From the sequence record MH359124: a stretch of DNA of 64,000 bases. The stretch is one strand, 5' to 3'. The first letter of the stretch is position 1, and the number at the start of each line of letters is the position of its first letter. The notes under the pieces are model-generated. The model ran no database searches. It was not told where the DNA came from and was given only the letters and a program-made list of their open reading frames with translations. The translations under genes were made by a program, and so were the position numbers. Shown in pieces: positions 1 to 64,000 of this stretch. This stretch comes from Escherichia phage SF.

Positions 1-312
1 GCCGAGTTCACCTCTAGCAACAGTAACAATAACACCACCGGTAGAAGCATCTATGTCATGTCTACTTCCTACTGGAACAGGGGTGAAATAATCAGTAGGG
101 CCTCCTTTTTGGTAGTATCCAGTGGCATGGATTATTTGTCCATTTGGTCCTGTCCCATTAGCAGTTGCCATTTTTCGTTGGTCACCAAACGCATTGTAAA
201 TAGCATTTATATCATTGTTTATTTTAACACCGCCGTCAAAAAGGATATCGCCTGTAGAAGCGTTACCAATTTCGCCAACGTCAATCAATTGTTTTGGAGT
301 TTGAATATACAT
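1..312 (-). CDS. 9: baseplate wedge protein gp9, N-terminal part (gene runs off the window start)
   Basis: Complement ATG at 310-312 after AAGGA; reverse translation MYIQTPKQLIDVGEIGNASTGDILFDGGVKINNDINAIYNAFGDQRKMA resembles T4 gp9 N-terminus; downstream of gene 8 as in T4; not in ORF track because no stop in window. Confidence 0.8.
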   Translation of the reverse strand, partial: MYIQTPKQLIDVGEIGNASTGDILFDGGVKINNDINAIYNAFGDQRKMATANGTGPNGQIIHATGYYQKGGPTDYFTPVPVGSRHDIDASTGGVIVTVARGELG

Positions 313-337
313 GTGGCTAATCCTTAATAGTTTATAC

Positions 338-345
338 TATTTATA
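338..345 (-). promoter_or_regulatory. T4-type late promoter TATAAATA upstream of gene 9
   Basis: Complement of tatttata reads TATAAATA about 25 nt upstream of gp9 ATG. Confidence 0.45.
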
Positions 346-352
346 CACGAAA

Positions 353-370
353 GGGAGACCGAAGTCTCCC
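353..370 (-). terminator. stem-loop GGGAGAC-CGAA-GTCTCCC between genes 8 and 9
   Basis: Perfect 7 bp inverted repeat with 4 nt loop just after gp8 stop, followed by U-rich stretch on minus strand. Confidence 0.4.
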
Positions 371-374
371 TAAA

Positions 375-1379
375 TTAGAACATAAACAAAATATTGATCT
401 CTTCGGTTTGGTCCATTGCCATAATAATAGGTGGACGGTTTTCCATATAAATCATTTCACCAGAATGACGCTGTAAATCTCTGGGGTCATAATAATCCTT
501 TTCAGCCTTTATATTAGGGTCATTAGGACGGAGTTTAGCTTCCAAGGGGTTTGTGATAATAGAAATTTGTCTAAATCCTTTATTACCAGGCAGTGCTGCA
601 TTAGGGAAATAAACTGAGTCTAAATAGGCTTTAAAACGAATTATGTTTGCTTTAACTCTATACACAAGGCCAAAATCATCTTGTTGCCAGGTTAGATTGT
701 TTTCATATCCCCAACGAGCAGGGTCTTCTTTAACTTCTTCCGGCCATGGAACGACTATATATTCATTAGTACATCGGTTTATAGACACATCAGGTGGAAT
801 CTCATAAAGATACTCCCATATATATCCGTCACCAACTTCGATAATCCCTTCAGCATCTCCACGGCCTTCAGGAGGGGTTAAAGACCTAACAGACGGAGTC
901 CATTTACCACCTAATTTAAGACATTCTTCTTTGTTGTCGAGAGACTCAATAGAACACATCCCAACATCAGGAACATCTACGCAACGGTATACTAACCATC
1001 CGGCCCCGACTTCAGTGGCATTATATGGGGCTGTATTACATACGACTATATCATTTATTTTGAATGTATAAGGGTCTGGATAACGAATATCTCCCCAGTC
1101 ACGTCTAGGAATAACCGAGTCTAACATAGATGGGATAACTTTAACTAAACCCATCATGTTAGTCCACATATCTGTTACACCTAAAACCGAGTCTGTTGGA
1201 TACGGTGGGGCGAAGCCCACCTCATTTTCATTAGCAGCCCATGGTTCAGACCGACCAAACGTTATAAAGATGGTGTTTTTATTATCACCATCACCTATTG
1301 AATTGTAGAAATTCAACATTTTTTCAGTTCTAAATTTTGAAGTAACTATCGCACGATAGACAACACTTGAATCATTCAT
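375..1379 (-). CDS. 8: baseplate wedge protein gp8
   Basis: 334 aa, same length as T4 gp8, position between gp7 and gp9. Confidence 0.85.
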   Translation of the reverse strand: MNDSSVVYRAIVTSKFRTEKMLNFYNSIGDGDNKNTIFITFGRSEPWAANENEVGFAPPYPTDSVLGVTDMWTNMMGLVKVIPSMLDSVIPRRDWGDIRYPDPYTFKINDIVVCNTAPYNATEVGAGWLVYRCVDVPDVGMCSIESLDNKEECLKLGGKWTPSVRSLTPPEGRGDAEGIIEVGDGYIWEYLYEIPPDVSINRCTNEYIVVPWPEEVKEDPARWGYENNLTWQQDDFGLVYRVKANIIRFKAYLDSVYFPNAALPGNKGFRQISIITNPLEAKLRPNDPNIKAEKDYYDPRDLQRHSGEMIYMENRPPIIMAMDQTEEINILFMF

Positions 1380-4300
1380 CTAATTTAACCTGTGGTGGAT
1401 TAATCGGGTCTCTAGGATTTCCCACGTTATCTAACAATCTTTCATTAACAAGCTCTCTAAATCTAGAGAACGTTGTACCTGATGCATCAAATAATGGGCT
1501 CATTGGCTTGCGTCGTTCGGACGGTAATTGTCCTTGGAAAATAGAATTATCATTTTCTTCGTCATAATTTGCAGGTAAAGGGTATTCGATACCGGCATAA
1601 GGACCGGCATCATAAATTACTTCACCTGTAACAGGATTGAATTCTACATTACCTTGAGGGTCTAAACGAGCGACGCGGTCTGCATATTCCGTAGGCAGTC
1701 CGGAATCCCACTTATAATTTTTATATTTATTAATAATAGTTTCAACATGTTTAAGCGTTAATCCTGTGTTAATAAACATTGTTAATAAGGTTATTGCAAT
1801 AAATCCAAATCCTACCGGATGTACAAAACGTAGTACGTCAGATTTCCAACGAGAGGATGGAAGATTTGACTTTATTTTCATGACGTAATAAGCTCTACCA
1901 CGATTAAAATAATCAATAGTGTTTTGGGCAAGTTCTTTACCTTTAATACCGCGAACTATTTCACCTTCAAAATCTGCTAGTCTTTCGGCTTTTACTTCTT
2001 GACCGACTAAAAGCCTACCTAAAAGGTTATGAATAGTCACAGTCCATTGTAATTTACCTTTAGAATAGCTTCTTTCTAAATATGTAACATTACATCTACC
2101 TGTAGCGGTGTATATAGTTTGTCCAACCAAATCTTCACTTATAGAATCAGATTGAATTATGATATCGTACTCTGTTCCAGCAGATGACTCAATTTCCACT
2201 TCAACGTCTTCGTTATAAAGAACTTTAAACAAAAACTTATACGACGCTTCAGTTCCTTTAGTAGAATAAAAATCGTAACTTCTGGACTCAAAGAACCTAG
2301 AAACTAGATCACGTTTCTCAGCATTCAAATAAATGTTCCGTTTATAAATTTCAGACCAAAGATATTCCCATGCGTGTTCTTCTCGTGGGTATTTATTTTT
2401 AATCAAATTCAATAAGTTATTATAATGAGTCCCGTATCCATCAGAAAGATATTGAATATACGCTTCACAAAATGCTTCAAAGTTTGTATTATCCAACAGA
2501 TAAGACTCTGGCATCATTGTAGTGAGTAATGGGCGTAAATCCGGGTCAGCTAGACCTGTTTCTTCAACAGGAACCCAAGAAGTTTCTTTTTCTTGGTTTT
2601 GTAATGAGGAGGTCAAAAATACGTTAGTGGGCTTCCAAATTATAGAAACATTATCTCTAACACGATAACTAAAATCGTAATATGAAATTATTTCACCTGA
2701 TGATTTATAAAACAACATACCAGATGCGTATTTTTTAAATCCAGTGAATTCTATATTCGGCATAACAATCTTACAATCACCATCATTCCAGTATTCATGA
2801 ACTTTACGATCAGGTGAAGTGCTAGGGTGGCTTTCCACTACCTTTGTGTAAAGCAAATCAGAATAAATCACTACCGCTCTATCAGAGTTATTAATCCAAG
2901 AACGTGTGCCTGATTTTCTAGAATAACTAAAGAAAGGTTCTGCATAATACTGCATAGGAGTTGGTGAAAAAGTTTCCCAATTACTTTCTTCGTTTGATGC
3001 GAAAATCATCATATGGTAATGTTTATCTGCGAGCCATTCTCTAGGATATTCATACTTAACTGCTTCTAAAAGTCCATACTTAGATTGCGTTTCTGGGTCG
3101 TCAACAATATCAGATTCTAAAAATTTAAAATTACTAGAGGAGATATAAAGCTCAACACCATCAGTAGACATATTGGTGAAAGCCGGTTCTATACGACGGC
3201 GTTCTTCTTCGGTATTACCAAATATCCTTTTAAATGTTCCAGCGTCATGGTCTAAAACGTATACACCTTTATCAACGGAATCCAAAATAGGCTTTGTTCT
3301 TGGGTCGTCATTAACGTTTTCGACTTCACCAATAATAAGAGCGAATATTCTTCCACCAACAGAATCCATTTTATAACAAACTGCTTTAGGGTTGCCTGTT
3401 ATTGTAAACGTCTCGGGTTCAAACAACCGTTCGGAATAGGTCGGAGATAATGGATCTGAATCAATAGGAGCGTTACTGGTTTTAACGAAGCGAACTTTAT
3501 CTCTGGCCGCAATATAAACATAGTCATCATTACAAGTAATAGCTTCTGCAATACGTGATACGTTTCCTGGTAATGACGCGTATGTACCGAAAATCTCTAC
3601 ATCAAAACCTAAATTTAATCGGTCCCCGATTTTAGCAAACGTTACATCTTGTGAACTGAAACGAACATCATTAGCAGACCAACGAATATCGGATGATTTA
3701 CGCCCGTAAAAAATCTTATCATAGCCGAGCAAATACGTCGTATATTCTGATTGGTAATATACGGTTCGTGAAAGTGGATATCCTACACGGTCATTAAGCA
3801 ATTTAACCGCTTTCCATGTTTGGCCTTTATCATTAGACACTTTTACAATAGGTTGGAATCTTTCAAAAAGGTAAAGAATTCCTTCAGATTCCATTAGATA
3901 TACTCGATTTATATCTTTACATACGTCCTGGATATGCCCCTGGATTTCATGATACTGATTTTCGCCAATTATAAAATTTCTAATCGATGACACATCGGTG
4001 TATGCAGGACTAAATTGGAACGACTCGCTCATCAGCGCTGCCATGATCGTGTCATTATTAAAATCAACGTAGTTGGTATTATTTTTTGTAAATTTTTCAG
4101 AAATAAACTCATTAGCTAATTGCATTTCAATCATATGTTGGAATGTATAAGCGTTTATTTCAAATGTTTCAAACTCTTCGGTGTATCTCCAATCAGACTG
4201 CTCAAATCCCTCCGCTGCTGTAGCCACACGCATCATATATGTTGTTAATGAATTTAAACCAGACTCAAAGAAATTGTTATCAGCGGTATATCCTAAATTA

Positions 4301-4470
4301 GTCCATCTATAGCTATTACGGGGAATTGCTTCCCCATTAGCTGTTTTGGTCTCAGCTATTTCCACAAAATAGTAGAAATTAGCGCCAACCTCATCCCAGC
4401 GAATTTGAACTTGGTTTGCGGACAATTTAGATAATCTGAGACTCGTGACTGCTGGCGCTTTTACTGTCAT
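1372..4470 (-). CDS. 7: baseplate wedge initiator gp7
   Basis: 1032 aa, same length as T4 gp7; synteny 6-7-8; stop overlaps gp8 start. Confidence 0.85.
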   Translation of the reverse strand: MTVKAPAVTSLRLSKLSANQVQIRWDEVGANFYYFVEIAETKTANGEAIPRNSYRWTNLGYTADNNFFESGLNSLTTYMMRVATAAEGFEQSDWRYTEEFETFEINAYTFQHMIEMQLANEFISEKFTKNNTNYVDFNNDTIMAALMSESFQFSPAYTDVSSIRNFIIGENQYHEIQGHIQDVCKDINRVYLMESEGILYLFERFQPIVKVSNDKGQTWKAVKLLNDRVGYPLSRTVYYQSEYTTYLLGYDKIFYGRKSSDIRWSANDVRFSSQDVTFAKIGDRLNLGFDVEIFGTYASLPGNVSRIAEAITCNDDYVYIAARDKVRFVKTSNAPIDSDPLSPTYSERLFEPETFTITGNPKAVCYKMDSVGGRIFALIIGEVENVNDDPRTKPILDSVDKGVYVLDHDAGTFKRIFGNTEEERRRIEPAFTNMSTDGVELYISSSNFKFLESDIVDDPETQSKYGLLEAVKYEYPREWLADKHYHMMIFASNEESNWETFSPTPMQYYAEPFFSYSRKSGTRSWINNSDRAVVIYSDLLYTKVVESHPSTSPDRKVHEYWNDGDCKIVMPNIEFTGFKKYASGMLFYKSSGEIISYYDFSYRVRDNVSIIWKPTNVFLTSSLQNQEKETSWVPVEETGLADPDLRPLLTTMMPESYLLDNTNFEAFCEAYIQYLSDGYGTHYNNLLNLIKNKYPREEHAWEYLWSEIYKRNIYLNAEKRDLVSRFFESRSYDFYSTKGTEASYKFLFKVLYNEDVEVEIESSAGTEYDIIIQSDSISEDLVGQTIYTATGRCNVTYLERSYSKGKLQWTVTIHNLLGRLLVGQEVKAERLADFEGEIVRGIKGKELAQNTIDYFNRGRAYYVMKIKSNLPSSRWKSDVLRFVHPVGFGFIAITLLTMFINTGLTLKHVETIINKYKNYKWDSGLPTEYADRVARLDPQGNVEFNPVTGEVIYDAGPYAGIEYPLPANYDEENDNSIFQGQLPSERRKPMSPLFDASGTTFSRFRELVNERLLDNVGNPRDPINPPQVKLDE

Positions 4471-6437
4471 TGTGAAATAGGCTCCAAATCTATGGTTAAA
4501 TATTGCGGACGTAAGTCATTTTCAAATACAATTAACGACCCGTCTTTAGTAAAGATAACATCATCAGCTGGGTCTGAATAGAGTTCAATAGTTTGAACTT
4601 CAAACCTATCAGAAGTTAAATCAATTTTAGCTATATTCCAATAAATTGAATCAGCCGGATAATTTACTTCACCTATAGAGTAATATTTGTTTCTTCCGTC
4701 CTTAACATTAAGTTTATTAAAATCGTCACCAGTATATGGTTGAATATAAGCGTTTTCTATAACGTCGCCATCTGCAAACGGGCCAATAATAACTTGTCCA
4801 ATGCCGCGGTCATTTCTATCTGAACCTACAATGCGAACGTCGTATTTAATAGTAACTTCCGTTTCAGGGTCAACGCGTAAACTATCAAATGAAAACACGT
4901 TAGATTCTAATGTTCTATCTTTAATCTGGTTATTGTATTTAATACCTGTTTCAGGTGTTTTGTAGAAGTTCTGTACCTCGCGAACCATTTGAATAGTCGC
5001 AGACGAACCAATGATAGAAATATCTGCGTCATCGACATACGTTAGCATTTTAGATTTTGCGAATGACGAGTTAAAAATTTCCACGTCTTCAATATAATAA
5101 CGGTCGATTTTATTAATAATTTGGCCTTCTAACCATTGTTCAGATTCCTGTAATTTGTTCAATGCATACGTAACGCGAATATTCATTTTAATAAACAAAT
5201 AATCAGGAGAAATAACAACAGGAGTTATCGTCCCTAAGTTATACTCATTAAGATAATTTTTAATATCGTCTCGTTGGACGGAAGTCAAATATAACCCAGA
5301 CTTAGGTTTAGCAGCAATAAATGCGTACCCAGGCTTAGATGAATCCGTAAATGTCTGAACCGCTTGAATAATAGAACCAAATCGCTCAGAGACGAATGTG
5401 TCGTAATCAGTCGCGGTCACACATCGTTGTTGAGTTTCGCGTTTAATTGTACCTAATTCACGGATACGTTCAATATCTTCAGGGTCGCCGCCGCCATCCG
5501 CGCCAACGAAGTCAGGGTTATTACTTGGGTTTTCATTAATTCCAATAACCGTGATATTAGCTAATGTATCAGCATAAGAAAATCCTACTGCACCATTTGC
5601 TTCAGCACCATTAGTAGAAATATATTCAATTACGATTTTAGAACCCTGAACAGGTTTAAGGCCACCAATATAGTTAGATGTTAACGCACCTTCTGATGTG
5701 TTAATAGAGATTTCGCCTTCACCAAAATAAAATTCAGTGTTCCCATCAACTGTTTCACGCATATAATAGATTGTTGACGTAGAACCAGCGTGAACCATCG
5801 ACTTACGAGTCCAGTTAATCCATTCTGCTCCGTCAACATACAACTTAACCAAATTACGGTCAATATTCTTATCACGAATAATGATAGGTTTTAATCTATC
5901 AAATGTTAATTCAGTGCGAACAATACGTCCTTGAGCTAATCGAAGACGTGGAAAATATTGGTTATTTTTGTCTTTAACTACAATGACATCTTCAGTAGAA
6001 ACAAAGTTATACGGGTTAACAGAAGTATCTTTAGCGTATGCTAAGAAACGAGTGCCACGTGGAATGGTGATATAGTTTCTATTTAATGCATCCGTACATG
6101 TGAGCATAATTTCTGTTTGTGCTGCTGATTTAGATGAAGGCAGATATCCGTTATCTTGAGCCGCTTGTACAACAGAACTACGCAAGTTTGCAGTACGCAT
6201 AAAACTTTCATACACTGCACTATTACTGAACTGTTGGATGTAAAGAGTGTTATATGCTAAAAGGTCACACAATACGTTTAAACGTGAACCTTCAAAATCA
6301 TAATCAAGAAATTCATTCTGTCCGTTGAGCCATTCGATAATGTTCTGTTTGATTTCGGCAAATGTGCCCCCGATAAAAATCTCGGGAATAGCATTCGCTG
6401 TTCGGGTTAATTGATAATTTACAGGAGTGTTTGCCAT
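4467..6437 (-). CDS. 6: baseplate wedge protein gp6
   Basis: Start moved to internal Met (MANTPVNYQLTRTANAIPEIF, matches T4 gp6 N-terminus); 656 aa. Confidence 0.85.
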   Translation of the reverse strand: MANTPVNYQLTRTANAIPEIFIGGTFAEIKQNIIEWLNGQNEFLDYDFEGSRLNVLCDLLAYNTLYIQQFSNSAVYESFMRTANLRSSVVQAAQDNGYLPSSKSAAQTEIMLTCTDALNRNYITIPRGTRFLAYAKDTSVNPYNFVSTEDVIVVKDKNNQYFPRLRLAQGRIVRTELTFDRLKPIIIRDKNIDRNLVKLYVDGAEWINWTRKSMVHAGSTSTIYYMRETVDGNTEFYFGEGEISINTSEGALTSNYIGGLKPVQGSKIVIEYISTNGAEANGAVGFSYADTLANITVIGINENPSNNPDFVGADGGGDPEDIERIRELGTIKRETQQRCVTATDYDTFVSERFGSIIQAVQTFTDSSKPGYAFIAAKPKSGLYLTSVQRDDIKNYLNEYNLGTITPVVISPDYLFIKMNIRVTYALNKLQESEQWLEGQIINKIDRYYIEDVEIFNSSFAKSKMLTYVDDADISIIGSSATIQMVREVQNFYKTPETGIKYNNQIKDRTLESNVFSFDSLRVDPETEVTIKYDVRIVGSDRNDRGIGQVIIGPFADGDVIENAYIQPYTGDDFNKLNVKDGRNKYYSIGEVNYPADSIYWNIAKIDLTSDRFEVQTIELYSDPADDVIFTKDGSLIVFENDLRPQYLTIDLEPISQ

Positions 6438-6445
6438 TTTAATTC

Positions 6446-6739
6446 CTATTTTATAAAGACTTTTGACGAGGCCTGAGAAACAGTATCCCCGCATGAAATT
6501 GGGTCGGCCATTTGAACGGCCTTTTTACCGGTGACGTATACTTTAGATGTACGAGGTTCAGTAACACCTCCATGAGTCTCGTATGGTTTTTTAATTTCTG
6601 TATGAGGTGTTATTTGGTCTCCTGCCACAAGAACAGGAATACCGCCGGTGAACACTTTAGATTGGGAAGCATTTATTACAGTAGGAGGCCATGCTTCATG
6701 ACCTGATGTAACGCACTTGTCGTAACTTAAGCCAGACAT
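6446..6739 (-). CDS. 5.4: PAAR-repeat spike tip protein gp5.4
   Basis: Internal Met start [21 protein letters not shown]; 97 aa; matches T4 gp5.4. Confidence 0.8.
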
Positions 6740-6741
6740 TT

Positions 6742-7257
6742 TCACGGCCTCACATAAACATAGTTTCGTAATTGTTGAGCCCATTTGCTCCAATTTCCTA
6801 CTATAGTTTTTGTATAAACCTTAGTAAGAGTTTTTTGTACTGGAGCCGGTGGAGGTTCCGTACCAGAGTCACTTCTAGAACCGCCTGATGAACTTTCTTC
6901 TTGGTAATTATAAATCATTTCAACCGTATAACTAAACACTTTACGAAGATTCTGAGGAGCTCTCCACAAATATAACTGTGTGGATTCATCTTTTGGTAAA
7001 TCGTCCCATGAAGATGCGGTTTTAAAATCGTCATTTAATCGGTATTTCAATGCATCCGAAGAAAAGCTAAACACACTTTCATATGTTCCATATAAACGAT
7101 TACCATCTACCGTAATGCCTTGTGTCGGTTCATAATCTGTTATATTTATTGACACTAAAGTTTCGGTTGTTTCTAACTGTGGAGTAAAAAGGACGTCAAT
7201 AGACGCCCCTTCCATGTCTTCTCCTAAGTCGGTATTTAAAGGAAGTATTTGTGCCAT
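6742..7257 (-). CDS. 5.1: gp5.1-like baseplate-associated protein
   Basis: 171 aa ORF between gp5 and gp5.4 as in T4; name by position. Confidence 0.55.
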
Positions 7258-7260
7258 ATA

Positions 7261-8994
7261 TTACCCAATATCAATACGAGATCCGTCAACAGTGTATTGT
7301 CCTGAAGCTATTGAGCTCATTGTAGACATTGTCTCTGACCAATCCCCGGCAACAGTCATATCAACATTACCATTAACAGTCCATTTAACGTTTCCGTTGA
7401 CGGTGTAATCATGATTCCCTTCGACCTGAGTTTTAGCATCGCCTTTAACAAGAATATCTGCGTTTCCATCAACAACTATTTTGATATTGCCCTTAACGTA
7501 AAGAGTTCCATCGCCTTCAACAGTTTTAGATTGGTTACCACGAATAAAGATTGTGTCATTGCCGTCTATTTGATGGAGGCGGTCTGCCATGTTATAATAT
7601 ATTTCGTTAGCACCAACGTTAACAAGTTTATCACCGGAAATCAAGAAGTTCCCATCACCATTAGTGATGTCAAAAAGGTCTTCTACAGTTTTACGAGTGC
7701 GACGACCGGACGGAGAAACTTCCTCATATGACCCTGTTGGATGAACTAAGCGATAACGTTCGTTACCTGGAGTGTCGTCAAACTCTTGGATATGACCGCT
7801 TTCTGTTTCCATAGCGTGAACATACGGGTATTCACCACGATAACTTGATTCCGGTTCTTTAAAAAGGATACGCGAATCTAACGGAACAGGAGGACCGGCT
7901 GGGTCTTCTGGATCTGTATTTCTAGTAACTAAATCGGCACCAACTCCCGGTGAAGGCGGTGTTTTAACAGGAACACCATATGATTCCATGTTACCAGTTA
8001 AAATAATTGTTGTTACACGTGAAGCACGCCCTTTAGTCTGTTGGAACCATAACGAATCGCGTCCAGATTTGTATGCGGTTTTCCAATCACCTGCGGCCAT
8101 TGCTTTAAGCATAGTATTGAATTTTGCTACACCACCAACGCCCATCTGGAAGCACATGTTTTCTAATGCCATTTGGCGAGATCTGTTCATTTTAGCATAA
8201 ACAGGACCTACTTTAGAATTAGAACGAATGTCTTTCTGCATCTTAGCAAGGTCCTTCTCAAATAACGCTGTTGCTTCTTCTAACGTAATAGTTCCCGGAT
8301 TTCCTGTTACTTCACGCCCTACTTGATCAGATAACAATTTATTAATCCGAGACATATCTCGGGTTTTTTCCATTACGATAAGGTGTCCAATACCTACTGT
8401 AGGATATCCGAGATGGTCCCAATACACTTTATCACGAAGACCTTCGTCACGACGTAACATTTCTGTTATTGTAAAATTAGGGTCATCATCTTCTGGAATA
8501 TTTGCTAAATCTGTATCATCTGGGTTTATACCATAATCTAAGTTGTTATCTTGAATTACGTTAGAGTTCGAATAATAACCAGCTTCACCACCTTGGTTTA
8601 GTACGTTCGTATCATTACCTAAACGTCGCGGATACTGACCTGTCGGGTCTGAAAAACCTTCAAGTCTATTAGGCTTTTCACGTACTATTCCGCCGTATGT
8701 ACCAAGTACAATCCCGTTTGTTTTCCATTTGTCTAAGAAATGACCATATACTCGAGTTCCTTCAACAGGACCTGTAACAGAACCACCAATACCAGACATT
8801 GATGCAGACGTAATAGGTTGAATAACAGTCATCCATGGAAGTTTTTCTGTAGGAATACCTTGTACGTCACCTTGTGCTCTCTGTGCTGGATGAAGACCAA
8901 CGACTCGAACTCGAACTCGCCCTTGTTTTAATGGGTCCATTCTGTCCTCGACAACGCCCACGAACCAATTAAGGCTACTGCTAATCATTTCCAT
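7261..8994 (-). CDS. 5: baseplate hub subunit and tail lysozyme gp5
   Basis: 577 aa; N-terminus MEMISSSLNWFVGVVEDRMDP and central T4-lysozyme-like domain (LRDKVYWDHLGYPTVGIGH); C-terminal beta-helix VxGxxxx repeats. Confidence 0.95.
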   Translation of the reverse strand: MEMISSSLNWFVGVVEDRMDPLKQGRVRVRVVGLHPAQRAQGDVQGIPTEKLPWMTVIQPITSASMSGIGGSVTGPVEGTRVYGHFLDKWKTNGIVLGTYGGIVREKPNRLEGFSDPTGQYPRRLGNDTNVLNQGGEAGYYSNSNVIQDNNLDYGINPDDTDLANIPEDDDPNFTITEMLRRDEGLRDKVYWDHLGYPTVGIGHLIVMEKTRDMSRINKLLSDQVGREVTGNPGTITLEEATALFEKDLAKMQKDIRSNSKVGPVYAKMNRSRQMALENMCFQMGVGGVAKFNTMLKAMAAGDWKTAYKSGRDSLWFQQTKGRASRVTTIILTGNMESYGVPVKTPPSPGVGADLVTRNTDPEDPAGPPVPLDSRILFKEPESSYRGEYPYVHAMETESGHIQEFDDTPGNERYRLVHPTGSYEEVSPSGRRTRKTVEDLFDITNGDGNFLISGDKLVNVGANEIYYNMADRLHQIDGNDTIFIRGNQSKTVEGDGTLYVKGNIKIVVDGNADILVKGDAKTQVEGNHDYTVNGNVKWTVNGNVDMTVAGDWSETMSTMSSIASGQYTVDGSRIDIG

Positions 8995-9569
8995 TATGCA
9001 ATCTCCATCTCACGAATCAAATCTGTTATAAACGAGTTTATATCTTCTTTTGCAACGATTTTTATTTTACGAAGTTTTTCATTATCTAATACTGCCGCTT
9101 CATAAGTATCTACTGCAGCTAAAGGTCCTTTATATTGTGGATACTTACGAGCTTTATCGCCTTTATCATACCATACTAATGGCTCATCTGGATATGAAAC
9201 TAAGTTATAAAATTTCTCGCGTTTTTCGTTAATATGATAAAGAACTTGGTCTCCGCCAGCATTTGCATATTTCTGAATAGAAGCTTGATACGCTGCTTCC
9301 TGAGATGTAATCCAACCATAATACGGATCATAGTTATCATTACACATCAAAAGGACCCAGTATAATTGAGGGTTGCCATAAATTATGTTTGCTAGTTCTT
9401 CAGGACGCGGAGAGCCTTTAATGTAATAAGAACGTAATCTATAATTGGCAGCAACACGCTTAAAGTACTCTTTATAGTTACGAAATATGTCTGTCATAGG
9501 AATAGTAGGTGCGTTCTTATTAACTGTTTTAGCACTATATCCTATTGGGTCGAAGAATGTAAATAACAA
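8994..9569 (-). CDS. 53: baseplate wedge protein gp53
   Basis: 191 aa, MLFTFFDPIGYSAKTVNKNAPTIPMTDIFRNY; apparent TTG start 6 nt after AAGGAG; stop overlaps gp5 start. Confidence 0.75.
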   Translation of the reverse strand: MLFTFFDPIGYSAKTVNKNAPTIPMTDIFRNYKEYFKRVAANYRLRSYYIKGSPRPEELANIIYGNPQLYWVLLMCNDNYDPYYGWITSQEAAYQASIQKYANAGGDQVLYHINEKREKFYNLVSYPDEPLVWYDKGDKARKYPQYKGPLAAVDTYEAAVLDNEKLRKIKIVAKEDINSFITDLIREMEIA

Positions 9570-9596
9570 GATAGTCTCCTTCCAATATGAAATTGG

Positions 9597-9604
9597 TATA
9601 AATA
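9597..9604 (+). promoter_or_regulatory. late promoter TATAAATA for genes 4-2-3
   Basis: Exact TATAAATA about 27 nt upstream of gp4 ATG, followed by GGAGGA RBS. Confidence 0.55.
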
Positions 9605-9611
9605 ATAATAC

Positions 9612-9619
9612 TATTTATA
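9612..9619 (-). promoter_or_regulatory. late promoter TATAAATA (minus strand) for gene 53 block
   Basis: Complement of tatttata; divergent from the plus-strand late promoter. Confidence 0.45.
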
Positions 9620-9630
9620 AGGAGGACAAC

Positions 9631-10080
9631 ATGGCCTACTCTGGTAAATGGGTCCCAAAAAATTTAAAAAAATACCGTGGAGACCATACCAAAATAACGT
9701 ATCGTTCAAACTGGGAAAAATTCTTTTTCGAATGGTTGGATAAAAATCCAGAAATTATTGCATGGGGTAGTGAAACAGCAGTAATTCCATATTTTTGTAA
9801 TGCTGAAGGTAAGAAACGTCGATACTATATGGACATATGGATGAAAGATGCATCAGGTCAAGAGTTCTTTGTAGAAATAAAACCAAAGAAAGAAACTCAG
9901 CCGCCTATTAAGCCTGTAAATCTTACGACCGCAGCAAAGAAACGTTATATGAACGAGATCTACGTGTGGTCTGTGAACTGTGATAAATGGAAAGCTGCTT
10001 CTGCTGTCGCAGAAAAGAGAAATATAAAATTTCGAGTTCTAACCGAAGATGGACTTAGGAAACTCGGATACAAGGGGTAA
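9631..10080 (+). CDS. 4: head completion protein gp4
   Basis: Start at internal ATG after GGAGGA ([18 protein letters not shown]); 149 aa vs T4 gp4 150 aa; position before gene 2. Confidence 0.8.
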
Positions 10081-10082
10081 TT

Positions 10083-10904
10083 ATGAGCATATTCCAAATT
10101 ATATCTGAAGGCGTACAAGCCCCTAAGATTGCTCAGTCTATGAATGAAAGAAAATGGATTGAGATAGGATTAGAATACAAGAAAGCTAAAGAGAAAGGAA
10201 TCACTGCAAAAGCATTTGCAGAATCAAAAGGAATAAAATACTCGTCGTTTACATCTGCAATGTCTAGATATGCATCATCTATTAAGACTGCACAGAAAAT
10301 TGAAACGCTTGAATCTAAACCTAAAAATAAACTCAATAAGCAAGAACGTCAACTTCTGATGATAAACTCGTTTCGCAGTTCAATACGAGAAAAGATTAGA
10401 AATGAAGGCGCAGCAGTAAACAACAAATCATCTAAGTGGTTTGTTGAAACAATTAAGAAAAGTGTAAAAGGTCATAAAGTAGTCAAGCCTACGCCAGGCA
10501 AAATTTATACTTACGTGTATGATGCTAAACATAAAGATACTCTGCCATATTGGGACCGATATCCTTTGATTATTTATTTAGGATTAGGTAAACATAATTT
10601 GATGTATGGGCTAAACTTGCACTATATCCCACCTAAAGCACGTCAACAGTTTCTTGAAGAATTGCTGAAGCAATATGCTAGCACAACTACTATTACTAAT
10701 AACACAAAGTTGAAGATAGACTGGAGCAAGGTGAAAGGATTTCAAGGTGCTGACAAAATGATTAAAGCATACCTGCCAGGCCACATTAGAGGAACAATAA
10801 CAGAAATAGCTCCTAAAGACTGGGCTAACATAATCATGTTACCTACTCAGCAGTTTATGTCAAAAGGAAAACGTTTCTCTGCGAATACTGTTTGGAAATC
10901 TTAA
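10083..10904 (+). CDS. 2: DNA end protector protein gp2
   Basis: 273 aa vs T4 gp2 274 aa; synteny 4-2-3. Confidence 0.8.
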
Positions 10905-11006
10905 TTCTATTCTCTTCCGTTCTTCTGATATTCTGTTGAACCAGATTAATGGAAGAGACCTAAAACCATTATACTGCATTTTTATTAAAGCGTTTTTGAG
11001 GTGCTT

Positions 11007-11591
11007 ATGACTCGTCCAGCGAGACAGATTTTTAACCAAACAAATATAACAAACTTTGTTGTGGATATCCCGGATAGTACACGAACTTCAGGTTTTGTGC
11101 TCAATGCCCAAACGGCTCCACTACCAGGTGTGAGAATTCCTGTTGTTGAAACTGTGACTGGCACAATGGGGTTAGGACGTGCAATGCGTGCAGGCACCAC
11201 ATTTGAATATGACCCTTTTGTTGTACGATTTATAGTTGATGAAGACATGACGTCCTGGATGAACATGTATAAATGGATGCTCAGCACTAATAACTATATA
11301 ACCGGGCATAATACTGCACACTCCGATGGTCCTGAGTTTGTTACTTTGCACATTTTAAACAACAATAAGACAGAAGTAGTTTTGACGGCAAATTTCTATA
11401 AACCATGGATTTCCGATTTGAGTGAAATTGAATTTAGTTACACTGAAGACTCTGACCCTGCCGTTACGTGCGTAGCAACTATTCACTACGCGTATATGAC
11501 GATAGAAAAGGATGGCGAAGTCATTGTATCTCAACAACCACGTCAAGCTGCCGAATCTAAATCCATTTCTAGACACCCTTCCTTGCGCTAA
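11007..11591 (+). CDS. 3: tail completion / sheath stabilizer gp3
   Basis: MTRPARQIFNQTNITNF; synteny between gene 2 and gene 1. Confidence 0.7.
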   Translation: MTRPARQIFNQTNITNFVVDIPDSTRTSGFVLNAQTAPLPGVRIPVVETVTGTMGLGRAMRAGTTFEYDPFVVRFIVDEDMTSWMNMYKWMLSTNNYITGHNTAHSDGPEFVTLHILNNNKTEVVLTANFYKPWISDLSEIEFSYTEDSDPAVTCVATIHYAYMTIEKDGEVIVSQQPRQAAESKSISRHPSLR

Positions 11592-11645
11592 TCGCTTCTA
11601 GCTCCATATGTTATAATCGTTCATAAATTATATGAGGAAAATCCT

Positions 11646-12380
11646 ATGGAGCTAATCTTTTTAAGCGGCATCAAACGTAGTGGTAAAGACACTACTGCTG
11701 ATTACATCAATTCAAACTTTAAATCCATAAAATATCAATTAGCATATCCAATTAAAGACGCTCTAGCAATAGCTTGGGAACGTAAACACGCCGAAAACCC
11801 AGATGTATTCACTGAGTTGAAATATGAATACTTTGAAGGCATTGGATACGACCGTGAAACGCCATTAAATCTCAATAAATTGGATGTTATTGAATTATTG
11901 GAAGAAACGCTAATTTATTTACAACGACAATACCTGCCAATTAATGGTGTTAACGTATTATCATCACTAGAAGGTGGATACTCATATCTAGATATTAAAC
12001 CGTACGAAGCCCTGCGTGAAGCTATAAATAATATCAACGACACGTGGTCGATCCGCCGTCTTATGCAAGCCCTCGGTACGGATGTTGTCGTTAATTTATT
12101 TGACCGTATGTATTGGGTTAAGCTTTTTGCATTAAACTATATGGATTATATTGGAAGTGATTTCGATTACTACGTTGTGACCGATACACGCCAAGTCCAT
12201 GAAATGGAAACCGCTAGAGCGATGGGTGCTACAGTTATTCATGTGGTTCGCTCTGGTACGGAATCCACTGATAAACATATTACAGAAGCTGGGTTGCCTA
12301 TTGAAGAAGGCGACTTAGTTATTACAAACGACGGCTCTTTAGAAGAGCTTTATTCTAAAATTGAAAAAATCTTAAGGTAA
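11646..12380 (+). CDS. 1: deoxynucleoside monophosphate kinase gp1
   Basis: 244 aa, MELIFLSGIKRSGKDTTADYI P-loop; matches T4 gene 1 product. Confidence 0.9.
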   Translation: MELIFLSGIKRSGKDTTADYINSNFKSIKYQLAYPIKDALAIAWERKHAENPDVFTELKYEYFEGIGYDRETPLNLNKLDVIELLEETLIYLQRQYLPINGVNVLSSLEGGYSYLDIKPYEALREAINNINDTWSIRRLMQALGTDVVVNLFDRMYWVKLFALNYMDYIGSDFDYYVVTDTRQVHEMETARAMGATVIHVVRSGTESTDKHITEAGLPIEEGDLVITNDGSLEELYSKIEKILR

Positions 12381-12384
12381 TAAA

Positions 12385-13070
<686 letters not shown>

Positions 13071-13083
13071 TTTTCAAAAACAG

Positions 13084-13125
13084 TTTACATAAGGATGATG
13101 GCGTGTTACTATCATCCTATCAAAT
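13084..13125 (+). promoter_or_regulatory. early promoter with stem-loop (PeSL-like): GTTTAC -35, TACTAT -10 inside inverted repeat GGATGAT/ATCATCC
   Basis: Sequence cagTTTACataaGGATGATggcgtgtTACTATCATCCtatcaaa upstream of ATG 13147. Confidence 0.6.
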
Positions 13126-13146
13126 AAACAACCTCAAGGAAATAAA

Positions 13147-13458
13147 ATGAAAACCTATCAAGAGTTTATCGCTGAAGCTACTAAAGCCGATAAAAATTTT
13201 ATTATTAACACCACCGGTCCGTTAGATGATGAATACGCTAATGCTATTATTAAGTCAATTTCTAATCAAGGCGTTGAAGTAACAAATTTCGAATATAAGA
13301 AAAATGATACTTATATGATAATTAGTATCAAAAAAGGTTCAAAAGCCAAAATTAAATCCGCATTTGGTGTTATGCGAGTTGACCAAATCGATAACCACGA
13401 TTTTTCACAAACAGGGGCCAAACGCCAAAATACCATTTCTTCTAAAGGCATAAAATAA
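13147..13458 (+). CDS. internal-protein-like injected protein with capsid targeting sequence
   Basis: N-terminus MKTYQEFIAEA equals T4 IP capsid-targeting sequence; 103 aa. Confidence 0.7.
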   Translation: MKTYQEFIAEATKADKNFIINTTGPLDDEYANAIIKSISNQGVEVTNFEYKKNDTYMIISIKKGSKAKIKSAFGVMRVDQIDNHDFSQTGAKRQNTISSKGIK

Positions 13459-13500
13459 TTTACAACACGATAGGACTATGTTATAATAGTCCTATCAAAA
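13458..13500 (+). promoter_or_regulatory. PeSL-like early promoter: TATAAT flanked by GATAGGACTA / TAGTCCTATC
   Basis: aatttacaacacGATAGGACTAtgtTATAATAGTCCTATCaaaac. Confidence 0.6.
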
Positions 13501-13519
13501 CAACCAAATGGAACCTAAA

Positions 13520-13783
13520 ATGAAAACTTTCAACGAATTCATCTCAGAATCGTCTGGTGTGAAAATTAACAAAGCGGTCAATCAGGTTATTGCTGATATT
13601 CTTAATTTGTATAACATTGACTTAACTCCGCATATCACGCTTGGTAACAAACGAAACTTTTTCATATTTGACACATCCGAACTTGATGAAAATCAGTTCA
13701 ATAACATTCAACGTTTTGCGAATGATAAAGGTCTTCGACACGAGCCTGGCGGCTATAAAAAATACGCAATATATTTGAAATAA
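13520..13783 (+). CDS. internal-protein-like protein (CTS variant MKTFNEFISE)
   Basis: Start at internal ATG; CTS-like N-terminus; 87 aa. Confidence 0.6.
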   Translation: MKTFNEFISESSGVKINKAVNQVIADILNLYNIDLTPHITLGNKRNFFIFDTSELDENQFNNIQRFANDKGLRHEPGGYKKYAIYLK

Positions 13784-13785
13784 AG

Positions 13786-13828
13786 GTATACAAGCCTATA
13801 GGGATATGTTATAGTAGTCCTATCAAAA
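13786..13828 (+). promoter_or_regulatory. PeSL-like early promoter (GTATAC -35, TATAGT -10 in imperfect inverted repeat)
   Basis: gtatacaagcctatagggatatgtTATAGTAGTCCTATCaaaacaa. Confidence 0.5.
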
Positions 13829-13852
13829 CAAATGAGTAAATGGAGAAATAAA

Positions 13853-14038
13853 ATGAAACGCGCTGAACTGATTCGTAATGTTGCTATAGTAATTGCTTCA
13901 ATGGCTTTTAGTTTTTCGATGTTTGTAGGATTCATTTGTGGACTACTGACAACAACTGAAAACTCTATCTCATTGGTAGTAGCATTTCTAATCGGCTTAA
14001 TCGCTATCGTTATGGATAAAATTGCAAAAGGTGAGTAA
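13853..14038 (+). CDS. small membrane protein (2 predicted TM helices)
   Basis: MKRAELIRNVAIVIASMAFSFSMFVGFICGLL; ATG after GGAG. Confidence 0.55.
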   Translation: MKRAELIRNVAIVIASMAFSFSMFVGFICGLLTTTENSISLVVAFLIGLIAIVMDKIAKGE

Positions 14039-14039
14039 A

Positions 14040-14402
14040 ATGAAATATCATGTATATGCGGATTTTGAAGCAAATCCTTCTAAAGACCATGATTGTCGTT
14101 TGATACGCAGACCATTTGATTCAGCAGCTCAAGCATGGGCTTGGATTAAAACTTGTACTCCTTCTTACACTTTCTTTGAAGTGGTAGATGATAACGGTGT
14201 TCTACATCCAGAACCTACAGAAACTATTAATTTCCTTCTGTTTGCTGGTTACGACTGTTATCCTCTTGGCGGTATTGACGATCTTGTTGCTACAGGAAAA
14301 ACTGTTGAAGCTCTTCGTGAAATCTATAAAAATGCTGAAGAAAATTTTGACTGGTACCAGATTGTCAGTGCACATACTTTTGAAGTGGTGGAACACTCAT
14401 GA
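14040..14402 (+). CDS. hypothetical protein
   Basis: ORF with internal ATG start MKYHVYADFE, phage-typical codon usage. Confidence 0.55.
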   Translation: MKYHVYADFEANPSKDHDCRLIRRPFDSAAQAWAWIKTCTPSYTFFEVVDDNGVLHPEPTETINFLLFAGYDCYPLGGIDDLVATGKTVEALREIYKNAEENFDWYQIVSAHTFEVVEHS

Positions 14403-14689
14403 TTCTTTATGCTAAAGTAAAATCTGTCGAGAATGGATATGAAAGCGATCAACGTGCAGCTAAAGCACTAGTCGATGACTATGGTATTTTGACTAATTTT
14501 GAAGTTGAAAAGGTTTACATCGACCGTTCGTCTTCACAGGTTAAATTGCTCTGTGAAGATGATAAATTTAACACAGTTAACTTTGATTTCTTTATTGAAA
14601 CAGAAAAAGGCCCTCTTGAATATGATATTTTCAAGAATCCTTTGAAATTACGTTGCATTGAATATAATTACATTAATATGGTACGGTGA
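14399..14689 (+). CDS. hypothetical protein
   Basis: 96 aa ORF, ATGA start/stop overlap with upstream gene. Confidence 0.55.
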   Translation: MILYAKVKSVENGYESDQRAAKALVDDYGILTNFEVEKVYIDRSSSQVKLLCEDDKFNTVNFDFFIETEKGPLEYDIFKNPLKLRCIEYNYINMVR

Positions 14690-14693
14690 TTAA

Positions 14694-15209
14694 ATGAATA
14701 TTTGTTTAGGCAGTACAATTCCTAAAGGTTACGTAATTGATGTCACTACCTATGAAAGTGATGGCGACAATTATAAAACCAAAACATTGTTTGAAGTGGA
14801 AGAGCATGAGCTCCAACAGTTTAAATATCTCTTGAAGAAATTTAAGAGCCGTCATTCTAGCACCAAAGCCGAACGTTATTGCGGTAATACACCATTCGGT
14901 CGTTGTTCGCTTATTATCTACGAATATCTGGTTGAAGGACTGTTCTCAGACCAACTCCAACCGGAATTTATTAAAAAGGTCTTTGGCATCGAAGTAGACC
15001 TTGGTGATAAATCTGAAGAAGACGAAGCCCGCGTATTCGACCTGTTCTTTGTGAAAGGCGGTGAGATATCTCAAGGACTTATTTATATTCTTGGCTATGC
15101 TTCTGAATACTATGATTACGATTTCTTGCGTGTAGTTGAACGTGTCGAATTTGCTTATATTGAAGAAGAAATCGTTTTGCCAACCGTTAAAATGATTGAT
15201 TTGCTTTAA
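14694..15209 (+). CDS. hypothetical protein
   Basis: 171 aa ORF. Confidence 0.55.
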   Translation: MNICLGSTIPKGYVIDVTTYESDGDNYKTKTLFEVEEHELQQFKYLLKKFKSRHSSTKAERYCGNTPFGRCSLIIYEYLVEGLFSDQLQPEFIKKVFGIEVDLGDKSEEDEARVFDLFFVKGGEISQGLIYILGYASEYYDYDFLRVVERVEFAYIEEEIVLPTVKMIDLL

Positions 15210-15288
15210 GAATTATGTGTTATTATTAATTCATACCATCTATTACCAAAGGTGCTCTAAAGTGCCTTTCATAATAGAAAGTTATTTA

Positions 15289-15362
15289 GGCCCTGTAGCT
15301 CAACGGTTAGCAGCAGTCCCCTCATAAGGGAAAGGTTACCAGTTCGAATCTGGTCTGGGTCA
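15289..15362 (+). tRNA. tRNA with anticodon CAT (Met or lysidine-modified Ile)
   Basis: Hand fold: acceptor GGCCCTG/CTGGGTC (one mismatch, one GU), D-loop with GG, anticodon loop CTCATAA, T-arm ACCAG-TTCGAAT-CTGGT. Confidence 0.7.
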
Positions 15363-15368
15363 TATATT

Positions 15369-15445
<77 letters not shown>

Positions 15446-15463
15446 ACTTTAAGTGAGGAAAAT

Positions 15464-15808
15464 ATGAAAGGCAACATTTATCTGGTAGTTCATGATTTAA
15501 CGTTTTATTTTAACGAATATGATACAGTTATTTCTCATCGATTGATTAATTCGCTGTATCAGCATGCCGATTACATCTATGTTCAAAATGAATTTGGTCA
15601 TTGGAAGTTCATTAAAAATCGTTCTGGGTTAACTAGTTTTGAATACTTTGACCGTAAAGACCTTTTAAACGAAATCCCATTGCAACATCGGTTCCAGAAA
15701 CGTGAATCATTATATTATTGCCGCCATATACCAAACGCCGAATGTGTTAATGAAGCGATTAATCTATGGCGTCGGCGTCGAGAGCAAATTGATGATATGC
15801 CAAAATAA
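15464..15808 (+). CDS. hypothetical protein
   Basis: Start moved to ATG after GAGGAAAA (MKGNIYLVVHD); track ORF N-terminal extension overlaps tRNA-Arg. Confidence 0.55.
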   Translation: MKGNIYLVVHDLTFYFNEYDTVISHRLINSLYQHADYIYVQNEFGHWKFIKNRSGLTSFEYFDRKDLLNEIPLQHRFQKRESLYYCRHIPNAECVNEAINLWRRRREQIDDMPK

Positions 15809-15809
15809 G

Positions 15810-16120
15810 AAGCCGGGTCGCTACCGGTAAGTCGTCGGACTGATGTTCCCTGCGTAAGGACTGGTCTTAAATAAATCTTTATGATTTGTTAATATCCCCT
15901 TACATCACAGCAGAAACGGCGCACAGAATTATCGATTCGAGGAAATATCTTTGCCGTAAGCCGAGTAGCGTTTTTGACGGAACGTTCGGATATGGTCGAG
16001 ATATGGCCTTTTAAAAATATTGAGTAGCGTCAACTGCTTAATAACCGGGTTCGAATCCCGGCGTTTCGTACAAACACTTGCCTTAGCAGGTGGAACCCCG
16101 ACAAGGTTGCCGCAAGGCAT
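15810..16120 (+). ncRNA. tRNA-like structured small RNA region (possible rnaC/rnaD-type stable RNAs)
   Basis: No convincing protein ORF; canonical T-arm CCGGG-TTCGAAT-CCCGG at 16045-16061 with possible acceptor pairing CGGAACG/CGTTTCG; multiple hairpins; ends at strong terminator. Confidence 0.35.
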
Positions 16121-16149
16121 AGCCCCTTCCGAAAGGTTGGGGCTTTTTG
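16121..16149 (+). terminator. rho-independent terminator AGCCCC-TTCCGAAAGGTT-GGGGCT-TTTTT (repeat copy 1)
   Basis: GC stem plus T-run. Confidence 0.7.
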
Positions 16150-16193
16150 GCATAATAATAAATAGATAAGTTAATTAACTTAGGAAAAGCAAA

Positions 16194-16658
16194 ATGAAAT
16201 CATACGCCGAATTTTTGACTGAACAATCTAGTTCAGATGTAAAAGCCGCTGCGATTGCAGCAATTCAAGCAGGTAAATATTCTTACAAAGACGCCTCTGA
16301 TGAAGAACGTTTCCGTTTTATTAGAGATTTTAAAGCCGAAGGTTTTACTAATGCTAATACTGTTAGCCGAGTTTTTAAAAGCCTAGCTGCATCAGGTGAA
16401 TTGTTCCAGAAAGCTACAGGTAAAGCACCTGCGCCAAAAGCGGACCCTAAAGCCGCTCAAGAAAAAAATATCGCCAAAGGAATTATTTCTAAGTATGAAG
16501 CAATTCTTAAAGAGCTTTTAGTAATCAAAACAGAAGGCCAGAAACTGGCACGAGCACATAGCTTCAAAGATAATCCTCACGCTCATAGCCTTGAGTATGT
16601 TGAAGATATCCAAAAACTTATTAAAGACCGTATCTGGTCTGCTAAACAAATTAAATAA
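16194..16658 (+). CDS. internal-protein-like protein (CTS variant MKSYAEFLTE)
   Basis: 154 aa, N-terminal CTS-like motif, Ala/Lys-rich. Confidence 0.6.
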   Translation: MKSYAEFLTEQSSSDVKAAAIAAIQAGKYSYKDASDEERFRFIRDFKAEGFTNANTVSRVFKSLAASGELFQKATGKAPAPKADPKAAQEKNIAKGIISKYEAILKELLVIKTEGQKLARAHSFKDNPHAHSLEYVEDIQKLIKDRIWSAKQIK

Positions 16659-16664
16659 TAGAAT

Positions 16665-16691
16665 GCCCCTTCCTTACGGTTGGGGCTTTTT
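16665..16691 (+). terminator. rho-independent terminator GCCCC-TTCCTTACGGTT-GGGGC-TTTTT (repeat copy 2)
   Basis: Near-identical to hairpin at 16121 and 32092. Confidence 0.7.
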
Positions 16692-16804
16692 GGTATCTAG
16701 GCCTTTCCGGGAATCTCTAGGCATCATTTAGTTTATACCCTTTATAATAATATATTATCCTACCTTTTAATTGCCTCTCTCTGCCCTAGAATTCCCCGGA
16801 ACTT

Positions 16805-16862
16805 TTTAAAAATTTTTTTTCACAAAACTGTTTACATCCCTGTTCTTCCGTGGTACTATACA
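16805..16862 (+). promoter_or_regulatory. early promoter with upstream A/T tract (GTTTAC -35, TACTAT -10)
   Basis: aaaaatttttttt...ctGTTTACatccctgttcttccgtggTACTATac. Confidence 0.5.
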
Positions 16863-16901
16863 ACTATCAACTACCGATACAGAAAAAACTTGGAGAATGA
16901 A

Positions 16902-17165
16902 ATGGATAATTACGGCGAACTGTTCAACTTCTTTATGAAATGTGTTCCAGAAGATTTCGGACGTACGGTGAATGATATTAAAGTTATCGGTCCTGAACAC
17001 CCTGTGTATGAAACCTATGCAGTAATGGGTAATGAAGACGGACAGTGGTATACAATTAAAGTTGTGATTAATATGTTCTCGGCCGAAGGCTACGCCAAAT
17101 CGTCTACCAAAGTTTACCATGATAACGATTTTGATGCGGAAGATTATTTCAATAATATGAAATAA
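16902..17165 (+). CDS. hypothetical protein
   Basis: ATG after GGAG; MDNYGELFNFFMKC. Confidence 0.5.
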   Translation: MDNYGELFNFFMKCVPEDFGRTVNDIKVIGPEHPVYETYAVMGNEDGQWYTIKVVINMFSAEGYAKSSTKVYHDNDFDAEDYFNNMK

Positions 17166-17167
17166 AT

Positions 17168-17205
17168 GTGTACATGGGCTCATGATTAAGATATTATGAG
17201 CCCTA
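17168..17205 (+). promoter_or_regulatory. PeSL-like promoter (TGTACA -35; TATTAT -10 inside GGGCTCAT / ATGAGCCC)
   Basis: gTGTACAtGGGCTCATgattaagaTATTATGAGCCCtatt. Confidence 0.55.
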
Positions 17206-17223
17206 TTAATGAGAAAGAATGTT

Positions 17224-17529
17224 ATGAGTCTTTATACTGAACTGAATAAAAAATCTGAAGAATCTGCTGAAACTATTTTTAAAAACGTGCAAAAGCGTAT
17301 TTTAGAAAAGATGTATAACACTGCAGCTAAAGGTGAAAAATCTTGCCGGTTTCCGATGAGGTGTTCTTCTGATTTATGCGCAAATACTATTGAATGGCTG
17401 GAAAGTGAAGGTCTTACGGTAGAGAAAAACCCGGCGACTTCTATTGACAGTGAATCATATATTAGTATTTCTTGGGATAAACCACGTATTAATGAAGGAC
17501 ACTACAAGTTGTTGAGTTGGAAAAATTAA
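17224..17529 (+). CDS. hypothetical protein
   Basis: MSLYTELNKKSEESAETIF; ATG after GAGAAAG. Confidence 0.5.
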   Translation: MSLYTELNKKSEESAETIFKNVQKRILEKMYNTAAKGEKSCRFPMRCSSDLCANTIEWLESEGLTVEKNPATSIDSESYISISWDKPRINEGHYKLLSWKN

Positions 17530-17595
17530 AATAATGATGTACAAGCACCAAAGATGGTGATACTATAGACTTATCAACTACAGAGGAGAAACAAA

Positions 17596-17823
17596 ATGGC
17601 TACAGTTAGTATTGATGTCGTTGATTATGAATACACTGAAGAAGTTATTCGCAACCGTCACCCTGAAGTTCGTATCGATTCAGTCCAAGATTCCAAGTTC
17701 TGGACAACTGAGCTTAATCTGAGTGGTCCTTATGAAGCTGTTAAGAAGTTCATGGTTGAAGAATACTGTGAAGGCATGCACCCGGAAGACGCCGAGTTTT
17801 ATGTCAATTTGATTAAAAAATAA
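17596..17823 (+). CDS. hypothetical protein
   Basis: 75 aa ORF with GGAG RBS. Confidence 0.55.
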   Translation: MATVSIDVVDYEYTEEVIRNRHPEVRIDSVQDSKFWTTELNLSGPYEAVKKFMVEEYCEGMHPEDAEFYVNLIKK

Positions 17824-17868
17824 TTTACAAACTCTTGAGAGCAGAGTATAATGCTCTCATTGGATAAT
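17823..17868 (+). promoter_or_regulatory. PeSL-like promoter (TTTACA -35; TATAAT -10 inside GAGAGCA / TGCTCTC)
   Basis: aatTTACAaactcttGAGAGCAgagTATAATGCTCTCattggataataaa; paralogous to element at 47951. Confidence 0.6.
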
Positions 17869-17893
17869 AAACCACCAATTGAAAGGTAATAAT

Positions 17894-18487
17894 ATGAACA
17901 CACTGAAGAAACTTGTTGAATTCATCCGCACTAAACTGGGTACTGCTATGGCTAAAAATCTAACTGTCGAAGAACAGTATAACGCAGCTGCAGATAAGTT
18001 GATTACCCAAATCAAAGAACTAAAAACGGCTTCTGTTAAATCTATTAATGAAGAAAAACGTATTCGCGAACTTGTTATTGAAAAGAATAAGCAAGCCGCT
18101 TCTAAGGAACGTGAAATTCGTAAGCTCCTGGCTGAAGGACAAGATGTTACCATGCATGCTAAGCTTGGTCTTCTGTATCGTCGAACTGCCGAACAACTTA
18201 ATACAAAAGCTGATGGGTATGCCGCTATGCGAATTGAAATTGCTCGTAAGGTGGTTGAACTTGACGACGCTCGTCAGAATCTGGCAATCAAACTCGAATA
18301 CATTCGTGAAACTCGAGCAGCTAATGCCCTTGGTATCTCTACGGCCGATGATGTAATTGAAATCGCTGCACTGACTAAGGTTGATATCGAAGACACTCTG
18401 ACTCGTGTTGAAACGTTCAATGGCACTCCAACCGGTGTCGAAACCACTTCTGCTGATGTACAAGAATATATTAACTCTTTGAAATAA
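17894..18487 (+). CDS. coiled-coil protein, possibly PspA/IM30-like
   Basis: 198 aa, heptad-rich, Lys/Glu-rich helices; family assignment tentative. Confidence 0.5.
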
Positions 18488-18495
18488 AATAATAC

Positions 18496-18517
18496 GGAGG
18501 ACTCCGGTCCTCCTTTT
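18496..18517 (+). terminator. rho-independent terminator GGAGGAC-TCCG-GTCCTCC-TTTT
   Basis: Perfect 7 bp GC stem, tetraloop, T-run. Confidence 0.7.
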
Positions 18518-18536
18518 GGATAATAAAGGAGTTAAC

Positions 18537-19133
18537 ATGCGAAACCAAAATAATGATATTGACTCGATGTTCGAAGAGTTCCGAAATAAGGTAAATCCAC
18601 CTACGTCTTTAGTTGATTCATTACGATATGTTGCAACTGGACGTAAATGGTACTGGTCGTCTTCTTATGAGACAACTGAATATGCAAATAACCGAAAATC
18701 TTTATTAGCCCCAGGTATTATGATTCATGATATCGGAGCTATTGCTAAACTAGTTGCAGACCATGATATTAGATTCACCGATTTCGTTGCTCCTACGTGG
18801 TCTGTTTGTTGTTTAAACACTGAATGGGAATATATCAGCGAACGCTCTGAAGATTATTATGGTTTTAGAGACAAGCTTTTAAGGTCTAACATGTTTTATA
18901 TTGATACAGAAGTTCTGGTCAATAATAAAAAATACTATTTCACTTTAATAGTCGATTCTGAAACTATGTATGAAGGCAAGCCTTTGCTTAAAAGAGTTGA
19001 TGCTTTAAGTGCTATTGATGCGCTTTATGAAACCATGGTTGTTAGTCCTAATTTCACTAACAATTTAATCCTTGAGCAATTTATTATGGAATGTAGAGAA
19101 TATGTCAAAGCCAACCCTATACATGCCAAGTAA
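18537..19133 (+). CDS. hypothetical protein with C-terminal FIMECR motif
   Basis: ATG after AAGGAG; MRNQNNDIDSMFEEF. Confidence 0.55.
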   Translation: MRNQNNDIDSMFEEFRNKVNPPTSLVDSLRYVATGRKWYWSSSYETTEYANNRKSLLAPGIMIHDIGAIAKLVADHDIRFTDFVAPTWSVCCLNTEWEYISERSEDYYGFRDKLLRSNMFYIDTEVLVNNKKYYFTLIVDSETMYEGKPLLKRVDALSAIDALYETMVVSPNFTNNLILEQFIMECREYVKANPIHAK

Positions 19134-19497
19134 GCCCTGGGCGTATGAATACAAGCGTAAATTAATCCCAAATGAAGTACTATTTGGCCCTATTTTAGCT
19201 TTAGCATTTTTAATCTTTATGATTATAGGAGCTGTTTTAGATTCTAGTGAAGTTATATCGTCTGATGCAGTGTTTTTACTTATTATAGTCGGGTCGTTTA
19301 TTGTACCATTTTTATTAATGCCTATTAACTGGGTAGGATATTGGCACCAAGGCCGTCATCACAGAGCCCGATTAAGAGAATGGAAAGTTCAGTGCGCAAA
19401 AGCCCAAGCTCAGTATGATGAAGCTGTTAAAAAGTACGAATATGAAGAAGCTATGGAATTCGTTAAGGAAATAAGATGCAAAAGCCTCAACTCTTAA
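19102..19497 (+). CDS. small membrane protein (2 TM helices)
   Basis: Start uncertain (ATG 19102 or 19123); LFGPILALAFLIFMIIGAVL and FLLIIVGSFIVPFLL. Confidence 0.5.
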   Translation: MSKPTLYMPSKPWAYEYKRKLIPNEVLFGPILALAFLIFMIIGAVLDSSEVISSDAVFLLIIVGSFIVPFLLMPINWVGYWHQGRHHRARLREWKVQCAKAQAQYDEAVKKYEYEEAMEFVKEIRCKSLNS

Positions 19498-19835
19498 CCG
19501 TATGGCCTTCTCTTGGTGAGAACATTCTAATTTTTATTATGAGTATTGGCGTGGGATTTGCCTTTGGATTAGTTGGATTTCTTATTGACGGCGTTGTGTT
19601 AGGATTTATAGGGAACACTGGTGGATTCACAGACCAATGGCAGGACTTACGGTATACCCAAGCCTTTGCATCCATCGCATCATTTTGTACTGTAGTCTAT
19701 TTTTACTATGATTTTATAAACCATAACAAGAAAAATAAAAAGGTTTACGCTTCTCAAATGATTAGTTATAATGAACTCCTAGCTAGACGTGAAAATGAAA
19801 CAATAGAAAACTTTATTAAGGAATGTAGAAAATGA
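19476..19835 (+). CDS. membrane protein with C-terminal ENFIKECRK tail
   Basis: 119 aa; hydrophobic segments; conserved C-terminal motif shared with 21982 and 22975 genes. Confidence 0.55.
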   Translation: MQKPQLLTVWPSLGENILIFIMSIGVGFAFGLVGFLIDGVVLGFIGNTGGFTDQWQDLRYTQAFASIASFCTVVYFYYDFINHNKKNKKVYASQMISYNELLARRENETIENFIKECRK

Positions 19836-20137
19836 GTAAGATTATTGAAATTAAAGTACCAGAGTTTAATGATGCCAAATCCGCTTCAGATGCAATTTAT
19901 AAACTTCTGAATCAAGCTGAACGTATCGAAGAAGAAGCAACAAAGATCGCAGACCAATATGCCGTATCATTTTCTGTAGGTGATTATGGTAGCGGTCGTA
20001 CTTATTATCCTAAGGGTGAAATCGTATCCCAGTGGATGAAAAATGAAATTGAAAATAATGGTGGCGATGTTAAGCGTGAAGGTAATGGTTACGTTATTAC
20101 TGAAGGTGCTTGGGTTTCGTCTTCTGCGTTGTGCTAA
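19832..20137 (+). CDS. small protein, tandem paralog A (C-terminus GAWVSSSALC)
   Basis: 101 aa; ATGA overlap with upstream stop. Confidence 0.55.
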   Translation: MSKIIEIKVPEFNDAKSASDAIYKLLNQAERIEEEATKIADQYAVSFSVGDYGSGRTYYPKGEIVSQWMKNEIENNGGDVKREGNGYVITEGAWVSSSALC

Positions 20138-20146
20138 GGAACCACT

Positions 20147-20419
20147 ATGTCTAAAGAACAAACCGAACTGGCTGAAGCCGTAGCAAAAATCTATGCAGCT
20201 ATTGAGGCTGCCAAAGAAATTGCTGATAAACAAAACACAACATTCGACTTGTATCCAGCTTATGGTATGGGTGGAACATATCATTCACCCGGACAGCTTA
20301 AAGCCGATCTTGAACGTTGTACAAAAAACGGCTATGCTGAATGGGCTGACGTTTACCAATACGACTACAACCTGAGCCTCGAAACTGGTGGTTGGATCGC
20401 ATCTTCTCACACTTGCTAA
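20147..20419 (+). CDS. small protein, tandem paralog B (C-terminus GGWIASSHTC)
   Basis: 90 aa; junction TGCTAAGGAACCACTATGTCT conserved with next paralog. Confidence 0.55.
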   Translation: MSKEQTELAEAVAKIYAAIEAAKEIADKQNTTFDLYPAYGMGGTYHSPGQLKADLERCTKNGYAEWADVYQYDYNLSLETGGWIASSHTC

Positions 20420-20428
20420 GGAAACCAT

Positions 20429-20626
20429 ATGTCTCGTGAATTAGATTGTGCTGTACGTACTGCAGTAGCTGCCCTGGAAAACCTGTTCCAAATTGCAACA
20501 GAAGAACGCGAAGAAGTTACATTATGGATTGAAGATAACGCAGGTCTGAATCTCCAGGACGCGATCTCATTATCCCACAATAGTATCACTGTTCAAGGCT
20601 GGGTATCGTCTAGTTATTCTTGCTAA
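20429..20626 (+). CDS. small protein, tandem paralog C (C-terminus QGWVSSSYSC)
   Basis: 65 aa. Confidence 0.55.
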   Translation: MSRELDCAVRTAVAALENLFQIATEEREEVTLWIEDNAGLNLQDAISLSHNSITVQGWVSSSYSC

Positions 20627-20628
20627 AA

Positions 20629-20672
20629 CAGTTTACAACAAGATAGGGCTATGTTATAGTAGTCCTATCAAA
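20629..20672 (+). promoter_or_regulatory. PeSL-like promoter (GTTTAC; TATAGT inside GATAGGGCTA / TAGTCCTATC)
   Basis: caGTTTACaacaaGATAGGGCTAtgtTATAGTAGTCCTATCaaa. Confidence 0.6.
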
Positions 20673-20688
20673 TTAAATGGAGTCCACA

Positions 20689-20928
20689 ATGATTTATTAC
20701 GAAAGTATTGGAACCGAAGTGGTTGCTAAAACCATTACTCGTGAAAAGTTTGCAAAGATATTCGATATGCGTTATAAAAAATCTGAACACAAAGGCATTC
20801 GATTCGAAGATGCGCACTGTACAATTTGCCCTTATAATGAAGACATAAATGGTACAATCGTTCCATTGGTAGAGGCTTCACATGATGACCTCTGGGATGA
20901 ATATAATATCGCATGTCGCGAAATTTAA
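20689..20928 (+). CDS. hypothetical protein
   Basis: ATG after GGAG; MIYYESIGTEVVAK. Confidence 0.5.
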   Translation: MIYYESIGTEVVAKTITREKFAKIFDMRYKKSEHKGIRFEDAHCTICPYNEDINGTIVPLVEASHDDLWDEYNIACREI

Positions 20929-20953
20929 GTAATCTAAATTCGAGGAAATTATT

Positions 20954-21910
20954 ATGATGTTAGTTATTGGTTCTCGTGCACTTCACTATCATGGACTTAT
21001 TGATTCTAATGCTATCAAAAATAGTGACTGGGACTTTATTGCAGACCAAGGTTCTTGGAATGCATTCAAAAATCAAATGATGGGTGTATATGTTCATCAA
21101 GATAACCCTGATGTCCAAGTTTTCAAATGCTTCCATAATGGACGCGAAACTCATTTTGAAGCATATATTGTTCCGGCAATCACTAATGTCCGTGAATTAG
21201 TCGGTGAACTCACTCCTGAAGATTTCACATCTTCTTACGACCTTTTAAAATACGCCAAGAAAAATTTGACCAAAGACCGTTTGAACGGGTTTTACTGGGC
21301 AACTCCTGAGATATGTCTTGCAATTAAGATGTCTCATCGTTTCAAGAAAAATAATCCATTCTTTTTAAAGACTATGAACCATATTCAGTATCTTCGTGGT
21401 AAAGGTGTTACACTGAACGACGAACTTACTGAAATTATGCTGAAACGCCAGAAAGAAACCTTGAACTATGCTCACCCAGTTCTTGACACTTCTAAAAGTG
21501 CGTTCTTTAAAGATGACATCTATACATATGACCATGATACTATTCATGAAGCCATTGCACTAACAGACCGCCCGGCTTATACATTTTACATGAAAGATGG
21601 TTCTGAAGTCATGACCTCACGCGAGAAGTTTGAATCATTACCAGAAATGGTAAAATTGGCTGGTGTATACGAAGAATCATGTGTACTAGCATTAGAACGT
21701 TCTCAGATTCCTAACGACTTTAAAATTAACCCTGAAGCCAGTTTTATGATGGCATTGGAAAAAGTCTGTACAAGCATCACCTCTGGTTGGTTCCGTGAGT
21801 ATGCCTGGGAAAACTATAGCAAAGTAGTAAGTATGTACCAAAGCTTAGGACATGATGATTACGTCAAACGTTTCAAACAAAATTTCCATATGGTAAAACC
21901 TTTCAAATAA
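20954..21910 (+). CDS. hypothetical protein, possible nucleotidyltransferase-fold N-terminus
   Basis: 318 aa; N-terminal LVIGSRALHYHG...SDWDF loosely resembles GS...DxD NTase motif. Confidence 0.55.
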   Translation: MMLVIGSRALHYHGLIDSNAIKNSDWDFIADQGSWNAFKNQMMGVYVHQDNPDVQVFKCFHNGRETHFEAYIVPAITNVRELVGELTPEDFTSSYDLLKYAKKNLTKDRLNGFYWATPEICLAIKMSHRFKKNNPFFLKTMNHIQYLRGKGVTLNDELTEIMLKRQKETLNYAHPVLDTSKSAFFKDDIYTYDHDTIHEAIALTDRPAYTFYMKDGSEVMTSREKFESLPEMVKLAGVYEESCVLALERSQIPNDFKINPEASFMMALEKVCTSITSGWFREYAWENYSKVVSMYQSLGHDDYVKRFKQNFHMVKPFK

Positions 21911-21920
21911 CTTCACAAAA

Positions 21921-21966
21921 CTGTTTACATAATTATAGGGACTATGTTATAGTAGTCCTATTAAAA
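21921..21966 (+). promoter_or_regulatory. PeSL-like promoter (GTTTAC; TATAGT inside ATAGGGACTA / TAGTCCTAT)
   Basis: ctGTTTACataattATAGGGACTAtgtTATAGTAGTCCTATtaaaac. Confidence 0.6.
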
Positions 21967-21981
21967 CATGAGGAGAATATT

Positions 21982-22287
21982 ATGAAATTAACAGAAACCA
22001 ATCGAATCGGTCTTTTAACAATATTTGCATCACCTTTTTACGCAGCTCTTTCTGTTGCAGTATTACAAAAGGCCTACGATATGGATGGAGTTACTGGTTT
22101 TGTATTCTTATCGCCGTTTTTGCTATTCGTTGGAGCATTGTTATTATACGCCACGACTAGTTTCGACCATAATGTCTGGGTCAATTATAAATGTAAATTG
22201 TCTGAAGAAGAACACGCAGAAGCTCGTAAAAAAGCTATTGAATCTACCAATCTAGAAAATTTCATTAAAGAATGTCGAGGAAAATAA
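21982..22287 (+). CDS. membrane protein with C-terminal ENFIKECRGK tail
   Basis: 101 aa; 2 hydrophobic helices. Confidence 0.55.
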   Translation: MKLTETNRIGLLTIFASPFYAALSVAVLQKAYDMDGVTGFVFLSPFLLFVGALLLYATTSFDHNVWVNYKCKLSEEEHAEARKKAIESTNLENFIKECRGK

Positions 22288-22288
22288 T

Positions 22289-22975
22289 ATGAATAGTTCT
22301 AAAGTGTTTAATAGTCAAGCTCGTGCAGTAGGTGGTTTTGCTCATGCGATTAAAAACGAGCAGATTAAAAACGAGCCTATGTTCTTTAACTGCGATTTGA
22401 ATTTTGCTTTTGATAATGGCGGTCCAATTACTCGTAGCTTTATCCAAAATCTTCCTGACGATTGGAAAGACTCGGATGTAGTATTTGATTCACGAGTCCA
22501 CATGCTGATGCCTGGTTGGTATCCTGCTATTCCTGGATATCACCATGATGATGTTCCTCGCCCTGATATTCCAGTTGGTCAACACTTTATTACTGCAGGA
22601 CAACCTGATTATGACAATCCTCGCTATTTGTCTGAACATATTCTTGGTCTTGTTAACGCTGATGTGTGTCCTACTCATTTTGCAACAGGAGCTGCAGAGT
22701 TCAGTCAGATTCCTGATGGCGAACTTATCTATCGCCAGTGGCACAAAGAAGTCCTCGAAAAAATTGAAAAAGGCGAACTAGAGAAATGGGAAGCTCCAGA
22801 TCGTACTCTTCTTCAGTTTGATTGGCAAACATGGCACACTGGTTCTCGTGCAATTAGTAATGGATGGCGTTGGTTCGGACGTGTATCTCGTAATACAGGC
22901 CGAGTTAAAAAGATTACCAATGAAATTCGTGTCAATGCTCAAGTTTATCTGGAATTCCCTATGGAAGGCTGGTAA
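22289..22975 (+). CDS. hypothetical protein, possible metal-dependent oxygenase-like (HHDD ... H ... R)
   Basis: 228 aa; YHHDD then CPTHF about 57 aa later then Arg; assignment speculative. Confidence 0.5.
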   Translation: MNSSKVFNSQARAVGGFAHAIKNEQIKNEPMFFNCDLNFAFDNGGPITRSFIQNLPDDWKDSDVVFDSRVHMLMPGWYPAIPGYHHDDVPRPDIPVGQHFITAGQPDYDNPRYLSEHILGLVNADVCPTHFATGAAEFSQIPDGELIYRQWHKEVLEKIEKGELEKWEAPDRTLLQFDWQTWHTGSRAISNGWRWFGRVSRNTGRVKKITNEIRVNAQVYLEFPMEGW

Positions 22976-23466
22976 TGATACATAAAATTCACTGGACAAA
23001 CATGGACGATGGCGACGAAGGTATTTCATATTATTCTATAGATTGGACAGGATGTCCATCCTACTTAGTGAAACATATTTGCCAAGAATTTAAAATCGAC
23101 CAGCCAGCAGGTATTATCGTGAACAGATACATTAATGGATATCAACCTATCGATGAAGTAATACGAACAACTCAAGCTGAGCTTGAAAGGTTTTTCAATA
23201 AGTGTCAATGGATAACAGGATGGATTATATTTGTACCGTCTATATGGTTTTTCAGTACTAAGGTGAGTTCTTTCGGTTTTGTTGATATTATTGCTATCTT
23301 ATTAGCATCTAGTATCATAAGTGTTGTTGGTGGCATCATTGGCGGCGGTACCGCCGCCATCATTATTAATCTTATTAAAAGTAGTTTACAAGAACATAAA
23401 GACAAGATAAAGGCCAAGAATAATGAAGTTGAACGTTTTATTACCGAATGCAGGAATTTGAGATGA
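22975..23466 (+). CDS. membrane protein with C-terminal ERFITECRNLR tail
   Basis: 163 aa; C-terminal hydrophobic and Gly-rich segment. Confidence 0.55.
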   Translation: MIHKIHWTNMDDGDEGISYYSIDWTGCPSYLVKHICQEFKIDQPAGIIVNRYINGYQPIDEVIRTTQAELERFFNKCQWITGWIIFVPSIWFFSTKVSSFGFVDIIAILLASSIISVVGGIIGGGTAAIIINLIKSSLQEHKDKIKAKNNEVERFITECRNLR

Positions 23467-23699
23467 GTATAGCAATTTACATTAAATCAGAATCATGTGA
23501 TTCTTATCTGTACACATACGATAAAGATGTGTCAGAAGAAAAAATCAAAGACGACCTTAATATGGACCTTGATTTGTTCCGTCCTATTTCAGATTACAAA
23601 CTAGCATTCTCCGATAGCGAGCGTCCTGATAAAGAAACTCGCATTGAAGAATTTATGTCCGAATTAATGGCCAAATCATGGGACCGAGATGATGAGTAA
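23463..23699 (+). CDS. hypothetical protein
   Basis: ATGA overlap start MSIAIYIKSES; start could also be 23448. Confidence 0.5.
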   Translation: MSIAIYIKSESCDSYLYTYDKDVSEEKIKDDLNMDLDLFRPISDYKLAFSDSERPDKETRIEEFMSELMAKSWDRDDE

Positions 23700-24147
23700 G
23701 AAAAATAAAGTGAAAGAACTATCAGCCGGTATTATTTTCATGACAAAAGATAAAGAGTTATTCATGGGCCGTGTGACTGGTTCTCGTCCTAAAGGTTCTT
23801 TAACTCATCGGTGGGATATTCCTAAAGGCCGTGTCGAACCTGGCGAATCTCCTATTGAAGCCGCTATTCGTGAATGCGAAGAAGAAACTGGGTTTACACA
23901 ATATGACCCTGCCTTCCTGAAAGACCTAGGTGAACATCATTACTCAGACAATAAGAATATTCATCTGTTCCTATATACCATCCCTGTAGAGCACGAGCAA
24001 TTCAGAAACAGTGTTTGTAATTCCTATCATACATTCCCAGACGGACGACAGATTCCTGAATTTGATGCATTCGCTTTAATTAAACCTTCTCAATGGGAAT
24101 ATGTAATGGGCAAATCATTATATAAGGTGCTCACTACCCTCCTATAA
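23689..24147 (+). CDS. nudE: Nudix hydrolase (NudE-like)
   Basis: Nudix box GRVEPGESPIEAAIRECEEETGF; immediately upstream of lysozyme gene as T4 nudE (e.1). Confidence 0.85.
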   Translation: MMSKKNKVKELSAGIIFMTKDKELFMGRVTGSRPKGSLTHRWDIPKGRVEPGESPIEAAIRECEEETGFTQYDPAFLKDLGEHHYSDNKNIHLFLYTIPVEHEQFRNSVCNSYHTFPDGRQIPEFDAFALIKPSQWEYVMGKSLYKVLTTLL

Positions 24148-24155
24148 GTAATAAA

Positions 24156-24179
24156 TACCTCCTATAAACGTGGGAGGTA
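24156..24179 (+). promoter_or_regulatory. RBS-sequestering hairpin with late-promoter-like TATAAACG in loop, upstream of gene e
   Basis: TACCTCC-tataaacgtg-GGAGGTA; right arm is the lysozyme Shine-Dalgarno; mirrors T4 gene e early/late translational control. Confidence 0.5.
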
Positions 24180-24181
24180 TT

Positions 24182-24670
24182 ATGAATATATTTGAAATGC
24201 TTCGTAATGACGAAGGTCTTAGACTGACTTTATACAAAGACACTGAAGGCTTTTGGACGATTGGCATAGGCCATTTAGTAGCAAAGAACCCATCTTTAGC
24301 CGTAGCTAAAGCTGAACTTGACAGAATGATCGGACGTAAATGCGACGGTACAATTACCCTTGATGAGGCTGAAAAGCTATTTAATGAAGACGTTGATAAA
24401 GCTGTTCGCGGAATCTTGGGTAATGCTAAACTTAAACCGGTATATGATTCTTTAGATGCAGTTCGTCGATGTGCGTTGGTCAATATGGTCTTCCAAATGG
24501 GTGTAGCAGGCGTCGCTGGTTTTACTAATTCTCTTCGTATGCTTCAACAGAAACGTTGGGACGAAGCGGCAGTAAATCTAGCCCAATCTAAATGGTATCG
24601 TCAGACACCTAATCGCGCGAAACGCGTAATCTCAACATTTAAAACAGGAACTTGGAAAGCGTATATATGA
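24182..24670 (+). CDS. e: endolysin (T4 lysozyme, gene e)
   Basis: [32 protein letters not shown]...; near-identical to T4 lysozyme over full length (162 aa). Confidence 0.97.
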
Positions 24671-24948
24671 AAACATATAGTGAATTTTTATCAGAATCTA
24701 TTCTTAACGAAGCTACTGACACCTTTGCAACTAAGCTAGGTGCAGCTTTGGTTGAAGCCGAAAGTCTATTAGCACGTATTTCTGAACTTGCTAGTAAGAT
24801 AGATACTCGCAAATTTGAACGTACAAGCGATATCGTTAAGCTTGAAGCCTTGTTGCGTATGTGCGATAAACCGGAAGAAATCGCCAAGAACGGTTCGCTG
24901 ATGAAACAACGTCTTGAAAAATATATTTCAGGCGCTTCAGAAAAATAG
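24667..24948 (+). CDS. internal-protein-like protein ([13 protein letters not shown])
   Basis: ATG overlaps lysozyme stop (ATATGA); adjacent to e like T4 ipIII/ipII. Confidence 0.6.
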
Positions 24949-25004
24949 TGTTTACTTCCTCCAAGGGTTTTGATACTATACATTCATCAACTACTTGGAG
25001 GAAA
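24947..25004 (+). promoter_or_regulatory. early promoter (GTTTAC, TACTAT) with arms TTCCTCCAAG / CTTGGAGGAA pairing upstream region to the denV RBS
   Basis: gtGTTTACTTCCTCCAAGggttttgaTACTATacattcatcaactaCTTGGAGGAAattATG. Confidence 0.5.
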
Positions 25005-25006
25005 TT

Positions 25007-25420
25007 ATGACTCGTATCAATTTAACACTTGTTTCTGAACTGACCGACCAACATCTTATGGCTGAGTATCGTGAATTACCACGCGTATTTGGTGCAGTCC
25101 GTAAACATGTTCAAAACGGTAAACGTGTAAAGGATTTTAAAATCTCTCCAACATTTATCTTAGGCACAGGTCACGTAACATTCTTTTACGACAAACTCGA
25201 ATTTTTACGTTTACGTCAAATCGAGCTAATCGCTGAATGCTTGAAACGTGGTTTCAAAATCAAGGACACAACTGTCCAGGATATTTCCGACATCCCTGCC
25301 GAATTTCGTAATAATTATATCCCGACTGAAGCGTCCATTGCGATAAGTCAAGCACGCTTAGACGAAAAAATTGCCCAACGTCCTACTTGGTACAAATACT
25401 ATGGTAAATCAATTTACTAA
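25007..25420 (+). CDS. denV: endonuclease V, pyrimidine dimer DNA glycosylase (DenV)
   Basis: [35 protein letters not shown]...; matches T4 DenV (137 aa). Confidence 0.95.
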
Positions 25421-25449
25421 GGAAAAAGGTGGCGATGGTAAAGCTTAAA

Positions 25450-25500
25450 CAGTTTACGCTTAAGTATTAATATGGTATAATTACTCTATCAAAACAAACA
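25450..25500 (+). promoter_or_regulatory. early promoter (GTTTAC -35, TATAAT -10)
   Basis: caGTTTACgcttaagtattaatatggTATAATtactctatcaaaacaa. Confidence 0.55.
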
Positions 25501-25511
25501 AGGAAACAAAA

Positions 25512-25814
25512 ATGAAAACATATCAAGAATTTATTACCGAAGCGCGAGTGAGTGCAGGTAAATTAGAAGCCGCTATAAATAAAAAGGCCCATTCATTTCA
25601 CGATTTGTCCGATAAAGACCGTAAGAAACTTGTAAGCCTTTATATTGACAAAGAGCGTATTCTCGCTCTTCCTGGCGCTAATGAAGGTAAACAGGCCAAG
25701 CCTTTGAATGCTGTCGAAAAGAAAATTGATAACTTTGCTTCTAAATTCGGTATGTCTATGGATGACCTTCAGCAAGCGGCTATCGAAGCAGCTAAAGTAA
25801 TTAAAGGTAAATAA
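25512..25814 (+). CDS. ipII: internal protein II-like (CTS MKTYQEFITEA)
   Basis: 100 aa; N-terminal CTS; resembles recalled T4 IPII; next to denV as in T4. Confidence 0.65.
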   Translation: MKTYQEFITEARVSAGKLEAAINKKAHSFHDLSDKDRKKLVSLYIDKERILALPGANEGKQAKPLNAVEKKIDNFASKFGMSMDDLQQAAIEAAKVIKGK

Positions 25815-25868
25815 CAGTTTACTTTCTCCTAGAATTGTGATAGTATATTCATAATTACTTGGAGAGGT
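25814..25868 (+). promoter_or_regulatory. PeSL-like early promoter (GTTTAC; TAGTAT) with CTCC/GGAG arms
   Basis: caGTTTACtttctcctagaattgtgaTAGTATattcataattacttGGAGAGG. Confidence 0.45.
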
Positions 25869-25986
25869 AAAATGACTCAATGAAAAAATTTTAATGAAGC
25901 CACACTGGTATAAGTATTAAGGCAAAAATATTTACATTCAAATAACATGGGAACAAGCTGGACCTCATGATTCTATGAGGGATTCC

Positions 25987-26085
25987 CGCCAACCTGTAAT
26001 AAGGTCGAGCCCAAGTGCGGTAATGGGTAATACAGAAATGGACAATTCGCGTGCCATGGAATGGCACAAACCTAGAGAGAACAAA
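25987..26085 (+). repeat. about 100 nt repeated leader element, copy A (upstream of CTS gene 26086)
   Basis: CCAACCTGTAATAAGGTCGAGCCCAAGTGCGGTAATGGGT...CGTGCCATGGAATGGCAC...AGAGAACAAAATG; second copy at 26485. Confidence 0.6.
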
Positions 26086-26415
26086 ATGAAAACATATCAA
26101 GAGTTTATCACTGAAGTTACATTATCTGCGGAACAGAAAGCTGCTATCGAAGAAGGTAAAAATCCCAAAGTAACATATAAAGTAAATAGTAAAGGCGTTT
26201 TTGATGGCTTGGTTCAAGACCCTGAATTGAAAAAAGCTCTTTCTAAAACTAATGCGTACTTTGCTCCTAAATTTAACACAGCCGGTGTACTTATTGGATT
26301 GGATGTATTCAACTCTAAAGGTGTTCTATCTAATGCCTTTGGTTATGCCGCTAACAAAATTACTAAAGCCGCATGGGAATCCAATACCAAACAAGCTCAA
26401 AAGCCTAGAGTATAA
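26086..26415 (+). CDS. internal-protein-like protein (CTS MKTYQEFITEV)
   Basis: Start at internal ATG; track N-terminal extension covers the repeated leader; 109 aa. Confidence 0.65.
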   Translation: MKTYQEFITEVTLSAEQKAAIEEGKNPKVTYKVNSKGVFDGLVQDPELKKALSKTNAYFAPKFNTAGVLIGLDVFNSKGVLSNAFGYAANKITKAAWESNTKQAQKPRV

Positions 26416-26484
26416 TTCTTGCCTAATAAAGGGAAACGCAACCTCTCCTTATGAACGTCGAGTCCTCTGAGTGATGTACCTTTT

Positions 26485-26587
26485 CCAACCTGTAATAAGG
26501 TCGAGCGCAATGCGGTAATGGGTTTACATAGCGAGTCGAAGGACATAACACGTGCCACGGAATGGCCCAACCTAAAAGAGAAACTAA
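26485..26587 (+). repeat. repeated leader element, copy B (upstream of gene 26588)
   Basis: CCAACCTGTAATAAGGTCGAGCGCAATGCGGTAATGGGT...CGTGCCACGGAATGGCCC...AAGAGAAACTAAATG. Confidence 0.6.
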
Positions 26588-27127
26588 ATGAGAACATTTT
26601 TAACTGGACCTTATCTATCCCTGATGAATGCTTTTACACACCATTCTGATGCTAGAGTAGAAGAAATTTGTAAGAATGGTTATATCCCGCCATTTGAAGA
26701 CGTACTCAAGCAGTACTGTACACTTCGTTTAGACGGCGGCAGACAATCAGGTAAATCAACTGCAGTAACTAATTTTGCGGCTAATTGGCTGCACGACGGT
26801 GGAACAGTTATTGTTCTTTCTAATACTTCAGCTTATGCTAAAATTTCTGCTGGCAACATTAAAAAAGAATTTTCTCGTTATTCTAGCGATGATATTCGAT
26901 TCCGTTTATTTACTGATTCTGTCCGTAGTTTTATTGGCAATGAAGGTTCTAAATTCCGTGGATTAACGCTTTCTCGTATTCTGTATATAATTGACGAGCC
27001 TATTAAAGCTCCTGATATGGATAAGATTTACAATGTCCATATTAAATCAGTACAGCACTGCTGCAAAAGCAAATATTGCATCAGCGGTACTGCTCGTCCT
27101 CAATTTTTTGTGATTGGACTGCAATGA
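26588..27127 (+). CDS. small P-loop NTPase
   Basis: Walker A GGRQSGKST and Walker B-like LYIIDEP; 179 aa. Confidence 0.6.
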   Translation: MRTFLTGPYLSLMNAFTHHSDARVEEICKNGYIPPFEDVLKQYCTLRLDGGRQSGKSTAVTNFAANWLHDGGTVIVLSNTSAYAKISAGNIKKEFSRYSSDDIRFRLFTDSVRSFIGNEGSKFRGLTLSRILYIIDEPIKAPDMDKIYNVHIKSVQHCCKSKYCISGTARPQFFVIGLQ

Positions 27128-27432
27128 TGACCACTATTGAAGTTTTTGAGTATTGTTATAACAGCCCAGTATGCAATAAAAGGGCTCTTGTAGAAAATTA
27201 CGAGATTTACCATTTTAAACCTAAACGATACCGTTTGACTAAAGGTCCGTTCGCAGGGCAGCAGGTTCTTTGTACTGCTCCTAATGCACGGTTGATGACT
27301 AGTATTCCGCATTTCAAAATGGAATTTATTGATGGGCCATTTAAGGGATTAATCACTCAAAGTTTAATGGCGTTTAATTCCGACCCATTTTTGATTAAAG
27401 AAAAATCTTGGATAAATTTATTTTCTAATTGA
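27124..27432 (+). CDS. hypothetical protein
   Basis: ATG overlapping upstream stop; MMTTIEVFEYCYNSPVCNKR. Confidence 0.5.
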   Translation: MMTTIEVFEYCYNSPVCNKRALVENYEIYHFKPKRYRLTKGPFAGQQVLCTAPNARLMTSIPHFKMEFIDGPFKGLITQSLMAFNSDPFLIKEKSWINLFSN

Positions 27433-27438
27433 GGTTAT

Positions 27439-27801
27439 ATGAAAGCATATCAAATTCTTGAAGGTGCACATAAAGGCACTATTTATTTTGAAGACGGTAC
27501 TCAAGCCCGGATTATCGTCTCTAAGACTTTTAAAGAAGACGCTATTGTAGACCCGGAAATTTTCTACGGTTTGAATGCCCGTGAAATTGAAATTGAACAT
27601 CAACCTAAAGTTAAAATTGAAGGTGGTCAACACCTGAACGTTAACGTTCTGCGTCGTGAAACTTTGGAAGATGCAGTTAAGCATCCAGAAAAATATCCGC
27701 AGCTGACCATCCGTGTATCCGGTTATGCAGTTCGCTTTAACTCTCTGACTCCGGAACAGCAGCGCGACGTTATCGCTCGTACCTTTACTGAGAGTCTATA
27801 A
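27439..27801 (+). CDS. grcA: autonomous glycyl radical cofactor (GrcA/YfiD-like; T4 Y06I-type)
   Basis: C-terminal RVSGYAVRF glycyl radical motif; C-terminal 60 aa appear identical to E. coli GrcA as recalled; E. coli-like codons in 3' half. Confidence 0.85.
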
Positions 27802-28025
27802 TGGCTAAATTGATTATAGAAGGGTCTGAAGATGTTTTAAAATGTTTTGCCGCCTGGTTTAGTTGCTCAGGCGAGCAATCATTCATTGAAGCATTTAGAA
27901 CGTGTGATATTACTGGAAAATATCCGTCAACCGATATCACCGTACGCGGATATGGTATTAATGAGCCTATCCAATTGGTCGAATATGACCTTGCCACAGA
28001 TGAGGAAATTCCTTATGTCGATTGA
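27801..28025 (+). CDS. hypothetical protein
   Basis: 74 aa ORF starting at grcA stop. Confidence 0.5.
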   Translation: MAKLIIEGSEDVLKCFAAWFSCSGEQSFIEAFRTCDITGKYPSTDITVRGYGINEPIQLVEYDLATDEEIPYVD

Positions 28026-28281
28026 AGACATCAAAGGCTACAAGCCGCATACCGATGATAAAATCAGTAAAGTGAACGCTATTAAAGATGCAGAAGTCCG
28101 TCTTGGATTGTTGTTTGATGCTCTGATTGAAGAAGCATATATCTTGAAAGAAAATGAAACAGAGCAACAAACCAAAGAAGATATGGATGCAGTGCAGGCT
28201 CTTAAGTATGCTAAGCAACATCTAAAAGAGGCCAGCATGTGGGCATGTCGTGCAGTATTTCGACCTGAGGAAAAATACTAA
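28015..28281 (+). CDS. hypothetical protein
   Basis: Internal ATG start MSIEDIKGYKPHTDDK. Confidence 0.5.
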   Translation: MSIEDIKGYKPHTDDKISKVNAIKDAEVRLGLLFDALIEEAYILKENETEQQTKEDMDAVQALKYAKQHLKEASMWACRAVFRPEEKY

Positions 28282-28496
28282 TGGCTTCTACTATTACCGG
28301 GTTATTAGACTTTCAAGAAAAGGTCAACAAAATTTGTAGTGAATACTTAAAGTATCTTGAAGAAGACCTTGAAGATTGTAAGGAAGAAGGCGAAGAAGAC
28401 TATGCTGACCAGCGTAGTCGCCAAATCGAAGAGATGAGGCATTTCGCCGATATGGTATCTAAAGAATCTTGGGCTTTAACTCCATTTTATCAATAA
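28281..28496 (+). CDS. hypothetical acidic protein
   Basis: 71 aa. Confidence 0.5.
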   Translation: MASTITGLLDFQEKVNKICSEYLKYLEEDLEDCKEEGEEDYADQRSRQIEEMRHFADMVSKESWALTPFYQ

Positions 28497-28498
28497 AG

Positions 28499-28552
28499 TT
28501 GTTTACTTCTCCTCTAGATGTGTTACTATAGACCTGTCAACTAGAGGAGAAA
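28499..28552 (+). promoter_or_regulatory. PeSL-like early promoter with SD-containing stem (TCTCCTCTAG / CTAGAGGAGA, TACTAT -10 in loop)
   Basis: GTTTACTTCTCCTCTAGatgtgtTACTATagacctgtcaaCTAGAGGAGAaatcaaaATG. Confidence 0.6.
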
Positions 28553-28557
28553 TCAAA

Positions 28558-29016
28558 ATGACTATCAATTCAGACGTTTTTATCCGCCGTAATAAACTCC
28601 GTCGAATCTTTGAAACGGAGTTCCGCAAAATAAATGCTGGTATAAAAGATGCTGCAAAGTCTCTTGGACTACCAGGCTTTCATATCAAGTATTCTCAACA
28701 TCTCTTAGATCGTGCTATCCAGAGAGAAATAGATGAGAATTACGTTTTTGAATTATTTCGTAAAGTAAAAAATCATGTTAAAGAAGTTGCAGAATTTTTA
28801 TCAATGCCTGCACGTCCAGATGTTGATGAAGATTTTGTCGAAGGTGTCGAATATCGCCCAGGCCGTTTAGAAATAACTGACGGAAATCTTTGGTTAGGAC
28901 TTACAGTTTGTCGCGAAAATCCGGCATTCAAAATGAAGACTCTCCAATGCAGAATGGCTATTATTAACAGTAAACGACTACCAGGAAAAGCTTCTAAAGC
29001 AGTGATTAAAATCTAG
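28558..29016 (+). CDS. regB: RegB site-specific endoribonuclease
   Basis: MTINSDVFIRRNKLRR...YSQHLLDRAIQREIDE...; matches T4 RegB (152 aa). Confidence 0.9.
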   Translation: MTINSDVFIRRNKLRRIFETEFRKINAGIKDAAKSLGLPGFHIKYSQHLLDRAIQREIDENYVFELFRKVKNHVKEVAEFLSMPARPDVDEDFVEGVEYRPGRLEITDGNLWLGLTVCRENPAFKMKTLQCRMAIINSKRLPGKASKAVIKI

Positions 29017-29024
29017 AGGTAAAC

Positions 29025-29567
29025 ATGAGAAAAGCACTACTCGCTGGTCTATTTGCTCTTTCATTATCAGCACATAGCTCCGAGCATACTTTTAGTAATG
29101 TCCAACTCGATAACTTGAATTATGCTTATCAGTTTGGGGAACAGTTTTCTAAGGACGGAAAATTTAAAACGCATGAAAATATGCATAAGAAAGGACTTGG
29201 ATACATAATGGCCGCAATACTATGGCAGGAATCATCTGCCGGTATTAATCTTAAAGATAAGAAAGGTCACCATGCGTATGGAATGTTCCAAAATTATCTA
29301 CCAACAATGAAGGCAAGAATTAACCAGCTTGGTTATAATATGTCTGATGCCCAAATTAAGAAAATGCTATCTAAGCGGTCTAATTCAGCCAGATGGGCTT
29401 ATATCGAATTTTCTTATTGGTTAAATATACATAACGGGGATATAAGAAAAGCTATATCCTCATATAATGCGGGATGGAAGACAAGTGCTGGAAGTAAATA
29501 TGCTTCTGAAGTCCTAGAAAAGGCTAATTACCTTAAATCAAATAAACTACTGGAAATAAAAGAATGA
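29025..29567 (+). CDS. secreted SLT-domain lytic transglycosylase-like protein
   Basis: N-terminal signal peptide MRKALLAGLFALSLSAHS; ES...GMFQ and SYNAGW motifs. Confidence 0.6.
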   Translation: MRKALLAGLFALSLSAHSSEHTFSNVQLDNLNYAYQFGEQFSKDGKFKTHENMHKKGLGYIMAAILWQESSAGINLKDKKGHHAYGMFQNYLPTMKARINQLGYNMSDAQIKKMLSKRSNSARWAYIEFSYWLNIHNGDIRKAISSYNAGWKTSAGSKYASEVLEKANYLKSNKLLEIKE

Positions 29568-29911
29568 CCAAAATGTTGGCTTTAATAGTTGGCTTGGTTT
29601 CATTTAACACTCTTGCTAATACTACATATACTGATGTAACGGAGTATACAAACAGAACGGCGTCTGATTATTGTGGTAAAAGTCAAGAGTGTAAAGTAGA
29701 TTTTTCACAAAAATTGTTATATGCATATAAAGACGGAGAAAAAGATGGGGCGTCTAGTAGGTTCAAGGCGTCTACCTTAATTAAAAGATACTATAAAAAA
29801 TGGCAAATATTAGAATGCTCGGTGGCGGAACCTAAAGATAAGGCAGCATGCAATTCTATGGTGGACCGTCTAGTTGACTCTTATACTAGAGGACTTGCAG
29901 CAAGTGATTAA
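29564..29911 (+). CDS. small secreted/periplasmic protein
   Basis: Signal peptide MTKMLALIVGLVSFNTLA; 115 aa. Confidence 0.55.
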   Translation: MTKMLALIVGLVSFNTLANTTYTDVTEYTNRTASDYCGKSQECKVDFSQKLLYAYKDGEKDGASSRFKASTLIKRYYKKWQILECSVAEPKDKAACNSMVDRLVDSYTRGLAASD

Positions 29912-30371
29912 AAACTATATCAAGGGCGATATTGTCGCCCTGTTTTCTAAAGGTAATAATATCGCTCACGGGTGTAATTGTTTTCATACAATGGGCGCTG
30001 GTGTGGCAGGACAATTAGCAAAGGCTTATCCAAAAATTCTGGAAGCCGATAAACTTCAAACCGAATTCGGAGACGAGTCTAAACTCGGGACTTATTCGGT
30101 TTATGAAAAATATTTTAAGACACATAAAGCTTATTGCTTTAATCTTTATACACAGTTTGAGCCTGGACCTAATTTTGAGTACTCTGCTTTAATGAATTGT
30201 ATAATAGAATTAAATGAATTCGGAAAGAATAAGATAACAAAACCTGTAATTTATATGCCAAGAATTGGTGCAGGTATCGGTGGTGGAAACTGGGATGTCA
30301 TCGAAGAGATTTTAGATACGTATTCCACTAAACTAGAAATTGTGATTGTTGATTGGGAACCATTATTATGA
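29874..30371 (+). CDS. macrodomain protein, TARG1/DarG-like putative ADP-ribosyl hydrolase
   Basis: IAHGCNCFHTMGAGVAGQ and PRIGAGIGGGNW resemble TARG1 motifs (AHCISEDCRMGAGIA, PRIGCGLDRL); start uncertain (TTG 29874 or GTG 29904). Confidence 0.6.
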   Translation: MTLILEDLQQVIKNYIKGDIVALFSKGNNIAHGCNCFHTMGAGVAGQLAKAYPKILEADKLQTEFGDESKLGTYSVYEKYFKTHKAYCFNLYTQFEPGPNFEYSALMNCIIELNEFGKNKITKPVIYMPRIGAGIGGGNWDVIEEILDTYSTKLEIVIVDWEPLL

Positions 30372-30580
30372 ATATACATTATCCACATCCATATGACCCA
30401 AAGAATAAGGCAGTAATTATTCGTCAATGGGAACGCATTTGTCGTACTAAATGTCCAATTAATAGTCCGCATGATGTAGATAAAGACTACATTGGAACAT
30501 TCGTTGAATATACCTTTATTGATAAGAAAGGTCGTAAACAACACGTAGAAGAATATTGCTTAAAGGTGACATGGTTATGA
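30368..30580 (+). CDS. hypothetical protein
   Basis: ATGA overlap start MNIHYPHPYD. Confidence 0.5.
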   Translation: MNIHYPHPYDPKNKAVIIRQWERICRTKCPINSPHDVDKDYIGTFVEYTFIDKKGRKQHVEEYCLKVTWL

Positions 30581-30762
30581 GTTTAAGTAAAGAACAAAAA
30601 GACCGACTGTTTTCTCTTATTCATGAAGTTATGGATAAAAACAATGAATTGGAAAAAGTTTGTGATGAATGCGGTCCTTTTAATACCGATGAATATGAAG
30701 AACTGTGTAAAGATTTCGACGATAAAGAACAAGAACTTATTGATTATATAAATTCCTTATGA
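30577..30762 (+). CDS. hypothetical acidic protein
   Basis: MSLSKEQKDRLFSLIHEV; paralog-like to next ORF. Confidence 0.5.
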   Translation: MSLSKEQKDRLFSLIHEVMDKNNELEKVCDECGPFNTDEYEELCKDFDDKEQELIDYINSL

Positions 30763-30947
30763 TTACTCGCGAACAAAAGAATGAAATACGATTTTTAATC
30801 AGCGAAATTATTAGTTTAGAACGAGATTTATCTTTTGAATTGGCTTCGGATTATGGAGATGCTGAAACATACTACGAATTAGTAAAATCTATCGATAAAG
30901 CTGAAAATGATTTAGAAACATATTTAGAAAATTTAACTAAGGACTAA
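30759..30947 (+). CDS. hypothetical acidic protein
   Basis: MITREQKNEIRFLISEII; similar pattern to previous ORF. Confidence 0.5.
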   Translation: MITREQKNEIRFLISEIISLERDLSFELASDYGDAETYYELVKSIDKAENDLETYLENLTKD

Positions 30948-30948
30948 G

Positions 30949-31530
30949 ATGGCGAGTTTAATTTTTACTTATGCAGCAATGAATGCTGGAAAATCTGCTT
31001 CTCTTTTGACTGCTGCACATAATTATAAAGAACGTGGCATGGGTGTATTAGTTCTTAAACCGGCTATTGATACTCGCGATTCAAAAGGTGAAATAGTCTC
31101 TCGTATTGGTATTCGTCAAGACGCCAATATAATTACAAAAGACATGGATATCTTTGAATTCTATAAATGGGCTGCAGCACAAAAGGATATTCATTGTGTA
31201 TTTGTTGACGAAGCTCAGTTCTTAACCACTGAAAAGGTGTATCAACTTAGTCGTATTGTTGACGTATACAATGTGCCGGTAATGGCATATGGACTACGAA
31301 CAGATTTTAAAGGTAATCTATTTGAAGGTTCTCAAGCATTAATGGCTATTGCCGATAAGCTTGTTGAACTTAAAGGTGTCTGTCATTGTGGTAAAAAGGC
31401 CACAATGGTAGCTAGAGTCACGGAAGACGGACTTCCAATTACAGATGGCAGTCAAATTGAAATTGGTGATACCGATAGATATGTGTCATTATGCCGGAAG
31501 CATTGGAATGATTTGACAGGGTTGTTATAA
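30949..31530 (+). CDS. tk: thymidine kinase
   Basis: 193 aa; P-loop AAMNAGKSA; C-terminal CHCGKKA zinc motif; matches T4 Tk. Confidence 0.92.
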   Translation: MASLIFTYAAMNAGKSASLLTAAHNYKERGMGVLVLKPAIDTRDSKGEIVSRIGIRQDANIITKDMDIFEFYKWAAAQKDIHCVFVDEAQFLTTEKVYQLSRIVDVYNVPVMAYGLRTDFKGNLFEGSQALMAIADKLVELKGVCHCGKKATMVARVTEDGLPITDGSQIEIGDTDRYVSLCRKHWNDLTGLL

Positions 31531-31557
31531 ATACTAATATCTAACCAAGAGGTATAT

Positions 31558-31770
31558 ATGCAGCAATTAAACGAAAGACAACTTCGTAATCTTACTGTAA
31601 CCCAATTGGATGAAATCCGAAGAGAATTAGGACATTCTATTTCTCATTTAAACGAGGATATCCGTCAAACTGGTTCTAAAGCTGATTATACACGCAAGCG
31701 CAAGCTGGAAAAATACCTCACAGATGTTAAGGCCGTCCAAAGGCGAAAAATAAATACTGGCCAAAATTAA
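31558..31770 (+). CDS. hypothetical protein
   Basis: 70 aa basic ORF. Confidence 0.5.
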
Positions 31771-31782
31771 CAGGAGGCCTAT

Positions 31783-32085
31783 ATGGCCTTAAGAGCGATA
31801 GCCATTGCGGCGATGCTGGGGTTTTTTGCAGCAACAACTCCTATCGTTGGCACTGCATATGTCGACCCATACTTTGACAACTTTATGGAATCAGGGATTA
31901 AAAACGTATATACTTTGTTCGAAATTCAAAATGTTGAGAATTCCGAAAAATTTTATAAGTATATGGCAAAGCATTACAAAAATAGCCCCTGTGATGATGC
32001 ATTTGAATGTCATGAACAAGGCATAAAAACTGCCAGACAATTTGCCGAGTTCATGAAAATAAAATTAGAGCCTACATCTATCTAA
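31783..32085 (+). CDS. small secreted protein
   Basis: Signal peptide MALRAIAIAAMLGFFAATTPIVGTA. Confidence 0.55.
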   Translation: MALRAIAIAAMLGFFAATTPIVGTAYVDPYFDNFMESGIKNVYTLFEIQNVENSEKFYKYMAKHYKNSPCDDAFECHEQGIKTARQFAEFMKIKLEPTSI

Positions 32086-32091
32086 TTTACT

Positions 32092-32121
32092 AGCCCCTTC
32101 CGAAAGGTTGGGGCTTTTTTG
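32092..32121 (+). terminator. rho-independent terminator AGCCCC-TTCCGAAAGGTT-GGGGCT-TTTTTT (repeat copy 3)
   Basis: Identical stem-loop to 16121 copy. Confidence 0.7.
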
Positions 32122-32128
32122 CATTTAG

Positions 32129-32184
32129 CAGTTTACTTCTCCTCAGGTTGTGTTATAGTAGACCTTACTTACTAGAGGAGAACG
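32129..32184 (+). promoter_or_regulatory. PeSL-like early promoter with SD-containing stem (TTCTCCTC / GAGGAGAA; TATAGT in loop)
   Basis: caGTTTACTTCTCCTCaggttgtgtTATAGTagaccttacttactaGAGGAGAAcgttATG. Confidence 0.6.
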
Positions 32185-32186
32185 TT

Positions 32187-32366
32187 ATGTCACGTAAAGA
32201 AAAAATTTCTAAGTTAATGTTTTTAATTGAAGAGTACGCTAACGCTGTATCCGATTGGGAAAATGCCCACGGGTGTGAAGACGGTGATATCGATATCAAT
32301 AAGGCAATGAAAAAGATGGCTGAAGCCCACACCGAATTGCAAATGTATGTTAACGAGATTATGTGA
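32187..32366 (+). CDS. hypothetical protein
   Basis: MSRKEKISKLMFLIEEYANAV. Confidence 0.5.
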   Translation: MSRKEKISKLMFLIEEYANAVSDWENAHGCEDGDIDINKAMKKMAEAHTELQMYVNEIM

Positions 32367-32373
32367 GGACATT

Positions 32374-32580
32374 ATGCTTTACGATTATACCGGAAAATCT
32401 GAAGACGGTGTACTTGAACTTTTACCTGAAAGCGCTGAAGATGATGATATGGTGGTGATGTTTTGTAAAAATGGTCCTGGGGATAAGGGATGGATTTATC
32501 TTCGCCAAGAAAATGACTTAATTGTTTTGGACCCTAAACAAGTTGAAGAACTTTATCAACATTTAAAACACAATCGGTAG
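32374..32580 (+). CDS. hypothetical protein
   Basis: ATG after GAGG; MLYDYTGKSEDG. Confidence 0.5.
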   Translation: MLYDYTGKSEDGVLELLPESAEDDDMVVMFCKNGPGDKGWIYLRQENDLIVLDPKQVEELYQHLKHNR

Positions 32581-32626
32581 TTTACGACTTGGTAGGACTA
32601 TGATATAGTAATCCTACCAAAACAAA
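32578..32626 (+). promoter_or_regulatory. PeSL-like promoter (GTTTAC; TATAGT inside GGTAGGACTA / TAATCCTACC)
   Basis: aGTTTACgacttGGTAGGActatgaTATAGTaaTCCTACCaaaacaa. Confidence 0.6.
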
Positions 32627-32637
32627 TGGAGAACAAA

Positions 32638-32748
32638 ATGAAACTTTTGCTTATCGCTTATGTTGTAGTACAATACAATTATCCGATGTTTACTTATAAC
32701 ATGGTAAACAGCATAGTGAATCTTATTGAAACGAGTATGGTAAAATGA
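32638..32748 (+). CDS. small hydrophobic peptide (36 aa)
   Basis: ATG after GGAG; MKLLLIAYVVVQYNYPMF; below track length cutoff. Confidence 0.3.
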   Translation: MKLLLIAYVVVQYNYPMFTYNMVNSIVNLIETSMVK

Positions 32749-32924
32749 CACGTGAACAAGCTAATAAATTGATGGACCTTATCCGTGACTTACGTGAAGC
32801 TGATTCAGATTTGAATGATGTAGCTTATCATGCGGTAAATGATAGCGGAGACTTTTACGAAAATCAGGTTGATGCTTGCCAGAATGCTTTGGTGAATTTT
32901 GTTGAAACTTTAATTGGTGAATAA
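32745..32924 (+). CDS. small hypothetical protein (59 aa)
   Basis: ATGA-coupled start MTREQANKLMDLIRDLREAD; below track length cutoff. Confidence 0.4.
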   Translation: MTREQANKLMDLIRDLREADSDLNDVAYHAVNDSGDFYENQVDACQNALVNFVETLIGE

Positions 32925-32925
32925 T

Positions 32926-33456
32926 ATGAAAACTGTAATTGAAACAACCGAGTTGTTTGGTGATTTATGTATTGAAAAACGTGGTTATGCTTACGTTCTG
33001 ACACAAGAAGACGATGCGGTTACTATTCTTCCTATGGAACTCGACAAGATTTTGAAACTCAATCCACCCGGCCATGCATCTGTAATTAACATTAACGAAG
33101 ACCTTCAAGTTCGTTTTTATCATGGACTTTATAGTGGGGTTAATATCGAAACTGAAGACGAATGTTTTTCTATTAATAATTGGAAAACATTCGTCACTAA
33201 GGTGAAAGAATTAATGGAATCTGAAACAGCCAAAAAGGCCAAACTTCAATGGGCTAAATGCCGTAATGCTTTTATTACAAATCAGGACCGCCCTGACTAT
33301 ACAACAGTCCTAGGCGTTAATCCTTCTTATGAAGATGGTGATGTCGTAGTTATTCGTCAAATTGATGACCTTCGTCAACATATCATTACATTAGACAAAG
33401 ATGAAGCAGTTGCTCTTAAAGCTTATCTTGATTCTATTATCCCGACTTTGAAATAA
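32926..33456 (+). CDS. hypothetical protein
   Basis: MKTVIETTELFGDL; 176 aa. Confidence 0.55.
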   Translation: MKTVIETTELFGDLCIEKRGYAYVLTQEDDAVTILPMELDKILKLNPPGHASVININEDLQVRFYHGLYSGVNIETEDECFSINNWKTFVTKVKELMESETAKKAKLQWAKCRNAFITNQDRPDYTTVLGVNPSYEDGDVVVIRQIDDLRQHIITLDKDEAVALKAYLDSIIPTLK

Positions 33457-33465
33457 GGAATTATT

Positions 33466-33939
33466 ATGATTATCAATGAAAACTCTTGGCACTTTAAAAT
33501 TTATGCCGCGTTCAATAGTACATGGAATCGCCCGAAAACGTTGTGTGCTTATTTTTGGAAAACGTTAATCCCGGTATTGTCTGTTTCAATTATCGGATTT
33601 GCGATTTTAGCAGCAGTCGTAATCATTGGCCAGGAAATTTTAACTAAATTCTTTGTTTTTAGCAGTTTATGGACATTAGTTCCAGCCTCAATTGGCGTAG
33701 GCGTTTTAATGGTAGCAGTCATGGCTTTTATTGCTACCGGGTTGGTAATTGGTCCGTCTTGGTTGTTAGACAAATATAACGACAGAAAATATTATAAAGA
33801 AATTGAGTTCATTGCGCAAAACCAAGAACGAATTAAAAATGGACTTGAGCCTATTGAACGTAAGAAATCATTAATAGGCGAATACCTTAAAGCTCGTAAA
33901 GAAAAAGTCTGTCCTACTCTTGAATATAAGGCTAAATGA
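33466..33939 (+). CDS. membrane protein (about 3 TM helices)
   Basis: LIPVLSVSIIGFAILAAVVIIG and LWTLVPASIGVGVLMVAVMAFIATGLVIG. Confidence 0.55.
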   Translation: MIINENSWHFKIYAAFNSTWNRPKTLCAYFWKTLIPVLSVSIIGFAILAAVVIIGQEILTKFFVFSSLWTLVPASIGVGVLMVAVMAFIATGLVIGPSWLLDKYNDRKYYKEIEFIAQNQERIKNGLEPIERKKSLIGEYLKARKEKVCPTLEYKAK

Positions 33940-34925
33940 TGAAAACAATTATGAAAGGCTACTTTGGTAGCCACCTTTATGGAACGTCTACTCCTGAATC
34001 TGACGTCGATTTTAAAGAAATTTATGTCCCTCATGCTCGTGATATCTTGACCGGTAACGTTAAAGAACACATGAGCAAGAACACGAATAACACATCTTCT
34101 AAGAACACAAAAGACGACGTGGACCACGAGTTGTATAGTCTCAAATATTTCTTTAAACTAGCTATGGATGGTGAAACTGTCGCATTAGATATGCTTCACA
34201 CTCCGCAAAGTCTAGTAGTTAAATCTGATTTGCCTGACATGTGGAAGTATATTCAAGACAACAGGTCTCGTTTCTATACCACTAACATGAAATCTTATTT
34301 AGGGTATGTCCGTAAGCAAGCTTCTAAATACGGTGTCAAGGGTTCTCGACTGGCTATTCTTCGTCAAGCCCTTAAACGTTCTAATGAATGGGGTCAATAC
34401 TTTGATAATGGTGCAGTAATTCGTTTATCACATATGAAGAATGTTCTGCCCGTAGGTGAATTTGCTTCGTGGGTTGAAACCGAAAACGAGAAAACAGGTA
34501 AGCAAACGTTCTATAATCTGTTAGACCGTAAATTCCAAGACACATTAACCAATAAAGAGTTCAATGCCATCCTGGTTAAACTGGAAGAGAACTATGGCGA
34601 ACGTGCTCGTAAGGCAGAAGCTAACGAAGGTATTGACTGGAAAGCATTGAGTCATGCATGTCGTGGTGGACTTCAACTATTAGAAATTTATAAAACCGGC
34701 GACCTGGTTTACCCACTTCGGGATGCTCCATTTATTCTAGATGTTAAGCTTGGTAAACATACGTTTAAAACTGTACAAGAATTCCTAGAAGATATCGTTG
34801 ACCAAGTTGAACAAGCATCAGAACAAGCTGCCAAGAACGGTATGCAACAAAAAGTAGATATGAGTTTCTGGGATGATTTCCTTGAGCAAGTCTACTTAGA
34901 AAACCACAATTCGTACTATAAATGA
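33936..34925 (+). CDS. nucleotidyltransferase-fold protein (pol-beta superfamily GS...DxD motif)
   Basis: N-terminus YFGSHLYGTSTPESDVDF; 329 aa. Confidence 0.6.
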   Translation: MMKTIMKGYFGSHLYGTSTPESDVDFKEIYVPHARDILTGNVKEHMSKNTNNTSSKNTKDDVDHELYSLKYFFKLAMDGETVALDMLHTPQSLVVKSDLPDMWKYIQDNRSRFYTTNMKSYLGYVRKQASKYGVKGSRLAILRQALKRSNEWGQYFDNGAVIRLSHMKNVLPVGEFASWVETENEKTGKQTFYNLLDRKFQDTLTNKEFNAILVKLEENYGERARKAEANEGIDWKALSHACRGGLQLLEIYKTGDLVYPLRDAPFILDVKLGKHTFKTVQEFLEDIVDQVEQASEQAAKNGMQQKVDMSFWDDFLEQVYLENHNSYYK

Positions 34926-34926
34926 T

Positions 34927-34944
34927 AAGGGCCTTCGGGCCCTT
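34927..34944 (+). terminator. stem-loop AAGGGCC-TTCG-GGCCCTT
   Basis: Perfect GC-rich hairpin right after stop; weak T tract. Confidence 0.45.
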
Positions 34945-34971
34945 TAGGGGGTCAAAATATTTTTAAAAAGT

Positions 34972-35016
34972 AGTGTACATGCTTTTAGGATATGTTATTA
35001 TAGACATATCAAAACA
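34972..35016 (+). promoter_or_regulatory. PeSL-like promoter (GTGTAC; TATTAT inside GGATATG / CATATC)
   Basis: taGTGTACatgcttttaGGATATGttatTATAGACATATCaaaacaa. Confidence 0.5.
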
Positions 35017-35031
35017 AGAGGAGAAAACAAA

Positions 35032-35250
35032 ATGAAAACCAAAATGTTAGAAATGATTCGTGAAGCTGGTGATAAAGGTCTTATGGTTAACACTCGTGAT
35101 GCAGACCAACGTCAAGCATTCGGTGAACTGAAATCCAAAGGTCTGGTTAAAGCATCCTTGGGAATCGGTAATGCATTACGAGTCACTTTGACTCCTGCTG
35201 GTAAAGCAGTGTTCTTTCAACCTCTTACCAAAAAATCTCGTCGCAAATAA
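35032..35250 (+). CDS. small basic protein, possible DNA-binding
   Basis: 72 aa, Lys/Arg-rich C-terminus. Confidence 0.5.
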   Translation: MKTKMLEMIREAGDKGLMVNTRDADQRQAFGELKSKGLVKASLGIGNALRVTLTPAGKAVFFQPLTKKSRRK

Positions 35251-35251
35251 T

Positions 35252-35296
35252 TGTTTACTTTTGCTTTAAACGTGTTATTATAGACCTATCGAAACG
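35252..35296 (+). promoter_or_regulatory. PeSL-like promoter (GTTTAC; TATTATAGACCTATC)
   Basis: ttGTTTACttttgctttaaacgtgtTATTATAGACCTATCgaaac. Confidence 0.5.
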
Positions 35297-35320
35297 AAAT
35301 GAGTAAATTTGGAGAATAAA

Positions 35321-36301
35321 ATGTTCAACGTTCAAATCAAAAAAGGTATCTATCGTAATAACGAAATCTCTGGTTCTTATGTTGCCACAAAGACCTGGTT
35401 CCCGGCAAAGCTTAATCCTGAATGTTCCCACTTAGGTGATGGTAAAATTTTCGTTATGATTGATGGTTCTGAACGTGGAGTATGGGTCTTCAAATCAGAC
35501 ATCGTAATGGAAGGAGCTGAGACATCACCAGTTGCAGTTGTTGAAAGCACTGAAGATATGAAAACTCGTATCAACAAACGCTTTAAAGTAATGAGCATGA
35601 TGACGAATGGCATTATCGATGGCAAAATTCGTTCACTCATTATTTCAGGTGCAGCTGGTATTGGTAAGACGTATTCTCTGGATAAAGCACTTAATAATGC
35701 TAATGATAACGGTTTCATCAAATACAAAAGCATTAATGGTAAAATCTCTGGTATTGGCCTTTACGAACAACTTTGGCTCAACCGTGATGCAGACAGCGTT
35801 CTCTTAATCGACGACGTTGATGTATTCTCGGATATGGACATCTTGAACCTTCTTAAAGCAGCATTAGATACCGGTGATAAACGCAAAGTTTGTTGGAGCA
35901 CTGCGTCATCTTATCTCGATGATAAGGGTATTGATAAAGAATTTGAGTTTGAAGGTACTATCGTTTTCATTACAAACGTTGATATCGATAAAGAGTTAGA
36001 ACGCGGTTCGAAACTTGCTCCGCACCTTCAAGCTTTAGTATCTCGTTCAGTGTATCTCGACCTTGGAGTACACTCTAATGAAGAGATTATGGTTCGAGTT
36101 GAAGATGTAATATTATCTACTGACATGATGCAGAAACGTGGTCTGACGGATGCAGAAACGTATAAAGCATTGTCCTGGATGAAGGCTAACGTATCTCGTC
36201 TTCGCAATGTATCATTACGTACGGCTCTTTATGTAGCAGATTTTATTTCAACTGATAAAGACGGTTGGGAGGAAATCTCTGAAGTTACACTTCTGAAATA
36301 A
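35321..36301 (+). CDS. AAA-type ATPase
   Basis: Walker A GAAGIGKTYS, Walker B VLLIDDVD; 326 aa. Confidence 0.65.
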   Translation: MFNVQIKKGIYRNNEISGSYVATKTWFPAKLNPECSHLGDGKIFVMIDGSERGVWVFKSDIVMEGAETSPVAVVESTEDMKTRINKRFKVMSMMTNGIIDGKIRSLIISGAAGIGKTYSLDKALNNANDNGFIKYKSINGKISGIGLYEQLWLNRDADSVLLIDDVDVFSDMDILNLLKAALDTGDKRKVCWSTASSYLDDKGIDKEFEFEGTIVFITNVDIDKELERGSKLAPHLQALVSRSVYLDLGVHSNEEIMVRVEDVILSTDMMQKRGLTDAETYKALSWMKANVSRLRNVSLRTALYVADFISTDKDGWEEISEVTLLK

Positions 36302-36311
36302 AGGTGAAATT

Positions 36312-36653
36312 ATGTTTGAACAATTTATTTACAATCTTTATAACGCAGGTCAGACTTTTTCCAAAGCTATGAAACAATCCGTCGAGGACTATGATAAAGA
36401 AGTTATCAACGGATATACCAATAGAGTTTATAAAACCGATTGTGAAGAAGGAGACTACAAGAGACTGCTCTTGGCCGCGAAGACTCAGGCCTTAATAAAT
36501 CTAGACCGAAAGCAGGTAAAGTTGGCAGGCGACTTCCGAGGTGAACTCTGCGCCATCAGGAATGAATATCGCATTCGTATCGAACACCAACGGAAAAATA
36601 CTACCCAATCCGCTTGGTTCAGTGGAAAAAATACCGAAAAAAGTTTCTTTTAG
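36312..36653 (+). CDS. hypothetical protein
   Basis: 113 aa. Confidence 0.5.
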   Translation: MFEQFIYNLYNAGQTFSKAMKQSVEDYDKEVINGYTNRVYKTDCEEGDYKRLLLAAKTQALINLDRKQVKLAGDFRGELCAIRNEYRIRIEHQRKNTTQSAWFSGKNTEKSFF

Positions 36654-36696
36654 TTGTTTACAAGGTCTATGGTTATGTTATTATAGACCTATCAAC
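36654..36696 (+). promoter_or_regulatory. PeSL-like promoter (GTTTAC; TATTAT inside AGGTCTAT / ATAGACCT)
   Basis: ttGTTTACaAGGTCTATggttatgtTATTATAGACCTatcaac. Confidence 0.6.
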
Positions 36697-36711
36697 TACT
36701 GGAGGTAAAAC

Positions 36712-37239
36712 ATGAACGCTAAAGATATTTTCAACCTGGTAAATTATAACGACGGTAAATTTAAATCTGAAGCACAAAGCAAGTTCTTTAATGACGTTGC
36801 TTATGGTAACGAGATTACCGTGGACGGAGGTCAGATTTTCAAATCTCGTTGGAATTGGATTGCTATCATCGATTCAGTTGGAATTGTGGAAGTCTACAAA
36901 AACACTAACAAAAAACGTACATTATTCTGGTCTCGTGAAACTAACGAGCAGTACAAAAAGGATAAAGCATCTCGTTTATCCAAAGTAACCCAGGAAGATA
37001 TCGAGTTTATCAAGAAAGATATCGAGATGTACGAAAATTTAATCGCTGAAGACCAGGCAGTACTCGATAAGTTTGATGAAATTAAAGCTTCTCGTGAAAT
37101 CCCTGACTTCATGAAAGAAACAGTAAACGAACGATACGCTCTCACTTCAGAACGTATTGCAAACTATACAAAACAGAAAGCAGAACGTATTAGTACTCTT
37201 CGGAAATTTGAAGAACGTTTAAAGACGGTTCACGCATAA
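36712..37239 (+). CDS. hypothetical protein
   Basis: 175 aa. Confidence 0.55.
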   Translation: MNAKDIFNLVNYNDGKFKSEAQSKFFNDVAYGNEITVDGGQIFKSRWNWIAIIDSVGIVEVYKNTNKKRTLFWSRETNEQYKKDKASRLSKVTQEDIEFIKKDIEMYENLIAEDQAVLDKFDEIKASREIPDFMKETVNERYALTSERIANYTKQKAERISTLRKFEERLKTVHA

Positions 37240-37240
37240 A

Positions 37241-37268
37241 CGCTTTACCCAAGGACGGGTTATAATGG
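37241..37268 (+). promoter_or_regulatory. promoter family member (CCAAGGACGGGT-TATAAT)
   Basis: ctttacCCAAGGACGGGTTATAATgg; paralogous to 38297 and 39315. Confidence 0.5.
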
Positions 37269-37301
37269 TTTTGAGTTCTAATTCAATCTGAGGAAATAGT
37301 T

Positions 37302-38297
37302 ATGAGCATTACATCTGATGCGGTAAAACATGAAATTAACGGTTTATGTGCTTCACAGATTAAAGTGTGGTTTAAAGACCATAATGATCGCAGAGCACTT
37401 AATTATGAGCAAATTGCTATCCAAGTTCATCAATTACTGACTAGTAAATTTGATTTTCATATGCCGTCTGAAATCTATACTAATCTGCCGCGAGCACTTA
37501 TTAAAGCGTGTAAAGGTTACGGAAAATCAATGGCCGATGGAATCTTCAGCGCGCTGAATAAACTTAACGTTCTGTCGATGATTAACTCTAACAACATTCT
37601 GCGTAATCTAGGACGTACCGATTTGTTCGGTCGTGAACAGTGTAAAATGCCTTTGAAATGGATTGTTGCTCATCTTAACGAGAACCAAACACGTTTTATG
37701 GCCGTATCAGCACGCTTACAAATGGGCCTAGATCGTCAGATGAACTTTAAAACTCATCCACGTTATTCAGGTTCAACAGACTTTTATAAATGTGAGCTTC
37801 AAAAGGTTGGTGGCAAAACTGTCTTAGTAGTTCGTGTAACGTTTGAAGGACGACGTCAAGGATATTTTGACATAATCGGCTCTGGACTTAAACATTGTGG
37901 ATTTATCGACGAAGTTGATATCAAGCGAGACGGCATTGGATACCGTATTGGATATGTTTGTACTCTTAAAGAAGAGATTTCAGGGCCAGCACCAGGACTA
38001 AAAGACGTTAGATATAAAGACGAGCTCGTTGAAGAAATAAAAGAAGTTGAATATGATATCAACCAAGAAGATGCTCTTAAAGACCTTATTGATGAACTGA
38101 ACCAAGACGTTATTCCTGTTCAGAAATTTGAATCAAAACATGCTGAGCAAATCAAATATTTTGAAGCTTTGATTAACGAACTTAATGTAACTATTCAACA
38201 GACTGACGATGAAATCTCACGATTAGCAGGCTTAAACGGTAAAAATAAAACAGAACGAGCTAATCTTATTCAAGTAGTAAAACTTCTTAAGGAATGA
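37302..38297 (+). CDS. hypothetical protein with C-terminal coiled coil (tandem gene 1 of 3)
   Basis: 331 aa. Confidence 0.55.
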   Translation: MSITSDAVKHEINGLCASQIKVWFKDHNDRRALNYEQIAIQVHQLLTSKFDFHMPSEIYTNLPRALIKACKGYGKSMADGIFSALNKLNVLSMINSNNILRNLGRTDLFGREQCKMPLKWIVAHLNENQTRFMAVSARLQMGLDRQMNFKTHPRYSGSTDFYKCELQKVGGKTVLVVRVTFEGRRQGYFDIIGSGLKHCGFIDEVDIKRDGIGYRIGYVCTLKEEISGPAPGLKDVRYKDELVEEIKEVEYDINQEDALKDLIDELNQDVIPVQKFESKHAEQIKYFEALINELNVTIQQTDDEISRLAGLNGKNKTERANLIQVVKLLKE

Positions 38298-38328
38298 TGT
38301 ACAACCAAGGATGGTTAGAGTATAATAA
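38297..38328 (+). promoter_or_regulatory. promoter family member (TGTACAACCAAGGATGGTTAGAGTATAAT)
   Basis: Near-identical to 39315 element. Confidence 0.55.
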
Positions 38329-38352
38329 ATTTTTCAACATGAGGAATATAAA

Positions 38353-39312
38353 ATGGCTTCTATTACACGTAGAGAACTTATCAAAGAATTTACCTCGAAC
38401 GCATATACCCCAGGTCCTAATCCTATCCGTATGCCTGTAAAGACTCCTGAAGAGATTGAGGAAGTCTGTTCATATTATGGGATTACTTCTCGTAAGTTTA
38501 CTCAATTTGAATGCGTTACTAACACACCCGTTAAAGAGTTCATTAAAAATGGTGAGTTCAGCCGTTTATTAGCCAAACAGAAACTTCGTAATTTTTGTAT
38601 CGGCGGCTACGGACAATATTTTGCTAAACAGTTCAGAAATAACCTTAACAATCTGATGGCCATTGCTTCTCGTATTCGTCCTCAAGCAATTAACATGAAA
38701 CGTTTGAAATATACTTACGATAAGTTAGAAATCATGGTTATCAGCGAGAACGAGTTCACTCTTACGTATAAACCTAAGAATGATAACGTTGCTCGTGTAT
38801 TCCACCAAGCGTTGGAAGTGTTAGGTGATAATATCCACCAGATTAAAGCAATTTATTCTCGTGAGCTTAATATTATCGACCCTATCAAGAATAAGGGCCA
38901 TATCGCTATCCAGGCTCGTGTATCTATTGGTAAAAAGGTTCCTGCGCCATGGTGGCACAAAGACTCTGAATACTATCAAAATCTTAAAAAGGAAAATGCA
39001 TTGTTTGAAGCATCGCTTACTGGGACCCCAATTGAACAGGCCGAAGTCCTAAGTGCTTATTCTACTTCGGGTAAATCAATGTTTAAAGGTTTGCCAAATG
39101 TGTGCAAACTGTCTGCAGTAAAACTAAATGTTTCTAATGACCTTCTTCCGGCCGAAGATTACCATTACAATCAAATCAAGGCCACTGTGGGCCAACTGTC
39201 TGTTGAACTTGACAAAGCACAAGCTAAGCTTCGTGATGCTCAACAAGTAGTTACCAAGCTCCAGTTGCAGTACTCTAAACTTTTTAACGCAATGAATGCA
39301 TTAAAATCATAA
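38353..39312 (+). CDS. hypothetical protein with C-terminal coiled coil (tandem gene 2 of 3)
   Basis: 319 aa. Confidence 0.55.
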   Translation: MASITRRELIKEFTSNAYTPGPNPIRMPVKTPEEIEEVCSYYGITSRKFTQFECVTNTPVKEFIKNGEFSRLLAKQKLRNFCIGGYGQYFAKQFRNNLNNLMAIASRIRPQAINMKRLKYTYDKLEIMVISENEFTLTYKPKNDNVARVFHQALEVLGDNIHQIKAIYSRELNIIDPIKNKGHIAIQARVSIGKKVPAPWWHKDSEYYQNLKKENALFEASLTGTPIEQAEVLSAYSTSGKSMFKGLPNVCKLSAVKLNVSNDLLPAEDYHYNQIKATVGQLSVELDKAQAKLRDAQQVVTKLQLQYSKLFNAMNALKS

Positions 39313-39314
39313 AT

Positions 39315-39348
39315 CAGTTTACAACCAAGGACGGTTGGAGTATAATCT
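39315..39348 (+). promoter_or_regulatory. promoter family member (GTTTACAACCAAGGACGGTTGGAGTATAAT)
   Basis: GTTTAC -35 and TATAAT -10 with 18 nt spacer. Confidence 0.55.
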
Positions 39349-39374
39349 TTCTATCTTAACGAGAGGAAAATATT

Positions 39375-40319
39375 ATGACACGTTCACATTACATTGATTA
39401 TTTTGCAGGTCTTATCGCTAACGTTCATGCCCAACGTGCTTCTGGTTCATTAGGATTTGATGTTCCACACAGAGTTGTAGTAAGTGACATTCTTCGCGAT
39501 TTTGGTACATACACAGGCCAAGAAAATCATATCTGTAAAGATACTCAGAATGCATATTCTCATTCATTAGGGACACTGCTTCAATGGTTTAAACGTTCTC
39601 GTTTATTATCTTCTACTGTAGCTCGTGATAACATTAAAAACTTTATGAAGCCGAGCTTTATTAAATCTGTGACATCTAAAATTGATTTAGTTGAATTTAC
39701 TATTATTAACGATGTTAAAAAGACTCATTTGGCTGATTGGTTATCTACCATTCCTGAAACTAAATTTGCTGATAAATTTGCTTGTGAATTCAATAACCAA
39801 GTGAATATGCTTTTTAAACATTCACGTAAATTATTCACAGGCGGTGATGGACGCACAAATAAAGTTCATGTTAAAGATTGGGTTACTGCAGTATTCAAAC
39901 CAACTGGTAATGGTAACGCATCATTGTCAATTGATATCCAGGTTCCTTATTACTACTCACGTAATCTCGGTACCATGAAAGCCGAAGAAATTAATAAGCA
40001 CAACAAAACTATTCGTTCGTTGTCTTATAAACTTCGTATGATGTTACAGACTATGGATGTTGTTGAAATGTTCAGCGAAACCGAAGATAACGGTTCAATG
40101 TTATTCAGTTCTCGTATTCAAATTAAGCTGAAGAACCCTAATGTGTTTAAGCCTATTAAAGAACCTAAAGCAGAAAAGGTTGATATCATGGCTGAAGAAC
40201 GTGAGTACCTCAAATCTCGTCTGAAAGAAGTCGAAGCCCAGATTGCAGAACAAACTAAATCGTTAAAAGCTCTGAATGCGAAAGCGGACGGTTTACGAAA
40301 TGCCATTGAGGTTTTATAA
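39375..40319 (+). CDS. hypothetical protein with C-terminal coiled coil (tandem gene 3 of 3)
   Basis: 314 aa. Confidence 0.55.
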   Translation: MTRSHYIDYFAGLIANVHAQRASGSLGFDVPHRVVVSDILRDFGTYTGQENHICKDTQNAYSHSLGTLLQWFKRSRLLSSTVARDNIKNFMKPSFIKSVTSKIDLVEFTIINDVKKTHLADWLSTIPETKFADKFACEFNNQVNMLFKHSRKLFTGGDGRTNKVHVKDWVTAVFKPTGNGNASLSIDIQVPYYYSRNLGTMKAEEINKHNKTIRSLSYKLRMMLQTMDVVEMFSETEDNGSMLFSSRIQIKLKNPNVFKPIKEPKAEKVDIMAEEREYLKSRLKEVEAQIAEQTKSLKALNAKADGLRNAIEVL

Positions 40320-40624
40320 TGAAACTACGTCTTTTAGAGGATATTGACATGAGCACTAATCATGGCTTGGTTAAGTTTATTGACGATAGTTCAAAGATTG
40401 AATTTGTTCAGCGAGATAAAATCCACGGTGAAGAAGAGTTCGTTCCTCCGGCATGGAACGAAATAATGAAAATGGTTGAACGACGTGAAAATGCTGCCAA
40501 ATCGGCAGCAAAACATCCATGCCCGGAATGTGGAACTATCCAAGTCCAACTGGTTAACTGGACCACTGATAACTTGAAATTGAAATGCCGTAAATGCTTC
40601 CACAAATTTGAGAGAACATTATAA
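40319..40624 (+). CDS. zinc-ribbon protein
   Basis: CPECG ... CRKC four-cysteine motif at C-terminus. Confidence 0.55.
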   Translation: MKLRLLEDIDMSTNHGLVKFIDDSSKIEFVQRDKIHGEEEFVPPAWNEIMKMVERRENAAKSAAKHPCPECGTIQVQLVNWTTDNLKLKCRKCFHKFERTL

Positions 40625-41037
40625 TGAGATATAGCCTTCGTTGTTTTATTATAGCTTTAGTTTTTGCCATCATTCCATTCATTTGGAACAGCCAGAATAC
40701 TTACATGGAAACTAAAGTAATTCCTGTGGAGGTAGTGGAATTAATTTCAGGACAATCTACAGGAAAATATTCTAAATTAGAATTTATTGCCGTCTATAAA
40801 GATGAGCAAGGACGAGTTTTTGACAGGCATGTATCACCGTCGTTTTATACGCTTCTGAATAAAGGTGATACGATAGCTATAGAAATTCGTGAGATGGATA
40901 TCAAACAAACTACTAAAAATAACTTAATTTGGTTCTTTGGTACAGTGTTGTTGGTTTCTATCTGTATCACAGGTTTTATTACATGTATTGTATTTGGCGT
41001 TGCATATTTAATCGATGAAAGGAAAAATAATGTTTAA
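40624..41037 (+). CDS. membrane protein
   Basis: N- and C-terminal hydrophobic helices. Confidence 0.55.
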   Translation: MRYSLRCFIIALVFAIIPFIWNSQNTYMETKVIPVEVVELISGQSTGKYSKLEFIAVYKDEQGRVFDRHVSPSFYTLLNKGDTIAIEIREMDIKQTTKNNLIWFFGTVLLVSICITGFITCIVFGVAYLIDERKNNV

Positions 41038-41293
41038 AGTGTACGGGTATGACTCTACTATTCATAAATGCATTTATTGTGATAATGCGAAACGATTGCT
41101 GACTGTTAAGAAACAACCATTCGAATTCATTAATGTTATGCCGGAAAAAGGTGTGTTCGATGATGAGAAAATTGCTGAGCTTCTGGTTAAGCTTGGACGT
41201 GAATCACAAGTCGGATTGACTATGCCTCAAGTGTTTGCTCCTGATGGAAGTCACATTGGTGGATTTGACCAACTACGAGAATATTTTAAATGA
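41030..41293 (+). CDS. nrdC: thioredoxin/glutaredoxin NrdC
   Basis: MFKVYGYDSTIHKCIYCDNAKRLL; 87 aa; matches T4 NrdC. Confidence 0.9.
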   Translation: MFKVYGYDSTIHKCIYCDNAKRLLTVKKQPFEFINVMPEKGVFDDEKIAELLVKLGRESQVGLTMPQVFAPDGSHIGGFDQLREYFK

Positions 41294-41586
41294 ATATCGA
41301 TTTAACTTTCCCAGGCCCTTATGACCGGAACGAATTAGAAACTTTGTTATATCAAGAAATGTGCTCTCGTGCTAAGAACGATATTCAGTATGCTATTGAT
41401 AATCCATGGGGCGAATTTCGGGTAATGATGGGTAATAGAATCATCGGTGTCCAATGGCGATTCGTTGGCCTTGAGCCTGAGGACTATGAAGAAAACGAGC
41501 ATGGTGACTGGATTCCTGTTGGTGAATACCACTGGGAATACGGTGGTCCTGACTTCGAAGTTTCCTGTGCATGGGTAGAACAATAA
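41290..41586 (+). CDS. hypothetical protein
   Basis: 98 aa, ATGA coupling. Confidence 0.5.
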   Translation: MNIDLTFPGPYDRNELETLLYQEMCSRAKNDIQYAIDNPWGEFRVMMGNRIIGVQWRFVGLEPEDYEENEHGDWIPVGEYHWEYGGPDFEVSCAWVEQ

Positions 41587-41604
41587 CCTGCGAGAATATT
41601 TTAA

Positions 41605-41961
41605 ATGACATATTCATTAAATCTTAAAGATTTCCAAGATGTATACGAAGTTTGTGCCAATGAACTTGGTCCTGATGCTCCAACTATTATTGAAGTTTTA
41701 AATGTGCTCCCTTCATCATTAGCTTACGAAGCCAAATCATGGGGTTGGAACGACACTGTCGTTCGTGATGACCTTTACGTCCTGATGAACGATATGATGG
41801 TTAAAAAGGCAGAACCGGTTGCACCAATGGTTACCATTACCGTTGAAGAATATAATCGCCTGCAAGCCATTGAAGAGCTTCTGTGGAACATTGAATGTGA
41901 CCTGCCGTCAGGGCTAGAATCCTGGATTGATTATGAAGAGCTCAATAAACTCCGGGGTTAA
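41605..41961 (+). CDS. hypothetical protein
   Basis: 118 aa. Confidence 0.5.
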   Translation: MTYSLNLKDFQDVYEVCANELGPDAPTIIEVLNVLPSSLAYEAKSWGWNDTVVRDDLYVLMNDMMVKKAEPVAPMVTITVEEYNRLQAIEELLWNIECDLPSGLESWIDYEELNKLRG

Positions 41962-42008
41962 ACCGTGGTATTCGGCTCGATGGGAGACAGTCGAGCCAGA
42001 CGTCGAAA

Positions 42009-42042
42009 CAGTTTACAATGACGAAGAAACGTGTTATGATGA
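42009..42042 (+). promoter_or_regulatory. early promoter (GTTTAC -35, TATGAT -10) preceded by hairpin GGCTCGA/TCGAGCC
   Basis: caGTTTACaatgacgaagaaacgtgtTATGATg. Confidence 0.4.
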
Positions 42043-42080
42043 ACCTTCAATAAATGAATTAATTGATATGGAGTATGGTT

Positions 42081-42491
42081 ATGAATATTTCTGAAACTCG
42101 CGGTAAATGGTTCAAGATCGTTAAAGAAGATGAAGAACTACAAGTCAAGTTTCCTGAATTAAAGAAAGGAACAATCATCAAGGTAATTGGTATTTCAACA
42201 ACGGCTGACCTGGCGAGCGGCATCGTTGAAGTGATGCTGTCTACCGGCGAGAAACTTTGCATCCACGACCGTGATATTGGTTTTTGGTGTTTCTGGGAAT
42301 CCAATTCAATAGATGAACTCGAAGAAATTGACCAAGTAGTTTGTGGCAGTGAACTTGGTGAATTCGAAGGGGAACGTATTTCTTATGCTTTAGCTAAATT
42401 AGCCGCACAAGAAAATAATGACGGCTATGAAGGTAATCTGATGCAAGCCGCAGCTGAATACATTGAATATTTAGAAAGACGTTTAAGTTAA
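42081..42491 (+). CDS. hypothetical acidic protein (position of T4 pin)
   Basis: ORF between nrdC and 49; start uncertain (42063-42081). Confidence 0.5.
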   Translation: MNISETRGKWFKIVKEDEELQVKFPELKKGTIIKVIGISTTADLASGIVEVMLSTGEKLCIHDRDIGFWCFWESNSIDELEEIDQVVCGSELGEFEGERISYALAKLAAQENNDGYEGNLMQAAAEYIEYLERRLS

Positions 42492-42500
42492 AGGTTTATT

Positions 42501-42680
42501 ATGAAAACTGAATTATTTTATGGCGAAAGAACAAACGGCCAAAAATCTTGGAAATTTGTTATAATTGGCGCTCCAAACAATCCGAACATGAGGACTTCAA
42601 TCATTTCGGTAACACGTCCTACTAAAAGAATGATTCGCCAATACAAACGTTTCCATCGTGACTTTTATAACGTTTACTAA
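42501..42680 (+). CDS. small basic protein (59 aa)
   Basis: MKTELFYGERTNGQKSWKFVIIG; below track cutoff. Confidence 0.4.
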   Translation: MKTELFYGERTNGQKSWKFVIIGAPNNPNMRTSIISVTRPTKRMIRQYKRFHRDFYNVY

Positions 42681-42682
42681 AT

Positions 42683-42713
42683 TATAAATACCCTTATCTA
42701 TTTAAGGTAAGGG
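42683..42713 (+). promoter_or_regulatory. late promoter TATAAATA plus hairpin CCCTTA/TAAGGG upstream of gene 49
   Basis: atTATAAATACCCTTAtctatttaaggTAAGGGtttatcATG. Confidence 0.5.
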
Positions 42714-42719
42714 TTTATC

Positions 42720-43193
42720 ATGTTATTATCAGGCGCAAAATACAAAGAAGAAAAACAAAAATTTTATGATGCACAGAATGGTAAGTGTCCTATTTGCCAC
42801 CGTGAATTAGACCCTGATGTTCAAGGTAACCATCTTGACCACGACCACGAATTAAACGGGCCAAAAGCAGGTAGAGTTCGTGGGTTACTCTGTAATCTGT
42901 GCAACGCAGCAGAAGGCCAAATGAAGCATAAGTTCAACCGTTCCGGTCTTAAAGGACGTGATGTCGACTACCTCGAATGGCTTGAAGCTCTTCTTGCTTA
43001 TTTGAAACAAGATTATTCTGATAATAATATCCATCCTAATTTTGTTCCAGACAAAACTAAAGAGTTCTCAAGACTAGGTAAAGAGGAAATGATGGCTGAG
43101 ATGCTTCAAAGAGGATTTGAATATAATGAATCTGATACCAAAACACAATTAATAGCTTCATTCAAAAAGCAGCTTAGAAAGAGTTTAAAATGA
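42720..43193 (+). CDS. 49: endonuclease VII (Holliday junction resolvase gp49)
   Basis: MLLSGAKYKEEKQKFYDAQNGKCPICHREL...; 157 aa; matches T4 gp49. Confidence 0.95.
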   Translation: MLLSGAKYKEEKQKFYDAQNGKCPICHRELDPDVQGNHLDHDHELNGPKAGRVRGLLCNLCNAAEGQMKHKFNRSGLKGRDVDYLEWLEALLAYLKQDYSDNNIHPNFVPDKTKEFSRLGKEEMMAEMLQRGFEYNESDTKTQLIASFKKQLRKSLK

Positions 43194-45007
43194 AAATTGA
43201 AAAAGAAATTGAAGGATTAATTCATAAAACTAATAAAGATCTTTTGAACGAGAATGCTAATAAAGATTCTCGTGTTTTTCCAACTCAACGGGACCTTATG
43301 GCTGGTATTGTGTCTAAGCACATTGCCAAAAATATGGTCCCGTCTTTTATTATGAAAGCACATGAAAGCGGAATTATCCATTTCCATGATATTGATTATT
43401 CCCCTGCACTTCCATTTACTAATTGCTGTTTAGTAGATTTAAAAGGAATGCTTGAAAACGGATTTAAGCTAGGTAACGCTCAAATTGAAACGCCTAAATC
43501 GATCGGTGTTGCTACTGCAATTATGGCACAAATTACTGCACAGGTTGCTTCTCATCAATATGGCGGAACGACTTTTGCGAATGTAGATAAAGTACTTTCT
43601 CCTTATGTTAAACGCACCTATGCAAAACATATTGAGGATGCAGAAAAATGGCAAATCGCTGATGCGTTGAATTATGCTCAATCCAAAACAGAAAAAGATG
43701 TCTATGACGCGTTCCAAGCTTATGAATATGAAGTAAATACTCTCTTTAGTTCAAACGGACAAACGCCTTTTGTAACAATTACATTTGGTACTGGAACTGA
43801 CTGGACTGAACGAATTATTCAGAAGGCAATTCTTAAAAACCGCATTAAAGGCCTTGGTCGTGATGGAATAACTCCTATTTTCCCTAAGCTTGTTATGTTC
43901 GTTGAAGAAGGCGTTAATCTTTATAAAGATGATCCAAACTATGATATTAAACAACTTGCGTTAGAATGTGCAAGCAAAAGAATGTATCCTGACATTATTT
44001 CGGTTAAGAATAATAAAGCTATTACCGGTTCTTCAGTTCCTGTTTCTCCAATGGGTTGCCGTAGTTTCTTGAGCGTATGGAAAGATTCGACTGGTAATGA
44101 AATTCTTGATGGACGTAATAATCTCGGTGTTGTAACACTGAATCTTCCTCGTATCGCATTAGATTCTTATATTGGAACACAGTTCAATGAACAGAAATTT
44201 ATTGAATTGTTCAATGAACGAATGGATTTGTGTTTTGAAGCATTGATGTGTAGAATTAGTTCTTTAAAGGGTGTTAAAGCGACTGTTGCTCCTATTCTTT
44301 ACCAAGAAGGTGCATTTGGGGTTCGTCTTAAACCTGACGATGATATAATTGAGTTATTTAAAAACGGTAGAAGTTCAGTGTCTTTAGGATACATTGGTAT
44401 TCACGAATTGAATATTCTTGTCGGTCGTGATATTGGACAAGAAATTTTGACTAAAATGAATGCTCGTCTTAAGCAGTGGACTGAAAGAACTGGATTTGCT
44501 TTTAGTTTATACTCTACTCCTGCTGAAAACCTTTGTTATCGCTTCTGTAAACTTGATACTGAAAAATATGGAAGTGTAAAGGATGTTACTGATAAAGGCT
44601 GGTACACTAATAGTTTCCATGTTTCAGTAGAAGAAAATATCACTCCGTTTGAAAAGATTTCTCGCGAAGCCCCATATCATTTCATTGCGACAGGCGGTCA
44701 CATTTCTTATGTTGAACTTCCTGATATGAAAAATAACTTAAAAGGTCTTGAGGCTGTCTGGGATTACGCTGCACAACATTTAGATTATTTTGGTGTTAAT
44801 ATGCCAGTAGATAAATGTTTTACATGTGGAAGTACACATGAAATGACTCCTACTGAAAACGGATTTGTTTGTTCTATTTGTGGAGAAACTGATCCTAAAA
44901 AGATGAACACCATAAGAAGAACATGCGGTTATCTTGGAAATCCGAACGAACGTGGATTTAATCTCGGCAAAAATAAAGAAATCATGCATAGGGTTAAACA
45001 CCAATGA
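43190..45007 (+). CDS. nrdD: anaerobic ribonucleoside-triphosphate reductase NrdD
   Basis: 605 aa as T4 NrdD; C-terminal CxxC...CxxC and glycyl radical motif RRTCGYLG; uninterrupted (no intron). Confidence 0.95.
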   Translation: MKIEKEIEGLIHKTNKDLLNENANKDSRVFPTQRDLMAGIVSKHIAKNMVPSFIMKAHESGIIHFHDIDYSPALPFTNCCLVDLKGMLENGFKLGNAQIETPKSIGVATAIMAQITAQVASHQYGGTTFANVDKVLSPYVKRTYAKHIEDAEKWQIADALNYAQSKTEKDVYDAFQAYEYEVNTLFSSNGQTPFVTITFGTGTDWTERIIQKAILKNRIKGLGRDGITPIFPKLVMFVEEGVNLYKDDPNYDIKQLALECASKRMYPDIISVKNNKAITGSSVPVSPMGCRSFLSVWKDSTGNEILDGRNNLGVVTLNLPRIALDSYIGTQFNEQKFIELFNERMDLCFEALMCRISSLKGVKATVAPILYQEGAFGVRLKPDDDIIELFKNGRSSVSLGYIGIHELNILVGRDIGQEILTKMNARLKQWTERTGFAFSLYSTPAENLCYRFCKLDTEKYGSVKDVTDKGWYTNSFHVSVEENITPFEKISREAPYHFIATGGHISYVELPDMKNNLKGLEAVWDYAAQHLDYFGVNMPVDKCFTCGSTHEMTPTENGFVCSICGETDPKKMNTIRRTCGYLGNPNERGFNLGKNKEIMHRVKHQ

Positions 45008-45474
45008 ATTATGATAGATTTTATCCTTGCGATTTTGTGAATGGCCCTGGATGCAGGGTCGTTCTTTTCGTTACAGGTTGTTTGCATAAATGCGAGGGGT
45101 GTTATAATAAATCAACATGGAATGCTAGAAACGGTATTCCATTCACTGGTGAAACACTAGAACAATTAATTGAATGTTTGAATAATGATTATATAGAAGG
45201 ATTAACTATAACTGGAGGAGACCCTCTCTATCCTGATAACCGAGATGTTATTCACTCTGTAGTTCAAACAGTAAAAAATCTTTATCCCAATAAAAGCATT
45301 TGGTTGTGGACAGGATATAAGTTTGAAGATATTAAACAACTAGAAATGCTTAAATATGTTGATGTTATTATTGATGGGAAGTATGAGAAAAATCTTCCGA
45401 CTAAAAAACTGTGGCGAGGATCAGATAATCAGCGACTTTGGTCAAATACCGATGGGGTGTGGAAACATGATTAA
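45004..45474 (+). CDS. nrdG: anaerobic RNR activating protein NrdG (radical SAM)
   Basis: CDFVNGPGCRVVLFVTGCLHKCEGC; 156 aa. Confidence 0.9.
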   Translation: MNYDRFYPCDFVNGPGCRVVLFVTGCLHKCEGCYNKSTWNARNGIPFTGETLEQLIECLNNDYIEGLTITGGDPLYPDNRDVIHSVVQTVKNLYPNKSIWLWTGYKFEDIKQLEMLKYVDVIIDGKYEKNLPTKKLWRGSDNQRLWSNTDGVWKHD

Positions 45475-45588
45475 ATTGAATTATATTATGGATACTATAA
45501 ATGATATGATTTTTCATTTTGGTCCAGAATTTTATTCCCAATATAGCTTAGTGTTTATCAATGTTTGGTTAATTAATTAAGGGTAAAT

Positions 45589-45804
45589 ATGTATAAATTT
45601 CGTAAAGGTTTAGCTGATTTTCTTACAACTGTAACGTTCTTTTTGTTTATGGCAGTTGGAGCTATTTTTCTTATTCCTTTTACTGTTGTATTTTTCGTGA
45701 TTAGTTTAATTTCTCCTGAAAAGGGTTTATCCTCCAGCGAATTCAACGAACGTTTGGACAAAATTACTAATAAACTGAATTCTGTTCTTGATAAAAAGGC
45801 TTAA
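45589..45804 (+). CDS. small membrane protein
   Basis: FLTTVTFFLFMAVGAIFLIPFTVVFFVISLI. Confidence 0.5.
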   Translation: MYKFRKGLADFLTTVTFFLFMAVGAIFLIPFTVVFFVISLISPEKGLSSSEFNERLDKITNKLNSVLDKKA

Positions 45805-45806
45805 TT

Positions 45807-46124
45807 ATGATTAGTTTTGAGCAGTATGTGGTAGAGAGTTGGAAGGGGTTTGATATGTTCGGTAATGACTATTATTTTTACGAATGTGATCTAAATCCTA
45901 GTTTTTGGGCTGGACGTGAACGAGATCTCGAAGAAATTAATGCTCGTGCCGAATTGTTAGGTGAATTACCTACGGTTTATTTTACCTTTGATGCATCCGG
46001 ATTTGTTATCCAGGTTTATTTTCCTGAAGAAAATTCTGGTGATGATTCTGTTAACCCGCCATATTGGGCTTACCAAGGAATTATTTCTCGTGGAACAAAA
46101 CTCGAACTTAAAGAACAAGATTGA
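45807..46124 (+). CDS. hypothetical protein
   Basis: 105 aa. Confidence 0.5.
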   Translation: MISFEQYVVESWKGFDMFGNDYYFYECDLNPSFWAGRERDLEEINARAELLGELPTVYFTFDASGFVIQVYFPEENSGDDSVNPPYWAYQGIISRGTKLELKEQD

Positions 46125-46413
46125 AATTTATGGCATCCCTGAAGAAGTAGGACGTTGTCCAGGATGTTATACTGTTACAAAACTTTTAAAGGAGCTCAAT
46201 GCTCCTTATACATTTTATAAAGTCCTCACTAATAATGGTAAGATTGAATATGACCGTCCTTTAATCGTATCTCTTGCTAAACGTGCAGGATTCACTTCAC
46301 TTAATATTCGTTATCCTGTCATATTTTTAAATGGTAAGAAACAAAAGAATATTGCAGAGTTTAAAAAGTCCTTGATTTCATTAGGATACGACTCTGATAT
46401 CATAGAAGATTGA
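46090..46413 (+). CDS. glutaredoxin-like protein (NrdH-like), start codon unclear
   Basis: KIEIYGIPEEVGRCPGCY thioredoxin-fold start with CPGC; no in-frame ATG near the fold start (candidates GTG 46090, ATT 46120). Confidence 0.5.
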   Translation: MEQNSNLKNKIEIYGIPEEVGRCPGCYTVTKLLKELNAPYTFYKVLTNNGKIEYDRPLIVSLAKRAGFTSLNIRYPVIFLNGKKQKNIAEFKKSLISLGYDSDIIED

Positions 46414-46436
46414 CCAGGTGCCGCCTGGTCTTCTTT
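46412..46436 (+). terminator. rho-independent terminator GACCAGG-TGCCG-CCTGGTC-TTCTTT
   Basis: 7 bp stem plus T-rich tail directly after stop. Confidence 0.6.
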
Positions 46437-46519
46437 ATCCCATTTCTAATATAATCTATTGGAATCTTTACTTCACCATCTCCTTGTGCCCCTCTCAAAT
46501 CAAAAATATTTTCATAAAA

Positions 46520-46572
46520 CAGTTTACATCCTCAATAGATGTGTTAAGATTAAACCATCTTCTACTATAGAG
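46520..46572 (+). promoter_or_regulatory. early promoter (GTTTAC) with imperfect CCTCAATAG / CTATAGAGG arms
   Basis: caGTTTACatCCTCAATAGatgtgttaagattaaaccatcttctaCTATAGAGGaaaataaaATG. Confidence 0.45.
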
Positions 46573-46581
46573 GAAAATAAA

Positions 46582-46764
46582 ATGACAATTGAAGATAAAG
46601 AAATTAAGGTCGACCAGTACTATTCTGTCAACGGTAATGCCGTACAGATAACCAGAGTTTCAAGCCTGGATGTTTGGTACCGTTCAATCAAATATCCAGA
46701 AATTGGTGAAATGCTTTGTGACCGTGGTATCTTCTGTTCAATTGCGAAGGAAATTAAGCCATGA
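46582..46764 (+). CDS. hypothetical protein
   Basis: MTIEDKEIKVDQYYSVNGN. Confidence 0.5.
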   Translation: MTIEDKEIKVDQYYSVNGNAVQITRVSSLDVWYRSIKYPEIGEMLCDRGIFCSIAKEIKP

Positions 46765-47009
46765 TTAGTTTAGATTCAAAGAAAGTTGTTCTAACCCTTA
46801 AAGTTAATGACGAGCGACTGGTATTCATTACCATTTCCGATTTGCATGTTGAAATTGCTAATGGCGTTCGTACTTATCAAGCAAATAAAACTCAATGGGA
46901 TTATATCCCGATGTTGACGCTTACTCAGCGTTTAGAATCAATCGGTCTTAAAGACCTTTCAGTAAGTGAAGTGAATTTTATCAAACGCATTGTATCAATC
47001 AATCTCTGA
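46761..47009 (+). CDS. hypothetical protein
   Basis: 82 aa. Confidence 0.5.
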   Translation: MISLDSKKVVLTLKVNDERLVFITISDLHVEIANGVRTYQANKTQWDYIPMLTLTQRLESIGLKDLSVSEVNFIKRIVSINL

Positions 47010-47016
47010 GGTACTT

Positions 47017-47310
47017 ATGGGTAAAACATATCGTCGTAAAGATTTGAAAGTTCGTGATTACGACTATTTTGGTAAACGTAAAGCTCCTGACGGTGTTAGC
47101 CACAAAGACATGGTTGAAAATATTTTCCGCTCAGATAAATGGAAACGTATGAAAGGCGTTGATTCTGAAGTCAAGAATGAAATGAATCGACAACTCCGCA
47201 AAGAAGTTCGTAAGTTGAAAAAAGATGTTTACAGTAAAGAAGATTATGATTATAATACTTCTCATACTGAAGCCAAACGTAAAGCTAACGAATGTTATCG
47301 TTACAGTTGA
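47017..47310 (+). CDS. hypothetical basic protein
   Basis: MGKTYRRKDLKVRDYDYFGKRK. Confidence 0.5.
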   Translation: MGKTYRRKDLKVRDYDYFGKRKAPDGVSHKDMVENIFRSDKWKRMKGVDSEVKNEMNRQLRKEVRKLKKDVYSKEDYDYNTSHTEAKRKANECYRYS

Positions 47311-47317
47311 GGAAATT

Positions 47318-47452
47318 ATGAATATCAAACGAATGCTTTTTAAGCAGGGATTATATACTTTAAATGTTAATCCAAAGGGTGATACAACTAAATGGTCTGT
47401 AAATGACTGGATTAAGTTCATCGATGAAAATGGGGCGTGGAACACAAAATGA
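47318..47452 (+). CDS. small hypothetical protein (44 aa)
   Basis: ATG after GAGGAAAT; MNIKRMLFKQGLYTLN. Confidence 0.4.
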   Translation: MNIKRMLFKQGLYTLNVNPKGDTTKWSVNDWIKFIDENGAWNTK

Positions 47453-47649
47453 ATCCTGAAAATATTGTGTCATGGCAACTTCGTGAAGAACGTGCCGAAT
47501 TCTTTGCCAATATGAAACTCAACGGTATTGAGGACGAAGACTTTTTACGTTGGTTCTGGATTTACAAATACAAAGAATGCCAACATGCTGTGCTATTGAC
47601 TTGCGCAGTTATGTACGAAGGCTGGAAAGGTGCCAAAAAGTTCGGTTAA
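47449..47649 (+). CDS. hypothetical protein
   Basis: MNPENIVSWQLREERAEFF. Confidence 0.45.
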   Translation: MNPENIVSWQLREERAEFFANMKLNGIEDEDFLRWFWIYKYKECQHAVLLTCAVMYEGWKGAKKFG

Positions 47650-47692
47650 TAGTTTACGATGGTAGGAAGATAATAACAGGTCTTCCTATCGT
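47650..47692 (+). promoter_or_regulatory. PeSL-like promoter (GTTTAC; TAGGAAGA / TCTTCCTA arms)
   Basis: taGTTTACgatggTAGGAAGAtaataacaggTCTTCCTAtcg. Confidence 0.55.
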
Positions 47693-47712
47693 CTTAAAAT
47701 GAGGAAAATATC

Positions 47713-47952
47713 ATGGCCCAAGAATTAGATTTTATCAAATTCAAAAAACACCTCGACGTTAAAATTGGTGATTCAATTGTTAGGATTGAGTATGACATTT
47801 TAACAGATGCTATTACTGTTAGATGTGATGGAAATAGTTTCAGCTTCGATACAACCGAAAACAAATACCCGATCTATAAAGGCATTTTTGATATGGGTGT
47901 TGATATTACTCCACGTGATACAAATTACTTACTTTTCATGCTTAAAAAATAG
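47713..47952 (+). CDS. hypothetical protein
   Basis: 79 aa. Confidence 0.5.
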   Translation: MAQELDFIKFKKHLDVKIGDSIVRIEYDILTDAITVRCDGNSFSFDTTENKYPIYKGIFDMGVDITPRDTNYLLFMLKK

Positions 47953-47995
47953 TATACAAACTCTTGAGAGTATAATTCTCTCATTGGATAATAAA
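47951..47995 (+). promoter_or_regulatory. PeSL-like promoter (GTATAC; TATAAT between GAGAG / CTCTC)
   Basis: aGTATACaaactcttGAGAGTATAATTCTCTCattggataataaa; paralog of 17823 element. Confidence 0.6.
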
Positions 47996-48013
47996 ATAAC
48001 CGAGGAAAATAAT

Positions 48014-48346
48014 ATGTCTACTAAAATCAAAAACGTAGTTAATTCTTTCGCTTTCGATAAAGTTGTTGCTCTTCTGGAATCTGGCAATATTGTTACTCCT
48101 CAAGTTCTTGACGCGTGGGAATTCCGTCTTTATGAAATCATGCAAAAACACGACCAGAAAATTGGACGTAATTCTATTCGTGAAATTCTAGTACAATATA
48201 TTCTTTCTGAATTTGACGTTGCCGCATTTGGTGTTGAATCTAAAGCTTATCAGAAACATGAAATCTCTGAAAAGACTATCCGTCGTATGAAAAAACAACG
48301 TAAGAAAAAATTTGTTGACCTGAAAATTGTTAAGGCGGTAAAATGA
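48014..48346 (+). CDS. hypothetical protein
   Basis: MSTKIKNVVNSFAFDK; ATG after GAGG. Confidence 0.55.
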   Translation: MSTKIKNVVNSFAFDKVVALLESGNIVTPQVLDAWEFRLYEIMQKHDQKIGRNSIREILVQYILSEFDVAAFGVESKAYQKHEISEKTIRRMKKQRKKKFVDLKIVKAVK

Positions 48347-48570
48347 GCGTATTAACAGAAACTTTGATTAATGACCTGCGTCTAGCTGGTTACGAAGTTG
48401 GTACAAATAGTCTAGGTCTTCCTCAGATTGAAGGGCCTGGATTTATTTTGGAATACGAATTCAAACAATGGTGGTTATATGCTACGGTTGACGATGCGTT
48501 GAATATTGATTTCGTTGACCAATTTGATTCGCTGGATGCTGCTCTTGAAGCAGCAAAGGAACTAGAATGA
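48343..48570 (+). CDS. hypothetical protein
   Basis: 75 aa. Confidence 0.5.
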   Translation: MSVLTETLINDLRLAGYEVGTNSLGLPQIEGPGFILEYEFKQWWLYATVDDALNIDFVDQFDSLDAALEAAKELE

Positions 48571-48836
48571 AATTAACTCGAATCAGTATAACTGAAGAAA
48601 AGCTGGGCGAATTTTATGTTGACGAATACATGAAAGTCACGTATTTTCCATTCGTTAAAGGTGTTGGTTTTTGGGAAACTCATGTATCTCAATTAAACGA
48701 AGGCGACTATAACGAAACACATGAGAACTTTTTAGATTTTCTTTATAATGCCGGTCTTACTGAGCTTTATATCGATATCCATGAGTTCAAACGTTTAATG
48801 GAAAAAGTGTTTCAGGCTTATTGTTTGCTCCGATAG
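48567..48836 (+). CDS. hypothetical protein
   Basis: 89 aa. Confidence 0.5.
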   Translation: MKLTRISITEEKLGEFYVDEYMKVTYFPFVKGVGFWETHVSQLNEGDYNETHENFLDFLYNAGLTELYIDIHEFKRLMEKVFQAYCLLR

Positions 48837-48839
48837 TAT

Positions 48840-48890
48840 CTCGTGCTTTAAGATAGGTCTCTAAATATTATGATATAATAGACCTATGAA
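48840..48890 (+). promoter_or_regulatory. promoter with stem-loop upstream of gene 55 (TATAAT between ATAGGTCT / AGACCTAT)
   Basis: gtgctttaagATAGGTCTctaaatattatgaTATAATAGACCTATgaa. Confidence 0.5.
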
Positions 48891-48908
48891 TTGAGCTAAG
48901 AGGTACTT

Positions 48909-49466
48909 ATGACTGAACAAAAACCTAAAAATAACTATGTGAATAATAAAGAGCTTCTCGCCGCTATAATCGAGTGGAAAAAGGAGCTCTTAAATAATAA
49001 AGACCCAAACAAAATTATTCGTCAGAATGATACCATCGGTTTAGCAATTATGCTTATCGCCGAAGGCCTATCCAAACGTTTCAACTTTTCAGGATATACC
49101 CAATCTTGGAAGCAGGAGATGATTGCAGATGGGATTGAAGCCTCTATTAAGGGACTTCATAATTTCGACGAAACCAAGTACAATAACCCACATGCATACA
49201 TAACTCGAGCTTGTTTTAATGCTTTTGTCCAACGTATCAAAAAAGAACGTAAGGAAGTTGCAAAGAAATATAGTTACTTCGTTCATAACGTCTACGACAG
49301 TCATGACGATGATATGGTAGCGTTGGTAGATGAAACGTTTATTCAAGACATCTACGATAAAATGACGCATTATGAAGAATCCGCTTATAAAGCTCCTGGG
49401 GCTGAAAAGAAGGAAGTTGTTAGCGATTCGCCTAGTTTGGATTTTTTATATGAGGATGACAATTGA
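48909..49466 (+). CDS. 55: late-transcription sigma factor gp55
   Basis: 185 aa; [49 protein letters not shown]; matches T4 gp55. Confidence 0.95.
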
Positions 49467-49665
49467 CATCTCTAACTACTTAGAAGAACCTTTTGACGAA
49501 GCAATCCCTTATTTGGTAAAACTGTTGGGTCGTGAATTTAAAATTAATTTTGACATCGACCCTTTGAACCCACATGACGTGTCATTTTCGATAAATGGGA
49601 CTCCGGTTGAGTATGAGTTCTGTATTGAAGAGGATGGACGTTTTTATTTTAATTTAATGAGATAA
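49456..49665 (+). CDS. hypothetical protein
   Basis: Internal ATG start [13 protein letters not shown]. Confidence 0.5.
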
Positions 49666-49666
49666 T

Positions 49667-49990
49667 ATGACTACCGAGATTATTGAAAATAAAGAAGCGG
49701 AAGATGCAGTAGCTAAAATGCTACAAGAAATCCAAAAGAAAAATGAAGCTGAAGCACGTAAAAAATCCGAAAAGATTCTTAAAAAGAATCGTTTTGAACT
49801 AAACCGTCTTTATGCTCATGCTCAAGAAGCAGCAATTCAAAACAACTTCGAAGCTTATGAATATGCTATTAAGAAATCTCGGGATATTCTACGACAACCA
49901 TATAATGACAAGTTAATTAAAATCCAGTGGGTTACTACTCGTCAGGCTATTGAGGACATCATTAATGGCGCTAGTTCAAACAAAGTTTAA
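49667..49990 (+). CDS. hypothetical protein
   Basis: 107 aa. Confidence 0.5.
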   Translation: MTTEIIENKEAEDAVAKMLQEIQKKNEAEARKKSEKILKKNRFELNRLYAHAQEAAIQNNFEAYEYAIKKSRDILRQPYNDKLIKIQWVTTRQAIEDIINGASSNKV

Positions 49991-50171
49991 ACGTCTTAAT
50001 CTGAACGCAGGATTCACCCTTAAATTGGGAGGTCCTCTTTGTGTTAAAATTTCCGAAAAGGAATATCACGACGGTTCTATTACAGAAATTTGTCCGCCTA
50101 TTGTAAAGGCAGACCCAAAACAACTCGTGTGGGTTGATTCATTTCAAGTTAAGAAATGGTGGAAACGATGA
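49965..50171 (+). CDS. hypothetical protein
   Basis: MALVQTKFKRLNL. Confidence 0.4.
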   Translation: MALVQTKFKRLNLNAGFTLKLGGPLCVKISEKEYHDGSITEICPPIVKADPKQLVWVDSFQVKKWWKR

Positions 50172-50210
50172 GAGAAATCGATTTAGGTATTTTCTGAGAG
50201 GTGATTATGC

Positions 50211-50384
50211 ATGACGAACGACCCGACCTCTGAAAATTTCGATAAAATCCGTAAAGGCAAAGCAGAAAGAATGAGACGTTTTAAAGAGTCTTATGATAAA
50301 GCTAAAGCCGAAGGAACTATTACATACAAGCCCATTCGATTTAAAAGTTCAAATGAGCCTCTGTACGGTGTACTATGTGGATAG
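50211..50384 (+). CDS. small basic protein (57 aa)
   Basis: ATG after GAGGTGATT; MTNDPTSENFDKIRKGKAERMRRFK; followed by terminator. Confidence 0.45.
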   Translation: MTNDPTSENFDKIRKGKAERMRRFKESYDKAKAEGTITYKPIRFKSSNEPLYGVLCG

Positions 50385-50410
50385 GAACTCTTCGGAGTTC
50401 CTTTTTTTTT
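50383..50410 (+). terminator. rho-independent terminator AGGAACTC-TTCG-GAGTTCCT-T9
   Basis: 8 bp stem, tetraloop, nine Ts. Confidence 0.8.
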
Positions 50411-50456
50411 GCTTTATAAACGGATGATAGAATGAATTAACTAATGAGGAAATAAT

Positions 50457-51476
50457 ATGAAAATTTTGCACTTAGGCGACTTCCATATCGGAGTCAAACA
50501 AGACGACCCATGGGTTCAAGATATTCAACGTGATGGTATTCGTCAAGCAATTGAATACTCTAAGAAACACGGGATTAAAACTTGGATTCAATACGGTGAC
50601 TGGTTTGACGTCCGTAAAGCAATAACACATCGTACAATGGAATTCAATCGTGAAATCGTTGATATGATTTCTAAAGCAGGCATTCACGTTCATGTCACGA
50701 TAGGAAACCATGACATGGCGTTTAAGAATACAATAACACCTAACACTGTTTCCGAATTGTTAACTCAATTTGAAAACTTTACTATTTACGAGCATCCAAC
50801 TACTGTAGATTTTGACGGATGTCTGATTGATATCGTTCCATGGATGTGTGAAGAAAATACAGGTGAAATCTTAGAGCACATCAAGACTTCTTCCGCAGCG
50901 TATTGTGTTGGGCACTGGGAACTGAATGGCTTTTATTTCTATAAAGGAATGAAGTCTCATGGGCTTGAACCTGATTTCTTAAAGACTTATAAACAAGTCT
51001 GGTCCGGCCACTTCCACACAATCTCTGAAGCTGCTAACGTCAAATATATTGGGACACCATGGACCCTTACTGCAGGTGATGAGAACGACCCGCGCGGATT
51101 CTGGGTATTTGACACTGATGTTGAACGTATGGAATTTATTCCTAATGAAACAACATGGCATCGACGAATCACTTATCCGTTTAAAGGCAAAATCAATTAT
51201 TCTGATTATACTAATATAGCCTTACGTGTTATAGTATCAGAAATTGATTCAGAGTTGACTAAGTTTGAATCTGAACTTGAAAAAGTAGTTCACTCTCTTC
51301 GTATGGTTTCTAAAGTTGATAACAGTGTTGAATCTGATGACGACCAGGAAATCGAGATTAAATCACTTCAAGATATCATTAAAGAATATATTGACGCGAT
51401 TCCAGATATCTCAGACGAAGACAGAGAAGTGCTGGTCAAATATTCCAACGAACTTTATATTGAGGCAACACAATGA
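50457..51476 (+). CDS. 47: recombination endonuclease subunit gp47 (Mre11-like)
   Basis: 339 aa; MKILHLGDFHIG and GNHD phosphoesterase motifs; matches T4 gp47. Confidence 0.95.
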   Translation: MKILHLGDFHIGVKQDDPWVQDIQRDGIRQAIEYSKKHGIKTWIQYGDWFDVRKAITHRTMEFNREIVDMISKAGIHVHVTIGNHDMAFKNTITPNTVSELLTQFENFTIYEHPTTVDFDGCLIDIVPWMCEENTGEILEHIKTSSAAYCVGHWELNGFYFYKGMKSHGLEPDFLKTYKQVWSGHFHTISEAANVKYIGTPWTLTAGDENDPRGFWVFDTDVERMEFIPNETTWHRRITYPFKGKINYSDYTNIALRVIVSEIDSELTKFESELEKVVHSLRMVSKVDNSVESDDDQEIEIKSLQDIIKEYIDAIPDISDEDREVLVKYSNELYIEATQ

Positions 51477-51730
51477 CTTTAGATGAATTTAACAATGCTG
51501 GGCTTGGGCTTGAAGTTGAAATGGACGTTAAAGATGATGATGGATTCGAGAACACTATCAAGTATTGGATTGAGCCATTACGCGTTGAAGGCAATGAAGT
51601 TAAAGCAGTTCATGTCTGCACCGACTGGGCTATTGAATTTAGCTTTAATATAATGGACAACGATACTCCTGGCTCTATTCTTAAAATGGCTGAAGCGTGT
51701 ATTGAGGATGCGTATAATGACGAAGACTGA
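51473..51730 (+). CDS. hypothetical protein
   Basis: 85 aa acidic. Confidence 0.5.
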   Translation: MTLDEFNNAGLGLEVEMDVKDDDGFENTIKYWIEPLRVEGNEVKAVHVCTDWAIEFSFNIMDNDTPGSILKMAEACIEDAYNDED

Positions 51731-51956
51731 TTATGAAATCCATCGTCATGAATTTAGTATTGGTGACGGTTATATTGGTATTGTTGAATGGACTGAGAAT
51801 TACGAGGAATCAACTCCTCGTTTCTTTGGAACAATGTATGTTACCTGTGAGTACGCGCCGGGTGTTGTTATGTATGCAGAACTAGATGAATATTTTGCTG
51901 ATAGAGATGACATGTTAAAATATGTAGAGGACTTCATTCGAAGAGAATACATATGA
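51717..51956 (+). CDS. hypothetical protein
   Basis: MTKTDYEIHRHEF. Confidence 0.5.
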   Translation: MTKTDYEIHRHEFSIGDGYIGIVEWTENYEESTPRFFGTMYVTCEYAPGVVMYAELDEYFADRDDMLKYVEDFIRREYI

Positions 51957-53641
51957 AATCATTTAAATTAAATCGTGTTCGTTATCAAAACATCATGTCG
52001 GTAGGTGGGAATCCTATTGACATCCAATTAGATAAAGTCCAAAAGACATTAATCACTGGTAAAAATGGTGGTGGTAAATCTACGATGTTAGAAGCCATTA
52101 CTTTCGGACTTTTCGGTAAACCATTTCGTGATGTTAAGAAAGGACAAATCATTAATAGCACGAACAAGAAAGAGCTCTTAGTTGAGCTTTGGATGGAATT
52201 CGATGGTAAAAAATACTTCATTAAACGCGGCCAAAAGCCCAATATTTTCGAAATCTCCGTTGACGGTGTTCGTCTTGATGAATCTGCCAGCAGTCGTGAC
52301 TTCCAAGAAGAATTTGAACGTAGCATCGGAATGTCATACGCGTCTTTTAAACAAATCGTTGTGCTTGGGACGGCAGGGTATACCCCTTTCATGGCTCTTA
52401 GCACCCCTGCTCGTAGAAAACTTGTCGAAGACCTTTTAGAAGTCGGCACACTCGCTGAAATGGATAAAATCAATAAGTCTCTAGTTCGAGAACTTAATTC
52501 CCAGGGGCAAGTTCTCGATGCCAAGAAAGATGGTGTTATCCAACAAATTAAGATTTATAACGAGAATATCGAACGTCAAAAGAAATTATCTGGCGATAAT
52601 GTAGCGCGTCTACAGAATATGTATGACGACCTAGCCAAAGAAGCTCGTTCATTAAAAGCAGAAATTGAAGAAGCTAACGAGCGTCTACTTAATATCGTTC
52701 TTGATGAAGACCCTACTGAGGCATTCAACAAGATCGGACAAGAAGCATTCTTGATTAAATCTAAAATCGACTCATATAACAAAGTTATTAAGATGTATCA
52801 TGACGGTGGTACATGTCCTACTTGTGCATCACAGTTGCACCAGGGTGATCCTATTGTCTCTAAGATTACCAATAAGCTTCAAGAATGTAATCACTCATTC
52901 GAGCAACTTACATGTCACAGAGATAATCTGAGTGTCCTAGTGGACGAATATAGAGCTAATGTTAAGACTAAACAGGACCTTGCATCTGATATTCGTACCA
53001 AGAAACAAGCAATGATTGCCACTATTGATAAAGCTAAGAAAGTTAAAGCTGCAATAGAACAAGCCTCAGCTGAATTTATCGACCATGCTGATGAGATAGC
53101 TTTGCTTCAAAAAGAACTTGATAAAATCATTAAAACAAAATCGGATATCGTTCTTGAAAAATACCATCGTGGTATTATCACAGATATGTTAAAAGATTCT
53201 GGTATTAAAGGTGCTATCATTAAAAAATATGTGCCTCTGTTCAACAAGCAGATTAACCATTATCTTAAAATCATGGAAGCTGATTATGTGTTTTCTATTG
53301 ACGAAGAATTCAATGAATCTATAAAATCACGTGGTCGTGAAGATTTTAGTTATGCTTCATTTAGTCAAGGTGAAAAGGCCCGTATCGATATCGCGTTGTT
53401 GTTTACATGGCGAGATATTGCTGAAAAGGTCTCTGGTGTTAAAATCAACACTCTGATTCTTGATGAGGTTTTTGATGGTGCTGTCGATTCTGAGGCTGTT
53501 AAGGCTATAGATACCATTCTTGGAAGTTTACAAAATACTAATGTGTTCATTATCTCTCATCGAGACCATGACCCTCAACGTTATGGACAACATCTTCAGA
53601 TGAGCAAAGTTGGACGATTTACTGTAATGACCGTTTCATAA
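51953..53641 (+). CDS. 46: recombination endonuclease subunit gp46 (Rad50-like ATPase)
   Basis: 562 aa; Walker A GKNGGGKST, coiled coil, CPTC zinc hook, D-loop LILDEVFDG. Confidence 0.95.
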   Translation: MKSFKLNRVRYQNIMSVGGNPIDIQLDKVQKTLITGKNGGGKSTMLEAITFGLFGKPFRDVKKGQIINSTNKKELLVELWMEFDGKKYFIKRGQKPNIFEISVDGVRLDESASSRDFQEEFERSIGMSYASFKQIVVLGTAGYTPFMALSTPARRKLVEDLLEVGTLAEMDKINKSLVRELNSQGQVLDAKKDGVIQQIKIYNENIERQKKLSGDNVARLQNMYDDLAKEARSLKAEIEEANERLLNIVLDEDPTEAFNKIGQEAFLIKSKIDSYNKVIKMYHDGGTCPTCASQLHQGDPIVSKITNKLQECNHSFEQLTCHRDNLSVLVDEYRANVKTKQDLASDIRTKKQAMIATIDKAKKVKAAIEQASAEFIDHADEIALLQKELDKIIKTKSDIVLEKYHRGIITDMLKDSGIKGAIIKKYVPLFNKQINHYLKIMEADYVFSIDEEFNESIKSRGREDFSYASFSQGEKARIDIALLFTWRDIAEKVSGVKINTLILDEVFDGAVDSEAVKAIDTILGSLQNTNVFIISHRDHDPQRYGQHLQMSKVGRFTVMTVS

Positions 53642-53642
53642 A

Positions 53643-53680
53643 CGCTTTAACACGATGTGGTTATAATGACCACATCAAAT
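53643..53680 (+). promoter_or_regulatory. PeSL-like promoter (TATAAT between GATGTGGT / ACCACATC)
   Basis: gctttaacacGATGTGGTTATAATgACCACATCaaa. Confidence 0.55.
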
Positions 53681-53695
53681 TAAATGGAGAACAAC

Positions 53696-53884
53696 ATGGA
53701 GTATTCAACCGGTCAACATCTTCTCGTTGTCCCTGAAATTAAAAAATATGTTTTGACCAATACGTTTTCAGGTGAAGAACATATTGTTACTGAACAAATG
53801 CTCAAATCTGCTTTTAAAGATGAGTATAATAAAATAATGTCTAATCGCAATTCCGCATGGACAGTTACCGACTTCTACGAATAA
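53696..53884 (+). CDS. hypothetical protein
   Basis: ATG after GGAG; MEYSTGQHLLVVPEIKK. Confidence 0.5.
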   Translation: MEYSTGQHLLVVPEIKKYVLTNTFSGEEHIVTEQMLKSAFKDEYNKIMSNRNSAWTVTDFYE

Positions 53885-53896
53885 GAGAGAAATAAT

Positions 53897-54313
53897 ATGT
53901 TTACTACTGCTAAAGGTTTCACTGCTGCTGATCTGAAAGTTACTTCTATCCGTACTGACGCTAACCCACATAACCATAATCGTGTTCGTAAAGCATGGGT
54001 CCTGCATTGTGATGACGCAAGTGCTAAAAAACTCCAATCTTTGCCGCAAGAAACTCGTTTTATGATTTATGGTTTTATTGATAACGATGTATCTGATATG
54101 TGGATTCATCTGATGCGTAAGCACTATAAAGATTCTATTGAAGCCGGCGGAAAAATCGTTCTTGATAAAGATGGTTCTGAGCGTCTGGAAGATTTCTACT
54201 GTGTTGATGCCGACGAACAACTAATTGCAGCTGGCGAAATTGTTGCTTCTAAAATTCCAGAATATATTGAATCACTGCCTGAAGCTATTAAAAAGCAGAT
54301 GGTTTCTGCTTAA
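53897..54313 (+). CDS. hypothetical protein (position of T4 rpbA between 46 and 45)
   Basis: 138 aa; name by position only. Confidence 0.55.
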   Translation: MFTTAKGFTAADLKVTSIRTDANPHNHNRVRKAWVLHCDDASAKKLQSLPQETRFMIYGFIDNDVSDMWIHLMRKHYKDSIEAGGKIVLDKDGSERLEDFYCVDADEQLIAAGEIVASKIPEYIESLPEAIKKQMVSA

Positions 54314-54330
54314 TAAATTTGTTATAAACT
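54305..54330 (+). promoter_or_regulatory. middle-promoter-like element (MotA box TGCTTAA) upstream of gene 45
   Basis: ttcTGCTTAAtaaatttgtTATAAAct; T4 gene 45 has a middle promoter. Confidence 0.4.
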
Positions 54331-54355
54331 TTGAATTGTCTTGAAAGGAAATAAA

Positions 54356-55042
54356 ATGAAACTGTCTAAAGATACTATCGCTATTCTGAAAAACTTTGCC
54401 TCTATTAACTCCGGCATTCTGCTGAGTCAAGGTAAATTTATTATGACTCGTGCAGTTAATGGCACCACTTATGCGGAAGCAAATATCTCTGATGAAATTG
54501 ATTTTGACGTAGCACTTTACGATTTGAATAGCTTCTTAAGCATTTTGAGTCTAGTGTCTGATGATGCTGAAATTTCAATGCACACTGATGGCAATATTAA
54601 AATTGCAGACACACGTTCCACAGTTTATTGGCCTGCCGCTGACAAGAGCACCATTGTTTTTCCTAATAAGCCAATTCAATTCCCAGTGGCTTCTGTGATT
54701 ACTGAAATTAAAGCTGAAGACCTTCAACAATTGCTTCGAGTTTCACGTGGTCTTCAGATTGATACAATTGCTATTACAAATAAAGATGGTAAAATTGTTA
54801 TTAATGGCTATAATAAAGTTGAAGATTCTGGACTAACTCGTCCTAAGTATTCTTTGACTCTTACCGATTATGATGGTTCTAACAATTTTAACTTCGTAAT
54901 CAATATGGCTAATATGAAAATCCAGCCAGGTAACTATAAAGTAATGTTGTGGGGAGCTGGTGATAAAGTTGCAGCCAAGTTTGAAAGCCCTCAAGTAAGT
55001 TATGTTATTGCGATGGAAGCCGATTCTACTCACGACTTCTAA
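54356..55042 (+). CDS. 45: sliding clamp gp45
   Basis: MKLSKDTIAILKNFASINSGILL; 228 aa; matches T4 gp45. Confidence 0.95.
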   Translation: MKLSKDTIAILKNFASINSGILLSQGKFIMTRAVNGTTYAEANISDEIDFDVALYDLNSFLSILSLVSDDAEISMHTDGNIKIADTRSTVYWPAADKSTIVFPNKPIQFPVASVITEIKAEDLQQLLRVSRGLQIDTIAITNKDGKIVINGYNKVEDSGLTRPKYSLTLTDYDGSNNFNFVINMANMKIQPGNYKVMLWGAGDKVAAKFESPQVSYVIAMEADSTHDF

Positions 55043-55046
55043 GTCA

Positions 55047-55092
55047 AAGCTTTACGTTTAATGTAGTACTATTATGGAGGAGAAATCCTCCA
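55047..55092 (+). promoter_or_regulatory. promoter-like element plus hairpin GGAGGA-GAAA-TCCTCC upstream of gene 44
   Basis: gCTTTACgtttaatgtagTACTATtatGGAGGAgaaaTCCTCCag. Confidence 0.4.
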
Positions 55093-55117
55093 GTTTAATG
55101 ATAATGAGGAAAATTAC

Positions 55118-56080
55118 ATGATTACTATCAATTCCAAAGAACACATTCTAGAACAGAAATATCGTCCTTCTTCCATTGACGAATGTATTCTGCCTGCATA
55201 TGACCATGAAACATTCAAGTCTTTAGTATCTAAAGGAAAACTTCCTCATATTATTTTACACTCTCCATCTCCTGGTACCGGTAAAACAACCGTGGCAAAA
55301 GCATTATGTAACGATATCAACGCTGAAATGATGTTCGTCAACGGTTCTGATTGTAAAATTGATTTTGTACGCGGTCCGTTAACTGCATTTGCTCGTTCAG
55401 TCTCAATGGAAGGCAAGCCGAAAGTTATTGTTATCGATGAATTTGACCGTAGTGGCCTCGCCGAATCACAACGGCACCTTCGTACATTCATGGAAGAATT
55501 CTCTAGTAACTGTTCTATTATTATTACTGCTAACAACATCGATGGAATTATTGAACCATTACGTAGTCGTTGTCGAGTTATCGAATTCGGACGTCCAACT
55601 GAAGAAGATAAAATCTCGATGATGAAGAAAATGATTCATCGTATGGTTGAAATCTGTAAGAACGAAAATATCGAAATCGCCGATATGAAAGTTGTTGCAG
55701 CTCTGGTTAAAAAGAACTTCCCGGACTTTCGTCGTACAATTGGTCAATTAGACCAGTACTCGTCTAAAGGTGTTCTTGATGCAGGTATTTTGTCTATCGT
55801 AACTAATGACCGTGGCACAGTCTCTGATGTTATTGAAGCAATGAAGAACAAAGATATCAAACAGCTTCGTGCATTAGCTCCAAAATATGCCGCAGATTAT
55901 TCATGGTTCATCGATAAATTAGTTTCAGAATGTTATGACCAAGTTACACCTGGTAAAAGTATTATTTCGCTTTATGAAATTGCAGGCGAAAACAATAAGT
56001 TTCATGGATTAGCAAGTAATATTGAATTACATGTTATGTATATGCTTCTTCAACTGACCTGCGAACTGACTTGGAAATAA
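55118..56080 (+). CDS. 44: clamp loader large subunit gp44
   Basis: 320 aa; Walker [15 protein letters not shown] box. Confidence 0.95.
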
Positions 56081-56081
56081 T

Positions 56082-56645
56082 ATGAACTTATTCGATGATG
56101 ACGTCCGGCTTAACGAGCACCAAATTGCATGGAAGTCTAATGACGCTGATGCGATTCAAAAATGTGCTGATATGTTTAAAGAAAAACCCGAGAATGAATT
56201 CTTTAAAATCATTAATGCTATTAATGAAAAGAAATCTATGTCAATTGCTCAGGTCGACTACTCAAAATTTATGGTTGAGAACTCATTATCCCAGTTCCCA
56301 GAATGTATGCCAGCTGTTTACATGATGAACTTAGTCGGTTCTGAATTAAGTGATGAAGCGCATTTCAACTATATGATGGCGGCAATTCCGCGTGGTCGTC
56401 GATTCTCTAAATGGGCTAAACTAGTCGAAGACACTTCAGAGTTACTAGTTATCAAACTGTTGATGAAACATTACACAATCAACATGAATGATGCTACTGA
56501 GTATAAGCGGCTCCTTGAAAAAAATAACAAGTTGCCAATAGTCCTTAAAGAACTGAAGGCCATGGTCACTGATGAATTTCTCAAAGAAGTTACAAAAAAT
56601 GTGAAAGAACAAAAACAATTTAAAAAATTAGCATTGGAATGGTAA
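56082..56645 (+). CDS. 62: clamp loader small subunit gp62
   Basis: 187 aa; between 44 and regA. Confidence 0.9.
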
Positions 56646-56647
56646 AA

Positions 56648-57016
56648 ATGATTGAAATTAAATTGAAGAACCCTGAAGATTTTCTGAAAGTCAAAGAGAC
56701 TCTGACCCGTATGGGCATCGCTAATAACAAGGATAAAGTCCTTTACCAATCTTGTCATATCCTCCAAAAGCAAGGTAAGTACTATATCGTCCACTTTAAA
56801 GAAATGTTGCGTATGGATGGACGTCAGGTTGATATTGACGGTGAAGATTATCAGAGACGTGATTCGATTGCTCAGTTGCTTGAGGACTGGGGATTGATTG
56901 TTATTGAAGACTCTGCTCGTGAAGATCTATTTAGCCTGACTAATAACTTCCGAGTTATCTCTTTTAAACAGAAAGATGACTGGACTTTGAAAGCAAAATA
57001 TACAATTGGTAATTAA
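56648..57016 (+). CDS. regA: translational repressor RegA
   Basis: MIEIKLKNPEDFLKVKETLTRMGIANNKDKVLYQSCHILQK; 122 aa; matches T4 RegA. Confidence 0.92.
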   Translation: MIEIKLKNPEDFLKVKETLTRMGIANNKDKVLYQSCHILQKQGKYYIVHFKEMLRMDGRQVDIDGEDYQRRDSIAQLLEDWGLIVIEDSAREDLFSLTNNFRVISFKQKDDWTLKAKYTIGN

Positions 57017-57020
57017 AGCA

Positions 57021-57040
57021 ATGGGACTTCGGTCCCATTT
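57021..57040 (+). terminator. stem-loop ATGGGAC-TTCG-GTCCCAT
   Basis: Perfect hairpin after regA stop; short T tract; TATAAT follows at 57045. Confidence 0.45.
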
Positions 57041-57097
57041 GGAGTATAATAAGTTCATCAACAAACAAAAGACAATAACTCGTCTAAAGGAAATTAA

Positions 57098-59809
57098 ATG
57101 AAAGAATTTTACTTAACGGTTGAACAGATTGGTGATTCAATTTTCGAACGTTATATCGATTCTAACGGACGTGAACGTGTTCGTGAAGTAGAGTATAAGC
57201 CCTCGTTGTTTGCACATTGTCCAGAAAGTCAGGCCACGAAATATTTTGATATCTATGGTAAACCTTGTACTCGTAAACTGTTCGCTAACATGCGTGACGC
57301 GTCTCAATGGATTAAACGCATGGAAGATATCGGACTTGAAGCACTTGGCATGGACGATTTCAAATTGGCGTATTTGTCTGACACTTATAACTATGAAATC
57401 AAATATGACCATACAAAAATTCGTGTGGCTAACTTCGACATCGAAGTAACATCTCCGGACGGGTTCCCTGAGCCGTCACAAGCAAAACATCCGATTGATG
57501 CTATTACCCATTATGACTCAATTGACGACAGGTTCTACGTATTTGATCTATTGAATTCTCCATATGGTAATGTAGAAGAATGGTCTATCGAAATTGCGGC
57601 TAAGCTTCAAGAACAAGGTGGTGATGAAGTTCCGTCTGAAATTATCGATAAAATCATTTATATGCCGTTCGATAACGAAAAAGAATTGTTGATGGAATAT
57701 CTCAACTTCTGGCAACAGAAAACTCCTGTCATTTTGACTGGATGGAACGTTGAGTCATTTGATATTCCATATGTGTATAACCGAATCAAGAATATTTTTG
57801 GCGAATCTACCGCGAAACGTTTATCACCACATCGTAAAACTCGTGTTAAAGTTATCGAAAACATGTATGGTTCTCGTGAAATCATTACATTGTTCGGTAT
57901 CTCTGTTCTTGATTACATTGACCTTTACAAAAAATTCTCTTTTACCAATCAACCGTCATATTCTCTGGATTACATTTCAGAATTTGAATTGAACGTTGGT
58001 AAACTGAAATATGACGGCCCTATTTCTAAGCTTCGTGAAAGCAATCACCAACGATATATTTCTTATAACATTATCGACGTGTATCGTGTATTGCAAATTG
58101 ATGCTAAGCGTCAGTTCATCAACTTGAGTTTGGACATGGGTTATTATGCTAAGATACAGATTCAATCTGTGTTTAGTCCAATTAAAACATGGGATGCTAT
58201 TATTTTTAATAGCCTTAAAGAGCAGAACAAGGTGATTCCACAAGGTCGTTCTCACCCGGTTCAACCTTATCCTGGCGCTTTTGTTAAGGAACCTATTCCA
58301 AATCGATACAAATATGTAATGAGTTTCGACCTTACATCTCTGTATCCAAGTATTATTCGCCAAGTGAATATTAGCCCGGAAACAATAGCAGGAACGTTTA
58401 AAGTAGCTCCACTGCATGATTATATTAATGCAATCGCTGAACGTCCTTCTGATGTGTACAGTTGCTCTCCTAACGGCATGATGTATTATAAAGACCGTGA
58501 TGGTGTAGTTCCAACTGAAATCACTAAGGTCTTTAATCAACGTAAAGAACATAAAGGTTACATGCTTGCAGCTCAACGTAATGGTGAAATAATTAAAGAG
58601 GCATTGCATAATCCTAATCTTTCTGTTGACGAACCATTAGATGTTGATTATCGTTTCGACTTCAGCGATGAGATTAAAGAAAAGATTAAAAAGTTGTCTG
58701 CTAAATCTCTTAATGAAATGTTGTTTAGAGCTCAACGTACTGAAGTTGCAGGTATGACTGCACAGATTAACCGTAAATTGCTCATCAACTCGCTTTATGG
58801 TGCACTTGGAAACGTTTGGTTCCGTTATTACGATTTGCGTAATGCTACTGCAATCACAACATTTGGTCAAATGGCTTTACAGTGGATTGAACGTAAAGTT
58901 AATGAATATCTGAATGAAGTTTGTGGTACAGAAGGCGAAGCTTTCGTTCTATATGGTGATACAGACTCCATTTACGTATCTGCAGATAAAATTATTGATA
59001 AGGTTGGTGAATCTAAATTCCGTGATACCAACCATTGGGTAGACTTCTTAGATAAGTTTGCACGTGAACGTATGGAACCTGCTATTGATAGAGGTTTCCG
59101 TGAAATGTGCGAATACATGAATAATAAGCAACATTTGATGTTCATGGACCGAGAAGCTATCGCTGGGCCTCCACTCGGTTCTAAAGGTATTGGTGGATTC
59201 TGGACTGGTAAGAAACGTTATGCCTTAAACGTGTGGGATATGGAAGGTACTCGTTACGCTGAGCCTAAACTCAAAATCATGGGTCTAGAGACTCAGAAAT
59301 CTTCGACTCCTAAAGCAGTACAGAAAGCTCTTAAAGAATGTATTCGTCGTATGCTTCAAGAAGGTGAAGAATCATTACAAGAATATTTTAAAGAGTTTGA
59401 AAAAGAATTCCGTCGATTGAATTATATTAGCATCGCGTCGGTATCTTCTGCGAATAACATTGCTAAATATGATGTAGGTGGATTCCCTGGTCCCAAATGC
59501 CCGTTCCATATTCGTGGAATTCTGACGTATAACCGGGCTATCAAAGGTAATATCGATGCACCGCAAGTTGTAGAAGGTGAAAAAGTATATGTTCTGCCTT
59601 TACGTGAAGGAAACCCATTCGGTGATAAATGTATCGCATGGCCTTCTGGTACTGAAATCACAGATTTAATTAAAGACGACGTACTTCATTGGATGGACTA
59701 CACTGTTCTCCTTGAGAAGACATTTATTAAACCACTTGAAGGATTCACATCAGCAGCGAAACTCGATTATGAGAAGAAAGCATCTCTGTTCGATATGTTC
59801 GATTTTTGA
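57098..59809 (+). CDS. 43: DNA polymerase gp43 (family B)
   Basis: 903 aa; exonuclease FDIE, polymerase motifs SLYPS and YGDTDS; N-terminus MKEFYLTVEQIGDSIFERYID like T4 gp43. Confidence 0.97.
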   Translation: MKEFYLTVEQIGDSIFERYIDSNGRERVREVEYKPSLFAHCPESQATKYFDIYGKPCTRKLFANMRDASQWIKRMEDIGLEALGMDDFKLAYLSDTYNYEIKYDHTKIRVANFDIEVTSPDGFPEPSQAKHPIDAITHYDSIDDRFYVFDLLNSPYGNVEEWSIEIAAKLQEQGGDEVPSEIIDKIIYMPFDNEKELLMEYLNFWQQKTPVILTGWNVESFDIPYVYNRIKNIFGESTAKRLSPHRKTRVKVIENMYGSREIITLFGISVLDYIDLYKKFSFTNQPSYSLDYISEFELNVGKLKYDGPISKLRESNHQRYISYNIIDVYRVLQIDAKRQFINLSLDMGYYAKIQIQSVFSPIKTWDAIIFNSLKEQNKVIPQGRSHPVQPYPGAFVKEPIPNRYKYVMSFDLTSLYPSIIRQVNISPETIAGTFKVAPLHDYINAIAERPSDVYSCSPNGMMYYKDRDGVVPTEITKVFNQRKEHKGYMLAAQRNGEIIKEALHNPNLSVDEPLDVDYRFDFSDEIKEKIKKLSAKSLNEMLFRAQRTEVAGMTAQINRKLLINSLYGALGNVWFRYYDLRNATAITTFGQMALQWIERKVNEYLNEVCGTEGEAFVLYGDTDSIYVSADKIIDKVGESKFRDTNHWVDFLDKFARERMEPAIDRGFREMCEYMNNKQHLMFMDREAIAGPPLGSKGIGGFWTGKKRYALNVWDMEGTRYAEPKLKIMGLETQKSSTPKAVQKALKECIRRMLQEGEESLQEYFKEFEKEFRRLNYISIASVSSANNIAKYDVGGFPGPKCPFHIRGILTYNRAIKGNIDAPQVVEGEKVYVLPLREGNPFGDKCIAWPSGTEITDLIKDDVLHWMDYTVLLEKTFIKPLEGFTSAAKLDYEKKASLFDMFDF

Positions 59810-59849
59810 TATAATGACATGGACGGTAAACTAATTAAATGAGAGAAAT

Positions 59850-60485
59850 ATGAAAACTACTCCTATTACTATCGCTATTGACGCAATCATAAAACAAGCT
59901 TCTTCTTTGGCCGCTATGGCCAAAGTAATTAGTCAAAACCCTGCTCGTTATAATGCTATTTTAGAAACTCTTCGACGCCCGGGACTTAGTAATTATGAAA
60001 GCCGAGTAATTATTACAGGTGTTGGTAAGAACGCTAATATCGCAACTAAAGCTTCTGAGACTTTTGCTTCACTCGGTATACCGAGTATGTACTTGAACAC
60101 TGGGCATTATTCTCACGGTGATGCAGGATTCATTGCGCCTAATGATGTGTTGATTCATATTAGTCGTTCTGGTAAAACTGAAGAAATGATAGGTGTGGCT
60201 AAGCATCTTAAAATGATTCGTCCGAACGTCAAACAGATTCTGTTGCATTGTAACCCAGACATTCCGCAAGAAAATGAAGCCCTTTTTGATTACTCTTTCT
60301 GTACAGGCATCGCTGTAGAAGTTGACGAGAACTCTTTAGCTCCGACTATGTCCACTACATTGTTGTTAGCGCTTATCGATACGTTTGCTATCAACCTTTC
60401 GTCTGAACGTGGATTTACCTCTAATGACTTCCTTAAGTTCCACCCTGGTGGTGCACTAGGTGCCATGTTACGAGGCGAACAATGA
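59850..60485 (+). CDS. SIS-domain sugar-phosphate isomerase (GmhA/KdsD-like)
   Basis: ITGVGKNANIATKASETFASLGIPSMYLNTGHYSHGD matches SIS phosphosugar-binding fold; 211 aa, no CBS domains. Confidence 0.7.
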   Translation: MKTTPITIAIDAIIKQASSLAAMAKVISQNPARYNAILETLRRPGLSNYESRVIITGVGKNANIATKASETFASLGIPSMYLNTGHYSHGDAGFIAPNDVLIHISRSGKTEEMIGVAKHLKMIRPNVKQILLHCNPDIPQENEALFDYSFCTGIAVEVDENSLAPTMSTTLLLALIDTFAINLSSERGFTSNDFLKFHPGGALGAMLRGEQ

Positions 60486-60625
60486 AAGCAATAACAATAG
60501 GACTTTTACTATTGATGCTTGTCATGACTATCTACTGGAGCTTAACGGCTCCAGTAATGGTCCCGACTCTTATAATCGGATGGATTATGATTGGACTACA
60601 AGCAAAGTATGAATGCTTTAACTAG
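60482..60625 (+). CDS. small hydrophobic membrane peptide (47 aa)
   Basis: ATGA-coupled; MKAITIGLLLLMLVMTIYWSLTAPVMVPTLIIGWIMIGL; below track cutoff. Confidence 0.4.
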   Translation: MKAITIGLLLLMLVMTIYWSLTAPVMVPTLIIGWIMIGLQAKYECFN

Positions 60626-60666
60626 AATAGTGTACAATACTCCTACTTACCAATGAGGACCACAAC

Positions 60667-62352
60667 ATGAAAAAAGCTGTTATTCTTGGTGCTGGACTGG
60701 CAACTCGTTTGTATCCAATAACGCATCATATTCCTAAGGTGCTTGTTAACTATAAACAAGACACTATTCTGAGCAATTTGTATACAATCTATTCTGACCT
60801 TGGCGCAGATGAAATTATTGTAGTAGTTCATTCAAAATTTGCTGAAACCGTTCGAGCTTATTGTGAGCAAGAAGGGTTCAATGTGACTATTCGTACAGTT
60901 GATGAAGCGTATGGTTCTGCTTATGCTCTTGCTAAATTACACAAAGATTTAGACGGCCATAATGTAATTGTTAACTGGTGTGATATTATTCCCGATTTTG
61001 GTTCATGGTCTTGGAATGTTAACGCAATCTATGTTAAGGGTGACGAATGTCGATATAATTTCGACGGTGAAAATATCACTAACGTAGGTTCAACAGGTGG
61101 TAATGTTGTAGGAATTTATCAGTTCAAAGACTGGGAATTCTATATGGGTTCTACTGATGAGGAAATTCATGAATACTGCAAAGGACGCGATTTCGTAGAA
61201 TTCCTTTACGGCAGTGCATTCAATAAATCAGAGCTTATGAATCTAATTGATTTAGGTGATATGCCTAAACTTGAAAAAGCTCATGAAGTTCGTGAACTTA
61301 ATCGTAGTTTTAATGCAGTTGAAATTGGTGAAGAAACTGTAACTAAATTCGCATTAACCGAACAGGGTCGAGCTCTTCAGAAAGATGAGATTTCGTGGTA
61401 TCTTAAAGTGAAATCAGATTCAGTTCCTCAGTTAGTTTCTGTTAATGAAAATAACTTTGAAATGGAACGCATTAAAGGTAAGCCGGCATTTGAATATATT
61501 AAATCCAAATCAAGTCTTGCTCGACCACAAATTGTTGATGCAATCTTAGATGCACTGAAATTCAGCACAGACACTTATTTTGTAAGTCCTGAAACTGTTC
61601 GTCGTGATTTCACTAAAGAATTCTATACTAAAGTTATTGATCGTTGCGAAAGTATTCAACCATTGATTGATTCATTTGGTAAAATCACACATGTGAACTA
61701 CACTAAGATCGGACGTCTGAAGCCAATGTTGAAACAAGCTTTAGAACACCTTATTCGTTATCATAACCGTTCTCAGGGACAGTACTCTGTTATTCATGGC
61801 GACCCGAACTTCAGTAATACTATGATTACTGATAATGGTGAAGTCAAGTTTATCGACCCTCGTGGATATTTTGGCGAAACCAAGATTTACGGACCAAAAT
61901 TGTATGATGAAGCTAAAGTGCTTTACGCCGTTTCAGGTTATGATGAATTCAACGCTAATCCGACCTGGGGGCAGTTTACTATTGATGAAACAACTTGTAA
62001 TGTGACTATTAACATCAATCCATTAGTTTACAAATATGGAAAGATGAGTTCGTTTAACGAGTATCATCATTTGGCAGTGGCAATTATCTGGATTGCATTA
62101 GGTGGTTATTTCAAGAATAATCCACTTAAAGCGGTAGCCGCATATTATAAAGGTATGGAACTTCTGACTAAGCAATTACGTAACATGGGCCGTGTACTTC
62201 AGGACGGCTCTATTAGTTACGACGTAGCAGAACCTGTAACGGCTACTCTGATTACAAAAAATCCTGGTAAATGGGTACTAACTGATAAAGAAACTGGTGT
62301 TTCTTATCGTCCAATCGGTGGCGATATCACTCATCAATGGGAACGAATCTAA
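60667..62352 (+). CDS. bifunctional sugar-1-phosphate nucleotidyltransferase / APH-type sugar kinase
   Basis: N-terminal AVILGAGLATRLYPIT...PKVLV (RmlA/GlmU-type NTase signature); C-terminal VIHGDPNFSNTMIT and IDPRGYFG (aminoglycoside/choline/anomeric kinase motifs); 561 aa. Confidence 0.7.
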   Translation: MKKAVILGAGLATRLYPITHHIPKVLVNYKQDTILSNLYTIYSDLGADEIIVVVHSKFAETVRAYCEQEGFNVTIRTVDEAYGSAYALAKLHKDLDGHNVIVNWCDIIPDFGSWSWNVNAIYVKGDECRYNFDGENITNVGSTGGNVVGIYQFKDWEFYMGSTDEEIHEYCKGRDFVEFLYGSAFNKSELMNLIDLGDMPKLEKAHEVRELNRSFNAVEIGEETVTKFALTEQGRALQKDEISWYLKVKSDSVPQLVSVNENNFEMERIKGKPAFEYIKSKSSLARPQIVDAILDALKFSTDTYFVSPETVRRDFTKEFYTKVIDRCESIQPLIDSFGKITHVNYTKIGRLKPMLKQALEHLIRYHNRSQGQYSVIHGDPNFSNTMITDNGEVKFIDPRGYFGETKIYGPKLYDEAKVLYAVSGYDEFNANPTWGQFTIDETTCNVTININPLVYKYGKMSSFNEYHHLAVAIIWIALGGYFKNNPLKAVAAYYKGMELLTKQLRNMGRVLQDGSISYDVAEPVTATLITKNPGKWVLTDKETGVSYRPIGGDITHQWERI

Positions 62353-62738
62353 TGCACCGTGTAGAAAACATGCTTAATCTTTGTTTTGATGTCGATGATT
62401 GTATAACAGAGTGGAATAACAATCGTGATTACGTGAACTTCAAACCAGACGTCGAAATGGTGTCTGCCATTAATGCCCTGTATGATGCAGGGCATACCAT
62501 AACGCTTTACACTGCTCGCGGTATGAAGTCAGTCGGTCCTGGTCGTATAGCAATTGACATTCTCCCAAGTCTGATTCAGAACTTGTCAAACATTGGATTG
62601 AAGTACCATAATTTGCTAACACATAAACCAGTATATGATTGGATTATCGACGACAAAGCTATGCGTCCTGACGAATTCAAAGCTCTTATGAATAAAGGCG
62701 AATTCGAAACATTTAAATCATATAAACCGAATCTATAA
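62352..62738 (+). CDS. HAD-superfamily phosphatase-like protein
   Basis: Motif I LCFDVDDCIT (atypical), motif IV DWIIDDK; start may be 62337. Confidence 0.55.
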   Translation: MHRVENMLNLCFDVDDCITEWNNNRDYVNFKPDVEMVSAINALYDAGHTITLYTARGMKSVGPGRIAIDILPSLIQNLSNIGLKYHNLLTHKPVYDWIIDDKAMRPDEFKALMNKGEFETFKSYKPNL

Positions 62739-62798
62739 TAATTTAAGTAAGACCTGCAAAAACCATCGCGTCAATTAACGTGAGATGCAAAAAAAAAA

Positions 62799-63959
62799 AT
62801 GAATACTTTTAAAATCGGAACGAATTTTGATTTAGCTCTTCTTGATAAAATCGTAGAGCTCAATAAAACTTATCCTAATAGCTTGATAAACGAAGTATAC
62901 GGCTCTACAAGAGAAATGGCTTTTGTAGCAGCCAGACCTGATTTTAGGCTTCCTGACGTTGACAAAAAGATGTTAGAAGATTACGTTAAACGTTGTAACG
63001 AATTGGGTATTTGCTTTAACTATACACTCAACACGATAAATCCTGGTTCAAAAAGAGAACTAGTTGAGTGGAAGAAGAAAGCTATTCAGGATTATGTTCA
63101 GTATCTTTGGTCAATAGGTGTATGGCGTATTACTATCGCTAACCCTGTTGTTATGGAAATTGTTCGTGAAGTCAATAAAGACATTGAGATTGAAGTTTCA
63201 ACAATTCTACATGTCGATGCTGTAACTCAAATCAAATACTTGCATGACCAATATAATATCAAAAAGGTCTGCTGTGGAATTCATAAGAACCGTTCAGTTT
63301 CTTTCCTGAAGCGTGCAGCAGAGTTTTGTAATAAGAACAATATAATATTTGAAGTTCTCGTAAATGAATTCTGCTCTAATGCTGGTAAAGGGTATACAAC
63401 ACATTGTAGCTATCGTGACTCTTGCTATATTTTCCATAGCACCGATGTTACAGTAGATGATGCCAAATCCTTAAATGGATATCCAATGCAACACTGTATT
63501 AAAGCTCGTGATACAGATCCATTTAACTGGTTGAGAACTCGTTTTGTTCGTCCTCAAGATTTGAAACTTTATAATGATATTGGTATCACTCAATTTAAAG
63601 TTTCGGGACGTACAGGTAGCACAGACTACATTTTGAAAGTTCTTGAAGCTTATGCTTCTGAAAAGTTTGAAGGTAATTTGTTAGAACTGTGGAAGCCTTT
63701 AGAGACCATTTTCACTCTTGAAAATGAGACCGAGTTTTCACATACGGTAAATATTGAAACCTCTTTGTTAGATGGCTTTTTAGAAAAAAGGTGGTTCAAA
63801 CATCCGGATTTCGATTGTGCTAATGAAATCTGCGGGACGACGTGTACATATTGTGAAAGATATTATAAACGTCAGTTATCTAAAAATGGGTTATCAGAAA
63901 ACTCTATATCTATTATTGATATAACTAACTCTGATGACGCTTTGAGGTACCCAGAATGA
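62799..63959 (+). CDS. U32-family (peptidase U32 / RlhA-TrhP-UbiU-like) protein with CxxxCxxC cluster
   Basis: EVLVNEFCSNAGKGYTTHCSYRDSC resembles U32 signature EVFAFGSLC..GRCYLS; FKVSGRTGS resembles U32 KIEGR; C-terminal CANEICGTTCTYC. Confidence 0.55.
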   Translation: MNTFKIGTNFDLALLDKIVELNKTYPNSLINEVYGSTREMAFVAARPDFRLPDVDKKMLEDYVKRCNELGICFNYTLNTINPGSKRELVEWKKKAIQDYVQYLWSIGVWRITIANPVVMEIVREVNKDIEIEVSTILHVDAVTQIKYLHDQYNIKKVCCGIHKNRSVSFLKRAAEFCNKNNIIFEVLVNEFCSNAGKGYTTHCSYRDSCYIFHSTDVTVDDAKSLNGYPMQHCIKARDTDPFNWLRTRFVRPQDLKLYNDIGITQFKVSGRTGSTDYILKVLEAYASEKFEGNLLELWKPLETIFTLENETEFSHTVNIETSLLDGFLEKRWFKHPDFDCANEICGTTCTYCERYYKRQLSKNGLSENSISIIDITNSDDALRYPE

Positions 63960-64000
63960 TTTCTAGAAAAAACTTTTAACCACCAACTTAACGAAGAGAT

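What the first reader, a model, noticed from the sequence alone, without database searches (positions are those of the whole stretch)
25987..26587. A 100-nt leader element duplicated upstream of two adjacent genes
Two copies about 500 nt apart share CCAACCTGTAATAAGGTCGAGC(C/G)CAA(G)TGCGGTAATGGGT, then a hairpin CGTGCCA(T/C)GGAATGGC(A/C)C, and end at the start codons of the CTS gene (26086) and the P-loop gene (26588). This is not a PeSL and not a plain promoter. It could be a structured 5' UTR for translational control or RNA processing, or a recombination module.
Basis: seen in the sequence. Interest (0 to 1): 0.6.

Follow-up and report, generated by a model that had tools for sequence, protein, structure and literature searches.

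The report
Widespread pseudoknotted phage RNA, duplicated
The repeated "leader" is real: it is two diverged copies of a conserved, pseudoknotted non-coding RNA of about 100-130 nt that occurs in phage T4 and over 1,000 other phage genomes from unrelated families, matches no catalogued RNA family, and has no known function.

Summary
Observation confirmed. The exact 22-mer occurs twice against 0 expected, and a covariance model finds exactly two hits in the window (E 1e-33 and 1e-15).

The copies are two alleles of one RNA, not a recent duplication. Type A is the allele of T4, RB32 and HX01. Type B is the allele of many other T4-like phages.

The fold is P1, hairpin H1, P2 enclosing a near-invariant hairpin H2 plus an 18-nt strand J, and a pseudoknot. 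Compensatory changes support P1, P2 and the pseudoknot.

The same core lies:
- in rV5-like phages;
- inside tRNA arrays, including a Pseudomonas phage;
- in Kagunavirus Ivi, as a 194-nt terminator-promoter-RNA insertion.

There is no Rfam match, it is absent from complete E. coli genomes, and I found no paper describing it.

Best reading: an autonomous, horizontally spread non-coding RNA whose H2-J face binds a conserved partner. It is not a gene-specific translational operator. The mechanism is inferred. Rivals are a cis antiterminator or riboswitch, and a ribozyme.

HX01 lacks exactly the 502 nt between the two copies. The copies therefore also act as recombination breakpoints.

The parts
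25817..25872 (+). PeSL-type T4 early promoter upstream of copy A: GTTTAC-N14-gtgaTAGTAT, flanked by the stem CTTTCTCC/GGAGAGG. It is the likely source of the transcript carrying both copies. It is not part of the element.
   Evidence: Read. The same promoter form is annotated in phage ASO78A. It is identical in HX01.
25949..26040 (+). Copy A, type A allele: the structured core from P1 to the tail.
   Evidence: CM hit 25947-26049, 64.6 bits, E 9.7e-16. Same allele as T4, RB32 and HX01.
25949..25987 (+). Copy A, P1 (GGGAA 25949-25953 with UUCCC 25983-25987), enclosing the internal loop CAAGCUGGA and hairpin H1 (CCUCAU 25963-25968, loop GAUUCU, AUGAGG 25975-25980).
   Evidence: P1 covaries: GGGAG/CUCCC in L027, and AAAGG/CCUUU in type B aligned onto it by the CM. 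H1 covaries: CCUUAU/AUAAGG in L200.
25989..26026 (+). Copy A conserved core. P2 (CCA 25989-25991 with UGG 24-26 of 260xx), H2 (ACCU-GUAAUA-AGGU, 25992-26005) and strand J (CGAGCCCAAGUGCGGUAA, 26006-26023).
   Evidence: The closing pair of P2 uses AU, UA, GC, CG and UG across 53 sequences. H2 and J are near-invariant across phage families.
26051..26085 (+). Copy A, T4-like-specific 3' extension: hairpin H4 (GUGCCA-UGGAA-UGGCAC, 26051-26067), then the purine-rich Shine-Dalgarno-like AGAGAG (26074-26079), ending before ATG 26086.
   Evidence: H4 with an NGGAA loop is present in T4-like copies only.
26086..26415 (+). ORF with an MKTYQEF capsid-targeting-type N-terminus (109 aa, phrog_3966, function unknown). 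It is the gene bracketed by the two copies.
   Evidence: Absent from HX01 together with copy B.
26428..26534 (+). Copy B, type B allele: the structured core from P1 to the pseudoknot 3' strand.
   Evidence: CM hit 26426-26543, 129.5 bits, E 1.5e-33. Row 'windowB' of alignment A2.
26428..26483 (+). Copy B, P1 (AAAGG 26428-26432 with CCUUU 26479-26483), enclosing the pseudoknot 5' strand (CGC 26437-26439) and the long irregular hairpin H1 (26445-26476).
   Evidence: P1 pair 7-54 is GC, CG or AU. Pseudoknot columns 11-15 pair with 107-111.
26484..26522 (+). Copy B conserved core. P2 (UCCA 26484-26487 with UGGG 26519-26522), H2 (26488-26501) and J (CGAGCGCAAUGCGGUAA, 26502-26518, one base shorter than in copy A).
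26523..26534 (+). Copy B linker UUUACAUA and pseudoknot 3' strand (GCG 26531-26533).
   Evidence: In the pseudoknot helix, 4 of 5 pairs change on both sides. Column pair 13-109 uses CG, AU, UA and GC.
26554..26587 (+). Copy B, 3' extension: H4 (GCCA-CGGAA-UGGC, 26554-26566), the Shine-Dalgarno-like AAGAGAA (26576-26582) and an in-frame TAA (26585-26587) before ATG 26588.
26588..27127 (+). vs.8 homologue (179 aa, P-loop, phrog_1488). It is the first gene of the vs.8-vs.7-vs.6...regB early operon and the usual downstream neighbour of the element in T-even phages.

Best explanation
SHOWN. Each copy encodes a compact pseudoknotted RNA, read on the + strand. Helix P1 closes a 5' domain holding hairpin H1. 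Helix P2 closes a second domain made of the near-invariant hairpin H2 (ACCU-GURRNA-AGGU) and the conserved strand J (GAGC-N4-6-(G)UGCGGUAA). A strand in the 5' domain pairs with the tail just after P2 to form a pseudoknot.

This RNA is an autonomous, horizontally spread module. It is found in T4-like phages including T4 itself, in rV5-like phages, in Kagunavirus Ivi, in a Pseudomonas phage and in uncultured phage contigs. Its neighbours vary: mRNA leaders, tRNA arrays, terminators, or its own promoter. The window carries two alleles, A and B, on either side of one gene. Recombination between them accounts for the gain or loss of that gene.

INFERRED. The RNA works as a folded domain in its own right. 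Its invariant H2-J face binds a partner shared by different gammaproteobacterial hosts, either a host protein or RNA-protein machine, or a widespread defence factor. It is either cut out as a stable small RNA, as neighbours in tRNA arrays are, or acts while still part of the early mRNA.

In T4-like phages a lineage-specific extension (H4 with a GGA loop, then the ribosome-binding site) merely joins the module to whichever gene follows.
For: Real and specific:
- Two copies against 0 expected.
- The CM finds only these two in 64 kb.

Structure, type B set (25 distinct sequences):
- 93.9% of cells are paired against 83.9% in shuffles (0 of 500 reach the observed value).
- Covariation is 0.269 against 0.085 in shuffles, and at most 0.061 in the slid controls.
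- In the pseudoknot, 4 of 5 pairs change on both sides. In P2, 3 of 4 do.

Structure, other sets:
- Across families (53 sequences): P1 5 of 5 and P2 3 of 4 pairs change on both sides; covariation 0.314 against 0.092.
- In the Ivi family: 98.4% paired; P1 pair 4-28 uses AU, CG, UA and UG.

Spread:
- 1,105 phage records match copy A. Its first 40 nt are 91-95% identical in rV5-like phages.
- T4 carries it directly after the denV stop codon.

Autonomy:
- L213: the element starts 16 nt after the last of four tRNAs and ends about 10 nt before a tRNA-like RNA.
- PsgM04F: it lies inside a tRNA array.
- L008: the element and its tRNA-like neighbours are bracketed by the same repeated spacers.
- Ivi differs from element-less phiWAO78-1 by a 194-nt insertion of stop codons, terminator, promoter-like site and element.
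- Tandem copies occur in L025 and L208.
- Downstream genes differ: vs.8, capsid-targeting-sequence genes and others.

Phage-only: no match in 5,426 complete E. coli genomes.

Recombination: HX01 lacks exactly the 502 nt between the copies.
Against: - No partner is identified and no experiment or transcript-end data were found. The trans-acting part is inference from context.
- In T4-like phages the element has no promoter or terminator of its own and always ends 15-40 nt before a start codon. That fits a cis role equally well.
- In L020 and the Ivi-like phages an intrinsic terminator follows, an arrangement typical of attenuators.
- The pseudoknot of type A, which includes copy A, is only 3 bp (CUG/CAG) and is not supported by covariation.
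- The apparent invariance of H2 and J in my alignments is partly built in, because most loci were fished with patterns containing those bases. Only the BLAST hits are free of this bias.
- Single-sequence folding energies are not better than shuffles.
Confidence: 0.45

Rival explanations
1. Cis-acting regulatory leader. The folded RNA acts on its own transcript or transcription complex. It could be a processive antiterminator that binds RNA polymerase, as HK022 put RNA does, letting transcription run through terminators and untranslated tRNA arrays. Or it could be a riboswitch-like aptamer whose fold governs a downstream terminator or ribosome-binding site.
For: - The element always lies on the same strand as, and upstream of, what follows.
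- It is promoter-proximal in rV5-like and Ivi-like phages (TTGATA about 45 nt before P1). In the window it lies about 95 nt after a PeSL early promoter.
- An intrinsic terminator follows directly in L020, L164 and the Ivi-like phages.
- It precedes a long operon in T-even phages.
- Tandem copies recall tandem riboswitches.
- Strong conservation across phages of related hosts would fit a polymerase-binding surface.
Against: - In rV5-like phages and Ivi the downstream gene has its own strong promoter after the element.
- In L213, L142 and L020 it sits at the end of, or inside, tRNA arrays rather than before them.
- Downstream genes have no common function, which argues against a metabolite riboswitch.
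- It is absent from bacterial genomes.
- The CM finds nothing in the HK022 put region. Put RNA is two stem-loops with a triplex and no such pseudoknot (PMC9378689).
- I found no convincing alternative pairing that would hide the ribosome-binding site.
Confidence: 0.27
2. Self-cleaving ribozyme or other RNA-processing element that cuts the polycistronic or tRNA-array transcript at a defined point.
For: - The topology is a nested double pseudoknot: P1-5', PK-5', hairpin, P1-3', hairpin domain, PK-3'. That is the same strand order as HDV-like ribozymes.
- It has a small, highly conserved core.
- It occurs between cistrons and next to tRNAs, and in tandem. This resembles HDV-like theta ribozymes next to phage tRNAs (PMC10879173).
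Against: - No match to any Rfam ribozyme family, even at E up to 10.
- The conserved bases lie in the domain equivalent to the dispensable P4 of HDV-like ribozymes.
- The P3-equivalent hairpin H1 is absent in Ivi-like copies.
- P1 does not start with the G-U wobble pair.
- Cleavage cannot be tested here.
Confidence: 0.13
3. No RNA function. The repeat would be a DNA-level recombination module or promoter, or part of N-terminally extended proteins, as in the T4 annotation of vs.8.
For: - An ATG at 25975 is in frame with the capsid-targeting-sequence ORF (146-aa ORF).
- T4's annotated vs.8 (219 aa) starts at the same ATG inside the element.
- The copies do bound an indel.
Against: - Compensatory changes that keep pairing, G-U included, mark selection on RNA.
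- Type B has an in-frame TAA at 26585-26587.
- Type A variants differ by a 1-nt indel inside the supposed coding stretch.
- The element also occurs in tRNA arrays where nothing is translated.
- No sigma-70-like or T4 late promoter consensus lies within it.
Confidence: 0.04

Closest known systems
T4 stable RNAs rnaC and rnaD (species 1 and 2 RNAs in the T4 tRNA cluster)
   Same: Both are phage-encoded small structured RNAs of unknown function, co-transcribed with tRNAs and released from tRNA arrays. In L213, PsgM04F, L008, L142 and L020 the element occupies this kind of position.
   Different: No sequence or structure relationship: the CM gives no hit in the T4 rnaC/rnaD locus. In T4-like phages the element lies about 6-10 kb away, in an mRNA leader. 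The window has its own rnaD/rnaC homologues near 15808-16000.
HK022 put RNA (cis-acting antiterminator that binds RNA polymerase)
   Same: Both are phage-only, about 70-100 nt, have two helical domains, are promoter-proximal, are portable to any downstream genes, and have a terminator downstream in some cases.
   Different: There is no similarity. Put RNA is a V-shaped pair of stem-loops with a triplex (PMC9378689). This RNA has an H-type pseudoknot and a conserved single strand. No functional test was possible.
T4 gene 32 mRNA leader pseudoknot
   Same: Both are pseudoknots in a T4-type mRNA leader upstream of the ribosome-binding site, and neither is in Rfam (PMC3014915, PMC10690425).
   Different: The gene 32 pseudoknot is tied to one gene and its autoregulating protein. 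This element is independent of the adjacent gene and crosses phage families.
PeSL (promoter-early stem-loop) cassettes of T4-type phages, and phage 'morons'
   Same: Both are short conserved non-coding modules that flank variable ORFs in hyperplastic regions and serve as recombination sites. Here an indel is bounded by the two copies, and in Ivi the element arrived as a terminator-promoter-RNA unit.
   Different: A PeSL is a promoter inside a stem-loop, and one lies separately at 25817-25872. This element has no promoter consensus, is selected as folded RNA, and the product of the 'moron' is an RNA rather than a protein.
HDV-like (including theta) self-cleaving ribozymes
   Same: Both have a nested double-pseudoknot strand order, and both occur next to phage tRNAs (PMC10879173).
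   Different: The defining core features are not met; see the membership test.

Membership tests
Any Rfam 15 family (riboswitches, ribozymes, sRNAs, type III antitoxins, leaders) | A covariance-model match at or near the family's gathering score | tested here: not met
   Whole window at the gathering threshold: only 2 tRNAs. Region 25800-26700 at E up to 10: two chance-level hits outside the element. Seven loci from other phage families at E up to 1: nothing on the element.
PeSL (promoter-early stem-loop) | A T4 early promoter (GTTTAC...TAnnnT) enclosed by an inverted repeat | tested here: not met
   No promoter-like site lies inside either copy. A true PeSL lies upstream at 25817-25872.
HK022-type put RNA | Sequence and structure similarity to putL/putR (two stem-loops, stem I triplex) | tested here: not met
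   The CM finds no hit better than E=4 in the HK022 24-32 kb locus that should contain the immunity region; I did not locate put itself in it. The architecture described in PMC9378689 differs.
HK022-type put RNA | Makes RNA polymerase resistant to terminators, in cis | not testable with these tools
   Needs read-through assays.
HDV-like ribozyme | Nested double-pseudoknot strand order (P1-5', P2-5', P3 hairpin, P1-3', P4, P2-3') | tested here: met
   The order P1-5', PK-5', H1, P1-3', (P2/H2/J), PK-3' is supported by covariation.
HDV-like ribozyme | An essential 3-bp P3 with L3 and P1.1; a G-U wobble at the first pair of P1; conservation concentrated in the L3 and J4/2 core | tested here: not met
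   H1 is 6 bp or longer, or absent in Ivi-like copies. P1 starts with A-U or G-C. The invariant bases lie in the P4-equivalent domain.
HDV-like ribozyme | Self-cleavage at the 5' edge of P1 | not testable with these tools
   Needs an in vitro cleavage assay.
T4 rnaC/rnaD | Homology to the T4 species 1 or 2 RNAs | tested here: not met
   The CM search of the T4 locus containing rnaC, rnaD and the tRNAs gives no hit. The sequences read share no core.
Metabolite riboswitch (generic) | A conserved aptamer upstream of functionally related genes, with an expression platform that competes with the aptamer | tested here: not met
   Downstream features are unrelated: vs.8, capsid-targeting-sequence genes, tRNA-like RNAs, promoters, terminators. 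By eye I found no conserved alternative pairing with the Shine-Dalgarno sequence or a terminator. Ligand binding was not tested.
Protein-coding N-terminal extension (T4 vs.8 as annotated) | A conserved open reading frame with a codon-like substitution pattern | tested here: not met
   In-frame TAA in type B. A 1-nt indel among type A copies. Paired compensatory substitutions.

The most novel reading that the evidence does not exclude
This is a previously unrecognised class of functional phage RNA, present in T4 itself, with a specific molecular activity. Candidates are a new self-cleaving ribozyme, an RNA-polymerase-binding antiterminator unrelated to put RNA, or an RNA decoy that neutralises a host defence or RNA-targeting enzyme. 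It would have spread by horizontal transfer as an 'RNA moron' among unrelated virulent phages of gammaproteobacteria.
Probability: 0.3. Interest if true: 0.85.

Novelty: new variant of a known kind. Interest (0 to 1): 0.68.

Why it matters
T4 is the best-studied virulent phage. [quoted passage not shown] Here is a covariation-supported, pseudoknotted RNA directly after denV in T4. It is hidden under a probably wrong vs.8 start codon. Its core is shared with rV5-like, Kagunavirus and Pseudomonas phages.

A core conserved across such different genomes, carried as a self-contained cassette, implies a function that benefits the phage whatever the neighbouring genes are. Because T4 genetics is easy, deletion, pull-down and probing experiments are immediately feasible.

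The finding also corrects gene annotation, namely the vs.8 N-terminus and spurious ORFs or a 'terminator' drawn over the element. It adds a concrete example of conserved non-coding modules serving as breakpoints for gene shuffling in the internal-protein hyperplastic region.

Tried and rejected
- **Single-sequence folding.** Energies were no better than shuffles. This is uninformative for a pseudoknot. I did not take it as evidence against structure.
- **Rfam at three levels.** Nothing on the element.
- **Scan of 185,579 bacterial and archaeal genomes with the core pattern.** 82 hits against roughly 50 expected by chance (my estimate). All were in unrelated, mostly GC-rich taxa and none in Enterobacterales. 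I discarded them as chance.
- **E. coli complete genomes.** No match, so it is neither host-derived nor a prophage element.
- **Second viral pattern scan.** Most new hits were chance matches in coding DNA. Only L142, L144, L148, L164 and L165 were real.
- **Metagenome scan.** About 9 of 40 loci were chance hits and were removed.
- **Resemblances seen by eye to host RNAs.** These were GCGGUAA with the 16S 530 loop; GUAACAAGGU with 16S around position 1500; the GUAAUA loop with the 23S 1095 loop; GUGCGGUAA with RNase P RNA; CUGUAA with the tRNA-Tyr anticodon loop; a lambda boxB-like shape of H2; and AAGUGC with ToxI. Matches of 8-10 bases against several kilobases of RNA are expected by chance (about 3 for an 8-mer against 16S), and the commonest variant breaks the 10-mer. 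I dropped them as evidence.
- **Homology to T4 rnaC/rnaD.** None.
- **put RNA.** None.
- **Joint transfer with the upstream lysozyme gene.** Ivi endolysin and T4 e share only 26% identity. Rejected.
- **Coding N-terminal extension.** Rejected; see the rivals.
- **H4 as a CsrA site.** The GGA sits in a hairpin loop, with further GGA motifs nearby. This is noted but untested and plays no part in the argument.
- **Literature.** Eight full-text searches and five papers read. None describes the element.

Full report
**1. The observation**

The window is a T4-like phage. Its nearest records are Escherichia virus TH58 and Mosigvirus HX01.

Gene order around the finding:

| Feature | Coordinates |
|---|---|
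| nudE | 23689-24147 |
| lysozyme e | 24170-24670 |
| internal head protein | 24667-24948 |
| denV | 24995-25420 |
| ipII-like internal protein | 25512-25814 |
| copy A | see section 2 |
| 109-aa ORF with an MKTYQEF capsid-targeting-type N-terminus | 26086-26415 |
| copy B | see section 2 |
| vs.8 | 26588-27127 |
| vs.7, vs.6 | downstream |

The 22-mer CCAACCTGTAATAAGGTCGAGC occurs exactly twice, with no further copy at up to three mismatches and 0.00 expected in shuffles. A covariance model built only from other phages' copies, run over the whole window without filters, finds 26426-26543 (E 1.5e-33) and 25947-26049 (E 9.7e-16) and nothing else better than E 0.55.

**2. What the two copies are**

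BLAST of copy A against 50,697 phage records hits 1,105 records, nearly all with one copy (1,135 places). TH58 has two.

In T-even phages the usual site is the leader of vs.8. In RB32 the order is Ip4, element, vs.8. In T4 the element starts directly after the denV stop codon.

Pattern scans of IMG/VR and of metagenomes, read, show two alleles in T4-like phages:
- Type A has a short hairpin H1 (CCUCAU-GAUUCU-AUGAGG), P1 as GGGAA/UUCCC, and the tail UAAAUACAGAAAUGGAC. It is the allele of T4, RB32 and HX01.
- Type B has a long irregular H1, P1 as AAAGG/CCUUU, and the tail UUUACAU followed by a variable strand.

The window has one of each. Copy A matches the HX01/T4 allele and copy B matches the allele of L034, L177 and L193. 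This is therefore not a recent tandem duplication. Two alleles of one locus have been brought side by side.

**3. Structure**

On 25 distinct type B sequences (alignment A2) I specified P1, H1, P2, H2 and a pseudoknot. The pseudoknot joins the 5' internal loop of P1 to the strand that follows P2 and the linker UUACAU. The counts were:
- 93.9% of cells paired, against 83.9% in shuffles (0 of 500 reach the observed value);
- covariation 0.269, against 0.085 in shuffles and at most 0.061 when partners are slid by 1-3 columns;
- in the pseudoknot, four of five pairs change on both sides, and one column pair uses CG, AU, UA and GC;
- in P2, three of four pairs change on both sides;
- in P1, one pair uses GC, CG and AU;
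- H1 and H2 do not vary within this set.

Further support:
- H1 of type A covaries in L200 (CCUUAU/AUAAGG).
- The model aligns P1 of type A onto P1 of type B.
- On the model-fitted alignment of 53 distinct sequences from all families, all five P1 pairs and three of four P2 pairs show double-sided changes. Covariation is 0.314 against 0.092. That alignment leans towards the model.
- Seven Ivi-like sequences fit the same plan at 98.4%. P1 pair 4-28 uses AU, CG, UA and UG.
- The pseudoknot partner sits in the P1 loop in that family (CUCCGG/CCGGAG, or UUCCGG/CCGGAA).
- It sits in the H1 apical loop in the L008/L213/PsgM04F family (CGGA/UCCG, CGGUU/AGCCG, CGGG/UCCG). I read these by eye.

Weak point: the pseudoknot of type A, which includes copy A, is only CUG/CAG.

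The part shared by all families is H2 (ACCU-GURRNA-AGGU) plus the strand GAGC-N4-6-(G)UGCGGUAA. That invariance is partly imposed by my search patterns. The independent evidence is the 91-97% identity of this 32-45-nt block in BLAST hits between otherwise unalignable phages.

**4. Context outside T4-like phages**

- **rV5-like phages (isim and several contigs).** The element is intergenic and is followed by two hairpins, a strong promoter, a small ORF and a tRNA array about 550 nt downstream.
- **L213.** It starts 16 nt after the last of four tRNAs and ends about 10 nt before a tRNA-like RNA.
- **Pseudomonas phage PsgM04F.** It lies inside a tRNA array, under spurious opposite-strand ORFs.
- **L008.** The element, a tRNA-like unit and four tRNAs form an RNA-gene block on the strand opposite to the flanking protein genes. 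The units are bracketed by repeated spacers (CCGUUGUG... / ...CACAACAGGU) that can pair around each unit.
- **L142 and L020.** A tRNA lies 175-300 nt upstream. In L020 an intrinsic terminator follows the element.
- **Kagunavirus Ivi and relatives.** The element follows the endolysin gene. Alignment with phiWAO78-1, which lacks the element, shows a clean 194-nt insertion of stop codons, an intrinsic terminator, a promoter-like TTGATA-17-GATTAA and the element. It uses a terminator that was already there.
- **L025 and L208.** These T4-like contigs carry two copies back to back.

The element is absent from 5,426 complete E. coli genomes. The bacterial-genome scan gave only chance-level hits.

**5. 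Interpretation**

Shown:
- This is a folded RNA under selection.
- It is a self-contained unit that moves between unrelated phages.
- It is not tied to any downstream gene.

Inferred:
- It works as a domain in its own right through the invariant H2-J face, which binds a partner common to enterobacterial and Pseudomonas hosts.
- It is probably released as a stable small RNA where it sits among tRNAs.
- In T4-like phages it rides in the early mRNA made from the PeSL promoter at 25817-25846. A lineage-specific extension (H4 with an NGGAA loop, then the ribosome-binding site) links it to the next gene.

I put 0.45 on this reading.

The main rival (0.27) is a cis-acting leader, either a put-like antiterminator or a riboswitch-like attenuator. 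Promoter proximity and following terminators favour it. Weighing against it are the promoters that follow the element in rV5-like phages and Ivi, its position at the end of tRNA arrays, the lack of a common downstream function, and the lack of similarity to put RNA (PMC9378689).

A self-cleaving ribozyme (0.13) is suggested by the HDV-like strand order and the tRNA neighbourhood (PMC10879173). The HDV-defining features are not met, and no Rfam ribozyme matches.

A purely DNA-level or coding explanation (0.04) is contradicted by the compensatory changes, an in-frame stop in type B and a frame-breaking indel among type A copies.

**6. Why two copies**

HX01 is colinear with the window through the ipII-like gene, the PeSL and the whole of copy A as far as AAAATGAAAACA. 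It then continues directly with TTTTTAACTGG of vs.8.

The window therefore has 502 extra bases, namely the ORF body plus copy B. The junction lies inside the ATGA(A/G)AACAT shared by the two start codons.

Elsewhere, type B copies precede capsid-targeting-sequence genes (L013, L015, L023). The conserved module thus also serves as a recombination breakpoint for cassette gain and loss in the internal-protein hyperplastic region.

**7. Comparison with known systems and novelty**

There is no Rfam family, and I found no paper describing it. Neither a large survey of phage structured RNAs (PMC10690425) nor the T4 post-transcriptional review (PMC3014915) names it in their main text.

It works most like the orphan stable RNAs of phage tRNA clusters (T4 rnaC and rnaD), but it is not related to them. 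It behaves in evolution like a moron or a PeSL-type cassette.

I rate it a new family within the known kind 'conserved structured phage non-coding RNA'. The function is open. Interest is 0.68.

Noticed in passing
L172 (T4 NC_000866) 4342-4441, minus strand; T4 record coordinates about 64841-64940: The reference T4 annotation starts vs.8 (219 aa) at an ATG inside hairpin H1 of the element. The original record X04567 lists alternative starts of 219 and 203 aa. Other phages start vs.8 about 100 nt downstream at ATGAGAACATTTTTAAC (179 aa here). The T4 N-terminus is probably mis-annotated.
   Followed up: partly
window 25975-26085: An ATG at 25975 is in frame with the capsid-targeting-sequence ORF, so a mechanical ORF of 146 aa reads through copy A. 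Gene callers may extend the gene over the RNA, as happened in T4.
   Followed up: partly
window 25817-25872: A PeSL-type early promoter (GTTTAC-N14-gtgaTAGTAT within the stem CTTTCTCC/GGAGAGG), followed by a mini-ORF ATGACTCAATGA. It is identical in HX01. In T4 the equivalent promoter precedes denV.
   Followed up: partly
window 15289-15442 and about 15808-16000: Two tRNA genes. About 370 nt downstream lie clear homologues of the T4 stable RNAs rnaD and rnaC (AGCCGGGTCGCTACCGGTAAGTCGTCGG..., ...TATCGATTCGAGGAAATATCTTTGCCGTAAGCCGAG...). An ORF lies between the tRNAs and these RNAs.
   Followed up: no
L025 8966-9085 and 9101-9196; L208 308-427 and 443-538: Two copies of the element in direct tandem, 15 nt apart, in a T4-like contig. 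The second copy is more diverged (core ...AAGGTCAGCCCGCGGCGGT...).
   Followed up: partly
L003 (phage Ivi) about 2361-2554, compared with L217 (phiWAO78-1): A 194-nt insertion carries stop codons, terminator, promoter-like site and the element. It also shortens a small unannotated ORF (MALQEFTNPV...) after the endolysin gene. The pre-existing downstream tail contains AUCACCUCCU, identical to the 3' end of 16S rRNA (an anti-Shine-Dalgarno-like sequence), before an intrinsic terminator.
   Followed up: partly
L215 (phage ASO78A) 675-702: The GenBank record annotates hairpin H1 of the type A element as a rho-independent terminator (WebGeSTer). The hairpin has no following U-run.
   Followed up: no
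L008 5230-5560, minus strand; also L010, L213 and L214: An array of RNA units is separated by repeated spacers (..UCCGUUGUGR.. and ..CACAACACACAACAGGU..). A tRNA-like unit with an 8-11-bp acceptor-like stem directly follows the element. ARAGORN does not call these units, and in L213 the unit scores 26.7 bits on the Rfam tRNA model.
   Followed up: partly
window 26051-26067 and 26554-26566; also 26039-26044 and 26539-26544: Hairpin H4 always presents NGGAA in its loop. A second (A/U)GGAC lies about 15 nt upstream, and many T4-like copies have GGA in the Shine-Dalgarno sequence. This resembles paired CsrA-binding sites. Not tested.
   Followed up: no
L002 (phage isim) 2678-3016: The ORF after the element in rV5-like phages (phrog_3330, no Pfam match) begins MADTTKKRRRRGRP. 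This is an arginine-rich N-terminus of the kind seen in lambda N-type RNA-binding antiterminators.
   Followed up: no
L020 12784-13079: A group I intron (Rfam RF00028, 54 bits) lies about 5 kb downstream of the element in an uncultured 96-kb phage contig.
   Followed up: no
L214 (PsgM04F) 1488-1806: Two annotated hypothetical proteins on the opposite strand lie over the element and the following structured RNA, inside a tRNA array. They are probably spurious.
   Followed up: no

Follow-up and report, generated by a model that had tools for sequence, protein, structure and literature searches.

A host-matched glycyl-radical tract within the vs.6 gene of T4-like phages: probable homologous replacement from the host chromosome

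The vs.6 locus and its product

The stretch of DNA analyzed here (hereafter the window) comprises 64,000 nt of the genome of Escherichia phage SF (MH359124), a T4-type phage of the RB69-like group (Mosigvirus). It contains an open reading frame of 120 codons (27439..27801; this and all features given below lie on the + strand), with an ATG start and a TAA stop, which codes for a phage homologue of the GrcA/YfiD proteins and corresponds to Y06I of T4. With names taken from the RB69 annotation, this gene is vs.6 and the gene order around it is vs.8-vs.7-vs.6-vs.5-vs.4-ORF117c-regB-vs.1-vs. The surrounding 1.3 kb show 97-99% identity to S143_2, RB69 and their relatives, and vs.6 itself is 98% identical to the RB69 gene at the nucleotide level. 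A Shine-Dalgarno-like GAGG (27431..27434), read from the sequence, is located 4 nt 5' of the ATG and overlaps the TGA stop codon of vs.7 (27430-27432), while at the other end of the gene the stop codon overlaps the start of vs.5 in the form TAATG, such that the last A of TAA (27801) is also the A of the vs.5 ATG. Scans for promoters and terminators around vs.6 returned counts no higher than in shuffled sequence, and no tRNAs were found in the 20-32 kb section of the window.

The vs.6 protein has the form typical of GrcA/YfiD, namely a stand-alone protein of about 120-130 residues consisting mainly of a C-terminal glycyl-radical domain. Residues 60-101 match the Pfam model Gly_radical (PF01228; 67.3 bits against a cutoff of 22.2, E=2e-18), the best solved relative is E. 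coli GrcA (PDB 6OWR, E=2e-42), and residues 57-120 align with residues 696-759 of PflB (E=3e-26). The protein carries the motif RVSGYAVRF, and the codon table and the PflB alignment lead us to expect that Gly95 within RVSGY (GGT, 27721..27723) is the radical carrier, equivalent to G734 of PflB, which is both the radical and the cleavage site of that enzyme (PMC8683613). A reading made earlier from the sequence alone (hereafter the sequence-only reading) had described a grcA homologue with this motif, and the open reading frame, the Pfam match and the PflB alignment all agree with it. The best-matching model of all is TIGR04365 (spare_glycyl, the NCBIfam equivalog model for GrcA; E=5.8e-47, model positions 23-126), although vs.6, with 159.1 bits, stays below its equivalog cutoff of 170 (E. 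coli GrcA scores 233.9) because the N-terminal half of the phage protein is divergent. Between the proteins of this phage and T4 the amino acid identity is 94% overall and 100% within the domain.

Both T4 Y06I and E. coli YfiD are reported to accept activation by PFL-AE and to return activity to PFL that oxygen has cleaved (Wagner et al. 2001, as related in PMC8683613). Based on the above sequence relationships, we propose that vs.6 is the phage version of the GrcA “spare-part” protein for oxygen-cleaved pyruvate formate-lyase. Its product would be charged with a glycyl radical by PflA, the activase of the host, and then substitute for the C-terminal domain of oxygen-cleaved PFL. This biochemical role of the gene is already known and is left unchanged by the mosaic structure described below.

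A host-identical tract and its edges

Alignment of the vs.6 product with E. coli GrcA (WP_000627804, L001:847-1230) revealed that the last 60 residues (E61-L120) are identical at 60 of 60 positions, in agreement with the sequence-only reading. In a codon-by-codon comparison the corresponding DNA (27619-27801) differs from E. coli grcA at only 5 of 183 nt (97.3% identity), and all five differences are synonymous. The core of this segment is a tract of 171 nt (27619..27789), coding for residues 61-117 of the glycyl-radical domain and aligning with approximately residues 700-756 of PflB, in which 169 of 171 positions equal E. coli grcA (98.8%). One of the two differences, a T for C at 27664, replaces the E. 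coli codon CTG for Leu76 with TTG and is seen, among the 13 genes compared, in this phage only; the other, an A for G at 27687, replaces CCG for Pro83 with CCA and is also found in the Mosigvirus phages TH58 and WFL6982. As no E. coli genome exceeds 97.3% identity, none has either change, and both arose on the phage side. The right edge of the tract is formed by the final three codons and the stop (GAG AGT CTA TAA, 27790..27801), which are phage-type, as in the phages Margaery and EBPL; related phages vary at these three codons (GAA/GAG, AGT/AGC and CTA/TTG/CTG).

The 5' part of the gene (27439..27618, residues 1-60) is AT-rich, shows weak homology to the N-terminal half of bacterial GrcA and follows the phylogeny of the phage family. 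Its last 60 nt (27559-27618) differ from E. coli grcA at 28 positions, so that identity rises from 53% to 98.8% across a sharp breakpoint at 27618/27619, which is where the sequence-only reading had approximately placed it. The gene thus contains a discrete segment of the kind used to diagnose intragenic recombination between host and phage, with 2 differences in 171 nt directly abutting 28 in 60. Moreover, this segment is the sole match of the window to E. coli: the rest of the 64 kb gave no megablast match to any E. coli genome.

The resemblance is closer still in T4, whose tract has 0 differences from E. coli grcA in 171 nt and is 98.9% identical over the 183 nt, with an exact match of 176 nt. 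We considered pflB and tdcE as donors and rejected them, as the match of the T4 tract to grcA is already complete (100%). Phage and host genes can be aligned in one region only, and the tract falls entirely within it, which argues for homologous replacement over illegitimate capture. We therefore regard it as very probable that codons 61-117 are an E. coli-derived tract that was acquired by homologous replacement.

Distribution among E. coli phages and the number of events

When E. coli grcA was compared with the phage records in GenBank, 751 of them were matched, 623 at 95% identity or more; these belong to Tequatrovirus and Mosigvirus and include T4. Among the matches listed, the left edge always falls at nt 199-200 of grcA, which is 27617/8 in the window. 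The identity of vs.6 to host grcA is accordingly far above that of most other T4-like genera (75-86%), as a host origin had led the sequence-only reading to predict, and is equalled in T4 and about 620 Tequatrovirus/Mosigvirus records. Its proposal of a recent recombination with the host gene holds insofar as the 3' tract appears host-derived, but the tract is neither private to this phage nor especially recent here, being shared with T4 and those relatives and bearing two substitutions that are absent from all E. coli genomes.

We compared six RB69-type and six T4-type genes for fixed differences, leaving out the recombinant gene of phage Pu-Krd-SF7 (a small sample of 12-13 genes). The two types are separated by 12 fixed differences, 7 of them synonymous, in the 5' 180 nt and by none in the tract, where about 8 synonymous fixed differences would be expected in 171 nt (P=3e-4). 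The nearest fixed differences are at gene positions 170 (11 nt before the tract) and 360 (9 nt past it), and vs.5, directly downstream, has 13-18 per 60 nt. The distribution of variants points in the same direction: informative sites outnumber singletons 23 to 5 in the 5' part, but are outnumbered by them 4 to 19 in the tract (P=4e-6). Taken together, these comparisons indicate that the tract is much younger than its flanks. Furthermore, the consensus tract of the T4-type genes equals the E. coli sequence and that of the RB69-type genes is one site off, while the individual tracts of T4 and of two further loci (L093 and L095) show no differences from E. coli. The zone of homogeneity among the phages is therefore the zone of homology to the host, which fits repeated conversion from a “master copy” in the host. 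From these population data we consider that conversion from the host has probably been recurrent within the E. coli phages. E. coli grcA is itself almost invariant in the tract, and consequently offers no donor-allele signatures by which events in these phages could be counted.

The sequence-only reading had envisaged one recombination, which is probably too simple: the population data favor repeats, and the Klebsiella phages discussed below have an independent tract. The corresponding alternative is a single host-to-phage event, either in the common ancestor of Tequatrovirus and Mosigvirus or in one lineage, with subsequent vertical descent, spread from phage to phage, or both. It would readily explain why the left edge is the same (grcA nt 199-200) among the matches listed of about 620 E. 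coli-phage records. T4-like phages recombine readily in co-infection, and recombination between phages inside this very gene is evident in Pu-Krd-SF7, whose vs.6 is a T4-type/RB69-type recombinant that, when included (13 genes), lowers the number of fixed 5' differences from 13 to 4. However, vertical descent from one event predicts the approximately 8 synonymous fixed differences in the tract of which none is seen, and spread between phages would require every recipient to have had crossovers within the 11 nt to the left and the 9 nt to the right of the tract, whose flanks are strongly differentiated all the way to its edges. That the T4-type consensus equals E. coli exactly and the RB69-type consensus all but one site is also what would be expected if the host were the master copy, and the Klebsiella-phage tract is a separate event regardless. 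A single event is the best of the alternatives, yet we judge it unlikely.

Klebsiella phages and other candidate tracts

The Jiaodavirus phages of Klebsiella share the left edge of the E. coli phages and likewise have a 5' half of the phage type; unlike in the E. coli phages, the tract ends about 18 nt short of the stop codon. It encodes the Klebsiella-type residues LLDAVEH (E. coli-type and Klebsiella-type tracts differ at two residues) and, over about 165 nt, has 95-98% identity to Klebsiella grcA as against 87-88% to E. coli; against a panel of 80 GTDB grcA loci the identities reached only 90-92%. The relationship is reciprocal. With Klebsiella grcA as the query, identities are 95-99% for 108 Klebsiella-phage records and 84-87% for E. 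coli phages, whereas E. coli grcA matches Klebsiella phages at 85-89%. For individual phages, the tract of Kp122 is 97.6% identical to the Klebsiella allele L173 and 88.5% to E. coli, and that of T4 matches E. coli at 100% but the Klebsiella alleles L172-L176 at only 86-87%, the Klebsiella sample consisting of four alleles, two of them from metagenome contigs that bear no organism label. These comparisons show the Klebsiella-phage tract to be the product of an event independent of that in the E. coli phages, which brings the host-matched events to at least two. Two polymorphisms, TCG/CCG (Ser/Pro) and TAC/TAT, occur both among Klebsiella alleles and among the phages, where they cut across the haplotypes of the 5' part, and this points to more than one donor allele.

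In addition, we observed in a phage from an oral metagenome (L113) a patch of about 75 nt that is nearly identical to Haemophilus grcA and at which its sister phages differ at 6-13 sites. As a third host-matched case this patch is only suggestive, since both genomes are AT-rich. An apparent continuation of the patch into the 3' flank of the Haemophilus gene (7 identical nt past the stop) was discounted, most of it being shared by the sister phages. Likewise, an IMG/VR contig with 91% identity to Yersinia grcA (L120) was rejected as a phage mosaic, as it proved to be a full-length bacterial-type grcA on a viral-labelled contig.

Origin and direction of the transfer

The sequence-only reading had based the host origin in part on a shift in GC content and codon usage, and this shift is real: GC rises from 35.6% (GC3 25%) in the 5' 180 nt to 48.5% (GC3 40%) in the tract, against a window mean of 37.2%. 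It does not discriminate, though, as the equivalent segment of phage Margaery also has 48.5% GC despite not being host-like at the DNA level, and we accordingly rejected it as proof of host origin. The evidence instead lies, in our assessment, in the identity at synonymous sites.

This distinction bears on whether the resemblance could have come about with no recombination at all, through extreme purifying selection on the domain combined with selection for host-like codons. The 60-residue domain is indeed nearly invariant across phage and bacterial homologues, grcA is codon-biased, and GC is similar even in those phage tracts that are not host-like. Yet Margaery and EBPL, which encode the same 60 residues, have respectively 25 and 28 synonymous differences from E. 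coli in the 171 nt, at about 43 synonymous sites; with about 25 expected, the Poisson probability of two or fewer differences is approximately 5e-9. Even Citrobacter amalonaticus, the nearest non-Escherichia in a panel of 80 species, differs from E. coli at 13 of the 171 nt, and a second Escherichia species at 2, while enteric genera are generally about 14% apart in the tract (median identity 86%). The non-preferred codons AAG, CAT, GTA and GCA match as well, the phage tracts reciprocally match their own host genus, and identity to E. coli over about 85 phage homologues is bimodal and not graded, being either 96.7-98.9% (Tequatrovirus and Mosigvirus) or 86% and below (all others). Convergence of this kind is thus exceedingly improbable.

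Phylogenetic trees of the two parts of the gene are in conflict. In the tree of the 5' part the phages are monophyletic with 100% bootstrap support, whereas in that of the tract the T4/RB69-type phages group with Escherichia (98%), Jiaodavirus groups with Klebsiella (84%), and phage monophyly receives 0%. The 5' part is 45.6% identical to E. coli grcA at the nucleotide level, 89% to T4 and 75% to the Klebsiella phage Kp122. The description of the 5' half as AT-rich and phage-like in the sequence-only reading is borne out by its GC content, its place in the fully supported phage clade and its low identity to the host gene. The phage-type N-terminus is common to many T4-like genera and to jumbo phages that have no E. 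coli-like 3' halves, and is therefore much older than the tract. Capture of the whole gene on a single occasion, followed by rapid divergence of the 5' half under relaxed constraint and AT pressure with the 3' half unchanged, could draw on the weak alignability of the N-terminal halves (ARIIVSK with ARCIVAK, EDAIV with EDEVV) and on the ultimate homology of the entire gene to grcA. Under this scenario, however, synonymous sites should have diverged equally in both parts, in place of the observed 46% and 98.8% identity; the phage-type N-terminus should not occur, as it does, in genera and jumbo phages with no E. coli-like 3' half; and no phage with an E. coli-like 5' half is seen among the matches listed of the 751 records, all of which start at nt 199-200. 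We find the scenario hardly credible.

Identity as such gives no direction, and both directions have been reported for the psbA gene of cyanophages (PMC1484495), so that the 3' half of E. coli grcA could in principle derive from a T4-like phage. Several observations stand against this. BLAST recovers the tract in 5,426 of 5,426 complete E. coli genomes (95-99% identity), and the phage sequence that flanks it is absent from E. coli, where the 5' half of grcA is bacterial-type. The E. coli tract is 98.9% identical to that of the second Escherichia species and 93% to Citrobacter, and the E. coli 5' half 98.5% and 88.6%, respectively; the distances between this tract and other enteric grcA genes are thus unremarkable, and agree with those of the E. 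coli 5' half and with vertical descent. The Klebsiella system repeats the pattern of a phage copying its own host. Because the tract is universal in E. coli while the phage flanks are missing there, and because its distances are those of an ordinary enteric gene, we conclude that the transfer ran from host to phage; the reverse is scarcely tenable.

Proposed mechanism and implications

In light of host-to-phage replacement, the history of the gene may be reconstructed as follows. Codons 1-60 represent an old phage-specific lineage common to many T4-like genera, and codons 61-117 (27619-27789) were very probably overwritten by the matching segment of the E. coli chromosomal grcA gene, presumably by homologous recombination (gene conversion) during infection. 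The left limit of the tract marks where the phage and host genes cease to be alignable, and the right limit falls in the last few codons before the stop, where the homology likewise runs out. T4-type phages possess a very active recombination machinery and are able to copy homologous DNA that is present in the infected cell. T4 also breaks down host DNA early in infection, so that recombination events with the host should be rare.

We suggest that the tract is a trace, for the most part neutral, of DNA passing from the host into a lytic phage and not a functional change, as the encoded residues are nearly invariant and the replacement leaves the protein all but unaltered. Host-matched codons or residues may nonetheless have conferred some advantage. 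Going a step further, and tentatively, it may be that strictly lytic T4-like phages keep renewing the glycyl-radical segment of vs.6, with the chromosome of the current host as the template, such that the tract behaves as a self-updating host “barcode”. This barcode could then perhaps be read as E. coli-type in T4 and RB69, as Klebsiella-type in Jiaodavirus and possibly, as a patch, as Haemophilus-type in the oral phage; we hold this reading with the same reserve. If true, T4 would harbor a natural and measurable assay of gene flow from a host to a virulent phage, and in uncultured T4-like phages the tract may serve as a sequence marker of the genus last infected.

The common view of T4 and its relatives is that they have no DNA in common with their host and break down that of the host soon after infection begins. 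The tracts of T4 and the Klebsiella phages indicate that segments replaced by their homologues from the host chromosome do become fixed in lytic phages, and on repeated occasions. Being almost entirely synonymous, the replacement would constitute a clean, nearly neutral tracer of gene flow from host to phage, and the rate and the genetic requirements of such recombination become testable in T4. It also counsels caution in that host-like codon usage in phage metabolic genes need not mean adaptation.

Comparison with known systems

With T4 Y06I, vs.6 shares the vs.8-vs.7-vs.6-vs.5 neighborhood, which is also present in T4, and with E. coli GrcA the identical C-terminal 60 residues. It differs from bacterial GrcA in its N-terminal 60 residues, which are phage-specific, 7 residues shorter and barely alignable. 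On the side of mechanism, marker rescue and homologous recombination between plasmids and phage are well known from T4 genetics, and Mosig and coworkers reportedly put forward, in 2001, a model of recombination-dependent replication for horizontal transfer (cited in PMC1524935). These are likely to represent the machinery at work here, as in them T4 recombination proteins are able to copy short homologous cytosine-containing DNA of the infected cell into the phage genome. Unlike in marker rescue, which is a laboratory procedure with engineered donors, the DNA for vs.6 would have come from the chromosome of the natural host, and wild phage populations are fixed for the outcome.

In the literature that we searched we found no published description of a host-matched mosaic in vs.6, an earlier mention elsewhere being possible; Nolan 2006 and Petrov 2010 either go no further than the Pfam match or are silent on the gene. 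The closest described parallel is that of the cyanophage genes psbA and psbD, for which intragenic recombination between host and phage has been reported with patchy GC content, conflicting trees of segments and transfer in both directions (Zeidner et al. 2005; Sullivan et al. 2006, PMC1484495). Both there and in vs.6, a host-like metabolic gene of T4-like myoviruses swaps segments with the host copy, and the features by which recombination is recognized in psbA are likewise found in vs.6, namely conflicting trees of segments, an identifiable donor and direction, and recurrence across pairs of phage and host. The two differ in that the vs.6 tract is one block whose edges can be placed almost to the base and whose identity to the host reaches 100%, and in that it is found in T4 and RB69, is reciprocal in two host genera and is seen to run only from host to phage, whereas the signals in psbA are more diffuse.

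Variation within vs.6 and its overlap with vs.5

The vs.6 gene of Escherichia phage Pu-Krd-SF7 (PQ759887; L181:201-563, where an L number denotes a sequence fetched for comparison and the coordinates following it are positions in that sequence) is a recombinant of the T4-type and RB69-type haplogroups: T4-type at gene position 39, it follows the RB69 type over positions ~57-129 and is T4-type again from position 136 on. This mosaic shows that exchange between phage genera occurs within this small gene. At the 3' end of the gene, we observed that vs.6 of Escherichia virus TH58, a Mosigvirus represented by a GenBank record flagged UNVERIFIED, terminates in TAG rather than TAA (L180:583-585), as a result of which the overlapping start codon of vs.5 is GTG instead of ATG. 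Two further homologues are broken by frameshifts, namely those of the Slopekvirus Klebsiella phage CPRSB (L004:1501-1866), whose annotation ends at nt 1701 and whose full-length translation includes stops, and of an IMG/VR Jiaodavirus contig (L118:1501-1862), which is one base short; these copies are either pseudogenes or the products of sequencing errors.

The upstream flank of the vs cluster

Upstream of vs.8, the RB69-type and T4-type loci do not align across window positions 25938-26450; in this place RB69 carries an internal head protein gene together with ORF123c/124c, whereas T4 carries denV with its neighboring genes. This segment is a gene-content replacement beside the vs cluster. 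The product of vs.8 itself (window 26588-27127) matched PF13173, an AAA domain, and PF03237, which covers the N-terminal domain of T4-type large terminase, weakly and below threshold; these matches suggest a P-loop NTPase, and a homologue in one related record is annotated as a P-loop NTP hydrolase.

Genomic contexts of grcA homologues elsewhere

A complete bacterial-type, Yersinia-like grcA (MITGIQITK...) was recovered at positions 1291-1797 of L120 (IMGVR_UViG_2706794630_000006); this contig, catalogued as viral, probably represents either the flank of a prophage or bacterial sequence that was misclassified. Klebsiella sp. WOUb02 has a full-length grcA on NZ_CP170105 (plasmid unnamed4; L032), a 276-kb replicon that bears a plasmid label and is thereby an unusual place for this normally chromosomal gene.

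Among phages, the grcA homologue of the Salmonella jumbo phage 7t3 (MK773491; L011:1-1850) directly adjoins, on either side, nrdD and nrdG, which respectively code for the large subunit of the anaerobic ribonucleotide reductase and its activase. This arrangement hints at a possible tie, in some phages, between the spare-part protein and this other glycyl-radical enzyme rather than pyruvate formate-lyase. In the T5-like Salmonella phage Kenya-K36 (L008:176-1388) and in Aeromonas phage 31 (L010:204-1945) the homologue is housed within the tRNA gene cluster, a setting unlike that in T4 and RB69, where the gene belongs to the vs.8-vs.1 block.

Follow-up and report, generated by a model that had tools for sequence, protein, structure and literature searches.

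In Escherichia phage SF, the regB gene, the denV gene and a gene for a 59-aa DUF7438 protein are each preceded by an early promoter lying within an inverted repeat whose right arm is the Shine-Dalgarno (SD) sequence of the gene itself, and we consider that each of these sites probably acts as a promoter-gated mask over the translation-initiation region. All three are found in the 64,000 nucleotides of sequence record MH359124 analyzed here (the window; Table 1), at 28501-28560 (regB), 24950-25009 (denV) and 32131-32189 (DUF7438). [quoted passage not shown] RNA polymerase recruited to this promoter is expected to initiate about 7 nt past the -10 box, in the loop; the T4-type early-promoter consensus puts the -10 hexamer at positions -12 to -7 (PMC1524935). 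With its start site in the loop, the immediate-early mRNA made from this promoter would lack the 5' arm, and its SD would be free on a 21-22 nt leader and translatable. Read-through RNA of the delayed-early, middle or late period, in whatever amount it arises, would carry both arms and form an 8-11 bp helix over the GGAG, and because this helix would bury the motif, the cistron should be translationally silent on long transcripts. With the long RNAs masked, synthesis of RegB, DenV and the DUF7438 protein would be tied to the brief period of early-promoter activity. As a side effect, pairing on long transcripts would probably conceal the GGAG from RegB as well. For T4 denV and mobD.5, the Fig. 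5 legend of PMC1702504 describes reverse-transcriptase stops at promoters in primer extension; the legend names motB and modD.5, and we infer that one of these promoters belongs to denV.

Table 1. Features of the promoter-hairpin cassettes and their surroundings (positions in the window; TSS, transcription start site predicted from the T4-type early-promoter consensus).
Feature	Position	Strand	Basis or remark
denV: stop TAG of preceding ORF	24946..24948		1 nt to -35 hexamer
denV: early promoter -35, GTTTAC	24950..24955	+	GTTTAC-N15-19-TANNNT motif match
denV: hairpin 5' arm, TTCCTCCAAG	24956..24965	+	in promoter spacer
denV: promoter -10, TACTAT	24974..24979	+	in loop
denV: predicted TSS	~24986
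denV: hairpin 3' arm, CTTGGAGGAA (SD)	24994..25003	+	pairs with 5' arm in folds
denV: CDS, pyrimidine-dimer glycosylase / endonuclease V, ATG 25007	25007..25420	+	Pfam Pyr_excise PF03013
Fourth cassette, same type, imperfect and nested, TTTCTCCTAG ... CTTGGAGAGG	25817..25884	+	fold -20.7 kcal/mol, z -3.9
regB: stop TAA of preceding ORF	28494..28496		4 nt to -35 hexamer
regB: early promoter -35, GTTTAC	28501..28506	+	GTTTAC-N15-19-TANNNT motif match
regB: hairpin 5' arm, TTCTCCTCTAG	28507..28517	+	anti-SD mimic, -35/-10 spacer, 5' of predicted TSS
regB: promoter -10, TACTAT	28524..28529	+	in hairpin loop
regB: predicted TSS	~28536
regB: hairpin 3' arm, CTAGAGGAGAA (SD)	28541..28551	+	GGAG at 28546-49
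regB: CDS, endoribonuclease RegB, ATG 28558	28558..29016	+	Pfam PF10715, E 8.8e-69
Intrinsic terminator after rI, GAAA-loop hairpin then U6	32092..32120	+	-17 kcal/mol, z -3.0
Third cassette: -35, GTTTAC	32131..32136	+	GTTTAC-N15-19-TANNNT motif match
Third cassette: 5' arm, TTCTCCTC	32137..32144	+	pairs with SD arm in folds
Third cassette: -10, TATAGT	32154..32159	+	sequence
Third cassette: predicted TSS	~32166
Third cassette: 3' arm, GAGGAGAA (SD)	32175..32182	+	pairs with 5' arm in folds
Third cassette: DUF7438 gene, 59 aa, ATG 32187	32187..32366	+	Pfam

A preliminary description of this DNA had proposed inverted repeats at the three genes, with the ribosome-binding site as the right arm. 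The repeats are all present, the positions given in that description lying 2-3 nt upstream of the -35 hexamers, and the 3' arm is the SD at every site. The arms match over 11 bp at regB and 10 bp at denV, both without a mismatch, and over 8 bp at the third site, with loops of 23-30 nt. The same description held that the ribosome-binding site would be sequestered on read-through transcripts and free on promoter-proximal ones, and our folding predictions agree: the predicted energies of the long RNAs are -21.2, -19.8 and -16.0 kcal/mol, and every base of the SD is paired in all three, while the short own-promoter RNAs reach only -2.0 to -2.5 kcal/mol (z > 0). An unpaired SD has a computed probability of 0.00, 0.00 and 0.01 in the long RNAs versus 0.80, 0.43 and 0.74 in the short ones. 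The pairing probability of the GGAG with the left arm stays at about 1.0 in contexts of up to 700 nt (-500/+200). The hairpins alone have energies of -16.4 (regB), -18.2 (denV) and -13.1 kcal/mol (third site); the hairpin of T4 gene e, reported to lower lysozyme synthesis about 100-fold (PMC3014915), gives -15.1 kcal/mol in the same calculation, so that the hairpins of regB and denV equal or exceed the stability of this experimentally proven one.

Could C/T-rich spacers simply happen to complement purine-rich SDs, one such cassette having then been copied? With shuffled pre-TSS sequences the SD is still moderately occluded, the mean Pu being about 0.3, and a chimera control discriminates weakly (natural Pu 0.07 versus chimeric 0.21), since the CTCC common to all spacer arms makes the SD core pair promiscuously. 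However, when the pre-TSS segment was shuffled, SD occlusion equal to the natural one arose in only 4-12 of 300 trials, and among the 81 SD-bearing plus-strand gene starts of the window the regB, denV and third sites rank first, second and fourth for the longest uninterrupted helix over the SD. The folding z-scores against shuffles are -3.1 for regB and -2.9 for denV, and about -3 to -5 when further computations are included. Orthologues, moreover, carry helices of 10-15 bp in which several pair types have been exchanged on both sides. Chance with shared ancestry is therefore very improbable as a general account, and for regB and denV it is largely refuted. It may apply to the third site taken alone, where z is -0.33 and the cassette is a paralogue of that of regB: the two are very similar in sequence and share the right arm and the -35/left-arm start exactly, and owing to this similarity they do not count as independent events. 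The arms of the third site show no variation and no covariation among the three available relatives, and the case for a mask is weakest here.

The decisive evidence for the mask, at the level of sequence comparison, comes from relatives. T4 shares the design at both regB (arms TTTTCCTCTTGACTG/CAGTTAAGAGGAGAA; -23.1 kcal/mol in the same calculation) and denV (arms TCTCCTGTAG/CTACAGGAGA; -18.0 kcal/mol). In every sampled regB lineage with a RegB identity of at least 55%, the SD is masked by pre-TSS sequence, with at least 10 different arm sequences among these lineages, and about 30 distinct denV promoters likewise mask the SD with pre-TSS sequence. Two independent geometries occur: the 5' arm either lies in the spacer or consists of the -10 box and discriminator, which then pair with the region from the SD through the AUG, the arm still preceding the TSS. 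Compensatory changes, whose absence would have refuted the idea according to the preliminary description, were found. Covariation among regB orthologues is 0.311 versus 0.123 in shuffles (0/500), with slid controls at or below 0.101; it is 0.341 versus 0.137 for regB and denV combined and 0.468 versus 0.263 for the second geometry, in which 87% of cells are paired. Overall, values of 0.31-0.47 thus stand against 0.12-0.26 in shuffles, and the positions flanking the GGAG show three to four Watson-Crick pair types. Because cassettes move between genes, some of this covariation may reflect swaps of whole palindromic cassettes, and not stepwise compensation.

If the repeats acted as DNA palindromes, for example by forming a cruciform or binding a dimeric protein, or had arisen through quasipalindrome-templated mutation, no RNA function would be needed at all. 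Mutation of that kind has its classic model in T4, and perfect DNA inverted repeats are the only thing directly observed. Yet the helices contain G·U and A·C pairs at a ratio of 19:3, whereas about 1:1 would be expected of a strand-symmetric process, and this excess points to the sense-strand RNA. The loops of 23-30 nt also speak against such a palindrome, as does the convergence of two geometries on a single target, the SD and AUG; a common protein site is ruled against by the wide differences in arm sequence among lineages. We therefore regard an exclusively DNA-level role as highly improbable.

The promoter-gated mask has also to be weighed against the published view of PeSL elements, according to which the stem would mainly be an attenuator or terminator for transcripts from upstream and a homology patch for gene shuffling by recombination, its overlap with the SD being incidental. 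The sites do have the parts that define a PeSL, an early promoter and a stem-loop with SD and ATG at the 3' end, and a PeSL stem cut lacZ expression as a strong terminator does (PMC2839356). The cassettes recur, and the genes that follow them in different phages are unrelated: T4 mobD.5 is not homologous to the window's DUF7438 gene, and a fourth cassette in the window, at 25817, followed only by a mini-ORF (ATGACTCAATGA), matches those of L035 denV and upstream of T4 ipIII. On the other hand, all three stems lack a following U-tract, and the third site already has a genuine terminator ending about 10 nt upstream, which limits read-through into it. A search of the 60 nt 5' of the regB and denV promoters revealed no terminator-like site. 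The SD is always the 3' arm, in two geometries and dozens of lineages, and the covariation tracks the nucleotides flanking the GGAG. The motif GTTTAC-N15-19-TANNNT occurs 20 times in the window versus 4.9 expected, and most other promoters there carry a different, shorter hairpin that avoids the SD; the full mask is restricted to about 3 of the window's 23 early-promoter units, so that masking is gene-specific and not a general promoter property. An attenuator or terminator with incidental SD overlap is thus unlikely, and a role in recombination would be compatible with the SD mask without replacing it.

The mask might also be opened by translation itself. The upstream stop codons lie just 8-11 nt 5' of the 5' arm at denV and regB, within the footprint reach of a terminating ribosome, which might transiently open the helix; translation from long RNA would then be proportional to that of the upstream neighbour instead of being silenced. 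Such a ribosome, however, would melt only the outer pairs and not the CTCC/GGAG core. The -10/discriminator arm of the second geometry lies about 25-30 nt past the stop, out of reach, and the mask is equally conserved, while the ORF before the third cassette ends about 50 nt away with the terminator in between. Coupling as the main behaviour of these sites therefore seems quite unlikely.

Another view would make protection from RegB primary: the helix would hide the GGAG on polycistronic RNA and spare downstream cistrons, silencing being secondary. The GGAG is indeed the RegB motif, as had been pointed out, and it is cleaved only in single-stranded RNA, secondary structure readily inhibiting the reaction; 16 RegB-resistant GGAG sites of T4 lie in stable structures (PMC1702504). 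The hairpin would thus shield the motif from RegB and not present it. In T4 and RB69-type phages, RegB targets the SD of regB itself (PMC3014915). The SDs of T4 denV and mobD.5, however, resist RegB in vivo by virtue of their sequence, even in free RNA (PMC1702504), and under the 11-nt rule GGAGRAYARAA the window's regB has a C at position 9 and the third site a C at position 7, both disfavoured. The mask is therefore kept where shielding is probably unneeded, and shielding as its primary purpose is distinctly improbable.

Among known systems, the promoter-in-hairpin gates of T4 (e, soc, 49 and I-TevI; also segB and Aeh1 mobE) have the same mechanism as that proposed here, and the stability of the gene e hairpin is similar. 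In these gates the SD and/or AUG form the 3' arm and the 5' arm precedes the TSS of the proximal promoter, so that long transcripts are silent and proximal ones translated (PMC3014915; PMC2988022). In the gates described, however, the proximal promoter is late, or middle for some homing-endonuclease genes, and expression is delayed, whereas the early promoter found here would confine expression to the first minutes and insulate it from later read-through; here, too, the 5' arm lies within the promoter itself, in the spacer or as -10 box plus discriminator. We found no description of an early-promoter version in the literature, although older T4 papers may contain one. PeSL elements (Arbiol et al. 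2010; Comeau et al. 2014) also share an A/T-rich upstream region and occur repeatedly between genes in variable regions, before genes that differ from phage to phage. To call the sites PeSL variants, as the preliminary description did, is apt for this likeness but not for the stem: the stems in the literature form five subclasses, located before, inside or directly behind the promoter and without the SD, and the roles proposed for them are attenuation and recombination, not translational masking, whereas the present ones span the promoter and end in the SD, outside all five. RegB is also known to autoregulate regB mRNA by cutting the GGAG of its SD, the very motif that the hairpin would mask; this control is conserved among T4 relatives, RB69-type phages among them (PMC3014915). 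In it, RegB acts in trans on single-stranded GGAG with an A-rich 3' context (PMC1702504). The hairpin, in contrast, acts in cis and would bar RegB, so that the two would concern different transcript populations. In bacterial leaders such as riboswitch platforms and RNA thermometers, a CUCC-type anti-SD in cis pairs with the SD and blocks 30S binding. Unlike in those leaders, no ligand or temperature switch is implied here; the switch would be the promoter from which the transcript originates.

[quoted passage not shown] The stems reach from the spacer to the SD, and the -10 box and the predicted transcription start site (TSS) lie within a loop of 23-30 nt. The preliminary description gave the three inverted repeats correctly, with the ribosome-binding site as the right arm, and the Pfam assignments agree with its naming of regB and denV. 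The region from 27.5 to 33.5 kb is 97.6% identical to Escherichia phage PHB12 and 97.5% identical to Shigella phage phi25-307, a Mosigvirus, that is, an RB69-type relative of T4. Early transcription in the window runs along the + strand. The pattern GTTTAC-N15-19-TANNNT has 20 matches against 4.9 expected, 19 of the 20 on that strand, and the proximal promoters of the three sites are of this early type (GTTTAC-N17/18-TAnnnT). An internal-head-protein gene precedes denV.

Promoter, hairpin and gene coordinates of the three cassettes in the window
Cassette	Strand	-35 box	5' arm	-10 box	Predicted TSS (from consensus)	3' arm	GGAG in SD	ATG	Gene	Product and context
regB	+	GTTTAC 28501-06	TTCTCCTCTAG 28507-17	TACTAT 28524-29	~28536	CTAGAGGAGAA 28541-51	28546-49	28558	28558-29016	RegB, Pfam PF10715, E 9e-69
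denV	+	GTTTAC 24950-55	TTCCTCCAAG 24956-65	TACTAT 24974-79	~24986	CTTGGAGGAA 24994-25003	24997-25000	25007	25007-25420	DenV, Pfam PF03013
Third site	+	GTTTAC 32131-36	TTCTCCTC 32137-44	TATAGT 32154-59	~32166	GAGGAGAA 32175-82	32177-80	32187	32187-32366	59-aa DUF7438 protein (Pfam); directly after the rI antiholin gene

Among the 81 SD-bearing gene starts of the + strand, the longest uninterrupted SD-covering helices of regB, denV and the third site (11, 10 and 8 bp) rank first, second and fourth. Read-through RNAs of 81-82 nt fold at -21.2 kcal/mol (z -3.1) for regB, -19.8 (z -2.9) for denV and -16.0 (z -0.33) for the third site, and the hairpins alone at -16.4 (z -3.1), -18.2 (z -5.3) and -13.1 kcal/mol (z -1.4), respectively. 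Given its z-scores, the third site is marginal when taken alone. It is also not an independent event, since its cassette and that of regB agree over most of their sequence: the -35/left-arm starts are identical, and so are the right arms. Chance pairing is possible as an explanation for this site only. An RNase III site was ruled out, as the helices are only 8-15 bp long, and an Rfam scan of window positions 24500-32700 returned nothing relevant. The third-longest SD-covering helix of the window, TTAACTCTTT/AAGGAGTTAA at 18471-18539, joins the end of an upstream ORF to the SD of a gene whose start is at 18537 and encloses a terminator-like hairpin, GGAGGACTCCGGTCCTCC, followed by TTTT; there is no GTTTAC promoter at this locus.

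The -10 hexamer of T4-type early promoters covers positions -12 to -7 (PMC1524935), which places the TSS ~7 nt past the hexamer, inside the hairpin loops. The 5' arm is upstream of the predicted TSS at all three sites, and the predicted own-promoter transcript therefore lacks it. Short RNAs beginning at the predicted TSS are weakly folded (-2.0 to -2.5 kcal/mol, z above 0), and the probability that their SD is unpaired is 0.80 for regB, 0.43 for denV and 0.74 for the third site, compared with 0.00, 0.00 and 0.01 in RNAs that include the promoter region. The pairing between GGAG and the 5' arm has a probability of ~1.0 in every context folded, with flanks of at most 500 nt on the 5' side and 200 nt on the 3' side. 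Complete masking of the SD is limited to these three of the 23 early-promoter/gene units in the window, and weaker masks are present at 25817, 16830, 35253, 36656 and 46522. Most of the remaining early promoters (13083, 13458, 13786, 17168, 17823, 20631, 21923, 32580, 34973 and 36656) carry another hairpin of 8-11 bp, in which a spacer arm pairs with an arm just past the -10 box, leaving the -10 box in the loop and the SD untouched. This spacer to post-(-10) hairpin is the classic PeSL-type stem, and it too would be missing from the own-promoter transcript.

The surroundings of regB and denV would permit read-through from upstream. Co-oriented genes and promoters lie upstream of both, the upstream ORFs stop 4 nt (regB) and 1 nt (denV) ahead of the -35 hexamer, and there is no terminator-like site within 60 nt upstream of either promoter. 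A strong terminator stands ahead of the third site. Neither late-promoter (TATAAATA) nor MotA-box matches occur within 500 nt of any of the three sites. The preliminary description had proposed that the SD is sequestered in read-through transcripts and free in promoter-proximal ones. Computationally, by folding and by comparison with relatives, this reading is supported for regB and denV, while masking at the third site is plausible but weak.

Related regB and denV loci were gathered from IMG/VR. T4 itself has the same arrangement at regB (GTTTAC-TTTTCCTCTTGACTG ... CAGTTAAGAGGAGAA; 15 bp including two G·U pairs; -23.1 kcal/mol, z -4.8) and at denV (TCTCCTGTAG ... CTACAGGAGA; -18.0 kcal/mol). 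The SD is masked by sequence 5' of the predicted TSS in all regB lineages in which RegB shares 55% identity or more with that of the window, and at least 10 different arm sequences are in use, such as UCUCCUGUAAG/CUUACAGGAGA, AUCUCCUUUUAGU/ACUAAAAGGAGAU and AUCCUCAUUUG/CAAAUGAGGAU, the last with an altered SD; for the most distant RegB homologues (40-43% identity) the mask is weak or absent. Across ~30 distinct denV promoters of the GTTTAC type, the probability of an unpaired SD is at most 0.18 in the long RNA versus 0.3-0.8 in the short one.

The masks come in two geometries. Besides the spacer-arm form described so far (type A), many lineages use a type B hairpin, in which the 3' part of the -10 hexamer and the discriminator form the 5' arm and the region from the SD to the start codon forms the 3' arm (TATGATGTCTTCC ... 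GGAGGACATCATG; TATAGTAGCCTT ... GGAGGCTACTATG). In both types the 5' arm is upstream of the start site, and some lineages have type B at regB as well (comparison loci L129 and L136/137). This variety bears on the idea that the hairpins serve translational coupling to a ribosome ending on the upstream ORF: at regB and denV the stop codons lie 8-11 nt before the 5' arm, within reach of a terminating ribosome, but in type B and at 32131 the arm is beyond that reach, and we consider coupling quite improbable. In T4, where our survey covered 1-50 kb and 58.5-67.5 kb, a 19-bp type B helix is present at modB (AF158101, ~13130-13190, minus strand), formed by TATGATAGCTTCTG, which is the -10 box plus discriminator, and CGGAGGCTATCATG, which extends from the SD through the AUG. 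T4 motB.2 carries a type A mask and T4 mrh.2 a weaker mask, with a second T4 site at ~8161-8230; the design thus recurs at several T4 early genes. In jumbo-phage relatives (L040 and L042-L044, contigs of 345-378 kb) denV is preceded by a TTGAC-type promoter whose -35 box lies within a GC-rich terminator-like hairpin, gggTTGACttcggtcagccctttttgcTATAAT, and the SD is not masked.

The preliminary description looked to relatives for compensatory changes, and these are present. MAFFT misplaced the arms when given the full regions from -35 to ATG; arm-only constructs were used instead, their register set solely by the invariant CTCC/GGAG core. Covariation, computed on sequences that are related to one another, was 0.311 among regB orthologues (n=19; shuffled 0.123; highest slid control 0.101), 0.341 for regB, denV and the third site combined (n=23; 0.137; 0.099) and 0.468 for type B denV (n=9; 0.263; 0.178), and in each set 0 of 500 shuffles scored as high. 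Both-sided changes affect 11 of the 16 pairs in the regB set. Pairs just 5' of GGAG show three to four Watson-Crick types in the combined set (column 9/28: GC 8, CG 6, UA 5, AU 2), and paired cells make up 87% of the type B set. Since whole cassettes move between genes, some of this covariation may reflect cassette replacement rather than stepwise compensation; each replaced cassette is still a helix ending in the SD. A chimera test, joining the pre-TSS segment of one phage to the translation-initiation region (TIR) of another, discriminated poorly (0.07 versus 0.21) and was kept out of the main evidence because the CTCC core is common to all arms.

Across the helices, G·U and A·C combinations stand at 19:3. 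A strand-symmetric process at the DNA level would yield about equal numbers of the two, so this ratio points to selection on the sense-strand RNA. A role as a DNA palindrome is most improbable, given this bias towards G·U, the length of the loops and the existence of two geometries.

The three hairpins had been taken for variants of the PeSL, the promoter-early stem-loop cassette of T4-type phages. This classification holds for the early promoter and for the repetition and shuffling of the cassettes, and fails for the position of the stem. As in PeSLs, an A/T-rich upstream region and a sigma-70-like early promoter are followed by the SD and start codon, and the cassettes are repeated in the genome and linked to gene gain, loss and exchange among related phages: the same cassette stands before denV, ipIII or a remnant mini-ORF, depending on the phage. 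However, the PeSL papers place the stem in five positions (upstream of the -35 box, overlapping it, in the spacer, overlapping the -10 box, or between the -10 box and the TSS), and in none of these does it take in the SD, whereas the stems of the window span from spacer to SD. The same papers mention neither sequestration nor RegB. An attenuator or a recombination cassette, the roles published for PeSLs, would agree with most of the PeSL features found here and with the clear shuffling of the elements. However, the absence of a U-tract after the stems, which rules out intrinsic terminators, speaks against attenuation, as does the real terminator already ahead of the third site, and the 3' arm is always the SD; we regard this explanation as unlikely.

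Traces of such exchange are visible elsewhere in the window. The early-promoter cassette at 25817-25884, whose hairpin is nested (-20.7 kcal/mol, z -3.9), has nothing but the mini-ORF ATGACTCAATGA behind it, and this mini-ORF opens with the same 7 nt as denV. This cassette is nearly identical to the one driving denV in L035, another comparison locus, and to that ahead of T4 ipIII, and it looks like the footprint of cassette-mediated gene shuffling. The interval from denV to regB (25420-28558) is 1,044 bp shorter than in phi25-307, with flanks ~97% identical; the difference is an indel in a variable region rich in promoter cassettes. The segment 32121-32189 resembles the T4 sequence upstream of mobD.5, with a terminator, an early promoter and the SD AGAGGAGAA after the rI region, and the position is conserved. 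Orthology of T4 mobD.5 and the gene at 32187 was ruled out, as DUF7438 and MobD.5 share no BLASTP similarity.

The GGAG within each SD is the RegB cleavage motif, as had been noted at the outset; a RegB site may carry GGAU in its place and lies in an intergenic region or SD. RegB cleaves the SD of regB itself both in T4 and in those RB69-type phages that have been tested (PMC3014915). The enzyme needs RNA in single-stranded form, and structure readily inhibits it. Its site rule is an 11-nt GGAGRAYARAA with an A-rich 3' side and no C at positions 7 or 9; in T4, the denV SD resists RegB in vivo, and the mobD.5 transcript is RegB-insensitive (PMC1702504). The corresponding 11-nt sites are GGAGAAAUCAA at regB, with C at position 9, GGAGGAAAUUA at denV and GGAGAACGUUA at the third site, with C at position 7. 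Folding predicts that the GGAG is single-stranded only on the short transcript, and the hairpin would shield it from RegB on the long RNA, not present it. Such shielding is plausible as a secondary effect; it does not explain the conservation of the mask at denV.

T4 serves as the reference system in the study of temporal gene control, and heavy read-through transcription is typical of T4 genomes. The best explanation of our observations is a promoter-gated mask of the TIR, in which we infer the start site, the read-through and the translational effects. The transcript from the gene's own early promoter, lacking the 5' arm, would be translated; on read-through RNA from upstream the helix would fold and the cistron would stay silent. 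With an early promoter inside the gate, translation would be limited to the first minutes and the gene insulated from later read-through. If so, the promoter's own DNA sequence doubles as the anti-SD strand, some early genes are "own-promoter only", and the short pulses of RegB, and of T4 ModB, would be enforced beyond promoter shut-off and RegB cleavage. The mask would also offer a concrete, testable reason why identical GGAG sites differ between early and later transcripts. For the annotation and engineering of T4-like phages, RNA abundance over masked genes would not predict protein output, and a masked gene moved without its cassette would have altered timing. More tentatively, and with considerable doubt, the mask may be conserved throughout the Tevenvirinae over a subset of immediate-early genes (regB and denV; in T4 also modB, motB.2 and mrh.2), restricting translation of these enzymes, which are often toxic, to the short time that the early transcripts last and keeping GGAG out of RegB's reach on polycistronic RNA of the middle and late periods. 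It could then be part of the reason, so far unexplained, why RegB destroys early mRNAs and spares the middle and late ones.

Full-text searches that covered the pre-2005 T4 literature only in small part found no description of SD masking embedded in an early promoter, and we did not find described such a combination of promoter-in-hairpin translational gating with PeSL promoter cassettes. Reviews of post-transcriptional control in T4 present only late-promoter cases, or middle-promoter ones for some homing-endonuclease genes (PMC3014915; PMC2988022). Long early transcripts of T4 e, soc, 49 and I-TevI keep the SD and AUG sequestered, and transcripts that start at a late promoter inside the structure leave them free (PMC3014915; PMC2988022); for gene e the effect is ~100-fold (PMC3014915). 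Folded identically, the gene e hairpin reaches -15.1 kcal/mol, and those of regB and denV are at least as stable. T4 regB is under tight production control, its early promoter being shut off at 2-3 min (PMC3014915). The sites described here share with the T4 gates an SD and/or start codon held in a stable helix whose 5' arm lies upstream of the predicted proximal TSS. The difference is in the proximal promoter, which is late or middle in the T4 gates, where expression is delayed, and early at the sites of the window. The principle is familiar, but the feature is a conserved one in the best-studied phage family.
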